DNA of 64,000 nucleotides, taken from the NCBI GenBank assembly GCA_963922775.1, contig CAWUJG010000002.1, positions 6,954 to 70,953 of the forward strand. The letters run 5' to 3'. Positions 1 through 64,000 of this stretch are shown here, piece by piece (position 1 is the stretch's first letter; each line of letters opens with the position of its first letter). This stretch comes from an uncultured Cytophagales bacterium (GTDB taxonomy: Bacteria; Bacteroidota; Bacteroidia; Cytophagales; Amoebophilaceae). The notes under the pieces were generated by a model, which was given only the letters and a program-made list of their open reading frames with translations, had not been told where the DNA came from and searched no databases. The translations under genes were made by a program, and so were the position numbers.

Positions 1-68
1 TTAAGCATTCGGCCTAGTATACTGCTTACCCCATAACGTAGAGTATTTTTAGCTACATATTGTATCAT
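1..68 (-). CDS. 5' end of a CDS that runs off the window; the N-terminus MIQYVAKNTLRYGVSSILGRML resembles N-termini of Wzx/MurJ-type polysaccharide flippase family proteins
   Basis: ATG at 68-66 on the minus strand, open to the window edge. Only 22 codons are visible, so the product is a guess. Confidence 0.2.
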   Translation of the reverse strand, partial: MIQYVAKNTLRYGVSSILGRML

Positions 69-375
69 GTATTGACTTAGTTGTGAATTATAGTGTTTGA
101 TGAGCTATGTAGATTTTTGTAGATTTTCGTCAGGATAATTCAATAACTATATAATCTTTGGGAATTAAAAAGTTATTTTTTACTTACAAATTTTTTGGAT
201 ACTACATTATATATTTTTTCCAGTAAATAATTGAGATGAATATATATTCCTTTTTTTATTAAAAATACAAAAAGAGTTGTATCCCAATTATCATAAAACA
301 AAAAATTACAGTATTAGTACATATTTTTACTTCTCAGGAACCAAAAAACTAGACAACTAGGCTATATATATAATG

Positions 376-460
376 TGCATACAGGGAGATTCGAACTCCC
401 ACACCTACAAAAGGCACCACCCCCTCAAGATGGCGTGTCTACCAATTTCACCATGTATGC
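376..460 (-). tRNA. tRNA-Leu (anticodon GAG), type II with long variable arm
   Basis: Manual fold: acceptor GCAUACA/UGUAUGC, anticodon stem CCAUC/GGUGG with loop UUGAGGG, T arm GGGAG-UUCGAAU-CUCCC, discriminator A. CCA is not encoded. Confidence 0.85.
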
Positions 461-465
461 AAAAT

Positions 466-1176
466 TTAAATATTAAGTACCTGACATGCTTTTTCTGCTG
501 CTGCTTGTTCTGATATCTTTTTTTGTTGACCTATTCCTTCAGCAATTATTTTATTTTTTAGTATGATTTTTGTGTAAAAAAAACCTGCTCTATCATTATG
601 TGCCTGTGTTAAAAACTGAATACGTACTTTTTCTTTTTGTGACCATTCATATATTTTTCCTTTATAATTAAGGTTTTGCTCTACAATTTGAGCCTTTATA
701 CAAAAATTAAATACTTTGTCTATAATAAATTTTTTACAACATCTATATCCTCTATCTAAATAAATAGCACCAATAAGTGCTTCTAATGTATTGCCTAAAA
801 CATTGTGCTGATGAGTAATTCTTCTGCATAAGTTATGTTGTATAAGTTTATGAATTTTAATGCCATAGGCTATGGCATTAAGCACCCTTCTATTATTCAT
901 ATTGGCTCTCCACTGTGTTAATACCCCTTCTTCAGCTTGAGGGTATTTTTGGAATAAGTATTCTGCTGTAACTAATGTTAAGATAGCATCTCCTAAAAAC
1001 TCTAGCCTTTCATTAGTATCTGTACTTTTTACTACAGATTTATGCTGTAGTGCTTGTTTATACCATTTTATATTTTTGGGTAAAAATGTTGTTATTGTGT
1101 AAATAGCTTTAAACAAAGCAAACTCTTTTTGACTAAAAAACTGTTGATAGTAATATCTAATCCAAACCTGGATCAT
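466..1176 (-). CDS. rnc: ribonuclease III
   Basis: RNase III signature ERLEFLGDAIL plus a C-terminal dsRBD-like tail. The start overlaps the fabF stop (ATGA), in acpP-fabF-rnc order. Confidence 0.9.
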   Translation of the reverse strand: MIQVWIRYYYQQFFSQKEFALFKAIYTITTFLPKNIKWYKQALQHKSVVKSTDTNERLEFLGDAILTLVTAEYLFQKYPQAEEGVLTQWRANMNNRRVLNAIAYGIKIHKLIQHNLCRRITHQHNVLGNTLEALIGAIYLDRGYRCCKKFIIDKVFNFCIKAQIVEQNLNYKGKIYEWSQKEKVRIQFLTQAHNDRAGFFYTKIILKNKIIAEGIGQQKKISEQAAAEKACQVLNI

Positions 1177-2417
1177 ATACCACGAAAAATTATAGAACTG
1201 TTATGTCCACCAAAGCCAAAAGAGTTACTCATAACTGTATGGATATTTCTTCTTTGGGCATAGTTCAAGGTCAAGTTCAAGTTACCTTCTATATCCTCAT
1301 CTGGTGTACAATGATTAATAGTAGGAGGTATAATATTATGCTGTATAGTAAGTATAGAAGCAATGGCTTCAGCTACACCAGAAGCTCCTAAAAGATGCCC
1401 TATCATAGATTTGGTAGAGCTCATATTTAATTTATAAGCGTGTTCTCCAAATACCCTTTGTATGGCATTTATTTCAGTAATATCCCCTAAAGGTGTAGAG
1501 GTACCATGCACATTAATATAGTCGATATCTTGGGGGGTTAGCTGTGCATTTTGAAGTGCTTTTTTCATCACAGCAATTACTCCCTTACCTTCTGGATGGG
1601 GGGCTGTAATATGGTAAGCATCTGCTGAAAGGCCTATACCTAAAAGTTCTGCATAAATTTTTGCTTTACGCTTTTTAGCATGTTCATACGATTCTAATAC
1701 TAAAGCACCAGCTCCTTCTCCCATCACAAAACCATCTCTATGCTTATCAAATGGTCGAGAAGCTGTATGTGGACTATCGTTACGAATAGAAAGGGCCCGT
1801 AAGGCATTAAACCCACCAATTCCTGCTTCAGTGATAGTAGCTTCTGATCCTCCAGTAACCATAATATCTGCCAAGCCAAGCTTAATAAGATGATAAGCAT
1901 CTATTAATGCATTAGATGAAGAGGCACAAGCAGATATAGTAGTAAAACTAGGACCACGAAAGCCATTTTTGATAGAAATATAACCAGGGGCCATGTTACC
2001 TATTAGCCGGGGAATAAAAAAAGGACTAAAGTGGGGCTTAGATGGATTTTGTGCATAATTAGTTACTTCACCCTGTATAGTCTTCATACCACCAATACCG
2101 CTTCCCCACACTACTCCTACACCTTCTAAGATAGATGATGGTAAGGAAAATAACTTTGCATCTTCTATCGCTTGATTGGCTACAGTAACAGCATACTGGG
2201 CAAAAGGATCTAGCTTTTTTATCTCTTTAGGTGTAAGTGAATGGTTAGAGTTGTAGTTTTTTAGCTCACAAGCAAACTTGGTTTTAAAATTGGTAGTATC
2301 AAACTGCGTAATTACATCTGCTCCGCTTACTCCATTAGTTAAAGCATGCCAGTACTCCTCAATATTATTGCCAATAGGAGTAAGGGCACCCATACCTGTA
2401 ATAACAACTTTTTTCAT
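1173..2417 (-). CDS. fabF: 3-oxoacyl-ACP synthase II
   Basis: 414 aa with the KAS II active-site context ISACASS, HGTSTP and GHLLGASG motifs. It lies downstream of acpP. Confidence 0.92.
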   Translation of the reverse strand: MKKVVITGMGALTPIGNNIEEYWHALTNGVSGADVITQFDTTNFKTKFACELKNYNSNHSLTPKEIKKLDPFAQYAVTVANQAIEDAKLFSLPSSILEGVGVVWGSGIGGMKTIQGEVTNYAQNPSKPHFSPFFIPRLIGNMAPGYISIKNGFRGPSFTTISACASSSNALIDAYHLIKLGLADIMVTGGSEATITEAGIGGFNALRALSIRNDSPHTASRPFDKHRDGFVMGEGAGALVLESYEHAKKRKAKIYAELLGIGLSADAYHITAPHPEGKGVIAVMKKALQNAQLTPQDIDYINVHGTSTPLGDITEINAIQRVFGEHAYKLNMSSTKSMIGHLLGASGVAEAIASILTIQHNIIPPTINHCTPDEDIEGNLNLTLNYAQRRNIHTVMSNSFGFGGHNSSIIFRGI

Positions 2418-2461
2418 GGTGATGTAAATGTAAAGTGTAAGGGTTATTAAAAGTAAAAATT

Positions 2462-2704
2462 TTACTCCGTAGGCAAGTGCTTTTCAAGATATGCTAAAGC
2501 CTGTCCTACAGTACGTATTTTTTCTGCTTCATCATCTGGAATATTAAGGTCAAACTCTTTTTCTATTTCCATAATCAACTCAACAGTATCTAAAGAATCT
2601 GCACCTAAATCGTTTACAAAGTGCGCTTCTGGTTTTATTTGAGATTTGTCTACAGATAGTTTATCAATAATAATTTGTGCTACTTTTTCTTGAATATTTT
2701 CCAT
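2462..2704 (-). CDS. acpP: acyl carrier protein
   Basis: 80 aa with the phosphopantetheine attachment motif [11 protein letters not shown]. Confidence 0.95.
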
Positions 2705-3244
2705 ATGACAGAGAATAGTTTATATAATTAAAAATAAAAAAATTAATGAACGAATAACTGTTCAAAGCAGACAATATAATAAAGATACAATTGAAATTCA
2801 ATACTAAATCAAAATATTTAAGTAAAAATGATTATCAAACTATGGTATTATCAATATGGTATTTAAGGGGTAAAATGGTAATAAACAATGTGTATAACAT
2901 GTGAATAATATGTTTAGTTATATATCAAAATAATATTCAACCATTGTCAACATACTATACACATCTTTTTAACATGTTTATTAACATCAACTTTTTTCGA
3001 TAAAAATACCCTGCATTTATTATTTGCTCTGTTTTTAAAATAGTAGTGGGGGATATTTACTATTATCCACATAGTAATAATAAAAAATAAATTTTTTAAA
3101 TAAATTCTATTTCAATATGTGTGTTTAAAAGAAACATTGTTGTTTTTGCATTTGTTTCGACGAAAAAATTTTGATCTTTTCCTTTTATTTTTTTTAATAT
3201 ACGTTAGATTGAATTTTTTTTAATACACACTATTTGTACATATG

Positions 3245-3277
3245 TTTTGTTTGAAACAAAAGTTGTTTCAAACAAAA
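3245..3277. repeat. inverted repeat / hairpin with 15-bp perfect arms (ttttgtttgaaacaa / ttgtttcaaacaaaa) and a 3-nt loop
   Basis: Read directly from the sequence. It lies inside the ORF-free 2705-3818 gap. Confidence 0.8.
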
Positions 3278-3818
3278 ACAATTATTGTATTCTGGTGAAG
3301 TCTTAATTAGAGGTAGTCCTTATTGATTATTTATTCAAGAATAGCTTCAGTGATCTATCAAACAATATTTTTTAAACGTAGGGGGTGGGTATACAACAAT
3401 TCATTTTTTAGATTTAAAATTTCAACCAGATAAAAAATTTTATATCCTATGGTCTCTTAATCATATTATATTTACTCAAGCATAGTGGGGGGGTAAAAAT
3501 TATTTACTTGCACTAAAATCAGCCAAGTATCTAGCTAAGGCTAAATACTTAGAAATACCCCCTAATCAACATTATTTAACCCTAATAAGTATATATTTTG
3601 TATATTGTAGATCCAAAAAAACAGTATAGAAGTATTACTCAATGAATTAAATTACTAGATTAAGTAAAGCAGAAACTCATGATTTGAAAAATATATTATA
3701 AGTTTTATATAAACTGGCATTCTAGCTTTGTCCTTTGTAATGGAAGCTGCGATAGTGATGTCTAAAAATAAAAAATTTATAAAGCTACTTTAGTAGTAAT
3801 TAAAATATTTAGAATTAT

Positions 3819-4187
3819 ATGAAAAAAAATAATGTATATAAAAAATCTACTTCTTCCCGTAGTTTTTTTATTCTACTTGCTTCAAAAATGAACTATCTTT
3901 TTATGCTTGTAGAAAGTATTGCCTTAAAACACACCTTATACTTGTTATACCTAGTATTTTTAGGCCTGATATATATATTTAAAACTCACCACTATGAGCA
4001 GAGCATACGCCAGGTGCATTATTTAAATAAAGAGGTAGCTGACTTACGTGTTGATTTGATGACTCTTACTGCAACATATATGTCTCTGACACGTCAATCT
4101 ACTATAGCTAAAAAAGTAGCTATTTATGCTATATATCCTAGTAAAATACCACCCCAATTAGTATCTAATTATTGTTCTCATGACTGA
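3819..4187 (+). CDS. ftsL: FtsL-like cell division protein (Bacteroidota FtsL_2 type)
   Basis: Single TM segment LYLLYLVFLGLIYIF followed by a coiled-coil-like stretch and a ...PSKIPPQLV tail. It sits immediately upstream of ftsI. The true start may be an internal Met. Confidence 0.55.
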   Translation: MKKNNVYKKSTSSRSFFILLASKMNYLFMLVESIALKHTLYLLYLVFLGLIYIFKTHHYEQSIRQVHYLNKEVADLRVDLMTLTATYMSLTRQSTIAKKVAIYAIYPSKIPPQLVSNYCSHD

Positions 4188-4235
4188 AAAAAATAATATG
4201 ATAATAAGGATAAGAGTTTTATTCTTATTTTTTTT

Positions 4236-6281
4236 TTGTTTTGTCTTTATATAGGTTTTCGTATAGGATATATACAGATTATAGAGGGAAAACAATGGAG
4301 AACAAAAGCTACAAAGAAACATATTTTTGAAAGGGTTATTGATCCTATTCGGGGTAATATTTATAGTTATGATGGGGAACTATTGGCAACATCTCTGCCT
4401 TTTTATCGTGTAGCCTTAGATCCTTGTATTGCTTCTAGACACATTTTTTATTCTGGAATTAATCAATTATCACATTTGCTTTCACAGTATTATACTACCC
4501 ATTCTCCCCATTATTTTAGTAAAAAGATAACTCTGGCCAGAGATAGACAGAAAAGATATATTATACTTTCTAAAAAGTACATTAACCATCATCAAAAAAA
4601 AGCTATGGGAAGTTGGCCTATTTTTAATGCAGGAAGATGGCAAGGAGGAGTAATTTTTGAAAAGAAAGAAAAAAGATTTTATCCATTTGGTAAATTGGGA
4701 TTACGTACTATAGGATTTATAAATGAGAATGATAAAGGCGTAGGTATAGAATATAGTTTACATAATCACTTAAAAGGTATACCAGGTAAAGGAAAGTATC
4801 AAAAATTTGTAGGAAATCACTGGAAGCTTATAAAAGATAAGCATACTGTACATCCTATTCATGGTTCTGATATTGTTACTACACTCAATATCCATCTACA
4901 AGATCAAGTACACCATATATTACTTCATGCATTAAAAAAGCATAAAGCCAGGTATGGTTGTGCTATAGTCATGGAAGTGCATACAGGGGCTATTAAGGCT
5001 GTAGCTAATTTGAGCAAAACAGCAGATAATAAATATCAAGAAGATTATAATTATGCCTGGGGAAATCAAGGTAATAGAGAACCAGGGTCTACATTTAAGC
5101 TTGCCACTATGATGGCCATATTAGAAGAAAAAAAATTATCTCCTCATACTATAGTAGATACTGGTTTAGGCAAAAAAAAGTTTTATGACCAAACTATGAA
5201 AGACATTAAAAGGGGGGGGCATGGTAAGATTACTGTAAAAGAAGTTTTTGAAAAATCATCTAACATTGGTATAGCCTTACTAGTAGAAAAATATTTTAAA
5301 AAGCAGCCTCAAAAATTTCTCAATTACTTACAACATTTTGGTCTACAAAGTGCATTAGATATGAATATAAAGGGTATAGGCATACCTATTATAAAACAGG
5401 TAGAAGATACCACTTGGAGTGGTATTACACTTCCATGGATGTCTATGGGTTATGAGCTGAAGCTTACCCCATTACATTTGCTTGCTTTATATAATGCTGT
5501 AGCTAATAATGGAATTTGGGTATCTCCTGTGCTGATAAGTAAGATACAAATGGGTAGTATTTTAATAAAGAAATTTAGTATGCCTGTAAAAGCAAAAAAA
5601 ATATGTTCACAGCATACAGTAACAACAGTGAAAAAAATGCTTGAAGGGGTTGTACAATGTGGTACTGCTATGGGTATAAAAAATAGTTTTTATCCTATAG
5701 CTGGAAAGTCTGGTACAGCACAAAGAATAGAAAAAGGACGATATACAAAATCTTGGTATACTTCTTTTGCTGGGTATTTTCCAGCGCATAACCCAAAGTA
5801 TAGCTGTATAGTATGTATAGATAATCCACAAGGAAAAAATAAATATGGTAGTAACGTAGCTGCACCAGTATTTAAAAAAATAGCAGATAGTATAGCAGTC
5901 AAAGATATTATATCTTTGCCTTCAGAAGATATGAATATAGCTCAAAAAAAAAATATATTTCCCCATATTAAAGTGGGTAAAAAAAATGATTTACTATTTT
6001 TATGTAAGCTAATGAATATTCCTTTTCTAGAAAATAATGCTAAAGATATATGGGTAAGGGCTATAATAAAAAATAAAACTCTACACTGGAAAAAGCACGC
6101 TTTGTTGTCTGAAAATACAATGCCTAGTGTAATAGGCATGACACTAAAAGATGCACTCTATATTTTAGAGAATAGGGGTATAAAAGTAAATTTTCAGGGT
6201 AGGGGAAGAGTATATCAGCAGTCGATAAAGACAGGAAGCCCTATACAGGAAAATTTGTGTATTACATTATACTTGCAATAA
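4236..6281 (+). CDS. ftsI: penicillin-binding protein 3 / peptidoglycan D,D-transpeptidase FtsI with C-terminal PASTA-like domain
   Basis: SxxK (GSTFK), SxN (KSSN) and KSG (AGKSGTA) motifs, in ftsL-ftsI-murE order. The 5' end is uncertain: the ORF-track start is TTG 4236 inside a T10 tract (see finding). Confidence 0.88.
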   Translation: MFCLYIGFRIGYIQIIEGKQWRTKATKKHIFERVIDPIRGNIYSYDGELLATSLPFYRVALDPCIASRHIFYSGINQLSHLLSQYYTTHSPHYFSKKITLARDRQKRYIILSKKYINHHQKKAMGSWPIFNAGRWQGGVIFEKKEKRFYPFGKLGLRTIGFINENDKGVGIEYSLHNHLKGIPGKGKYQKFVGNHWKLIKDKHTVHPIHGSDIVTTLNIHLQDQVHHILLHALKKHKARYGCAIVMEVHTGAIKAVANLSKTADNKYQEDYNYAWGNQGNREPGSTFKLATMMAILEEKKLSPHTIVDTGLGKKKFYDQTMKDIKRGGHGKITVKEVFEKSSNIGIALLVEKYFKKQPQKFLNYLQHFGLQSALDMNIKGIGIPIIKQVEDTTWSGITLPWMSMGYELKLTPLHLLALYNAVANNGIWVSPVLISKIQMGSILIKKFSMPVKAKKICSQHTVTTVKKMLEGVVQCGTAMGIKNSFYPIAGKSGTAQRIEKGRYTKSWYTSFAGYFPAHNPKYSCIVCIDNPQGKNKYGSNVAAPVFKKIADSIAVKDIISLPSEDMNIAQKKNIFPHIKVGKKNDLLFLCKLMNIPFLENNAKDIWVRAIIKNKTLHWKKHALLSENTMPSVIGMTLKDALYILENRGIKVNFQGRGRVYQQSIKTGSPIQENLCITLYLQ

Positions 6282-6282
6282 A

Positions 6283-7746
6283 ATGGTCAGTTTACAAAGT
6301 TTATTACATCATATACCATATAAAACTATAGTAGGCACTTTAGATAAGTCTATTAAGAACATTCATACGCATAGCCTTAAGGCTATATCACACACTCTTT
6401 TTGTAGCACTTAAGGGTTATCAGCAAGATGGACACCTGTTTATAGAACAGGTTATTCAGCAAGGGTGTCAAGCCATAGTAGTAGAAAGGCTTCCAAAAAA
6501 TATACATTCTACAACTACTTATATTGTTGTGAATAATACAAAAAAAACTTTAGGCCTACTAGCTAATAGTTTTTACCACTATCCCTCGAAAAAATTGAAG
6601 TTAATTGCTGTGACAGGTACTAATGGTAAAACTAGTATAGTACACTTACTATACCAGCTATTTAAAAATTTGGGCTATTGTGTAGGCATGCTCTCTACTA
6701 TCTGTAATAAAGTAGATAGTAATGATCCTATAAATACTGCACTTACTACACCTGATAGTCTTACTATAAATAGGCTTTTGTATAAAATGGTGATGAAGGG
6801 GTGTCAGTATTGTTTTATGGAAGCTAGCTCTCATGCTTTGGTCCAGCATCGACTGTTTGACTTGCATTTTACTGGAGCTATTTTTAGTAATATTTCTCAC
6901 GATCATCTAGACTATCACAAAACATTCCATCAATATATTGAAGCTAAAAAGGTATTATTTGATATTTTACCTGATTCTGCTTTTGCCCTATATAATAGTG
7001 ATGATATGCGTGGTAGACAGATGGTACAAAATACATTAGCTACTACTTATGCCTTCTCCTTGCAAAAAGAAGCACATTTTACAGCTCAAATATTAGAGCA
7101 TACTACTGAAGGTATGCATCTATCTATAGATAAAAATGAAGTATGGACTCCCTTGCTCGGCAAGTTTAATGCATATAATTTACTAGCAGTTTATGCAACT
7201 ACTTATTTATTATTACAAGAAAAAAATAATATTTTAGTGGCTATGTCAACCCTTTTGCCAGTACCTGGAAGATGTCAAAAGGTAGTATCTCCTTATATTA
7301 ATTTTAAAGCTTTTGTAGATTATGCGCATACACCAGATGCATTAGAAAATATATTAATAATGTTAACAAAAGTTAATGTTAAAAAAAAAAGAATAATTAC
7401 TGTAATAGGCTGTGGAGGAAATAGAGATAAAGATAAAAGGCCTATAATGGGCAGCATAGCACAAAAATATAGCGCTATAGTTATTTTTACTGCAGATAAT
7501 CCGCGCTATGAATCATCTGAAAAAATTATTGATGATATGCAAAAAGGTTTATCATCTAAGCAAATAGCTAGTATAATTACTTGTACAGATCGTAAACAGG
7601 CTATACATAGAGCATGTGCCATGGCTCAACAAGATGATATACTTTTGGTGGCAGGTAAAGGACATGAAAAATACCAAGAAATACAGGGTGAGCGTTTTTT
7701 TTTTGATGATGTAGATATTATTGAAAAATGGAACAATTGTGATTAA
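6283..7746 (+). CDS. murE: UDP-N-acetylmuramoyl-L-alanyl-D-glutamate--2,6-diaminopimelate ligase
   Basis: Mur ligase P-loop GTNGKTS and the DNPR motif (TADNPRYE) typical of meso-DAP-adding MurE. Confidence 0.9.
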   Translation: MVSLQSLLHHIPYKTIVGTLDKSIKNIHTHSLKAISHTLFVALKGYQQDGHLFIEQVIQQGCQAIVVERLPKNIHSTTTYIVVNNTKKTLGLLANSFYHYPSKKLKLIAVTGTNGKTSIVHLLYQLFKNLGYCVGMLSTICNKVDSNDPINTALTTPDSLTINRLLYKMVMKGCQYCFMEASSHALVQHRLFDLHFTGAIFSNISHDHLDYHKTFHQYIEAKKVLFDILPDSAFALYNSDDMRGRQMVQNTLATTYAFSLQKEAHFTAQILEHTTEGMHLSIDKNEVWTPLLGKFNAYNLLAVYATTYLLLQEKNNILVAMSTLLPVPGRCQKVVSPYINFKAFVDYAHTPDALENILIMLTKVNVKKKRIITVIGCGGNRDKDKRPIMGSIAQKYSAIVIFTADNPRYESSEKIIDDMQKGLSSKQIASIITCTDRKQAIHRACAMAQQDDILLVAGKGHEKYQEIQGERFFFDDVDIIEKWNNCD

Positions 7747-7997
7747 AATACCATAAACAAGAAAGGTCAATCAGTTTTAAGTTAAAAATATGTCTCCCTT
7801 CTTGTCAATAAGAATACGAATATAAAAATATTTTATTATTTTTATATATGTAGATTAACCATTTTTGTTATATTTTATCATTTAGAAAAATATAATATTG
7901 GATTAGTGTATTATTATTTTTATAGTTCCTTATTCGATAATGGTAAAAAATTTAATTTAAATTATAGATATTTATCTGCTATTATAATCTTTTCATC

Positions 7998-10766
7998 ATG
8001 CAACCAAACTATTTCCAACAAATAGAAAAAAAATGGCAAAAATATTGGAAAACAAATGAAACATTTGCTTGCTATGAAGATTCTGACAAAGAAAAATTTT
8101 ATGTATTAGACATGTTTCCATATCCTTCTGGTGAAGGGCTACATGTAGGTCATCCCGTAGGGTATATTGCTTCTGATATTATAGCACGTTACAAACGACA
8201 CAAACAATATAATGTATTACATCCTATTGGATTTGATGCTTTTGGTCTTCCAGCAGAACAGTATGCTATACAAACTGGTCAGCACCCATCCATTACCACA
8301 GAAAAAAATATAGCTAAATATATAATACAACTCCAAAATTTAGGTTTTTCTTTTGACTGGAATAGAACTATTTCTACTGCAGATCCTGATTTCTATACTT
8401 GGACACAATGGATATTTATCCAGCTTTATAACTGCTGGTTTGACCCTGATGATATGGCAGCTAAACCACTATATACTTTGCTCAAAGATTTTAAAAATAG
8501 TGGTAATCTTTTTCTTGATCATGATGTAGATGTACCTATATTTACAGCTACTCAATGGTGTAGTATGGAACCTTATGAGCAAGAAAATATTTTGAATAAA
8601 TATCGAATGGCTTATTTAGAAGATGTTAAGGTAAACTGGTGTCCTGCCCTTGGTACTGTGCTTTCTAATGATGAAGTAAAAGATGGGTATTCAAAACGGG
8701 GAGATCATCCGGTAATACAAAAAAAAATGAGACAATGGTGTTTACGTCTTTCCAGCTTTGCTGAACGTTTAATTATGGGTTTAGATGAATTAGAATGGCC
8801 AGGGTATATAAAAGAAATTCAAAAAAACTGGATAGGAAAAACTGTGGGGGCAACATTCGATTTTTTATTGCCCAGTCATCCTGAAAAAAAAATTTCTGCC
8901 TTTAGCACACACCCAGAATACTGTTTTGGTATTACCTTTTTGGCCATGTCCCCAGAACATCCGTTGTGTAGCTCTATAGCTACTCCAGAACAACAGGAAA
9001 AAGTAGAGCGTTATATACAAGCATGCCAATATAAATCTGATAGGGAACGATTACAAAATGTAGACGATATTTCTGGTGTATTTACAGGTACTTATGGTAT
9101 ACATCCCTTGACGAATGAAGAGATTCCTATCTATATTGCAGACTATATTTCTGGTCATTTTGCTACAGGCATAATTATGGGAATACCTGCTCATGATCCC
9201 AAACACTACCGTTTTGCTCAACTTATGGACCTGCCCATTGTGCGTACAATGTATTATAACAGTGAACCTTTACCACACACAAGTAGCTATGGAAAAATGG
9301 TAAACTCAAAATTCATGAATGGCATGTCCCACTATCATGCACGCATATGTATATCCCGTTATCTGCGCAATAAAGAATGGGGAAGAATGAGGATATACTA
9401 TAAATTGCGTGATCCTGTCTTTAGTAGACAAAGATATTGGGGAGAACCTATCCCAATATATTATAAAGATAATGTACCTTACAGTCTACCGGTTGAAGAG
9501 TTACCATTAAAGCTTCCTTCAATAGAAAAATTTTTACCTACCTCCTCTGGAAAACCTCCTTTGGCCAGAGCAAAAGATTGGACTTTTAAAGGACATCCTT
9601 TAGAATACCATACCATGCCCGGGTGGGCAGGTTCTAGTTGGTATTTTATCCGCTATATGGATCCTAAAAATAAAGAAGATTGTATATCAAGAGAAATAAA
9701 AAAATACTGGGAAAATGTAGATCTATATGTAGGTGGAGCTGAACACGCTACAGGGCATCTTTTATATGCTCGATTTATCCATCAGTTTTTGTACGATTTA
9801 GGATATGTTACTGCAAAAGAGCCCTTTCAAAAATACCTCAATCAAGGCATGATACAGGGAAAATCGTATTTTGTATACCGGATAAAAAATACCAATAAGT
9901 TTGTGAGTTATAATTTGAAAGATAAGTATAACACCACTGCTCTTTATGTACATAACCGTCTGGTAAATAATAATATTTTAGATTTAGAAGGTTTTAAACA
10001 ATGGCAACCACAATATAAAGACGCTTTATTTATTCTGGAAGATGAAAAATATATTTGTGGCAATGAAATAGAAAAGATGTCTAAGTCAAAATACAATGTT
10101 GTTAATCCTGATGATATTATAACTCAATATAGTGCCGATACTTTACGTGTATATACTATGTTTTTAGGCCCTATAGAACAATCTAAGCCTTGGGATACAC
10201 ATGGTATAGAAGGAAGCTATCGTTTTTTGGTAAAATTTTGGAAACTATTTCACAGTGAAAAAAACCAATACAAAGTAACTGATAATAACCCATCTCTTGA
10301 AGAGAAAAAAATTTTACACTATACTATAAAAAAAGTAGAGCAAGATATTAATAAATATCAGTTTAACACTGCTATTAGTACTATGATGATTGCTGTAAAT
10401 CAGTTTACAAAAATGCAGTGTAATAAAAAGGCTGTATTACAACCTTTAGTTATACTACTTTCTCCTTTTGCTCCTCATTTAGCAGAGGAATTGTGGCAAA
10501 AATTAGGCCATGATGCTACCATAGCCTATGCCTCTTTTCCCCACTGGGATACTAAATACACTATAGAAGACTATTATACCTATCCTATTGCTATTGATGG
10601 AAAGCTGAGAACAAAGAAAAAAATATCGCTTATGTTGCAAAAACCAGAGGTAACAAAAATTGTTCTAGAAAATGAAGTAGTAAAAAAATGGACTAAAAGA
10701 AAAAAAATAGTAAAAATAATTTATGTGCCTGAAAAAATGATTAACATTGTAACTGAATCTGCATAA
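7998..10766 (+). CDS. leuS: leucine--tRNA ligase
   Basis: 922 aa with HIGH-type motif (LHVGHP) and KMSKS. LeuS-like N-terminus YWKTNETF. Confidence 0.93.
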   Translation: MQPNYFQQIEKKWQKYWKTNETFACYEDSDKEKFYVLDMFPYPSGEGLHVGHPVGYIASDIIARYKRHKQYNVLHPIGFDAFGLPAEQYAIQTGQHPSITTEKNIAKYIIQLQNLGFSFDWNRTISTADPDFYTWTQWIFIQLYNCWFDPDDMAAKPLYTLLKDFKNSGNLFLDHDVDVPIFTATQWCSMEPYEQENILNKYRMAYLEDVKVNWCPALGTVLSNDEVKDGYSKRGDHPVIQKKMRQWCLRLSSFAERLIMGLDELEWPGYIKEIQKNWIGKTVGATFDFLLPSHPEKKISAFSTHPEYCFGITFLAMSPEHPLCSSIATPEQQEKVERYIQACQYKSDRERLQNVDDISGVFTGTYGIHPLTNEEIPIYIADYISGHFATGIIMGIPAHDPKHYRFAQLMDLPIVRTMYYNSEPLPHTSSYGKMVNSKFMNGMSHYHARICISRYLRNKEWGRMRIYYKLRDPVFSRQRYWGEPIPIYYKDNVPYSLPVEELPLKLPSIEKFLPTSSGKPPLARAKDWTFKGHPLEYHTMPGWAGSSWYFIRYMDPKNKEDCISREIKKYWENVDLYVGGAEHATGHLLYARFIHQFLYDLGYVTAKEPFQKYLNQGMIQGKSYFVYRIKNTNKFVSYNLKDKYNTTALYVHNRLVNNNILDLEGFKQWQPQYKDALFILEDEKYICGNEIEKMSKSKYNVVNPDDIITQYSADTLRVYTMFLGPIEQSKPWDTHGIEGSYRFLVKFWKLFHSEKNQYKVTDNNPSLEEKKILHYTIKKVEQDINKYQFNTAISTMMIAVNQFTKMQCNKKAVLQPLVILLSPFAPHLAEELWQKLGHDATIAYASFPHWDTKYTIEDYYTYPIAIDGKLRTKKKISLMLQKPEVTKIVLENEVVKKWTKRKKIVKIIYVPEKMINIVTESA

Positions 10767-10776
10767 AATATTATAG

Positions 10777-12174
10777 ATGAATTTGATAAAATCAATATCT
10801 GGCATACGGGGTATTGTAGGAGAAGTACAGGGAGAGGGTTTTACTCCTTGGGATATTATATCTTCTACTGTGGCTTTTGGCCAATGGCTAAAGAAAAAAT
10901 ATAACACCCATATTTATTGTATTATTGGCCGTGATGGTAGGGCTTCAGGTAGTATAATAAGTAAAACTGTAGGGTCTACTTTACAAAGTATGGGTATTCA
11001 TACAGTAGATATAGGATGTAATACTACTCCATCTTTGGCCAACTATATTCCCAAAATTGGTGCTCAAGGAGGTATTATGATTACAGCCAGTCATAATCCT
11101 ATAGAATGGAATGGACTAAAACTATTCAATGCTTTAGGAGAGAGTTTAAGCCGAGTACAAGCAGAAGAGGTATATCAAGAAGAAAGATATAGTTTACAGG
11201 CTCGTTTTGAGCCACATAATCAGTTAGGAAAGTATATAAGACATCAGTCAGAAAAGGTTATACAATACCATATTAACAAGATCAAAGCATTATCTTTAGT
11301 ACAAGTAGAAGCAATTAAAAAACATAATTTTTCTATAGCTATAGATACCATTAATTCTTCTGGAAGCATTGCTATTCCTCTACTCTTATATAGTCTAGGT
11401 GTGAAAAATATACAACATATTAATAATACTTGTGATGGGCAGTTTGCTCATAATCCTGAGCCCTTAATACCTCACCTTGGTAGTCTTATCAATATAATGC
11501 AAACAGGAAAGTATGATATTGGCTTTGTTGTAGATCCTGATGTAGATCGTTTAGTCATGATTACTGAAAATGGTTATCCCTTTGGAGAAGAATATACTTT
11601 AGTGGCTATAGCAGATTATATTTTACAGCATTCTCCTTATGGATGTTGTACAGTATCCAATATTTCTTCTACAAAATCATTACAAAAATTGTCTAATCAA
11701 TATAAATCAAAACATTTTTCTTCTCCTATTGGAGAATCACATGTAATAGAAAAAATGAAAGAACGAGGTGCTATTATTGGAGGAGAAGGTAATGGGGGTA
11801 TTATATATCCAAAACTGCATTATAGTCGTGATGCTTTGGTGGGTATAGCCCTTATACTTTCGTATCTTGCCACAAGTAAAAAGAAGATTTCAGCAATAAA
11901 ACAAGCTTTACCACAATATTATATGATTAAACTAGCTATAGAGATTACAGCAACACAAAGTGTGGAAAAAATATTTGAAAAGCTACAATCAAAATACCAA
12001 CAATATCCTATAGAAAAAACTGATGGCATAAAAATTTTTTTTGAAGATGCTTGGATAAACATCAGAAAATCGAATACAGAGTCCAAATTACGTATTATTG
12101 TAGAAGCTCCTACAGAAGCTGAAGCTAAAGCAATACTTTCTTCAGTAAAAGAAAAAATAGGTATTATTATATGA
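10777..12174 (+). CDS. glmM: phosphoglucosamine mutase (alpha-D-phosphohexomutase family)
   Basis: Active-site TASHNP, Mg-binding DPDVDR and sugar loop GGEGNGG. 465 aa. Confidence 0.75.
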   Translation: MNLIKSISGIRGIVGEVQGEGFTPWDIISSTVAFGQWLKKKYNTHIYCIIGRDGRASGSIISKTVGSTLQSMGIHTVDIGCNTTPSLANYIPKIGAQGGIMITASHNPIEWNGLKLFNALGESLSRVQAEEVYQEERYSLQARFEPHNQLGKYIRHQSEKVIQYHINKIKALSLVQVEAIKKHNFSIAIDTINSSGSIAIPLLLYSLGVKNIQHINNTCDGQFAHNPEPLIPHLGSLINIMQTGKYDIGFVVDPDVDRLVMITENGYPFGEEYTLVAIADYILQHSPYGCCTVSNISSTKSLQKLSNQYKSKHFSSPIGESHVIEKMKERGAIIGGEGNGGIIYPKLHYSRDALVGIALILSYLATSKKKISAIKQALPQYYMIKLAIEITATQSVEKIFEKLQSKYQQYPIEKTDGIKIFFEDAWINIRKSNTESKLRIIVEAPTEAEAKAILSSVKEKIGIII

Positions 12175-13406
12175 TAATTCATTATGATCATTGGACGTTA
12201 AACAATGGTTTAAACGTTATATGCCATGTCAATCCATCCAGTACATTGGCTACAATAAATGTACTGTATCATGTAGGATCATCTCATGAGCCTCAAAATA
12301 AAACAGGTTTAGCCCATCTTTGTGAACATTTAATGTTTGGTGCTTCACAGCATGTGCTTTGTTATGATAAGGCACTTCAACGTGTAGGGGGAGATAATAA
12401 TGCTTATACTACAAAAGATGTAACACACTATCACTGTACCTTACCACCTAATAATATAGAAACAGGGTTTTGGCTAGAGTCTGACAGAATGCTTGGGTTA
12501 AAGCTTACACAGCAAAGTGTTGACATACAGAAAAAAGTAGTAATAGAAGAGTTTAAAGAATGTTATCTGAATCAGCCTTATGGAGATATATGGCTTCATC
12601 TACTTCCTTTAGCATATGGGAATCATCCATACCATTGGCCTACTATTGGCAAGAGCATTATGGATATTGAAAGCATTACTTTAGAAGATGTAAAGAGTTT
12701 TTTTGCGCATCATTATATTCCTCAAAAGGCTACACTAGTAGTAGCAGGTAATGTACAATGTAGTGAGATTAAAAGGCTAAGCAAAAAATGGTTTGAATCT
12801 ATTCCAGCAAATAAAAATGTGCAGCAATCTAAATTACATATAGAAGATATAGTTATACCTCAAGTTAAAGCAAAATATAAACAGATAAAAGCTAAAGGTG
12901 AACCTGGGTTATTTAAAGCATATACTATACCTGGCATAAAAAAAAGAGTACATATAAGTCTAACATTATATGCAGCTATGTTGAACAATCAGTCTTCTAA
13001 ATTTTATCAAAAATTAATCAAAGAAAAACAATATTGCAGTAGTTATGTTGTATATATTTTAGATTATATTCATACAAGTCTATTTGTTATAGAAGTCTAT
13101 AGTCAAGAAAAAAATAGATTAGAGATTATAGATAATATGATAGCGAAATTGCTCTTACAAGAGGCTCCATTAATTGATACTACTATGCTGTCGAGTGTAA
13201 AAAATAAGATGGAGATGCAATTATCTTTAGCACATTCAGATATTTTATATGTAGCTGATACTTTAGCTATGGGTCATTTTTTAGGAAATATGAATAACAT
13301 TAATGAACAGGTTCCCTTAATGCAAAGTATACATAAAAAGGAGATCCAAAATGCTGTGGATACTTATTTAGTAGCGGAGAATTGTACTTCTATTTCTTAT
13401 CTATAA
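12171..13406 (+). CDS. M16 (pitrilysin/insulinase) family zinc peptidase
   Basis: Inverted zinc motif HxxEH (HLCEH). 411 aa. ATGA overlap with glmM. Confidence 0.8.
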   Translation: MIIHYDHWTLNNGLNVICHVNPSSTLATINVLYHVGSSHEPQNKTGLAHLCEHLMFGASQHVLCYDKALQRVGGDNNAYTTKDVTHYHCTLPPNNIETGFWLESDRMLGLKLTQQSVDIQKKVVIEEFKECYLNQPYGDIWLHLLPLAYGNHPYHWPTIGKSIMDIESITLEDVKSFFAHHYIPQKATLVVAGNVQCSEIKRLSKKWFESIPANKNVQQSKLHIEDIVIPQVKAKYKQIKAKGEPGLFKAYTIPGIKKRVHISLTLYAAMLNNQSSKFYQKLIKEKQYCSSYVVYILDYIHTSLFVIEVYSQEKNRLEIIDNMIAKLLLQEAPLIDTTMLSSVKNKMEMQLSLAHSDILYVADTLAMGHFLGNMNNINEQVPLMQSIHKKEIQNAVDTYLVAENCTSISYL

Positions 13407-13554
13407 AAAAGCTGAGGTTAATATTTACTTGCTTTTTATTTATCATATATTGATTTTTTGTATAAATATTGTCTTTTTTAGTCAGTAAAAATGTATGTTT
13501 CAATGATATATGTAATATTAAATCGGTTTAGTCTTATCCATTAAATACTTCGTA

Positions 13555-14595
13555 ATGACTAGATATCCACCTAACAGAAAGGCTGTATTTACCCATGCTG
13601 ATGGTCTCATGCAAGGGGTTCCTCATGATCATCTATTCAAAAATAGCTTTAGCTATCCAGATATAGCCCAATATTTTTTTAAAGCAGTGCTAGATCCATC
13701 TATACTAGATGAAGTTGACTTGAGCACACTAAAAAAGGAAAACAATAGCCTTCTCTCTACCTATCAAAATGAAAGACACTGTGACTTGGTTTTGAGTTCT
13801 ACATTTAGAGGTAAACCACAGAGTATTTATTTTATAATAGAACACCAATCAACCCCAGATGTTACTATGAGAAATAGGATGCTAGAATATAAAACACTGT
13901 TCTTAAATAATTGGAAAAAAGACTCTCAAAATAGAGGAAGAAAATAGCCCTTAGTAATGTTTTTTTGTCTTTACCATGGTAAAACTTTATATCCCTATAG
14001 TACAGATTATTATGAACAGTTTTTACATCCAGATTTATCTCAAACTGAACACTTAAACATGCATTTGATAGATCTAAATACATTTTCTTCTAAAAAATAC
14101 TTGTCCTATGGACCCTTAAGTCTTATATTATATTTATTAAATTGTAGTGGTGGAAGTAAAAACTATTTATCGGCAATAAAATCAGCCAAAAAACTAGGCA
14201 TGGTAAAATCCTTAGAAAAAGTACCTATTTCTCATGATTTTATATCTCTAATAAACATATATTTGTATATTGTAGTTCGAGAAGAGAATATAGATGAAAT
14301 ACTAAAAGAGTTCAAAGTAACTCCTAAAATACACAAGCAATTTATGGAATATATTCAACAGGTAAGATCCAAATGGATGGAAAGAGGTAGGGAAGAGGGA
14401 AGGGAAGAAGGCCTATTCCTTGGAATGGAAAAGGGTAAAAAAGAAGGTCCATTCCTTGGAATGGAAAAGGGTAAAAAAGAAGAGAAATTAGCAATAGCCC
14501 AAGCACTTTTCAAACAAGGTATAGATATAAAAATTATAGAAAGTGTCACAGGTTTATCACGGAAAGATATTCTAGACTTGAGAGCACAGTGTTAA
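13555..14595 (+). pseudogene. Rpn/YhgA-like (Transposase_31, PD-(D/E)XK) recombination-promoting nuclease gene interrupted by one in-frame TAG
   Basis: ORFs 13555-13947 and 13957-14595 are in the same frame and separated only by TAG 13945-13947. N-terminal HDHLFK motif, nuclease core D...IIEHQS, and a conserved PLV..LYHG segment directly after the stop. Confidence 0.75.
14410..14481 (+). repeat. 36-bp tandem duplication (2 units, 34/36 identical) inside the Rpn-like pseudogene, encoding G(L/P)FLGMEKGKKE twice
   Basis: Units 14410-14445 and 14446-14481 compared base by base. Confidence 0.9.
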
Positions 14596-14688
14596 AATAT
14601 TTAAATTTTTTTGTATTGTGGGGGTATTATGTGTTTAAAAATAACTAGATAATTAGCTGTTAGCTGTATTGGATACTTTTTTTAATTT

Positions 14689-15612
14689 ATGTCTTGTTTA
14701 GATATTGCTCACTTATTAAGTATACAATCTCTTTCTCTAGCTGATATACATAAAATTTTTGACCTTACTACAAAAATTCGTCAAGAGCCTTGTAATACTT
14801 TACTTCAAAAACTACAACATATTACTATTGCTAATATTTTTTTTGAAAATTCCACACGAACAAAACTGGCCTTTGAAGTAGCAGAGAAAAATTTAGGTAT
14901 GAAAATACTTAATTTTGCTGCACAGAGTAGTTCCCTAAAAAAGGGCGAAACATTATTAGATACAGTAAAAAATATTGTAGCTATGCAAGTACAAATGGTG
15001 GTGCTAAGGCATGCTGATCCTGGTGCAGCATATTTGTTATCACAACATGTAGATGCACATATTATTAATGCTGGAGATGGTACGCATGAACATCCTACAC
15101 AAGCATTACAAGATGCTTACACTATGCATAGTTATTTGGGCAATTTGTATTATAAACATATTGCTATACTTGGAGATATTGTGCATTCACGTGTAGCATT
15201 ATCTAACATTTTTTTATTGCAAAAACTAGGGGCTAAAGTAATGGTTTGTAGCCCTAATACTCTTCTTCCTTCACATATTCATCATTTAGGTGTAAAGGTA
15301 GCTGCTAACATACAAGAAGCAGTAGACTGGTGCGATGTGGCTTATGTATTGCGTATACAGAAAGAAAGACAAAAAGAAAAAGATAGCGCTCTGCCGTCGT
15401 TAAGAGAATATCAACTTTATTTTGGTCTTAATAAGGCTTTGGTCAAGTCTCGTAAAAAAAAAATATGGATAATGCATCCTGGTCCTATTAATCCTAATGT
15501 AGAAATTACAGACTATGTAGTAGAAAATAGTCCTGCCATTTTAACCCAAGTACGTCACGGTGTTGCCATAAGAATGGCTGTATTATATTTATTGGCTACT
15601 TCTTCTTTATAG
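14689..15612 (+). CDS. pyrB: aspartate carbamoyltransferase catalytic subunit
   Basis: ENSTRT(K) carbamoyl-phosphate motif, HEHPTQAL, HSRV and MHPGP motifs. 307 aa. Confidence 0.85.
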   Translation: MSCLDIAHLLSIQSLSLADIHKIFDLTTKIRQEPCNTLLQKLQHITIANIFFENSTRTKLAFEVAEKNLGMKILNFAAQSSSLKKGETLLDTVKNIVAMQVQMVVLRHADPGAAYLLSQHVDAHIINAGDGTHEHPTQALQDAYTMHSYLGNLYYKHIAILGDIVHSRVALSNIFLLQKLGAKVMVCSPNTLLPSHIHHLGVKVAANIQEAVDWCDVAYVLRIQKERQKEKDSALPSLREYQLYFGLNKALVKSRKKKIWIMHPGPINPNVEITDYVVENSPAILTQVRHGVAIRMAVLYLLATSSL

Positions 15613-15620
15613 AAGAAAAC

Positions 15621-15657
15621 TAAGAGATCAAGAATAAAATATATTTTTGATCTCTTA
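15621..15657. terminator. 11-bp perfect inverted repeat (taagagatcaa / ttgatctctta, 15-nt loop) between convergent pyrB and the decayed lipoprotein gene; possible terminator
   Basis: Arms read directly. On the minus strand the hairpin is followed by gttttcttct. There is no clean T-run on the plus strand. Confidence 0.35.
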
Positions 15658-15703
15658 CGGTATGTATAAAAGACTTTAGAGAGGAATTTGATAAGATTTA
15701 ATC

Positions 15704-16434
15704 TTAATTTTTATTTTCTAAATATTTTACTGTTAAGTATACATCATTACCATTTGCATCTTTTATTGTTATTTTTTGGTATCTCCTTTGAGATGGTTTA
15801 TCTGAATCACCTCCCTTCATCACTATAATACCATTCACCGAGTTGACTACCACCGTATGCACCTCCTAATGCACCTAACGTCCATAAAATTTATAGTCTT
15901 TACCTAAGCATTTTTCAGCTACATAACCACCCGTCTTATAAACCTAGTACACCTCCTCCTATACCTCCTCCTAAGTTAGCTAGTTTCTTCATCCATTAAT
16001 GGCTCTTCGGGGGTTTCTTTTGGTTGTTTTTTTTAGCAAGACTTCTTTCAGTGAACCATTGGCTAGTTTTTTTTCCTTGAGTCCTTACATCCTTTTCTAG
16101 ATTTTTGAACTGTTTATAATTAAATGATGCATCATATGGTTTCAATTCCATAATCTTGAAATGGTCAAATTTTTTTTGTCAAAATCAATCTTTTTAGGTA
16201 GTTTAAATTCTTTAGAAATATCCTCTGTCTTCAACCATCCACGTAATGTATCTTCCTTATCCTCATGTTTGGAAGACTTACTTGAATCATTTGTATTTTT
16301 TTTTGATCTATTTTATTTGTTGTTGGAGGATCCATCATTAATTTTACATATTTTTCTTGTGTTTTTATAACTTGATTATAACGTTTACATGCTACAAAGG
16401 ATACAACGGTAAGGTAAAATATAAATTTTTTCAT
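15704..16434 (-). pseudogene. multiply frameshifted glycine-zipper lipoprotein gene (SlyB / 17-kDa-antigen-like)
   Basis: N-terminal signal plus Cys (MKKFIFYLTVVSFVAC). The downstream coding sense continues in shifting frames: ...NTNDSSKSSKHEDKEDTLRGWLKTEDISKEFKLPKKIDFDKK / QKKFDHFKIMELKPYDASFNYKQFKNLEKDVRTQGKK / LANLGGGIGGGVLG / LGALGGAYGGSQLGEWYYSDEG / GGDSDKPSQRRYQKITIKDANGNDVYLTVKYLENKN*. Two of the shifts sit at T9 (16296-16304) and T8 (16170-16177) tracts. Confidence 0.55.
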
Positions 16435-16705
16435 TATTGATTAGTTTAAATAGTTAAAAATAGTTAAAACACTACTATAAAAAACCTAATAAAAATTTTT
16501 TTATGTAATAGGTTTTATCCTTTAATTTTTCTCCAAGATTTTCCACACTAAATAAGCATAAAAGAATACCCAATGTTGGTATTAAAATTTGTATTTTATA
16601 CATTTGTAAAATGCTTAGCAACTTCCTACTTTTAAGGAAGTAAAATATAATTTATACTAAACACATAACTGAAATTTTTAAATACATCTAAATTATCTAT
16701 CTCTA

Positions 16706-17935
16706 ATGAACAAAGAATCTTTAAAAGAGCTCTTCGCAACATTTACGCAAGCATACCATATTGATAATCCTACCTTCATAAAAATATTAGAAGATGTATT
16801 TAAAACAATGATATTAAAAAAATATGGTAGCAATGATAAATTTGATATTATAATTAATATTGAAAAAGGTGACTTGCAAATATGGCAATTCAAAACTATA
16901 GTAAAAGATGAAGAACCTCAGACTCCACATACCATATCATTATCTGAAGCACAAAAGGTAGAAAAAGATTTTGAAATAGGCGAAGAAATGGCACAAGAAA
17001 TTCAAATTTCTTCTTTTGGTCGTGCTACAATCAATTTTGCGAAACAACTTATTGTAAAGAAAATAAATCATTTTAAGATAACTCGGAGCTATCAAAAATA
17101 TAGTCTGCTGGTAGGAAAAATTATTACAGGAGAAGTTCTACAGGTTTTACGCAATGAAATTATTGTTGTAGATAATGAAAAACAAGAATTAATCTTGCCT
17201 AAAACAGAACAAATAGAAAAAGATCGATACAAAAAAGGACAAGAAATAAAAGCAGTAGTAAAACGTGTGGAATTTAAAAATAATCATCTCTACATCATTA
17301 TTTCTCGTACTTCACCAGAGTTTCTAGTACAACTTTTCGAGCAAGAAATTCCAGAAATATCTGATGGTATTATTCAAATAAAAAAAGCAGTAAGACAACC
17401 AGGGCAAAGAGCTAAAATTGTAGTATCATCTTTTGATGATCTTATTGATCCTGTGGGAGCCTGTATAGGTATGAAAGGGTCACGTATACATAATATAGTA
17501 AGAGAACTTCGTAATGAAAGTATAGATGTAATTCATGATACAGACAATGCTGAGTTGTTTTTAGCACGTACACTTAGTCCTGCAAAAATTAGCAAAATGC
17601 AGTATCTAGAAAATGATAGAATAGCTGTATACCTACTTCCTGATCAAGTATCTCTTGCTGTAGGTAAAAATGGACAAAATATTAGGCTAGCTAGCGACTT
17701 AATAGGTAAGGCCATAGATGTATATAAAGAACTTAATGATAATGAACAAGATATTCATATAGATGACTTTGCGCATGAAATAGATGAATGGATTATAGAA
17801 GAGCTTAAAAAAGTAGGGTTTTGTACAGCAAAAAGTATCTTGAACACAACAAAAGAAAAATTAGAACAAAAATTAGATTTAGAAAAACAAACTATAAAAG
17901 ATATATATCAAATTCTAAGCCAAGAGTTTGTTTAA
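16706..17935 (+). CDS. nusA: transcription termination/antitermination factor NusA
   Basis: 409 aa with an N-terminal domain, S1 domain and two KH domains (GACIGMKGSRI, AVGKNGQNIRL). Followed by infB. Confidence 0.92.
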   Translation: MNKESLKELFATFTQAYHIDNPTFIKILEDVFKTMILKKYGSNDKFDIIINIEKGDLQIWQFKTIVKDEEPQTPHTISLSEAQKVEKDFEIGEEMAQEIQISSFGRATINFAKQLIVKKINHFKITRSYQKYSLLVGKIITGEVLQVLRNEIIVVDNEKQELILPKTEQIEKDRYKKGQEIKAVVKRVEFKNNHLYIIISRTSPEFLVQLFEQEIPEISDGIIQIKKAVRQPGQRAKIVVSSFDDLIDPVGACIGMKGSRIHNIVRELRNESIDVIHDTDNAELFLARTLSPAKISKMQYLENDRIAVYLLPDQVSLAVGKNGQNIRLASDLIGKAIDVYKELNDNEQDIHIDDFAHEIDEWIIEELKKVGFCTAKSILNTTKEKLEQKLDLEKQTIKDIYQILSQEFV

Positions 17936-17988
17936 AAGCATATATCTTTTGCATAAAATATTCTTCAAAAATACATTTAAATATATAT

Positions 17989-20493
17989 ATGGCCGAAAAA
18001 ACACATAAAAGCATGAGGCTAGGCCAGGTAGCCCGTCAACTTAATGTAGGCACACAAACAATAGTAGACTTTCTTGTTAGAAAAGGATTTACTATAGAGC
18101 ATAAAGTAAATGCTAAAATTACTAAGACACAGTATGAGCAGTTAAGCAAAGAATTTGCACAATCCATACAAGAAAAAAAGAAAGCCTCAACTATCACAAT
18201 AGAGAAAAAAATAGTAACTAAAAAAATAGAAGAAAAAAATACACAAATACTAGTAGAAAAGAATACTGTGAAAAAAAAAGATAAAATAGAATTACCCAAA
18301 CTGCAATCTACCTTTAAATGTTTTGGAAAAATAGATATAGAGAAAAAAAAGACGACATCAACATCAATAAATAAAAATAAAATAGATCTACAAGGTCAGG
18401 TTTCTACAACAGGGCTCAAAATTGTAGGTAAAATGGATATACCATTGCCAAAGTCAGCTAAAAAATTTAAACAGGTTACGGCTTCAGATCATCTTAAAAA
18501 TACCAGTAAGGTTACAGCAAAAAAGAAGGTGAAAAATAAGGTTAAGGTAATAAAAAAGCATAGGAGTTTAGTAAAAAAACAACCTGTAGACATTTCTCAA
18601 AAAGAGATACAAGCTAAAATTAGAAAAACATTAGCGAAAATTACTAAAGAAAAACAGGCAGAAAAAAATGTAGTAAAATACAGAAAAGAAAAAAGAGAAA
18701 TTTTTGCTCAAAATCTTCAAAAAAAGAAAATACAAGCAGAAAAAGAAAAAAAAGTGCTCAAAATATCTGAATTCATATCTGTAAATGATTTAGCTATACT
18801 TATGAATATACCTACTAACCAGCTCCTTTCTGCTTGTATTTCCTTAGGGGTAGTTACTTCTATTAATCAAAGGTTAGATCAGGAAACTATAGGGATTTTA
18901 GCAGAAGAATTTGGCTATAGCGTAGTATTTACTACCTTAGAAGAGCAAGAAGAACAGGAAATTCAAGAAAATGAAGCACTTCAAACCGAGCGAGCTCCTA
19001 TTGTTACTATTATGGGACATGTAGATCATGGTAAGACCTCTTTGTTAGACTATATTCGTAGCACACAGGTTACACAACAAGAAGCAGGTAGTATAACACA
19101 GCACATAGGTGCGTATGATGTAGAGACAAAAAATAACAAAAGAGTTGTATTTTTAGATACTCCAGGGCATGAAGCTTTTACAGCTATGCGGGCGCGTGGT
19201 GCTAAAATTACAGATATTGTTGTTGTAATTGTTGCTGCAGATGATGGTGTTATGCCTCAAACCCAAGAGGCTATTAACCATGCCAAAGCTGCAGGAGTAC
19301 CTATTATTATTGCTATCAATAAAATAGATAAGCCACAAGCTAATATAGAAAAAATAAAAGAGGAACTCTCTAAAGTAGATGTTTTAGTAGAAAGCTGGGG
19401 AGGAAAAATACAAAGTCAAAATATTTCTGCCAAAAGTGGAGAAGGTGTAGATGAATTGTTAGAAAAAATATTATTAGAAGCAGAAATGCTAGAGCTTAAA
19501 GCCAATGCTAACAGAAAAGCACAGGGTACAGTGTTAGAAGCATCACTAGACAAGGGTAGAGGATATGTAGCTACACTAATTAATCAGAAAGGTACTTTGC
19601 GTGTAGGAGATATTATTTTAACAGGAATGAAGTATGGAAAAGTAAAAGCTATGTTTAACCATAGAGGAAAAAAATTAAAGTCTATACCTCCTGCTACACC
19701 AGTACAAATATTAGGACTTAATGGTGCACCACAAGCTGGTGACACTTTTTTAGTAATGGAATCAGAAAAAGAAGCAAGAGAAATAGCTTCACATAAAGCT
19801 ATTGTCCATAGAGAACAGTATATACAAACCAAAAAGAGAATTACCCTTAATGAGATCAACCAGAAACTTTCTATGGATCATAGCCAAGAAATTAATATTA
19901 TCATTAAAGGTGATGTAGATGGATCTATACAGGCATTGGCCGATGCACTACAAAAATTATCTACTGTAACAATTAAAATTAACATTATACATCAAGCCAT
20001 AGGTCAGATATCAGAATCTGATGTTCTTTTAGCAGCATCTTCTAATGCAATGATTATTGGATTCCAAGTACGGCCTACACCACAGACAAGAAAATTAGCT
20101 GCCAAAGAAGGGATAGAAATTAATTTATATACTGTTATTTATGATGCTATTGAAGAAATAAAAAAAGCACTTAAGGGGATGCTTGCTCCAAAAGAGAAAG
20201 AAAAAATACTAGGACATGCCACTATAAAAACATTATTTAAAATATCAAAAATAGGTACTATAGCAGGATCTGTAATAGATGATGGTGTTATCCAAAAAAA
20301 TAATGCTATCAGATTAATTAGAAATGGGGTCGTTGTTCATACTGGAAGTATATACCAGTTAAAACACTTTCAAGAAGATGCTAAAGAAGTGAAAAAAGGA
20401 CAAGAGTGTGGTATAAGCATTAAAAATTTTAATGACATTAAAATAGGTGATAGTATAGAATGTTTTGTAATAGTAAATAAAACATCAAAGTAA
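17989..20493 (+). CDS. infB: translation initiation factor IF-2
   Basis: GTPase motifs [14 protein letters not shown] and NKID. I place the start at ATG 17989 ([20 protein letters not shown]...), after the nusA stop. The ORF-track start 17821 lies inside nusA. Confidence 0.9.
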
Positions 20494-20502
20494 TAAAAAA
20501 TT

Positions 20503-21783
20503 ATGTTTTTTTTTGAAACTGCTGTTGTATTGCTATCTATATTTATAGGTGCTCGTCTTAAAGGCATAGGTTTAGGCATTATGGGGGGCCTAGGTTTAGC
20601 TATATTAGTTTTTATTTTTAATAAGCAACCTATAAATCCTCCTATAGATGTACTACTTATTATTACTACGGTAGTAGTAGCCTCTAGTATTTTTGAGCTT
20701 TCAGGTGGACTGAATTATTTGGTTTATATAGCAGAAAAGATTTTGAGAAAACATCCAGAAAAAATTACATACCTATCACCTATAATTGCTTATATCTTTA
20801 CTTTTTGTACAGGAACATCACATATTTGTTATGCTATACTTCCTGTAATTGCCCAGTTAGCTAAAGAAACAGGTATAACACCCCAAAAACCGCTTTCTGC
20901 AGCAGTTACAGCTTCTCAACAAGCTATTACAGCAAGTCCTATTTCTGCTGCTACAGTAATAGTAATAGGTTTACTTTCTCCATTAGGGGTATCGCTTATA
21001 GATATCTTAAAAATTTGTGTTCCTGCCACTTTATCTGGGTCTATGATAGCTGCCTTTGTTGTCAGCAAAAAAAAAAATATAGTTTATGAGGATAAAAAAA
21101 AAATAGCCTTTTCTCCTAATATTTTGTTGACCCCTAAAACCAAAATAGCTGTAGGTATATTTCTTACAGGTATACTGACCATTATTTTTTATGGTGCTTT
21201 TAAGCAGTATAGACCAATATGGTATATACAGAATCAATACATAACCATGCGGATGGCTACAATTATAGAAATTATTATGCTTGCTACTGCAAGTATAATT
21301 GCTTTAGTATGTAAAGTAAATACTACTTCTATAGCTAAAGGAAAGGTGTTTTTGGCTGGTATGCAAGCTATTATTGCTATTTTTGGCATATCCTGGTTAG
21401 GCAATACTTTTTTCAAGTCTAATGAAACACTTATTATGGCTACAGTGCAAGAAAGTATTGTAGCGCATCCTTGGCAGTTTAGTCTTTATTTGTTTGCTCT
21501 TTCTATCATTATGTTAAGTCAAGGTGCTGCTACATGTACGCTCATGCCTTTAGGTATAAGCATAGGTTTGCCACCACCTTTGCTTATTGCCATGTTTCCT
21601 GCTGCTAATGGATTATTTTTTGTGCCTAACCATCCTACTATATTGGCTGCTATTAATTTTGATACTACAGGGTCAACACGTATAGGGAAATACATTTTAA
21701 ATCATAGCTTTATGTTGCCTGGAATAGTAGCCACAACATGTTCAGTAATAGTAGGTTACGGATTAATAAAAATATTTTTTTAG
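20503..21783 (+). CDS. dcuA: anaerobic C4-dicarboxylate transporter, DcuA/DcuB family
   Basis: 426-aa polytopic membrane protein. N-terminus (ETAVVLLSIFIGARLKGIGLGIMGGLG) and QQAITASPISAATV closely parallel E. coli DcuA. Confidence 0.8.
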   Translation: MFFFETAVVLLSIFIGARLKGIGLGIMGGLGLAILVFIFNKQPINPPIDVLLIITTVVVASSIFELSGGLNYLVYIAEKILRKHPEKITYLSPIIAYIFTFCTGTSHICYAILPVIAQLAKETGITPQKPLSAAVTASQQAITASPISAATVIVIGLLSPLGVSLIDILKICVPATLSGSMIAAFVVSKKKNIVYEDKKKIAFSPNILLTPKTKIAVGIFLTGILTIIFYGAFKQYRPIWYIQNQYITMRMATIIEIIMLATASIIALVCKVNTTSIAKGKVFLAGMQAIIAIFGISWLGNTFFKSNETLIMATVQESIVAHPWQFSLYLFALSIIMLSQGAATCTLMPLGISIGLPPPLLIAMFPAANGLFFVPNHPTILAAINFDTTGSTRIGKYILNHSFMLPGIVATTCSVIVGYGLIKIFF

Positions 21784-21797
21784 TTATTTTTAACATA

Positions 21798-21956
21798 ATG
21801 AGTCGTCAAACAAAACTGTTATTAAAGGTTATTGCTATATTGCTCTTTCTTCTGGTTTTGGGCATGCATTTTGGTTTTATCATTATTCCTATGCTCCACA
21901 GTTGGAAGTTTTGGATTCTTGTCTCCAGCTTTTTATTACTTCTGATAGGCAGTTAA
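21798..21956 (+). CDS. hypothetical small membrane protein (52 aa, two hydrophobic segments)
   Basis: Internal ATG of ORF 21738-21956, located after the dcuA stop. No recognisable family. Confidence 0.25.
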   Translation: MSRQTKLLLKVIAILLFLLVLGMHFGFIIIPMLHSWKFWILVSSFLLLLIGS

Positions 21957-21973
21957 CCAAAAAATAAAATGTT

Positions 21974-22444
21974 ATGTCTAATATATCATATTATACTCCA
22001 GAAGGTTTTTTTAAAATTCAGCAAGAATTAGAAGAACTAAAAACACAAGGCAGAAAATTTATTGCTCAACAAATAGCTGAAGCAAGGTCTAAGGGAGATT
22101 TGAGTGAAAATGCAGAATATGATGCTGCAAAGCATGAGCAAGGACTATTAGAATTAAAGATTGCTAAGCTGGAAAAAATTATACAAAATGCTCGGATACT
22201 TCAAAAAAGTCAAATAGATACTTCTCAAGTATCACTTTTTACCAAAGTAAAAGTTAAAAATATACAGTATAATACTATACATATTTATACCATAGTTGCT
22301 GAAGAAGAAGCTGATCTGGAGCAGGGAAAAATTTCCATAAAATCTCCAATAGCAAGGGGTATATTAGGAAAAAAGGTAGGTGAAATAGGAAAGATAAAAG
22401 TTCCTTTAGGAGAACTAGAGTTAGAAATTATGTCTATAGCATAG
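21974..22444 (+). CDS. greA: transcription elongation factor GreA
   Basis: 156 aa with the N-terminal coiled-coil acidic-tip motif GDLSENAEYDAAK and a C-terminal KISIKSPIARGILGKKVGE. Confidence 0.92.
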   Translation: MSNISYYTPEGFFKIQQELEELKTQGRKFIAQQIAEARSKGDLSENAEYDAAKHEQGLLELKIAKLEKIIQNARILQKSQIDTSQVSLFTKVKVKNIQYNTIHIYTIVAEEEADLEQGKISIKSPIARGILGKKVGEIGKIKVPLGELELEIMSIA

Positions 22445-22465
22445 CTAATTTTTTTACTATATATT

Positions 22466-23368
22466 TTGCATTACATAAAAACATACGGTGCCTATTTTAT
22501 TAAAGGTATGTTTGTTGGATTGGCAGATCTAATACCAGGTGTTTCTGGAGGCACTATTGCTTTTATTTTGGGTATTTATAGGCCTCTTTTTGCAGCTATT
22601 GCTGCTATTAACAGAAAATCTTTGCAACTATGTTTTGCTGGTGAATGGACACGTTTTTGGCAAACTATCCATGGCAATTTTTTATGTGCTGTGTTTGGAG
22701 GTATCATAACTAGCATTTTTTGCTTTTCTTCTTCTATGCTGCTTTTGATGAGCCTATTTCCTATTTTTCTATACAGTTTTTTTGAAGGTCTTATAATTGC
22801 TTCTGCCCTATATTTTTTCTCTACTATAGAGAAAAAAAGTTTATATACATATTGCTATCTTTTTATTTCTTGTACAGGTACTTATTATTTTATTCAAATG
22901 GATGCTTGGGCTATACCTAATGGTTATCTGTGGATATTGCTTACAGGTATGTTAGCTATATGTGCTATGATTCTACCTGGTATTTCAGGTAGTTTAGTGC
23001 TTATCTTTTTTAATAAATATACCTTGCTTCTACAAGCTCTCTCTAATTTGCAGTTTGATATTTTAGGTTTTTTTGTTTTAGGATGTTTTTTAGGCCTATT
23101 TTTATTTGTACGGATAATTCAATGGCTTCTCCGTTATTATAGTAGTACTATTTTATCTGTTTTAGTTGGTTTTATGCTAGGATCTTTGGGTAAATTATGG
23201 CCTTGGCAAATATGTATAGAGAATATTTACAAAAACTATTATCCTTGGCACTATGAAAAAATTACTGGAAAGTCTGCCCATTTTGGGAGTGCTTTATTAT
23301 GTATATTTTTAGGTGCAGGTTTATTTTTAGCATTAATAAGATGGCAGAATAAAAGAAGATTATATTAA
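22466..23368 (+). CDS. DUF368 family membrane protein (family recently linked to undecaprenyl-phosphate recycling/translocation)
   Basis: Signature LADLIPGVSGGTIAFILGIY with a second ILPGISGS repeat. TTG start per the ORF track; Met at about 22507 is an alternative. Confidence 0.75.
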   Translation: MHYIKTYGAYFIKGMFVGLADLIPGVSGGTIAFILGIYRPLFAAIAAINRKSLQLCFAGEWTRFWQTIHGNFLCAVFGGIITSIFCFSSSMLLLMSLFPIFLYSFFEGLIIASALYFFSTIEKKSLYTYCYLFISCTGTYYFIQMDAWAIPNGYLWILLTGMLAICAMILPGISGSLVLIFFNKYTLLLQALSNLQFDILGFFVLGCFLGLFLFVRIIQWLLRYYSSTILSVLVGFMLGSLGKLWPWQICIENIYKNYYPWHYEKITGKSAHFGSALLCIFLGAGLFLALIRWQNKRRLY

Positions 23369-23650
23369 ATTTTTTTTTTAAAGTTTTGATAAATGAATTT
23401 TATGCTATACCTAGACAATTTTGACAAAACCAGATAAAACACTATGGAAGCATTTTTTTATAGGGTATTTAATATTATAAAACTATATATGCTCTAATAA
23501 AACATATTTTAAAATATGTTTTTTAAATTTAGTATAATGTAGCAACTATTACCTTAAATAGGCATTTTAAAAATGCTATTTGTTAGAACAAAGCCTTATA
23601 TTTGTAGAATATGTGAAAATACATAACAATTTTAATAAAAATCAAATAAT

Positions 23651-23977
23651 ATGCTTTATATTACACCACAAGCCAAAGAAAAACTTATAGAAGAAAAAAA
23701 AAAAAATCAACTTACCAATGAATACTATGTAAGAATAGATCTAGAAGAAGGGGGTTGTGAAGGTATGAAATATGCGATAAAATTCGACAAAAATAAGACA
23801 GAAAACGATACGAGTATTCAGTCAGAAGCATTAAGTATTATTATCAACAAAAAACATATCCCCTATCTTCAAAATGTACGTCTAAACTATTCTCCCCAGC
23901 ATGAAAGAGGTTTTTTTTTTGATAATCCTAATGCTAAAAATACATGTGGTTGTGGACAGAGTTTTTCAGTGGATTGA
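23651..23977 (+). CDS. A-type iron-sulfur cluster carrier (HesB/IscA/ErpA family)
   Basis: 108 aa with conserved Cys in GGCEG and a C-terminal CGCGQSF. Confidence 0.85.
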   Translation: MLYITPQAKEKLIEEKKKNQLTNEYYVRIDLEEGGCEGMKYAIKFDKNKTENDTSIQSEALSIIINKKHIPYLQNVRLNYSPQHERGFFFDNPNAKNTCGCGQSFSVD

Positions 23978-24040
23978 TAAACTTTTTTTACAAGTTAAAG
24001 TGTAAGTTTATCATTAAATAAACTATAATTTTATAATTTA

Positions 24041-25114
24041 ATGCATTTTAAAGCTAGTAAAAAATACTATCTTATTTTTTTTATTATATTTTTTTTTCAC
24101 CTAACACAGGCTAAGAAAAAAAAAGAAAAAAATCAAGATCAGTTGTATTTTGATACAATAAAAAAAAATTATTCTTATGACCCAGAAACAAAACAATGGT
24201 CTTCAGTGGAAAGTTTTAATACCATAGAAATTATAGAAAAAGAAAAAAAAAATATACCACATGATGAAGATAAAATACTCTATGAAAATTTTTGGACGTA
24301 TAATGCTGATAAAAATAAATGGCTGAAAAAAGATATACCAGTTTATGGATATTCTGATACAAAATATAATGGATATTTAATGCTTAATAAAATATCTTTA
24401 GATATATCTTTAGCTCCTGGGTTTACATACTATCGTAATCATATTAAAGATGCTCAACTCATACAACGTGAAGATGAAAATATTTTTTACATACAATCTA
24501 AAGTAAGAAATATATATAAAATAGACTGGTTCGAAAGTTTATTAAAAAAATTAGATAAAAGATATATTAAAATAAATAGAAAAAAAAATATAAAAAAAAT
24601 GCATTCTCCTACATTGCATGGGATAGGATTTAGTGTGCCTATAAGTATAATTGCCTATGGTAATCTATATACTAAACTTAGATTAGGAGGGGGTATAACA
24701 GGAGTAATAAATTGGATTAACAAACTTAAATTAATAGATAATGAAAAAGATTTTAAAGTATACACTACGGTAGGAAAAAAGTATTTCTTCAATATAAAAT
24801 ACTTTGTATTAATAGCATACAAGTATAAGCAAACAGAAAAATACAACTGGATAGTAGAAAAAAAATTAGGTTTATGTCAAGATTTGGGTAGTATACCCCA
24901 TAGATTATGGAAAGGTAAAAATATTCGCCAAACACTATGCTATAGCCTTGGGCTTCGTACGGAAAAAAAAATCAAAAAAAATAATAAGGTATTTTCCTGC
25001 TTAACTTTAGAGTGGAAATCATATGTAGATACTATAGAAAAAAATTTTGCTATATACCTAAAGCAACCTGCACTATATCTAGAAATAGGTATAGGAACTA
25101 ACTTTAATACATAA
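24041..25114 (+). CDS. hypothetical secreted protein, possibly an outer-membrane beta-barrel
   Basis: N-terminal signal-like YYLIFFIIFFFHLTQA, a Lys-rich N-terminal region, alternating-pattern C-terminal half ending ...LYLEIGIGTNFNT. No family recognised. Confidence 0.4.
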   Translation: MHFKASKKYYLIFFIIFFFHLTQAKKKKEKNQDQLYFDTIKKNYSYDPETKQWSSVESFNTIEIIEKEKKNIPHDEDKILYENFWTYNADKNKWLKKDIPVYGYSDTKYNGYLMLNKISLDISLAPGFTYYRNHIKDAQLIQREDENIFYIQSKVRNIYKIDWFESLLKKLDKRYIKINRKKNIKKMHSPTLHGIGFSVPISIIAYGNLYTKLRLGGGITGVINWINKLKLIDNEKDFKVYTTVGKKYFFNIKYFVLIAYKYKQTEKYNWIVEKKLGLCQDLGSIPHRLWKGKNIRQTLCYSLGLRTEKKIKKNNKVFSCLTLEWKSYVDTIEKNFAIYLKQPALYLEIGIGTNFNT

Positions 25115-25126
25115 AAGATACACATC

Positions 25127-27817
25127 TTGTACAAAAAGAAAATTAAAGTAGGCATATTTCTTGGAGGAAGATCAAGAGAAAAAGAAATTTCTTTTGCAGG
25201 AGGTAGAACAGTATATGATAATTTAGATAAAAATATTTTTGAACCTATACCTATATTTATAGACAGTATAGGTAACTTTATTTTACTCCATTGGCAGTAT
25301 TTATACCAAGGCACTATCCGTGATTTTTATCCAACACCAACAGAAAAGGAAAAATATTCTGTATATGTTAATGCATTAAACTCTCAATACGTTAATATAG
25401 AAGCTATTATAAAAAAAGTAGGTAAAAAAATTACACCAGAACAGTTTTCCAGCTACTTTGATACTGCCTTTTTAGTGCTGCATGGTAAGTATGGGGAAGA
25501 TGGTACAATACAGGCCATGTTAGAATGGTATCAGATTCCCTACACAGGTGTTGGTATTTTGGGATCTTCATTAGGTATCAACAAAAAAATACAAAATGAA
25601 TGGATGAAAAAAAACCATTTTTGTGTAACTAAAAAGTGGTTTCTATATGAAGAAGAATGGCATACTACTTCTGATTATCAGCAGCTTTTGTCTGATATTA
25701 TAGAAAAAATAGGTTTACCATTTATTGTAAAAAGTAACACACAAGGGTCATCTATTGGTATATCGGTTATACATACAAGATGTTTGAATACTTTTATACA
25801 AGCAGTAGAAAAAAGTTTTTTTTACTATAAACTGAAACCTTTAGTCTGGCAAGAATATACTGAAGATGAAAAAAAAGAATGGGTTCAATCCTTATTAGAT
25901 CCTAGAAAAAGTATAGGTTTCCCGGTATATACACAAAAAAAAATTATTTATCATCCTGAAGAACTCATCGTTTATCTTAACTATTATTGTAATCATAACC
26001 AGGATCCTATTATATTAAAAAGTATTTATAAAGAAAGTGAAGTATTGTGTGAAACTTATTTAGCTGGTAGAGAATTTTCTTGTATAGTTATTACAGATAA
26101 TAAGGGGTATCCTATAGCCCTTCCTCCTACTGAAATTATACAGGAAAATATTTTTTTTGACTATCGTGCAAAGTATATGCCTGGGTTAGTCCGTAAGCAA
26201 ACACCTATGCGCATAGACTATACTACTATACAAAATATACGAGAAATATGCGTGTCATTATTCCGTACTTTACACTTTAATGTATGGGCAAGAATAGATG
26301 GTATAGTAACTGATAATAAGTGTATATACCTTATAGATCCTAATACTACATCAGGTATGATGCCTTCTTCATTTTTATTTCATCAAGCGGCACATATTGG
26401 CTTAAACCCTACAGCATTTCTTAACTTAATTATTTATAATTCACTAAAAACAAGAAAAAAAGAGTATATTTATCAAAAGAAGATTCCTCAACTTATAAAA
26501 AGAATTGATAGTCATATACAGTGCAGTCAAACAGATGATATAAAAAAAATAAAAGTAGGTATATTAATAGGGGGATTTTCTGCTGAAAAGCACATTTCGC
26601 TAGAAAGTGGACGTAATGTATATCAGAAATTAGCTTCTTCTACAAAATATATTCCTATACCTATATTATTATCAGGATCTGAAAAAGAGCATCAGCTTTT
26701 TATACTCCCTATACATTTACTACTCAAAGATCATGCAGATGATATACACCAGCAAGTACAAGCACAAAATCAAAAAAATAGTGAAAAAAGTATATTATCA
26801 GCAATACAGCAAGAAGCCAAAAGTATTACACAAAAGTATACAGCCCACTTTATAGAACGGCCTCAAAGAATTACTTATAAACAATTGAAATATTGGGTAC
26901 AGTTTATGTTTATTGCTTTGCATGGCAGGCCAGGTGAAGATGGTACTATACAGCAAATATTATCTAAAGAAAATATACCTTATAATGGATCTGATCAAGC
27001 AACTTCTTTTATATGTATGGATAAGTATAAAACTAATCAGCTATTAAAAACTCAAGGTATAAAAGTGGCAGAACAGCTATGTATAGAAAAAAAACAATGG
27101 AAAAAAGATGGACAAAAATGTATATCAAAAATTGAAAAAAAATTTTCTTATCCATACATTGTAAAACCTATTGATGAGGGGTGCAGTGCAGGTGTAATAT
27201 GTATTAATACACAAGAACAGTTAATTACTTATATAAAATCTACCTTTGAGCTTCCAAAAATAGATGCTAAAACCTATAGGTCAATACTTCACATGCCAGA
27301 AAATACGTATTTACCTTGTAAAAAAAGCATTTTAATAGAAGAAATGATTACAAAAGGAAAAGCTCAAAATTTGCTAGAAATAACTGGTGGGTTATTAACC
27401 CCTATAAAAACGGATGACAAAAAAAGTATAACATATGAAATATTACCTCCTTCAGAAACTTTGGCTAACCATACTATTCTTTCTTTAGAAGAAAAGTTTT
27501 TAGCAGGAGAAGGACAAAATATTACTCCGGCTCGTTTTCATACAAATAAAACTATTAATAAAAAGATACAAGTGCAAGTGCAGCAAACATTTAAAAGAGT
27601 AGCTCAGATACTTAACATACAAGGGTATGCCCGTATAGATGCTTTTGTAAAAATAAATACAGCAGAAGATGTAGATATTTTTATTATAGAAGTAAATACT
27701 TTACCTGCCCTTACACCTGCTACGTGTATATTTCATCAGTGTGCTTTACAGGGTTATAAGCCTTATGAATTTCTTGATAAAATTATTCAGTATGGTTTGA
27801 AACACAAAAAAAGATAA
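25127..27817 (+). CDS. ddl: tandem-duplicated D-alanine--D-alanine ligase-like protein (two ATP-grasp Ddl modules in one 896-aa ORF)
   Basis: Module 1 has KIKVGIFLGGRSREKEIS, HGKYGEDGTIQ, FFDYRAKY and ARIDG...IDPNTTSGM. Module 2 has KIKVGILIGGFSAEKHIS, HGRPGEDGTIQ, LEEKFLAGEGQ and ARIDAF...IEVNTLPALT. TTG start at 25127. Confidence 0.8.
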   Translation: MYKKKIKVGIFLGGRSREKEISFAGGRTVYDNLDKNIFEPIPIFIDSIGNFILLHWQYLYQGTIRDFYPTPTEKEKYSVYVNALNSQYVNIEAIIKKVGKKITPEQFSSYFDTAFLVLHGKYGEDGTIQAMLEWYQIPYTGVGILGSSLGINKKIQNEWMKKNHFCVTKKWFLYEEEWHTTSDYQQLLSDIIEKIGLPFIVKSNTQGSSIGISVIHTRCLNTFIQAVEKSFFYYKLKPLVWQEYTEDEKKEWVQSLLDPRKSIGFPVYTQKKIIYHPEELIVYLNYYCNHNQDPIILKSIYKESEVLCETYLAGREFSCIVITDNKGYPIALPPTEIIQENIFFDYRAKYMPGLVRKQTPMRIDYTTIQNIREICVSLFRTLHFNVWARIDGIVTDNKCIYLIDPNTTSGMMPSSFLFHQAAHIGLNPTAFLNLIIYNSLKTRKKEYIYQKKIPQLIKRIDSHIQCSQTDDIKKIKVGILIGGFSAEKHISLESGRNVYQKLASSTKYIPIPILLSGSEKEHQLFILPIHLLLKDHADDIHQQVQAQNQKNSEKSILSAIQQEAKSITQKYTAHFIERPQRITYKQLKYWVQFMFIALHGRPGEDGTIQQILSKENIPYNGSDQATSFICMDKYKTNQLLKTQGIKVAEQLCIEKKQWKKDGQKCISKIEKKFSYPYIVKPIDEGCSAGVICINTQEQLITYIKSTFELPKIDAKTYRSILHMPENTYLPCKKSILIEEMITKGKAQNLLEITGGLLTPIKTDDKKSITYEILPPSETLANHTILSLEEKFLAGEGQNITPARFHTNKTINKKIQVQVQQTFKRVAQILNIQGYARIDAFVKINTAEDVDIFIIEVNTLPALTPATCIFHQCALQGYKPYEFLDKIIQYGLKHKKR

Positions 27818-27895
27818 GGTGTTTATATGGTGGTTGATAAAAAAATAATTATGTTTATTGACAATAATCAAAAATATGTTTATTTTTTAGCAAAA

Positions 27896-38404: not shown

Positions 38405-38959
38405 ATGTCAAGAATAGGAAAAACCCCCATTATGTTACCAAAGCAGGTTACAGCTACCTGCGATGACAATAATGTTGTACATGTAAAAAATGGCGATAAA
38501 ATACTTACACAATGTATTGCTACTAGCATTAACGTCAGTATTCAAAATAATACTATATGTTTAACAAGAACAGATGAAAAAAAAATGACTAAAGCGCTGC
38601 ATGGCTTATATCGCGCTTTAATTAATAATATGGTAGTAGGTGTAACACAAGGATATAAAAAATCACTTGAATTAGTTGGTGTGGGATATAAAGCCAATGT
38701 ACAACAAAATATTTTAGAATTACATCTTGGCTATTCGCATAATATTTTTTTTGTTGTACCTAAAGAGGTTACAGTAACTGCACAAACAGCAAAAGGAAAA
38801 AATCCTATTATTACTCTAGAAAGTATAGATAAGCAACTGATAGGTCAGGTGGCTGCTAAAATAAAATTATTAAAAAAAGTAGAGCCTTATAAAGGTAAAG
38901 GTATAAAATTTGTTGGTGAAAATATTAGAAGAAAAGAAGGAAAAGCAAAATCTAAGTAA
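38405..38959 (+). CDS. rplF: 50S ribosomal protein uL6
   Basis: I place the start at ATG 38405 (MSRIGKTPI...), after the rpsH stop. The ORF-track start 38357 overlaps rpsH. Confidence 0.93.
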   Translation: MSRIGKTPIMLPKQVTATCDDNNVVHVKNGDKILTQCIATSINVSIQNNTICLTRTDEKKMTKALHGLYRALINNMVVGVTQGYKKSLELVGVGYKANVQQNILELHLGYSHNIFFVVPKEVTVTAQTAKGKNPIITLESIDKQLIGQVAAKIKLLKKVEPYKGKGIKFVGENIRRKEGKAKSK

Positions 38960-39019
38960 TATAAAATAATGTCCTAGTGATTTTTAGTCATTATAGGGAC
39001 AGTTAAATTATAAATATAT

Positions 39020-39376
39020 ATGATGCCTGGTATCAAAAAAAACAGAAAAAAAAGTATACATAAAAAAATACGTCAAAAAATATTTGGCACTATCCAAAAG
39101 CCTAGATTGTCTGTTTATAAAAGCAACAAAAATATTTACTGTCAGATTATTGATGATAATCAATCACATACTATTGTATCTTCATCTTCTTTAAACTTTA
39201 AACAAGAAAATATTAATGCAACAAAAAAAGTAGCAAAAGAAGTGGGTAAAGTATTAGCAGAAAAAGCAAAAAAAAAGGGTATTGAGCATGTAGTTTTTGA
39301 TAGGTCAGGTTACCTATATCATGGGCAAGTTCAATCACTTGCAGAAGGTGCAAGAGAACAAGGGCTTAAATTTTAA
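39020..39376 (+). CDS. rplR: 50S ribosomal protein uL18
   Basis: 118 aa; [19 protein letters not shown] and [10 protein letters not shown]. Confidence 0.93.
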
Positions 39377-39391
39377 CTTTTAAGAATATAC

Positions 39392-39895
39392 ATGGAAAAA
39401 ATTAAAAAAGGTGATGTTAACTTTACTACAAAAGTTATTAAAATAAAACGCGTTACTAAAGTAGTAAAAGGTGGAAGAAGGTTTAGGTTTTCTGCTCTAG
39501 TAATTGTAGGCAATAACAATGGTATTGTAGGTTATGGGCTAGGAAAAGCTAACGAGGTAGCATTGGCTACATTAAAAGGAGCAGAAAGGGCAAAAAAAAA
39601 CATACTCAAGGTCCCTATTATTCATGATACCATACCACATGCTATTGTGGGAAAAAATAATGGTGGAAAAATTTTGATTAAGCCTGCTGTAAAAGGAACT
39701 GGTGTAATAGCAGGGGGAGGAGCACGTGTTGTATTTGAATTAGCAGGTATAAAAAATATTTTGTCTAAGTCTCAAGGTTCAAATAATGCAAATAATATGG
39801 TAGGTGCAGCATTTGATGCGTTAAAACAGTTAAGAGATCCTATTAGTATAGCCAAAATTCGTGGTATATCCCTTAGTAAATTGTTTAATGGATAG
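39392..39895 (+). CDS. rpsE: 30S ribosomal protein uS5
   Basis: IKRVTKVVKGGRRFRFSALVIVGN. Confidence 0.95.
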   Translation: MEKIKKGDVNFTTKVIKIKRVTKVVKGGRRFRFSALVIVGNNNGIVGYGLGKANEVALATLKGAERAKKNILKVPIIHDTIPHAIVGKNNGGKILIKPAVKGTGVIAGGGARVVFELAGIKNILSKSQGSNNANNMVGAAFDALKQLRDPISIAKIRGISLSKLFNG

Positions 39896-39922
39896 TAGAA
39901 AATAAAATTATTTTGAAAAATT

Positions 39923-40099
39923 TATGGAAAATTCAATAAAGATTACACAAATTAAAAGTACTATTAATAGGCCTAAAAAACAGAAAGCGACCATACAAGC
40001 CTTGGGTTTAGGTAAAATTAACAGGTGTAAAATGGTAAAAATTACACCACAAATACAGGGTATGATTAATAAGGTAAAGCATTTAATAAAAGTTAAATA
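39923..40099 (+). CDS. rpmD: 50S ribosomal protein uL30
   Basis: Not in the ORF track (58 aa). My translation gives MENSIKITQIKSTINRPKKQKATIQALGLGKINRCKMVKITPQIQGMINKVKHLIKVK*. It sits in the expected slot between rpsE and rplO. Confidence 0.88.
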
Positions 40100-40110
40100 A
40101 AAAAGAAAAT

Positions 40111-40563
40111 ATGGATTTGCATACATTAAAATCAGCAAAAGGTGCCCTAAAAGGTAAGAAAAGAATAGCTCGAGGTCAGGGATCTGGAAAAGGGGGTACT
40201 GCTACAAGGGGTCATAAAGGAGCTAAATCTAGGTCTGGATATAAACGCAAGATAGGATTTGAAGGCGGACAGATGCCATTACAGCGTAGATTACCTAAGT
40301 TTGGATTTAAAAATAGCCAAAAAACGTATTATAAAATTATAAATCTTGCTCAACTTCAAAAGCTTGCTGAAGATAAAAATATTACAAATTTTAATCTGGA
40401 GACCTTTTATAATCATGGTTTAATAAGCAATAAAAAAGTAAGTATAAAAATATTAGCCAAGGGAATGTTAAATAAAAAAATTCATGTTACTGCACATATG
40501 TTCTCAAAAGAAGCAAAGCAGTGTATAGAAAAACATGAAGGTCAGGCTATAAAAGTGCTATAA
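40111..40563 (+). CDS. rplO: 50S ribosomal protein uL15
   Basis: RGQGSGKGGTATRGHKG and FEGGQMPLQRRLPK. Confidence 0.95.
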   Translation: MDLHTLKSAKGALKGKKRIARGQGSGKGGTATRGHKGAKSRSGYKRKIGFEGGQMPLQRRLPKFGFKNSQKTYYKIINLAQLQKLAEDKNITNFNLETFYNHGLISNKKVSIKILAKGMLNKKIHVTAHMFSKEAKQCIEKHEGQAIKVL

Positions 40564-40566
40564 ATT

Positions 40567-41841
40567 ATGCGTTTTTTCTCTACTATAAAAAATATATATA
40601 AAATACCAGAGTTAAGAAAAAGAATTATCACTACAATAAGTCTATTAATTATTTTTCGTCTGGGATCTTTTATTGTTTTGCCAGGTATTAATCCAGAAAA
40701 AGTTACTAAATCTTCTATAGGTATTTTTAATTTGTTAGATAACTTTTTAGGAGGAGCCTTTAGCAATGCTTCTATTTTTGCCTTAGGCATTATGCCTTAT
40801 ATATCAGCTTCAATAGCAGTACAGCTTTTGACCTTTGCTTTGCCTTACTTCCAAAAATTACAAAAAGATGGTCAATCAGGACAAAATAAGCTAAATAATA
40901 TTACAAGAACATTCACTATTTTTATTACTTTATTTCAATCTTTTGCTTATTTATCTGCTACCATAAGTCATGAAATGCTTTGGATTAGTAGAGGGTTATT
41001 TACTTTCACTTCTCTTATTATTTTGTTATCTGGTACTATGTTTTGTATGTGGCTTGGAGAGCGTATTACAGAAAAAGGTATTGGTAATGGCATATCTATG
41101 TTGATTATGGTAGGTATTATTTCTTCTTTACCTGGTGCTTGTTTTATTGAAGTATCTTCTAAAGGGTTAGATAGAGCCTTATTTTTATTATTAGAATTTA
41201 CAGCACTTTTTTTTATTATTATAGGGTTCATTTTCTTTACAGAAGCTTCAAGAAGAATACCTATACAATATGCTAAACAGATTGCTGGTAGTACTACAGC
41301 AAATATACAAACTAAATATATTCCTTTTAAGCTTAATACTGCTGGTGTAATGCCTATTATATTTGCCCAAGCGCTTATATTTATTCCAGGCCTTGTTCTT
41401 GGTTTTTTACCATCTAGTCCTAGGCTTCAAAAAATAATACAGTCTCTTGCTGATTTTACTACGTGGCAATATAATTTATTGTTCAGCATATTAATTATTT
41501 CTTTCACATTTTTTTACACCGCTATCACTATTAACCCTAATCAAATAGCTGATGATATGAAGAGAAGTGGAGGTTTTATACCGGGTGTTAAGCCAGGAAA
41601 AGATACAGAAAATTATATTGATAATGTTTTAAGTAAGATTACACTTCCTAGTGCTATTATACTGGCTATTATTGCCATAATACCTGCTTTAGCCTATATT
41701 TTAGGTGTAAGTAGAGAGTTCAGCCAGTTTTTTGGTGGAACATCTTTACTTATAGTAGTAGGTGTTTTTTTAGAAATTGTACAACAAACTAAAAGTTATT
41801 TGCTTATGCATTATTATGATGGCTTAATGAAGATAAAATGA
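40567..41841 (+). CDS. secY: preprotein translocase subunit SecY
   Basis: 424-aa polytopic membrane protein with ELRKRIITT and GIMPYISASI. Located after rplO. Confidence 0.95.
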   Translation: MRFFSTIKNIYKIPELRKRIITTISLLIIFRLGSFIVLPGINPEKVTKSSIGIFNLLDNFLGGAFSNASIFALGIMPYISASIAVQLLTFALPYFQKLQKDGQSGQNKLNNITRTFTIFITLFQSFAYLSATISHEMLWISRGLFTFTSLIILLSGTMFCMWLGERITEKGIGNGISMLIMVGIISSLPGACFIEVSSKGLDRALFLLLEFTALFFIIIGFIFFTEASRRIPIQYAKQIAGSTTANIQTKYIPFKLNTAGVMPIIFAQALIFIPGLVLGFLPSSPRLQKIIQSLADFTTWQYNLLFSILIISFTFFYTAITINPNQIADDMKRSGGFIPGVKPGKDTENYIDNVLSKITLPSAIILAIIAIIPALAYILGVSREFSQFFGGTSLLIVVGVFLEIVQQTKSYLLMHYYDGLMKIK

Positions 41842-41879
41842 AGCATATAATATATTTTTATTATTTCATGTTTTAGGCA

Positions 41880-42656
41880 ATGGTATCTATAAAAACTAAA
41901 GAAGAAATATCTATAATACAAGAAGGGTCTGAAATTTTAAATAAAACACATGGTGTATTGGCAGATCAGATAGCTCCAGGTGTTACTACAAAATTTTTAG
42001 ACACCTTAGCAGAAGAATTTATCCGAGATCACCATGCCAAATCTTCTTTTAAGGGTTACAATGGCTATCCATTTACGTTATGTATAGCGGTAAATAATGT
42101 TGTAGTACATGGTTTTCCATCAAAATATGTTTTAAAATCAGGAGATATTATTTCTGTTGATTGTGGGGTTTATTATAAAGGTTATCATACTGATAGTGCT
42201 TATACCTATGCTGTTGGAAAAGTAGATAAAAATATACATCAATTACTAAGCATAACTAAAAAATCGTTATATTGTGGTATTAAACAGGCTGTTGTTGGCA
42301 ATACGGTTGGAGATATTGGCTATGCTATACAATCTCTTGTAGAAAGCAATGGATATGCTGTAGTAAGAACATTGTCTGGTCATGGTATTGGAAAGAATCT
42401 ACATGAAGATCCTCCTATTCCTAACTTTGGTAAAAAAAAACAAGGTCCCATATTAAAAAATGGAATGGTAATAGCCATAGAACCTATAGTAAACTTAGGA
42501 CATTATAGAACAATAGAAAAAAAAAATGGTATTTTTACAACTTGGGATGGTAAACCTTCTGCACATTTTGAACATACTGTAGCTATATTACAAGATGGTC
42601 CTCAGGTATTAACAAGTTATAAATATATCGAACAAAAAATAAAATCATATGTCTAA
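41880..42656 (+). CDS. map: type I methionine aminopeptidase
   Basis: 258 aa with metal-ligand contexts [22 protein letters not shown] and EPIV. Located after secY. Confidence 0.93.
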
Positions 42657-42867
42657 ACAGGAACCATTGGTACAAGAAGGAATTGTTAAAGAAGCTTTTC
42701 CCAATGCCATATTTAAAGTACAGCTAAAAAGTGGTGTAATGATTACTGCTCATATTTCTGGAAAAATGAGAAAATTTTACATCAAAATATTTCCTGGAGA
42801 TAAGGTAAAAATTGAAATGTCTCCTTATGATTTAACTAAAGGAAGAATAACTTATCGTTACAAATAA
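42649..42867 (+). CDS. infA: translation initiation factor IF-1
   Basis: 72 aa; S1-like [41 protein letters not shown]. Confidence 0.95.
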
Positions 42868-42872
42868 AAATT

Positions 42873-42989
42873 ATGAAAATAAAAGTATCTGTAAAAAAAA
42901 GAAGTAATAGTTGCATTATTGTGCGTAGAAAAGGAAGGCTATATACGATTAATAAAAAAAATCCAAGATTTAAACAAAGACAAGGTTAA
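42873..42989 (+). CDS. rpmJ: 50S ribosomal protein bL36
   Basis: Not in the ORF track (38 aa). My translation gives [38 protein letters not shown]. It sits in the slot between infA and rpsM. Confidence 0.9.
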
Positions 42990-42994
42990 AAGAA

Positions 42995-43372
42995 ATGGTT
43001 AGAATATTAGGTGTTGACTTGCCTCTTAAAAAGAGAGGAGAAATAGCCCTTACCTCTATTTTTGGTATAGGAAGAAGTAGGGCAAATCAGGTTCTTCAGA
43101 AGGCAAATATTGATAAAAATAAATATGTGAAAGAATGGACAGATAAAGAAATACAATGTATTAGAGAAATAATTAGTAAAAATTATAAGGTAGAAGGAGA
43201 GCTACGAGGAGAAATTAGACTAAATATTAAACGGCTTATCGATATTGGATGTTATCGAGGAAAAAGACATCGTTTAGGATTGCCTGTAAGAGGACAAAAA
43301 ACAAAAAATAATGCCCGTACCCGTAAAGGAAAAAGAAAAACTGTAGCCAATAAAAAAAAGGCTACTAAGTAA
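42995..43372 (+). CDS. rpsM: 30S ribosomal protein uS13
   Basis: [10 protein letters not shown] and [27 protein letters not shown]. Confidence 0.95.
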
Positions 43373-43382
43373 TTTTTAACCT

Positions 43383-43781
43383 ATGAAAAAAACAGATAAA
43401 GCAAAAAAAAAAGTACAAGTAGATGAATTTGGCAGAGCATATATTACCACATCTTTTAACAATATTATCATATCTATTACCAATAATAAAGGACAGGTAA
43501 TTGCTTGGTCTTCAGCAGGAAAGATGGGATTTAGAGGATCGAAAAAAAATACTCCTTATGCTGCGCAATGTTCTGCAATAGATTGTGCAAAAAAAGTGTA
43601 TGAGTTAGGTATGAAAAAGGTAAATGTTTATCTTAAGGGTCCAGGGGGAGGTAAAGAAGCAGCTGTGAGAACAATACAGAATATAGGTATGGAAGTAGTT
43701 ACAATTAAAGATATTACTCCTATGCCACATAATGGATGTAGACCACCAAAAAGAAGAAGACCATCAAAAATAATATTATAA
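43383..43781 (+). CDS. rpsK: 30S ribosomal protein uS11
   Basis: [38 protein letters not shown]. Confidence 0.95.
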
Positions 43782-43788
43782 AAATCCT

Positions 43789-44388
43789 ATGGCAAGATAT
43801 AAAGGGCCTAAAGCCAAAATATCCCGAAGATTTAGAGAGCCTATATTAGGTGCTGCTAAAATACTTAAAAAAAAAAATTATCCTCCAGGTCAACATGGTA
43901 AAGCAAGAAAAAAAAAAACAGCCTATGCTTTGCAATTACATGAAAAGCAAAAAGCAAAATATATTTATGGTGTTTTAGAAAAACAGTTTCGGAATACTTT
44001 TAATACAGCTGTGTGTAAGAAAGGTATAACAGGTACTGTATTATTACAGTTGTTAGAAAAAAGATTAGATAATATTGTATACCGTTTAGGTATTGCGCCT
44101 ACAAGACGTGCTGCAAGACAGCTTGTTGTACATAGACATATTACTGTGAATGATCGTATTGTCAACATACCTTCTTGTCAGCTAAAAATAGGTGATATAA
44201 TAGCTATAAAAGATAAGTCAAAATCTTTAGCCATTGTGCAAGAAAGCATAGCCTCTAACCATAATAGCTATGTTTGGTTAGAGTGGGATAAAACAAGTAT
44301 GAAAGGAAAAATAATAGCTATACCCCAAAGAGAAGAGATTCCAGAAAAAATTAATGAACAAAGTATTGTAGAGCTTTATTCAAGATAA
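43789..44388 (+). CDS. rpsD: 30S ribosomal protein uS4
   Basis: MARYKGPKAKISRRF and S4 domain RLDNIVYRLGIAPTRRAARQLVVHRHITVN. Confidence 0.95.
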   Translation: MARYKGPKAKISRRFREPILGAAKILKKKNYPPGQHGKARKKKTAYALQLHEKQKAKYIYGVLEKQFRNTFNTAVCKKGITGTVLLQLLEKRLDNIVYRLGIAPTRRAARQLVVHRHITVNDRIVNIPSCQLKIGDIIAIKDKSKSLAIVQESIASNHNSYVWLEWDKTSMKGKIIAIPQREEIPEKINEQSIVELYSR

Positions 44389-44441
44389 TTTTGTATTGTG
44401 TTCACACAATTATATAATTTTTTTAATTATAAATATTCATC

Positions 44442-45428
44442 ATGTCTGATACCATTTTTAATCTGCCTAAGCATATTATTATAGAAAAAAATGAAAAAAA
44501 TTATGCTACTTTTAGTTTTAAGCCTTTAGAAAAAGGTTATGGCATAACTATTGGTAATGCGCTTCGAAGGGTTTTGCTTTCTTCATTAGAAGGATATGCT
44601 GTTACACATTGTAGTATACCCAATATACATCATGAATTTTCTACTATTGATGGTGTTATTGAGGATGTATCAGAAATAATCCTTAATTTAAAAAAAGTGA
44701 GAGTGAAGGCTCTAGAATCTTTTATACAAGAAGATGTTAATATTTGTCTTAAAGAACGTGATGAATTAAAAGCAGCAGATATTGCTAAAAATAACAAAAA
44801 AGTAGCTGTTTTAAATCCAGAGTTAACACTTTGTAGATTTGCAAAACCCTTACAGTTTGATATATCTTTAATTATTAAACAGGGCAAGGGTTATGCACTT
44901 GCAGAAGAGCATGATTTAACAGAAGATAAGTCAGCTATACTGGGAATAATGGCTTTAGATGCTATTTTTACCCCAATAAAAAAAGTAAGTTATAAAGTAG
45001 AAGATACACGGGTAGGTAGAAAAATAGATTACGATAACCTGTTGCTATCTATAGAAACTGATGGTACAATAACACCAGAAGATGCACTGAAGCATGCCAT
45101 AAAAATTTTGATAAAACATTTTGAATTGTTTTTAACAGAAAATTTTTTTATATATCCTTCTATGCAAGATGAAGAAAAAAATACTCAGATGTTGCAGCTA
45201 AAAAAAATACTTAAAACACCGTTAAACGAACTCAACTTAACTTCTAGGGCATTTAACTCTTTGGCTTCTGCTGGTCTAAGCACTTTGGGTGATATAGTAA
45301 TACGTAAAGAAGATGAGCTAAATTTTAAAAATTTTGGTAAAAAATCTCATGAAGAGATAAAAAATGTTCTAGAAGAATATAAACTCCATTTTGGCATGGA
45401 TGTTAAAAATATTGTACTATCAAAATAG
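44442..45428 (+). CDS. rpoA: DNA-directed RNA polymerase subunit alpha
   Basis: 328 aa with ITIGNALRRVLLSSLEGYAV and a C-terminal domain with LNLTSRAFNSL. Confidence 0.95.
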   Translation: MSDTIFNLPKHIIIEKNEKNYATFSFKPLEKGYGITIGNALRRVLLSSLEGYAVTHCSIPNIHHEFSTIDGVIEDVSEIILNLKKVRVKALESFIQEDVNICLKERDELKAADIAKNNKKVAVLNPELTLCRFAKPLQFDISLIIKQGKGYALAEEHDLTEDKSAILGIMALDAIFTPIKKVSYKVEDTRVGRKIDYDNLLLSIETDGTITPEDALKHAIKILIKHFELFLTENFFIYPSMQDEEKNTQMLQLKKILKTPLNELNLTSRAFNSLASAGLSTLGDIVIRKEDELNFKNFGKKSHEEIKNVLEEYKLHFGMDVKNIVLSK

Positions 45429-45455
45429 TCTTATTATTATACCTAATACCTAATT

Positions 45456-45926
45456 ATGCGGCATCAAAAAAAGAATAATCATTTAGGAAGAAAAGCTTCT
45501 AGTAGAAAAGCATTGTTGTGCGGATTAGCAAAATCTTTAATTTTAAATAAAAATAAAAGAATAGTCACTACTCTAGCTAAAGCAAAAGCTTTAAGAAGCT
45601 ATATGGAACCTATTTTAACTAAGGTAAAAAAAGATACTACACATTCTAGAAGAATAGTATTTGCATATTTTCAAGACAAAGTACCTGTAAAAGAACTTTT
45701 TGACAGTATTGCAGAAAAAATTTACAATAGGCCGGGAGGTTATATGCGTATTATACGTATGGGAAGAAGAAAAGGAGATAATGCTGAAATGAGTATGATA
45801 GAACTAGTAGATTATAATACCCTATATAAAGATAAAAATGTACAACGCAAAAATGTGCGTAGAGGAAGAAAAAAAAAAATAGCTAAAGAAGTACAACAGG
45901 CTGAAACAATTACAGATAAAAATTAA
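45456..45926 (+). CDS. rplQ: 50S ribosomal protein bL17
   Basis: [21 protein letters not shown]; located after rpoA. Confidence 0.94.
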
Positions 45927-45943
45927 TTGTTGTCTATATTTGT

Positions 45944-47230
45944 ATGAGCGTAATTAAAGATATACATGCCAGGCAGATATTTGATTCGAGAGGTAACCCT
46001 ACAATTGAAGTAGATGTATATACCAGTACTAATACATTAGGTCGCTCATCAGTACCTTCTGGTGCTTCTGTAGGTAAATATGAAGCTAAATATTTGTTAG
46101 ATGGTGAAAAAGCATACCTTGGCAGAGGAGTAACTAAAGCTATAAATAGCATTAATAAAATTATTAAGAAAGCCTTAGTAGGTAAAAATATATTTGATCA
46201 GCATAATATAGATCAAATTATGATAAGATTAGATGGCACTAAAGATAAATTAAATTTAGGAGCTAATGCTATTTTGGGAGTGTCGCTTGCAGTAGCAAGG
46301 GCAGCAGCTCAAGCTATAGATCTTCCTCTATATCGATATTTGCATCATCAGAATACTATGTACTATACTACACCTATACCTATGTTAAATATTATTAATG
46401 GTGGAGTACATGCTGATAATAATATTGACTTTCAAGAATTTTTGATACTGCCTATCAAAGCAAAAAATTTTGCTCATGCTTTAAAAATGGGTGCAGAAGT
46501 ATTTTGGACACTAAAAATGCTGTTTAAAAAGAAAAAATATGCTACAAATGTAGGTGATGAAGGAGGATTTGCTCCTAACCTTACTTCTTTTCATATAGCG
46601 TTAGATTATATACTTCAAGCAATTGAAAAAGCAGGCTACGTTCCAGGAAAAGATATATTTTTAGGTATAGATGCTGCTGCTTCAGAACTATATGATGTTA
46701 AAAAGAAAAGATATATTTTACAATCAACATCAGATAAACAGTATTCTTCAGAAGAAATGATTGTATTCTGGAATGACATTATTCAAAAGTATCCCATTAT
46801 TTCTCTGGAAGATCCATTGGCAGAAGAAGATTGGGAAGGGTGGAAAAAGATAACAAAAAATTTAGGCCATAAAATACAATTAGTAGGTGATGATTTGTTT
46901 GTAACAAAAGAAGAAAGACTACAAGAAGGTATTTCAAATCAAGTAGCTAATGCTATTTTAATTAAGCCTAACCAAGTAGGTACATTGAGTGAAACAAAAG
47001 ATACAATTGACTTAGCTAAAAAAGCAAATTATCATTATATTTTTTCGCATCGTTCAGGAGAAACAGAAGATACTACTATAGCAGATCTTGCTATAGCTTA
47101 TCAGGCTACACAAATTAAAGCTGGAGCACTAACACGTTCCGAAAGATTGGCAAAATACAATCAAATATTAAGAATAGAAGAAGCTTTAGGAAAAAAAGCA
47201 GTATATTATGGAGAAAAAATATTTTCTTAA
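45944..47230 (+). CDS. eno: enolase (phosphopyruvate hydratase)
   Basis: IHARQIFDSRGNPTIEVDV, SHRSGETEDTTIADLA. Confidence 0.96.
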   Translation: MSVIKDIHARQIFDSRGNPTIEVDVYTSTNTLGRSSVPSGASVGKYEAKYLLDGEKAYLGRGVTKAINSINKIIKKALVGKNIFDQHNIDQIMIRLDGTKDKLNLGANAILGVSLAVARAAAQAIDLPLYRYLHHQNTMYYTTPIPMLNIINGGVHADNNIDFQEFLILPIKAKNFAHALKMGAEVFWTLKMLFKKKKYATNVGDEGGFAPNLTSFHIALDYILQAIEKAGYVPGKDIFLGIDAAASELYDVKKKRYILQSTSDKQYSSEEMIVFWNDIIQKYPIISLEDPLAEEDWEGWKKITKNLGHKIQLVGDDLFVTKEERLQEGISNQVANAILIKPNQVGTLSETKDTIDLAKKANYHYIFSHRSGETEDTTIADLAIAYQATQIKAGALTRSERLAKYNQILRIEEALGKKAVYYGEKIFS

Positions 47231-47513
47231 AAAAAAGTTTATATTCCATTTTTTTCCTAAAAAAAAATATTTTTTTACCTTAGCTATTTTTTTCTTCTGG
47301 ATAGTTTTTTGTGATGATGATAATATTTTTAAAATGTATGCCTTGCTAAAACAAAAAAAAGAATTAAAACAACAACAACAACAATATCTATATCAGATTA
47401 AGGTAATAAAAGAAAAAAAAGAAAATTTAGATAATATGGAATATATAGAAAAATATGCAAGAGAAAAATATTTTATGAAAAAAAAAGGAGAAGATATTTT
47501 TATTGTTGAATAA
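47208..47513 (+). CDS. ftsB: septum formation initiator family protein (FtsB/DivIC-like)
   Basis: 101 aa with one TM segment, a coiled-coil stretch and IEKYAREKYFMKKKGEDIF. Its position after eno is typical of Bacteroidota. Confidence 0.6.
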   Translation: MEKKYFLKKKFIFHFFPKKKYFFTLAIFFFWIVFCDDDNIFKMYALLKQKKELKQQQQQYLYQIKVIKEKKENLDNMEYIEKYAREKYFMKKKGEDIFIVE

Positions 47514-47547
47514 AATAAATTATATAATAACATAATCATATTAAAAT

Positions 47548-47706
47548 ATGAAAAGAACTTACCAACCATCCAATAGAAAAAGAAAAAATAAACATGGTTT
47601 TAGAGAAAGAATGTCAACAAAAGATGGAAGAGCTATATTGTCTAGAAGAAGAGCAAAGGGAAGAAAAAAATTGACTGTTTCAGATGAATTGAGACCTAAA
47701 AAATAG
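47548..47706 (+). CDS. rpmH: 50S ribosomal protein bL34
   Basis: Not in the ORF track (52 aa). My translation gives [52 protein letters not shown]. Located upstream of rnpA. Confidence 0.92.
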
Positions 47707-47719
47707 TTTATTTTACTTC

Positions 47720-48094
47720 ATGTATAAATTTGTAAAAAAAGAAAAATTACGCACAAAAAAGTTAAATCAAACTATATATACACAAGGAATACATTATAGG
47801 ACCCAAGTACTAAAGTTTTTATATTTGTGTAATAATGATAGTTTACAGCTTACATCACACAAAAATTTATTTTTGGTACAAAAAAGTAAGATAAAAAAAT
47901 CTGTAGACAGAAATCGTATCAGAAGAAAGCTAAGAGAAGCTTATAGATATGAAAAATATCTGCTGAAAAATTTTTTTGTAATAGTTTATCAATACCTTTC
48001 TAAAGATGTATATCCATGCTTGGAAATGTTAAGGAAAGAATTCCATTGTTTTTTTACTCATTTAAATGAGTGGCATCATGTTGCAGATAGGTAG
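47720..48094 (+). CDS. rnpA: ribonuclease P protein component
   Basis: 124 aa, basic, with RNR motif VDRNRIRRKLREAYR. Located after rpmH. Confidence 0.85.
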   Translation: MYKFVKKEKLRTKKLNQTIYTQGIHYRTQVLKFLYLCNNDSLQLTSHKNLFLVQKSKIKKSVDRNRIRRKLREAYRYEKYLLKNFFVIVYQYLSKDVYPCLEMLRKEFHCFFTHLNEWHHVADR

Positions 48095-48355
48095 GTACAT
48101 ATCCCCAAAAATAATTAGAAAATAGACTACAAGCCTCAGGTTTAGCTATGGTTTTTATTGAAAATATAGACAAGGATAGTTAATATTCAGTGAAATAGCT
48201 GTGTGTGGGAACTTAAAGCTGACTTTATTTTTGTAAATTTCGATTGTCAGCATGAAATAGTAAAAAGCCTATTTAAGGGAATACAATTTTTGGAAAATTC
48301 TACCAAAATTTATAATTTTAGATATTATTTCAATCCTTAGTAAGTATACTAATCC

Positions 48356-49291
48356 ATGTGCAACATCACGCCAAAAATAGACATCGCCTTTAAAAAAATA
48401 TTTGGTACAGAAGAAAACAAAGATCTTTTGATCTCCTTAATCAACGCTATAGTAAGCCCCACAGACCAAGTAGAAGACCTGACTTTAAGAAATCCCTATA
48501 GTTACCAAAACTATATAGATAATAAACTCTCCATTTTTGACATAAAAGCGCAAAGTATAACAGGAGAAGAATACAACATAGAAATGCAACTCAAAGATGA
48601 CGAACAATATGAAAGACGTGCCCTCTATTATTGGGCACGCCTTTATAGTGATCAGCTTAAAAAAGGAAAAAATTACAAAACTTTAAAAAAATCTATAGGT
48701 ATACATCTACTCAATTTTACTTGCCTTTCAGATATAAAAAAATACCATAATGTGTTTCAAATGCGAGAAAGAGACAGCCATAAACATTATTTTAAAGATA
48801 TAGAAATCCATATAATAGAGTTGAATAAATTTTCAGTTCAAGAAGAAGAAAACCTAAATAGTTTAATAGAAAAGATACAAAGCAGTTTAGACATTTGGCT
48901 AGCATTTTTAACACATCATAATTTATTAAATCAAGCGGCACTTCCAGAACCTTTAGATACGCCTTATATGCAAAAAGCGTTACATACCCTATCGTGCCTG
49001 AATTTTAATAATATAGAACGCGATATTTATGAAGGGCGTTTGAAATGGCTTCGTCATGAATCACTTGTTTTAGAACAATCTTTTGAAAAAGGCATGGAAA
49101 AAGGCATAGAAAAGGGAAGACAAGAAGGCATAGAAAAGGGAAGACAAGAAGGTATATTTGAAGGGGAAAAGCAAAAATCGCAATCTATTACCAAAAAACT
49201 TTTAAAAAATTATGCTCTAACCTTAGAGCAAATCAGCCAAATTACTGGCCTAAGCAAAGCTGAAATAGATGTTTTAAAAAAAAATCTATAA
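48356..49291 (+). CDS. Rpn family recombination-promoting nuclease / putative transposase (PDDEXK_2-like), apparently intact
   Basis: N-terminus TPKIDIAFKKIFGTEENKDLLISLINAIV, nuclease core FDIKAQ...YNIEMQ, and a C-terminal EKG-repeat plus helix-turn-helix-like tail LEQISQITGLSKAEIDVL. Confidence 0.75.
   Translation: MCNITPKIDIAFKKIFGTEENKDLLISLINAIVSPTDQVEDLTLRNPYSYQNYIDNKLSIFDIKAQSITGEEYNIEMQLKDDEQYERRALYYWARLYSDQLKKGKNYKTLKKSIGIHLLNFTCLSDIKKYHNVFQMRERDSHKHYFKDIEIHIIELNKFSVQEEENLNSLIEKIQSSLDIWLAFLTHHNLLNQAALPEPLDTPYMQKALHTLSCLNFNNIERDIYEGRLKWLRHESLVLEQSFEKGMEKGIEKGRQEGIEKGRQEGIFEGEKQKSQSITKKLLKNYALTLEQISQITGLSKAEIDVLKKNL
49103..49150 (+). repeat. perfect 24-bp tandem duplication (ggcatagaaaagggaagacaagaa x2) encoding GIEKGRQE twice within the Rpn-like gene
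   Basis: Units 49103-49126 and 49127-49150 are identical base for base. Confidence 0.9.
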
Positions 49292-49362
49292 AATTTAATG
49301 CAAAACACAACCCATATACAACATTAACCCCAAAAATAGACACTGAAAAAATTGGTTGTAAC

Positions 49363-50112
49363 TTAGACACTATTTTTCCAAATTTTCCAAGCATATTCTG
49401 CTTGCAACCTTAACATTTCATATCCATTTTTTATTTTTGCTCCTTGTTTTAACCCTTCTTTTAAAAAAGTAGTAATAGGTGGATTATAAACTAAATCATA
49501 TAAATAATGTATGTTGTTTACCCAATGATAGGGTAATGTAGGGCATTGTTCAATATTAGGATACATGCCTAAAGGTGTACAATTAATAATGAGTTGATAA
49601 TGTGTTAAAATTTTAGGATCTTGAACAAGGTTTTGATAGCTAAATTGTGATTTTAGTGGTTTTCTAGATACATATTTGAATTTTATTTGTAAATCTTGAC
49701 ATGCTTTAGCTACAGCTCTCGCTGCTCCTCCTGTGCCTAATATTAGTGCTTGAAAGTAGATGTAGGGTGAGATCCAGTTTTTTAGAGAAATAGCAAATGC
49801 TTTAACATCTGTATTATAGCCTATACATTGATTATGGTTTATTTTTATTGTATTTACGGCTTGTACTTTTTGAGCTAAAGGATCTACATAATTTAAATAT
49901 GGAATAATTTTTTTTTTGTAGGGTATTGTTACATTAAGACCCTTAAGAAGGGGTTTTTTTTTAATGAGTAATGAAAACTGTGCCATATTTTTTATGGCAA
50001 AATTTTGGTATGTAGCTTGTATTTTATGTTGTTGAAATTTTTTTATAAAAATTTCTTTGCTTAAAGAATGTGTTAAAGGATATCCTATTAAACCCAATTC
50101 CATTTCATGCAA
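49363..50112 (-). CDS. aroE: shikimate dehydrogenase
   Basis: [22 protein letters not shown] and GTGGAARAV motifs. 249 aa. Confidence 0.8.
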
Positions 50113-51160
50113 TAGTAATTTTATCTTCTATATATACTGCTTGAATAGCTTGTAAAAGGGCTATACCCTCTTTCATTGTTTTTTGAAATGCTTTTCTTCC
50201 TGAAATTAAGCCCATACCTCCTGCTCTTTTATTAATTACTGCAGTAGTTACTGCATCTTCAAGATCAGAATATCCATTTGATGCTCCCCCAGAGTTAATT
50301 AGGCCTATTTTGCCCATATAGCAATGTGCTACTTGATATCTACAAAGATCTATAGGATGATTACTAGCGAGCTCATCGTACATTTTTTTGTGTATTTTGC
50401 CAAAATTAAGCGTAGAAAATGCTCCATTATGTGTAGGTAATTTTTGTTTAATCATATCTGCTTGTAAGGTAACGCCAATGTGGTTTGCTTGTGCTGTTGT
50501 ATCTGTTGCTGTATGATGATCTTTATCTTTTTGTTTAAAGGCATTATTTCTCAAATAGCACCATAATATAGTAGCCATACCGAATTGGTGTGCTGCTTCA
50601 AAAACAGATGATATAGCATTTATTTGTTGTTTAGATGTTGTTGAACCAAAATAAATAGTGGCTCCAATGGCTGTTGCACCTAAGTTCCATGCTTCTTTTA
50701 CAGAACCAAATAAAATTTGGTCATACCTATTAGGATAGGTAAGCAATTCATTATGATTTATTTTTACTATAAAAGGAATTTTATGGGCATATTTTCTTGC
50801 AACTAGTCCTAAGTTACCAAAAGTAGTGGCTATGGCATTACATCCTCCTTCTATAGCCAGTTGTATAATATTTTCCGGATCAAAATATAATGGATTAGGT
50901 GAAAATGAGGCACCTGCGGTATGTTCAATACCTTGGTCTACAGGTAATATAGATACATAACCTGTTTTAGATAAGTTGCCATGGTTAAAGATAGAAGATA
51001 AATTTTTAAGGACTTGTATATTTCTATTGGTATTTATCCATATATCTTCTATTACCGAAGGCTGAGGAGTATAAATATTTTTTTTAGAGATTGTTTTACA
51101 CTGGTGCGATAAAAGATTTTCTGCCTGATTACCTAACAGTTTAATGATTTTTTCATACAT
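50105..51160 (-). CDS. fbaB: class I fructose-bisphosphate aldolase (FbaB/DhnA type)
   Basis: 351 aa, collinear with E. coli FbaB as I recall it: [33 protein letters not shown] and a [20 protein letters not shown]...KITIA C-terminus. Confidence 0.9.
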
Positions 51161-51321
51161 GATAGATATGGGTTTGAACCAAAAATAATTTTTTTATCTA
51201 ATTTAGCATTTACTAATTTTTTATTAAAAATTTTAATTTTGTATGTTATGTTGAAAAGGGGCGTTTTACCCAAGGGATACTATGTATTATTGAGTAATCA
51301 GCGCCAAGTCAATATGCTTAC

Positions 51322-51939
51322 CTATATATTTTGGTATTTTTTTGTTATAGATTGCCAATCTACAATATGCCAAAAAGCATTAACATAGTCTACTTTTCTA
51401 TTTTTGTATTGTAAGTAATAGGCATGTTCCCAAATATCTAACCCAATAAGCAGGGCTTTACAGCGATTATTATTAATATCCATAAGTGGATTGTCTTGAT
51501 TAGGGGTATTATATATACATAGTGAGTTATCTACAGCAGATATGCCAAGCCAAATCCATCCGGAACCAAAATGTTTTAATGCCCTATCAGTAAATTGTGA
51601 TTTGAAATTTTCAAAGCTATCAAATTTTTTTTCTATGTCTTTAAGTAGTTCTTTTTCTGGTTTTTTTTTGCCGTTAGGTGATAGGATATCCCAAAAAAAA
51701 TTATGATTAAAATGTCCTCCTGCATTATTTCTTATGGTTGTATTGTACTTGCTAATGTTGTAGATAATTTCTTCTAATGCCACAGGATGACTATGTGCTA
51801 AAGCATTATTCAAGTTTTGTATATAGGTGTTATGATGCTTTGTATAGTGTACTTCCATTGTTTTTGCATCTATATATGGCTCAAAATCAGTGTATTTAAA
51901 TTTAAGCTGTGGCAGGTTGAAGTGTATTTTTTTATTCAT
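51322..51939 (-). CDS. Fe/Mn superoxide dismutase
   Basis: YTKHHNTYIQNLN and DIWEHAYYLQY metal-ligand motifs. Confidence 0.92.
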   Translation of the reverse strand: MNKKIHFNLPQLKFKYTDFEPYIDAKTMEVHYTKHHNTYIQNLNNALAHSHPVALEEIIYNISKYNTTIRNNAGGHFNHNFFWDILSPNGKKKPEKELLKDIEKKFDSFENFKSQFTDRALKHFGSGWIWLGISAVDNSLCIYNTPNQDNPLMDINNNRCKALLIGLDIWEHAYYLQYKNRKVDYVNAFWHIVDWQSITKKYQNI

Positions 51940-51969
51940 ATATATGGTTTATAATTTTTTTCAAAATAT

Positions 51970-53508
51970 TTACAAAAGAATAGGCTTATGCTTGGCATCT
52001 AAAAATTTAAATTCTGTAATGCTGAGCCTATAGTCTTTTTTAATAATAATAATTTTTTTGTATTTATACATCCAGCGCATTCTTTGTGAAATAAGCCCTT
52101 TGGTAAAATAAGACCAAAGGTATGGATGCATGTTCATGATTATTTTTGTTTTTTTGTTATTTGTTAACACAAAATCTAAACTTTTTTCTATTCTATCTGC
52201 TAGAGCAATTATAGCTTTAGTTTCTCCTTTGCCATTACAAGTAGGACATATTTCTTGTACAGGAATATTTGTCTCTTGACGTACTCTCTGGCGTGTTATT
52301 TGCATAACTCCAAATTTAGATATTGGCAATACATTGCTCTTGGCTTTTTCTTTTTGTAAGGCTTCTTTTATTATTTGTAATACTTCTTGTTTATGCTCTT
52401 CTTTTTTCATATCTATAAAGTCTACAACAATAATACCTCCCATGTCTCGAAGCCTTAGTTGTCGGGCAATTTCTTTTGCAGCTATTTTATTTACTAGTAG
52501 TGCTGTATCTTCTTGATTATTTTCTTTTGATGCATTACGTCCACTATTTACATCAATTACATGCATAGCTTCGGTGTGCTCAATTATCAGATATCCTCCT
52601 CCAAGTAATGATACGGTTTGGCCAAATAATATTTTGATTTGTTTTTCTATGTCAAAATAGTCAAAAATTTTTTTTTTATTTTGAAAATGCTGTACTATAT
52701 TTTTTTTTTCTTGACCCAGTTGTTTAAAATATTCATTTACTTCTTCGTACATACTTTCTTCATCTATATAAATATTATCAAATTGGGTATGTAGCATATC
52801 TCTTAATACTACATTGATATTTTTTGCATCACTATATATTTTATTTTTGGGTGGTGTATTTTTGTATTTTTGTACAATATTTTTCCATTTTTTTATAGTA
52901 TCTCTCAGATCCTTATCTAAAGGTGCTACCTCTTTGCCGTAGGCTGCTGTGCGAATAATGATTCCATAGTTAGGCTTTCTTATAGATTGCATAAGTCTGA
53001 TAAGTCGTTTTTTCTCTTCTTTATCTAAAAGCCTTCTTGAAGAAGTCACCATTTGTGTAAATGGTACTAAAATGATGTACTTTCCTGCAATAGATATATC
53101 TGCTGCTACTCTAGGACCTTTGTTGGATATGGGTTCTTTAACTATTTGTACTACTATGGTTTGTCCTTTTTCAAGATAGTCTGTAATTTTACCCTCTTTT
53201 TGCAGAGGGGAGTATATTTTAGCTTGGCTAACACTATGACTACTTTTTATTTTTTGAAAAAATTGGACAATAGTACTAACTTGTGGCCCTAAGTCTGCAT
53301 AGTGTAGAAAGGCTTCTTTTTCAAAACCAATATCTATAAAAGCAGCATTTAATCCTGGTACTAATTTTTTTACTATACCAATATAAATATCTCCTAAATT
53401 GATTTTTTTATTTTTATTTTCTACATGATATTCACTCAATGCATTATTTTCGAGTAGTGCAATACGATAGTTATTGTCTGTATTGCTGATAATTAAGTTA
53501 TTTGACAT
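51970..53508 (-). CDS. rng: Rne/Rng family ribonuclease (RNase G-like)
   Basis: S1 domain (GDIYIGIVKKLVPGLNAAFIDIG), catalytic region VIDVNSG and a zinc-link CPTCNGKG. I place the start at Met 53508 (MSNNLIIS...). The ORF track extends it to 53547. Confidence 0.85.
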   Translation of the reverse strand: MSNNLIISNTDNNYRIALLENNALSEYHVENKNKKINLGDIYIGIVKKLVPGLNAAFIDIGFEKEAFLHYADLGPQVSTIVQFFQKIKSSHSVSQAKIYSPLQKEGKITDYLEKGQTIVVQIVKEPISNKGPRVAADISIAGKYIILVPFTQMVTSSRRLLDKEEKKRLIRLMQSIRKPNYGIIIRTAAYGKEVAPLDKDLRDTIKKWKNIVQKYKNTPPKNKIYSDAKNINVVLRDMLHTQFDNIYIDEESMYEEVNEYFKQLGQEKKNIVQHFQNKKKIFDYFDIEKQIKILFGQTVSLLGGGYLIIEHTEAMHVIDVNSGRNASKENNQEDTALLVNKIAAKEIARQLRLRDMGGIIVVDFIDMKKEEHKQEVLQIIKEALQKEKAKSNVLPISKFGVMQITRQRVRQETNIPVQEICPTCNGKGETKAIIALADRIEKSLDFVLTNNKKTKIIMNMHPYLWSYFTKGLISQRMRWMYKYKKIIIIKKDYRLSITEFKFLDAKHKPILL

Positions 53509-53662
53509 TAAATTTTTTTGGTACAATATAATTTTGCCAAAATACATTAAGTATCCTATATCCTAGTGTTTATATAATTAAGATGCATTAGCATAGTGGG
53601 TGAATAGATATTGATTGAAAGGAAAAGTAAGATGGAATATTTAAAAGTTAAACATCTAAAGC

Positions 53663-53752
53663 TTATTTCTTTTTATGTCTGTTTCTTCTTAGTCTTTTTT
53701 TTCTTTTGTGTTTTGCTATTTTAGCTCTTTTTTTTTTTTTACCACAAGGCAT
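53663..53752 (-). CDS. bS22-like / AURKAIP1-COX24-domain mini ribosomal protein (29 aa)
   Basis: Not in the ORF track. My translation gives MPCGKKKKRAKIAKHKRKKRLRRNRHKKK*, which matches my recollection of the small Arg/Lys-rich peptide conserved in Bacteroidota and Actinobacteria. Confidence 0.5.
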   Translation of the reverse strand: MPCGKKKKRAKIAKHKRKKRLRRNRHKKK

Positions 53753-54059
53753 ATAATGATTGTATTTTGGTTATTTTATATATTTTTTTTTGAAAATCTA
53801 TGTAATTATATACAGTATTTTAATTATTTTTAGGTTTTGTACCTATTCAGTCTCAGTTTTAGCCTATAGATTTTTATAATATTATAAAAAATGATTTGCT
53901 GATTGAACATCTTAAGAGGTAAAAACAGACAAATATATATTATTTTCTCTTTTTTTCAAAAGTATATTTTAAACAGAAATAAAAAAAATTTTATATTTTG
54001 CACAACAGCAAAAAAATTAATTTAAAATTAAAACGTAAAATTATAGTATTACAAATATC

Positions 54060-54197
54060 ATGGCAGTAACAAGGCTTAAAAGAAAAAGCAGAAAAAATAG
54101 AGCTAGGGCTAATAATAGAAAAAAAGTTATGAAGCAACATACTATCCTTCCTTGTATTAAAAATGTAGATATTGAAAAAATAAAAGCAAAATTTTAA
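54060..54197 (+). CDS. hypothetical small basic protein (45 aa)
   Basis: ATG-to-TAA ORF found by eye: MAVTRLKRKSRKNRARANNRKKVMKQHTILPCIKNVDIEKIKAKF*. The only support is the open frame plus non-random basic composition. Confidence 0.25.
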   Translation: MAVTRLKRKSRKNRARANNRKKVMKQHTILPCIKNVDIEKIKAKF

Positions 54198-54224
54198 GCA
54201 AGTATTACATATGTAGAAACATAT

Positions 54225-54584
54225 ATGGAGCAACATAGAGGTAAAATAGTAAAAGATATTATACAAAAGCAGGGGTATACAATTAGTAAATTGGCAGAAA
54301 AACTTAATATACCTCGAAGTACTTTACATAAAAAGCTTAATCATCCCCATATATCGTATGATTTGATTAATAAGATAGGTCAATGTATTTTTTACGATTT
54401 TACACCTCATTTTTCTGACTTTCAATCTACTCATCAGTTTTCTATTCAAGAAAAGAAAAAAGTAGTTTTAGAACAGAAGTACAGAGAATTACTTGAAAAA
54501 TATAAAACATTACTTGAGCTAACGGTAAAAGTAGCTGATACGAATCATATACAAATAATGCGTGATAAAAAAATTCTTGAATAA
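54225..54584 (+). CDS. hypothetical helix-turn-helix DNA-binding protein
   Basis: HTH-like GYTISKLAEKLNIPRSTLHKKL near the N-terminus. 119 aa. Confidence 0.4.
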   Translation: MEQHRGKIVKDIIQKQGYTISKLAEKLNIPRSTLHKKLNHPHISYDLINKIGQCIFYDFTPHFSDFQSTHQFSIQEKKKVVLEQKYRELLEKYKTLLELTVKVADTNHIQIMRDKKILE

Positions 54585-54602
54585 TTTTAAAATTATTAAT
54601 TT

Positions 54603-55577
54603 ATGTCTTTATTTACACTTACTATTCTTTTTGGTAGTATTTTAGCCTTTTTCTCTTTTTTTTATTTTATCCCTTTGGATTTATGGGTAACAGCACTACT
54701 TTCAGGTGTACGTGTTAATCTTTTTGAGCTAATTCTAATGCGTTTTCGTAAAGTACCCCCACGTATTATTGTAGAATCTTTAATTACTGCTACTAAGGCT
54801 GGTCTTAAAATTGCTACTTTAGAGTTAGAAACTCATTATTTGGCTGGAGGTAATGTGCCTAATGTAATAAAATCACTTATTTCTGCTGATAAAGCCAATA
54901 TTAATTTGTCTTTTAAACAGGCTACTGCCATAGATTTAGCAGGAAGAGATGTTTTTGAAGCAGTGCAGATTTCTGTGAATCCTAAGGTAATTGATACCCC
55001 TTCTGTAGCTGCAGTAGCAGCAGATGGTATTCAACTTATTACAAAAGCTAGGGTCACGGTTCGTGCAAACATTCAACGATTAGTAGGAGGTGCTGGTGAA
55101 GACACTATTTTAGCTCGTGTAGGTGAGGGTATAGTAACTTCTATTGGTTCTTCACAGTCGCATAAGGCAGTGTTAGAAAATCCAGCACAGATATCCCAGT
55201 TAGTGATTAATAGAGGATTGGATGAAGGAACAGCTTTTGAAATTCTTTCTATTGATATTGCAGATATTGATGTGGGTGATAATATAGGTTCTAAGCTACA
55301 GATTGATCAGGCTAATGCAGACTTAAAGGTTGCTGAGGCTAAGGCAGAAGAAAAAAGAACTATGGCTGTGGCAACAGAACAAGAAATGAAAGCTAAAGTG
55401 CAAGAGGCTAGGGTACAGGTAATTTTAGCTGAGAAAGAAATTCCTATGGCTATGGCTCAGGCATTAAGAGAAGGTAATATTAGTGCTATGGATTACCATC
55501 GGCTTAAAAATGTTCAAGCAGATACATCTATGCGCAAGGCTCTTGCTAAAGAGGAGATACCAAGTGAAAAAAAGTGA
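54603..55577 (+). CDS. floA: flotillin-like protein FloA (UPF0365 / YqfA family, SPFH domain)
   Basis: Collinear with B. subtilis FloA as I recall it: [67 protein letters not shown]. Confidence 0.88.
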
Positions 55578-55673
55578 TAGTTTAAGCATTACCATGGATA
55601 GGATATAATTAAAAATTTTAGTTTTTGTTCATTTATAGAATACAATAAGGCTTATTTATAATAGATGATAAAA

Positions 55674-55765
55674 ATGGTGTGGAGTAAGGAAAAAAAGAAG
55701 AGAAACTAAGCAATAGCCCGAGCACTTCTCAAACAGGGTGTAGATATAAAAATTATAGAGTGTAG
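55674..55765 (+). pseudogene. about 90-bp relic of the 3' end of a YhgA-like Rpn gene (same subfamily as 13555-14595)
   Basis: My manual alignment of 55691-55763 to 14473-14546 gives about 70 nt with 5 substitutions and 2 small indels. No ORF remains. Confidence 0.7.
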
Positions 55766-55963
55766 ACAAAAAACAGTTATTTTTAGCTATTAAGAAATAT
55801 CCTGTAGTAAAAGTTAATAGATGGCTATTAGGTTGATAGTTATTTTTTTCTGATAGTATTTACAGCTAATTTTAGTATTTGGTAATTCTGCATTGTTGTA
55901 TTCCAAGTCTTTTGGAATTTATATATAAATTGTGTCTTTATAAAAAATTTACAGGTTAAATAA

Positions 55964-56509
55964 ATGACTATAGGTATATTGGCTTTGCAAGGGGCATACC
56001 AAGCACATAAAAAAGTATTTGACTCTTTAGGGGTTCATAGTATTGTAGTAAACGATAAGTTTTCTCTGCAAGAGATAGATGGATTAGTATTGCCTGGGGG
56101 AGAAAGTACAACTATGTTTTTTTTATTAAAAAAATTTAATTTAATGTCTCTCTTCTTAAAAAGAGTACAAACTATACCTGTATTGGCTACTTGTGCAGGA
56201 GTAATTCTTTTACAAAAATCTTTTGTATTGCCTTTGCAAATACAAAGAAATGGCTATGGTAGACAATTGTGTAGTGAAGTATTGTCTTTAAAATATATAC
56301 AAAATAATGCTTCAGATATTACTTTTGATGCTTTTTTTATTCGTGCACCTATTATTCATCGCATAGAAGATCCTGCTATTAATATATTAGTTTATCATAA
56401 ACATTATCCTGTATGTATACAAAAAGAAAAAATTATAGCTACTACTTTTCATCCTGAATTATCTTCTAGTGCTCATTTTATACATCAAAAATGGTTAGGG
56501 CTATTATAA
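55964..56509 (+). CDS. pdxT: pyridoxal 5'-phosphate synthase glutaminase subunit PdxT
   Basis: 181 aa; IGILALQGAY, LPGGESTT, TCAG (nucleophile Cys) and FHPE (His-Glu). Confidence 0.8.
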   Translation: MTIGILALQGAYQAHKKVFDSLGVHSIVVNDKFSLQEIDGLVLPGGESTTMFFLLKKFNLMSLFLKRVQTIPVLATCAGVILLQKSFVLPLQIQRNGYGRQLCSEVLSLKYIQNNASDITFDAFFIRAPIIHRIEDPAINILVYHKHYPVCIQKEKIIATTFHPELSSSAHFIHQKWLGLL

Positions 56510-56523
56510 AATTGCTAAGTCAT

Positions 56524-56550
56524 ATAGAATCTATTCTATCTTTTGTTTTT
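56524..56550 (+). terminator. weak AT-only hairpin (atagaat ct attctat) followed by cttttgttttt; possible pdxT terminator
   Basis: Read from the sequence. The stem is short and lacks GC pairs. Confidence 0.25.
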
Positions 56551-56571
56551 GAACTGTAAATATCCATCTTA

Positions 56572-56603
56572 TTTGTGTTTTTCCCAAAAAAAATATATTT
56601 TTG
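56572..56603 (+). promoter_or_regulatory. candidate Bacteroidota-type promoter (-33 TTTG, -7 TAnnTTTG) for the tRNA-tuf transcription unit
   Basis: TTTG at 56572-56575 and TATTTTTG at 56596-56603, separated by 20 nt and about 24 nt upstream of tRNA-Tyr. Confidence 0.4.
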
Positions 56604-56626
56604 AGATTAATTGATTTTTGTTCAAT

Positions 56627-56709
56627 GGGGAGATGCCAGAGCGGTCAAATGGGGCGGACTGTAAATCCGTTGCTTTCGGGCTTCGTAGGTTCGAATCCTA
56701 CTCTCCCCA
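56627..56709 (+). tRNA. tRNA-Tyr (anticodon GUA)
   Basis: Acceptor GGGGAGA/UCUCCCC, anticodon loop CUGUAAA, long variable arm, T arm GUAGG-UUCGAAU-CCUAC. Confidence 0.9.
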
Positions 56710-56751
56710 CAAAAAATCTAGGCAAAACATTGTGCATGAATAAAATGAGAA

Positions 56752-56824
56752 GCGGGAGTAGCTCAATTGGTAGAGTAACAGCCTTCCACGCTGTGGGTTG
56801 CGAGTTCGAGACTCGTCTCCCGCT
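56752..56824 (+). tRNA. tRNA-Gly (anticodon UCC)
   Basis: Acceptor GCGGGAG/CUCCCGC, anticodon stem ACAGC/GCUGU with loop CUUCCAC, T loop UUCGAGA. Confidence 0.9.
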
Positions 56825-56835
56825 CTTTGTGATAT

Positions 56836-56908
56836 GCCAATGTAGCTCAGTGGTAAGAGTACTTCCTTGGTAAGGAAGAGGCCATGGGTTCAATTCCCAT
56901 CATTGGCT
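56836..56908 (+). tRNA. tRNA-Thr (anticodon GGU)
   Basis: Acceptor GCCAAUG/CAUUGGC, anticodon stem CUUCC/GGAAG with loop UUGGUAA, T loop UUCAAUU. Confidence 0.9.
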
Positions 56909-56953
56909 CTATAATACTATTTATAATATCAATACTATAACTTAAACATTACA

Positions 56954-64000: not shown

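Follow-up and report, generated by a model that had tools for sequence, protein, structure and literature searches.

A double D-Ala-D-Ala ligase with two diverged modules in an Amoebophilaceae bacterium

Ddl, the D-Ala-D-Ala ligase, is an established target of antibiotics (D-cycloserine), and its reprogramming causes vancomycin resistance. DdlB has ~306 aa and DdlA-type enzymes ~360 aa, and these ligases are homodimers of identical sites. In a 64-kb stretch of DNA from an uncultured Cytophagales bacterium of the Amoebophilaceae (hereafter the window), one long open reading frame (ORF) appeared instead to encode two such enzymes in tandem. This raises the questions of whether the fusion is genuine, whether it is new, and what two Ddl sites in one polypeptide would do.

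Two Ddl modules in one reading frame

The gene starts with TTG on the forward strand and encodes 896 aa without internal stop or frame break (ORF list; Table 1). In an HMM scan, residues 1–468 matched the Pfam families Dala_Dala_lig_N (5e-26, 92.0 bits) and Dala_Dala_lig_C (1e-27, 97.4 bits), and residues 469–896 matched the same two families (4e-21, 76.2 bits, and 1e-25, 91.0 bits). Both halves pass the gathering cut-offs of 34.6 (PF01820) and 24 (PF07478), confirming the proposal, made from the sequence alone, of two complete Ddl modules in one uninterrupted frame. The best solved-structure match of each half is Bacillus anthracis Ddl 3r23 (1.6e-36 for the N half and 1.4e-24 for the C half). 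On the curated NCBIfam Ddl models, the N and C modules alone score 198.1 and 172.5 bits (TIGR01205, cut-off 245.65) and 211.4 and 171.9 bits (NF002378, cut-off 243), all below threshold; only the two-module sums, 363.4 and 375.6 bits, pass.

Both modules share the three-domain ATP-grasp fold of canonical Ddl (DdlB 2dln, DdlA, 3r23), matching Ddl crystal structures with target-normalised TM scores of 0.78–0.87. An AlphaFold2 model of the full-length protein has a pLDDT of 84 and a pTM of 0.85. This pTM is too high for two halves that hinge freely. Judged by it, the modules probably pack together like the subunits of a Ddl homodimer, here in covalent form.

In contrast to canonical Ddl, two diverged modules are joined here (27% identity in an end-to-end alignment of the N and C halves, E 7e-36), and each carries two insertions of 54–72 aa. 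Alignment to DdlB placed these insertions at identical positions in both modules, after DdlB residues 40 and 171; those of the N module measure 54 and 72 aa, those of the C module 64 and 55 aa. Long insertions relative to E. coli DdlB, as stated in the sequence-only reading, are thus present in both.

The junction between the modules contains an A7 and an A8 run (26450–26550), and direct reading of the letters showed the frame to be unbroken through both. These homopolymers, together with one lineage in which the modules are genuinely split into adjacent genes, are what would favour an artefact of assembly or sequencing, in which two neighbouring ddl genes were merged because a stop or frameshift in the A-rich junction had been missed; we reject this reading as vanishingly improbable because full-length homologues occur in hundreds of genomes, the frame is continuous across the ORF, the same single ORF with an alignable linker is found in 80 of the 80 best genome loci, and dozens of clusters at 50% identity, drawn from assemblies made independently, show the architecture again. 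A scan for promoters and terminators around the gene found nothing exceeding chance.

A fusion of the chlamydial MurC–Ddl type was also rejected, with no Mur_ligase Pfam match and a score of 181.7 on NF011171 (cut-off 1015). The chlamydial protein likewise joins Ddl to an enzyme of the same pathway, but its partner is a Mur ligase and not a second Ddl, and the window protein has no Mur ligase domain. Related to the MurC–Ddl idea, triple Ddl–Ddl–Mur ligase fusions (P0249) exist outside this gene, as do Ddl–Ddl–TM–PASTA fusions.

Table 1 Features of the double ddl gene, in window coordinates
Feature	Position	Strand	Basis
Double D-Ala-D-Ala ligase, whole gene (stop 27815–27817)	25127–27817	+	ORF list; 2x PF01820 and 2x PF07478; full-length homologues
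N-type module, aa 1–454; triad E18/S208/Y350, Asp404 for Glu270, Phe416 for Leu282	25127–26488	+	HMM envelope; DdlB residue mapping
N-module insertion 1, aa 44–97, after DdlB residue 40; invariant motif W56..Y60.G62..R65-D66-F67.P69	25256–25417	+	Alignment; invariant columns
N-module insertion 2, aa 229–300, after DdlB residue 171; predicted folded helical/strand sub-domain	25811–26026	+	Alignment; pLDDT 80–94
N-module omega-loop Lys349-Tyr350 (RAKY), equivalent to DdlB K215-Y216	26171–26176	+	Alignment; Y in 120/120 close relatives
N-module Mg site Asp404-Pro-Asn406, equivalent to DdlB E270-x-N272	26336–26344	+	Alignment; D in 120/120 close relatives
Inter-module linker, predicted helix aa 452–469	26480–26533	+	AlphaFold2 secondary structure; frame continuous through A7/A8
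C-type module, aa 467–896; ATP/Mg/catalytic residues kept, pocket C686, F791, T866, C867	26525–27814	+	HMM envelope; DdlB residue mapping
C-module insertion 1, aa 514–577, position as N insertion 1	26666–26857	+	Alignment
C-module Cys686 for DdlB Ser150	27182–27184	+	C in 120/120 close relatives; kept in Dependentiae and Actinomycetota-type clades
C-module insertion 2, aa 708–762, position as N insertion 2	27248–27412	+	Alignment
C-module omega-loop Lys790-Phe791 (EEKF), equivalent to DdlB K215-Y216	27494–27499	+	Alignment; F in 120/120 close relatives
C-module Mg site Glu855-Val-Asn857	27689–27697	+	Alignment

Distribution and ancestry of the double architecture

The sequence-only reading was aware of no described Ddl–Ddl tandem. 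The idea that such a tandem is undescribed or rare is not supported: it is already known from plants, where two DDL enzymes have been described as fused into one DDL that occurs across the whole plant lineage (PMC9954125), and it is abundant in databases. A search for homologues and their taxonomic spread, as had been proposed, returned matches in at least 595 species genomes, of which the best 80 are full length and mostly from Cytophagales. Full-length homologues are 43–61% identical to the window protein, and the closest named relative among the matches listed is an Amoebophilaceae metagenome-assembled genome (about 50% identity). The same double architecture occurs in Candidatus Dependentiae and in some Actinomycetota. 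For comparison across the family, 94 two-module representatives were used, which fall into three sequence classes (~890, ~740 and ~800 aa) with named members from Cytophagales, Dependentiae and Actinomycetota.

In a tree of the separated modules, the N modules fall into one clade and the C modules into another, each mirroring the branching of the other; this indicates one ancient pairing whose members co-evolved. The tree's sole single-module outgroup is DdlB, and its N/C split is uninformative on internal duplication versus fusion of two older paralogues; insertion sites common to both modules, and an FHQ motif found in both, offer no more than a hint of internal duplication. The pairing is not always covalent. 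In one lineage, the modules are adjacent separate genes in the order Mrp, N, C, PASTA, and one metagenome sample has an N-only and a C-only gene on different contigs, both very AT-rich (21% and 26% GC), with the signature intact in each. Such natural split forms, adjacent and at separate loci, would count towards both modules being needed.

Compared by published description, plant plastid DDL (PpDDL BAE45860, At3g08840 and rice BAF22630) likewise consists of two putative complete DDLs in one polypeptide; unlike the bacterial gene, it is nuclear and eukaryotic, with introns. In a moss ddl knock-out, D-alanine is no longer dimerised for peptidoglycan and macrochloroplasts form (PMC9954125). Plant Ddl reportedly clusters with bacteria of the Chlamydiae/CFB or FCB group (PMC3493653, PMC9434261). 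The bacterial double Ddl would be a likely source architecture of the plant fusion. Our literature search found no enzymology of any bacterial Ddl–Ddl enzyme, and the literature found reports no module-level biochemistry for plant DDL. The window gene itself is an ordinary member of this family, which is old and widespread and, though known, biochemically unstudied.

Active sites of the two modules

Residues were mapped onto E. coli DdlB, whose sequence was verified as identical to PDB 2dln. All residue calls of the sequence-only reading (RAKY and EEKF at the omega-loop, D-P-N and E-V-N at the Mg site) stood when both halves were aligned to this reference. Among K97, K144, K215, R255, D257, E270 and N272 (DdlB numbering), the C module has all and the N module all but Glu270, which is Asp404; apart from this residue, both modules carry the same ATP, Mg and catalytic residues as canonical Ddl. 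E15, H63, K97, K144, K215, R255, D257 and N272 are 100% conserved in both modules across 120 relatives, and the same functional residues are kept in ~81 of the 94 representatives. Since the ATP, Mg and catalytic residues are intact in both modules, both are most likely active. The change of Glu270 to Asp in the N module is conservative and invariant in the double Ddl family. Asp in place of this Mg ligand might weaken catalysis.

The two substrate sites differ. The N module keeps the canonical triad Glu15-Ser150-Tyr216 as E18, S208 and Y350 and also has S415, with F416 in place of Leu282. The C module retains the triad Glu (E487) and differs from DdlB at C686, F791, T866 and C867, giving Cys150, Phe216, Thr281 and Cys282 in DdlB numbering. 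The C-module loop around Phe791 (residues 783–797) is predicted with a pLDDT below 50.

These differences define an N-type signature, S150/Y216/D270/F282, and a C-type signature, C150/F216/E270/T281, which the window protein matches exactly and which the clades share. The N signature EHKKSKYRDDNGSF is exact in 68 of the 94 representatives, and 13 more differ from it by a single conservative substitution (Arg at K144, Thr at S281, or Leu/Ile at position 282). The C core signature EHKKCKFRDEN[GA]T is present in 81 of the 94, spanning all clades, and 81 likewise show the N-type-then-C-type order with its signatures. The idea of two modules with differing, possibly subfunctionalised active sites is borne out to this extent: each difference belongs to one module and hardly varies even between distant clades, which fits two specialised, non-redundant units.

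Role of the two modules and cell-wall context

The enzyme is probably a ligase for cell-wall precursors in which two modules, both active and non-redundant, form a covalent hetero-pair. The N-type module, with its classical Glu-Ser-Tyr triad, would be the site that joins D-Ala and D-Ala to D-Ala-D-Ala. The C-type module keeps the first D-Ala site and the chemistry, but its second-substrate pocket is rebuilt, with strict conservation of the changes (Cys150, Phe216, Thr281 and a small residue or Cys at 282), and it would differ in second-substrate selectivity or kinetics. The product would feed MurF in cytoplasmic peptidoglycan precursor synthesis, and in free-living relatives the enzyme may work together with a membrane PASTA-domain protein.

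The gene neighbourhood was compared in 80 loci. In most of them the next gene downstream, on the same strand, encodes a PASTA membrane protein (a cluster of 62 ORFs), and the other recurrent neighbours encode a T9SS-tail protein, rhodanese, Mrp/NifU, pgk, Ham1, RluD and an M50 peptidase. The window itself also contains ftsI, murE and an undecaprenyl-phosphate translocase-like gene. These genes, the PASTA neighbour and the fusions with PASTA, Mur ligase and alanine racemase speak for a role in the cell wall. A published table of Cardinium wall genes lists murA–G, mraY and PBPs without ddl, and is uninformative here.

Ser150, Ser281 and Leu282 shape the second-substrate site of DdlB. All three are replaced in the C module, with invariant replacements, which would favour a C-type module that makes an alternative product (D-Ala-D-lactate, D-Ala-D-Ser or another D-Ala-D-X), giving two kinds of stem-peptide termini. 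The omega-loop Phe of the lactic acid bacterial type stands at Tyr216 in the C module and not in the N module; the sequence-only reading named this Tyr/Phe position as separating D-Ala-D-Ala from D-Ala-D-lactate ligases, and work on lactic acid bacteria backs it as the dipeptide/depsipeptide determinant (PMC5996685). In D-Ala-D-lactate ligases of the VanA type, His244 takes the place of Tyr216. Relative to its generic Ddl score, the C module outscores the N module on D-Ala-D-Lac models (NF000206, 108 versus 75 bits), and both modules are retained even at separate loci. Against an alternative product, the C-module score of 107.6 bits on NF000206 (D_ala_D_lac) falls far short of the cut-off of 550. 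The Leuconostoc/Lactobacillus Phe-type D-Ala-D-lactate ligase LmDdl2 (PDB 1ehi) has Phe261 where the C module has Phe791, but enzymes of this type are single-module, and the C module is nearer to DdlB/DdlA than to LmDdl2 (80 bits to DdlB versus 44 to 1ehi). On the VanA, VanB and VanD models it scores 83–95 bits (cut-offs of the Van exception models, 650–775); membership of the VanA or LmDdl2 families was rejected, with scores far below the cut-offs. The DdlB Y216F mutant reportedly still makes the dipeptide. A structure of this variant exists (PDB 1iow). No VanH- or VanX-like gene was found among the annotated recurrent neighbours in the 80 loci, and the moss precursor is an ordinary D-Ala-D-Ala pentapeptide (PMC9434261). 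Taken together, we regard an alternative product as possible but unlikely.

A different reading makes the double gene accessory: an ordinary ddl elsewhere would supply the D-Ala-D-Ala of the wall, leaving the double enzyme to make a different D-alanyl product or to act in a PASTA-linked control circuit. The double gene of Dactylosporangium (Actinomycetota), which lies in an accessory-looking locus with a Mur ligase–alanine racemase fusion as a neighbour, is in keeping with such a role. In Haliscomenobacter, the positional counterpart is a Ddl–Ddl–PASTA fusion with degenerate catalytic residues, and these dead copies imply a separate, active Ddl in that lineage. For the window gene, we consider an accessory role improbable. 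Intact sites are kept in small or reduced genomes (the AT-rich window, Dependentiae contigs of 1.1–1.6 Mb and the contigs of 21–26% GC), no second ddl was found in the window or, in 80 relatives, at a distance of up to 8 kb from the gene, and moss needs its double DDL gene to dimerise D-alanine (PMC9954125). The double gene would then be the organism's main supplier of D-Ala-D-Ala.

Pseudo-enzymes normally lose ATP-, Mg- and transition-state residues. The sequence-only reading allowed for one catalytic module and one regulatory or pseudo-enzyme module. The latter, as a regulatory or structural element, would serve only to stabilise or control the catalytic one, and some features could be read this way: the C module is without the triad's Ser and Tyr, and Asp stands at an Mg ligand in the N module. 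Haliscomenobacter and other Bacteroidota also have PASTA-fused double modules that are fully degenerate, which indicates that the scaffold can persist in a non-catalytic role. In the window gene and its relatives, however, the ATP-, Mg- and transition-state residues are invariant in both modules over very deep divergence, and the loss expected of a pseudo-enzyme is seen in the Haliscomenobacter proteins instead. A pseudo-enzyme module is thus quite improbable for this gene, and a hetero-pair of two active modules remains the reading that we favour.

A two-module Ddl is used by a whole Bacteroidota order, by Dependentiae and by land plants. Its second active site is systematically rebuilt at the product-specificity positions, and separate assays of the modules are apparently absent from the literature. 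The family signatures, the split forms, the dead PASTA-fused paralogues and the fusions with PASTA, Mur ligase and racemase open direct and cheap experiments. Tentatively, and as an unlikely extension of the hetero-pair, the Cys150/Phe216/Thr281 module could be a second enzyme with a product of its own (a depsipeptide or a D-Ala-D-X dipeptide) or with a regulatory logic peculiar to it. In that case a two-site hetero-ligase would serve to build or tune the peptidoglycan termini of Cytophagales, of Dependentiae and, through descent, of plant plastids, and would be wired in free-living forms to a periplasm-sensing PASTA protein. If true, this two-site hetero-ligase would be an unrecognised branch point in a much-studied antibiotic-target step.

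Two complete ligase modules in one reading frame

The double ddl of the window runs uninterrupted from a TTG, its sole in-frame start downstream of the preceding gene's stop (25112–25114). The module junction contains A7 and A8 runs, and the sequence read there showed a frame continuous across them. With the frame intact and the architecture common across genomes, an assembly artefact can for practical purposes be discounted. Pfam placed the Ddl N-terminal domain and the ATP-grasp C-terminal domain in either half, all far over the gathering scores, confirming the two full modules proposed in the sequence-only reading. Both halves matched solved Ddl structures (top match B. anthracis 3r23; E 1.6e-36 for the N module and 1.4e-24 for the C module) and share 27% identity in an alignment over their full lengths. 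Taken singly, neither module reaches the curated NCBIfam Ddl cut-offs; the whole protein clears them only because the scores of the two modules sum.

For residue mapping, both halves were aligned to E. coli DdlB, whose sequence was checked to be identical to PDB 2dln. The N module carries Lys349–Tyr350 (in RAKY) and Asp404-x-Asn406, and the C module carries Lys790–Phe791 (in EEKF) and Glu855-x-Asn857. The finding is real, and the earlier hand alignment, which had assigned Tyr and Asp to the first module and Phe and Glu to the second, was right in every detail. The long insertions described in the sequence-only reading are also present, two per module, at identical sites after DdlB residues 40 and 171.

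An AlphaFold2 model of all 896 residues, based on a 72-sequence alignment, had a mean pLDDT of 84.2 and a pTM of 0.85. Confidence was lowest in both omega loops (aa 341–360 and 783–797), as would be expected of a mobile lid, and the insertion at 229–300 was modelled as a folded sub-domain. Because this pTM is unexpected for freely hinged halves, we infer that the N and C halves are packed rigidly, in a fixed arrangement that would plausibly be the equivalent of the Ddl homodimer. The PDB chains retrieved by Foldseek were all Ddl, VanA, VanG or LmDdl2, and each spans one module.

Features of the window and of homologous loci
Feature	Source	Positions	Strand	Remarks
ftsL-like small ORF, ftsI, murE	Window	3819–7746	+	Remnant division/cell-wall cluster
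ftsI-type PBP ending in PASTA domain	Window	4236–6281	+	
murE	Window	6283–7746	+	leuS directly after
VCA0040-like/undecaprenyl-phosphate translocase-like membrane protein	Window	22466–23368	+	300 aa; Pfam E 2.4e-73
Lys-rich protein, hydrophobic N-terminus	Window	24041–25114	+	357 aa; no Pfam match
Double ddl	Window	25127–27817	+	896 aa
Ubiquitin carboxyl-terminal hydrolase (UCH) domain protein, eukaryote-type	Window	29439–30383	+	314 aa; Pfam E 5.7e-31
PD-(D/E)XK nuclease family transposase	Window	48356–49291	+	Pfam E 4.5e-60; between enolase and shikimate dehydrogenase
Compact set: murL-like epimerase, murD2-like ligase, two fusion genes	L083	485–9939		
Mur ligase–alanine racemase fusion locus, grouped with L083	L081	10001–16685		
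Split N and C genes	L085	4001–6850		138 nt apart
N-only gene	L087	4001–5209		21% GC
C-only gene	L090	4001–5299		26% GC
Degenerate Ddl-Ddl-TM-PASTA fusion	L093	8001–11645		~1200 aa

A common family with module-specific signatures

The sequence-only reading knew of no described Ddl-Ddl tandem. The tandem is a common architecture, an annotated Ddl family in hundreds of genomes that is already described in plants, and the gene of the window is a further member; for a bacterial Ddl-Ddl enzyme, literature searches turned up no publication. In a search of 5.8 billion proteins, the best 120 matches were all full-length (~890–900 aa; 47–61% identity), with Cytophagaceae, Pontibacter, Adhaeribacter, Rhodocytophaga and Amoebophilaceae among the named sources. 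Scanning one genome per species gave at least 595 matching stretches, the best 80 of which all span residues ~1–896 and come mostly from Cytophagales families (families among these 80: Hymenobacteraceae, Cytophagaceae, Cyclobacteriaceae, Microscillaceae, Roseivirgaceae, Amoebophilaceae and Raineyaceae). When 1.84 billion cluster representatives were searched exhaustively with HMMER, 459 matches fell below 1e-30, and the top 150 all belong to this family, as double-module proteins, as fragments or as single modules. Proteins of ~890 aa are found in Cytophagales; a ~740-aa class, in which the long insertions are missing or far shorter, in Candidatus Dependentiae/Babeliales (contigs of 1.1–1.6 Mb); and a ~800-aa class, with insertions in the C module only, among others in Dactylosporangium, Pseudofrankia, other Actinomycetota and MAGs labelled Rickettsiales and Gammaproteobacteria.

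E15, H63, K97, K144, K215, R255, D257 and N272 (DdlB numbering) are kept in both modules of all 120 close relatives. S150, Y216, D270 and S281 are constant in the N module of these proteins, and F282 is almost so; their C module invariably shows C150, F216, E270 and T281, with C282 in nearly every case. Of 94 representatives having two complete modules, drawn from all length classes, 81 carry the N signature if a single conservative substitution is tolerated (Arg at K144, Thr at S281, or Leu/Ile at 282); the C core signature likewise occurs in 81. These signatures, each particular to its module, are old and almost invariant. In a distance tree, the N modules form one clade and the C modules another, with a matching order inside each (the 800-aa type followed by Dependentiae together with Cytophagales); this mirrored order points to a one-time origin of the pairing, the modules having evolved together since.

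Gene context, fusions and natural variants

In Cytophagales, a membrane protein with PASTA repeats is encoded directly 3' of the double ddl on the same strand (a cluster of 62 ORFs across the best 80 loci), followed by a T9SS-sorted protein and a rhodanese, with Mrp/NifU or pgk upstream. The PASTA neighbour is absent from the window. There, the division/cell-wall cluster is broken up with its peptidoglycan genes kept, and the translocase-like gene, another lipid-carrier/cell-wall gene, lies 1.7 kb upstream of the double ddl. The gene for the Lys-rich protein stops 12 nt before the TTG, and the two may be co-transcribed.

Ddl-Ddl-TM-PASTA fusions with active signatures also occur (proteins P0122, P0124 and P0146). 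In the compact set, a triple fusion of 1262 aa (Ddl-Ddl-Mur ligase) is flanked by murL/murD2-like genes and a Mur ligase–alanine racemase fusion (876 aa), an arrangement that looks like a self-contained stem-peptide module; in Dactylosporangium, a Mur ligase–alanine racemase fusion lies ~1.8 kb from the double ddl. One 987-aa homologue (P0255) has a GNAT acetyltransferase domain fused N-terminally to a double Ddl with active signatures.

In one lineage the gene is split, in the order Mrp, N gene, C gene, PASTA, with the module signatures intact. N-only and C-only genes, each with an intact signature, lie on different, very AT-rich contigs of one metagenome sample, not necessarily from one organism; the retention of both, unlinked on such contigs, argues that the modules are non-redundant. 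In Haliscomenobacter and other Bacteroidota, a Ddl-Ddl-PASTA fusion followed by a rhodanese has lost the catalytic residues of both modules and shares its syntenic position with the active gene and PASTA gene of Cytophagales. These degenerate Ddl-Ddl-TM-PASTA proteins (P0163, P0170, P0178, P0179, P0184, P0187, P0220, P0221 and that of locus L093), where named, come from Haliscomenobacter or Bacteroidetes/Bacteroidota MAGs, are annotated just as 'PASTA domain-containing protein' and look like pseudo-enzyme scaffolds. Such loss implies a non-catalytic use of the scaffold too, and another Ddl must exist in the Haliscomenobacter lineage. Context, fusions and splits tie the family to the cell wall and show that each of the two modules is important.

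The UCH protein, whose hydrophobic N-terminus resembles a lipoprotein signal, together with the 30% GC and reduced gene context of the window, suggests a symbiont of Amoebophilaceae type living inside host cells, with the UCH protein as a putative host-directed effector. The transposase gene is a mobile-element trace amid an otherwise housekeeping stretch.

Proposed function of the two modules

We favour, with reasonable though limited confidence, a cytoplasmic peptidoglycan-precursor ligase in which both Ddl modules are active and non-redundant. The N-type site would act as a D-Ala:D-Ala ligase of the classical kind; at the C-type site the chemistry would be unchanged and the pocket for the second substrate rebuilt; and the product would pass to MurF.

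From a rebuilt pocket one might infer a genuinely different product of the C module. The Phe, Cys150 and Thr281 changes favour this, and the Tyr/Phe switch does determine dipeptide versus depsipeptide formation in lactic acid bacteria (PMC5996685), as the sequence-only reading had held. However, scores against D-Ala-D-Lac models are poor, VanH/VanX-like partners are lacking and the moss peptidoglycan precursor is the ordinary D-Ala-D-Ala pentapeptide (PMC9434261), so that a different product is improbable. Moss Ddl has its nearest homologues in the FCB group (PMC9434261), and a survey of horizontal transfer had earlier given 'Chlamydiae/CFB bacteria' as the donor of At3g08840 (PMC3493653); in moss ddl knock-outs, D-alanine is no longer dimerised for peptidoglycan and macrochloroplasts form (PMC9954125). 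An accessory role, with an ordinary ddl encoded separately, is an arrangement that the Haliscomenobacter case shows can occur, and is somewhat less probable still. Slightly less probable again is the pairing of one catalytic module with a pseudo-enzyme, which had also been suggested, as both modules conserve all catalytic residues.

The remaining interest of the double Ddl lies at the level of the family, in its invariant second active site, its coupling to PASTA proteins, its natural split and dead variants, and its link to the plant enzyme.
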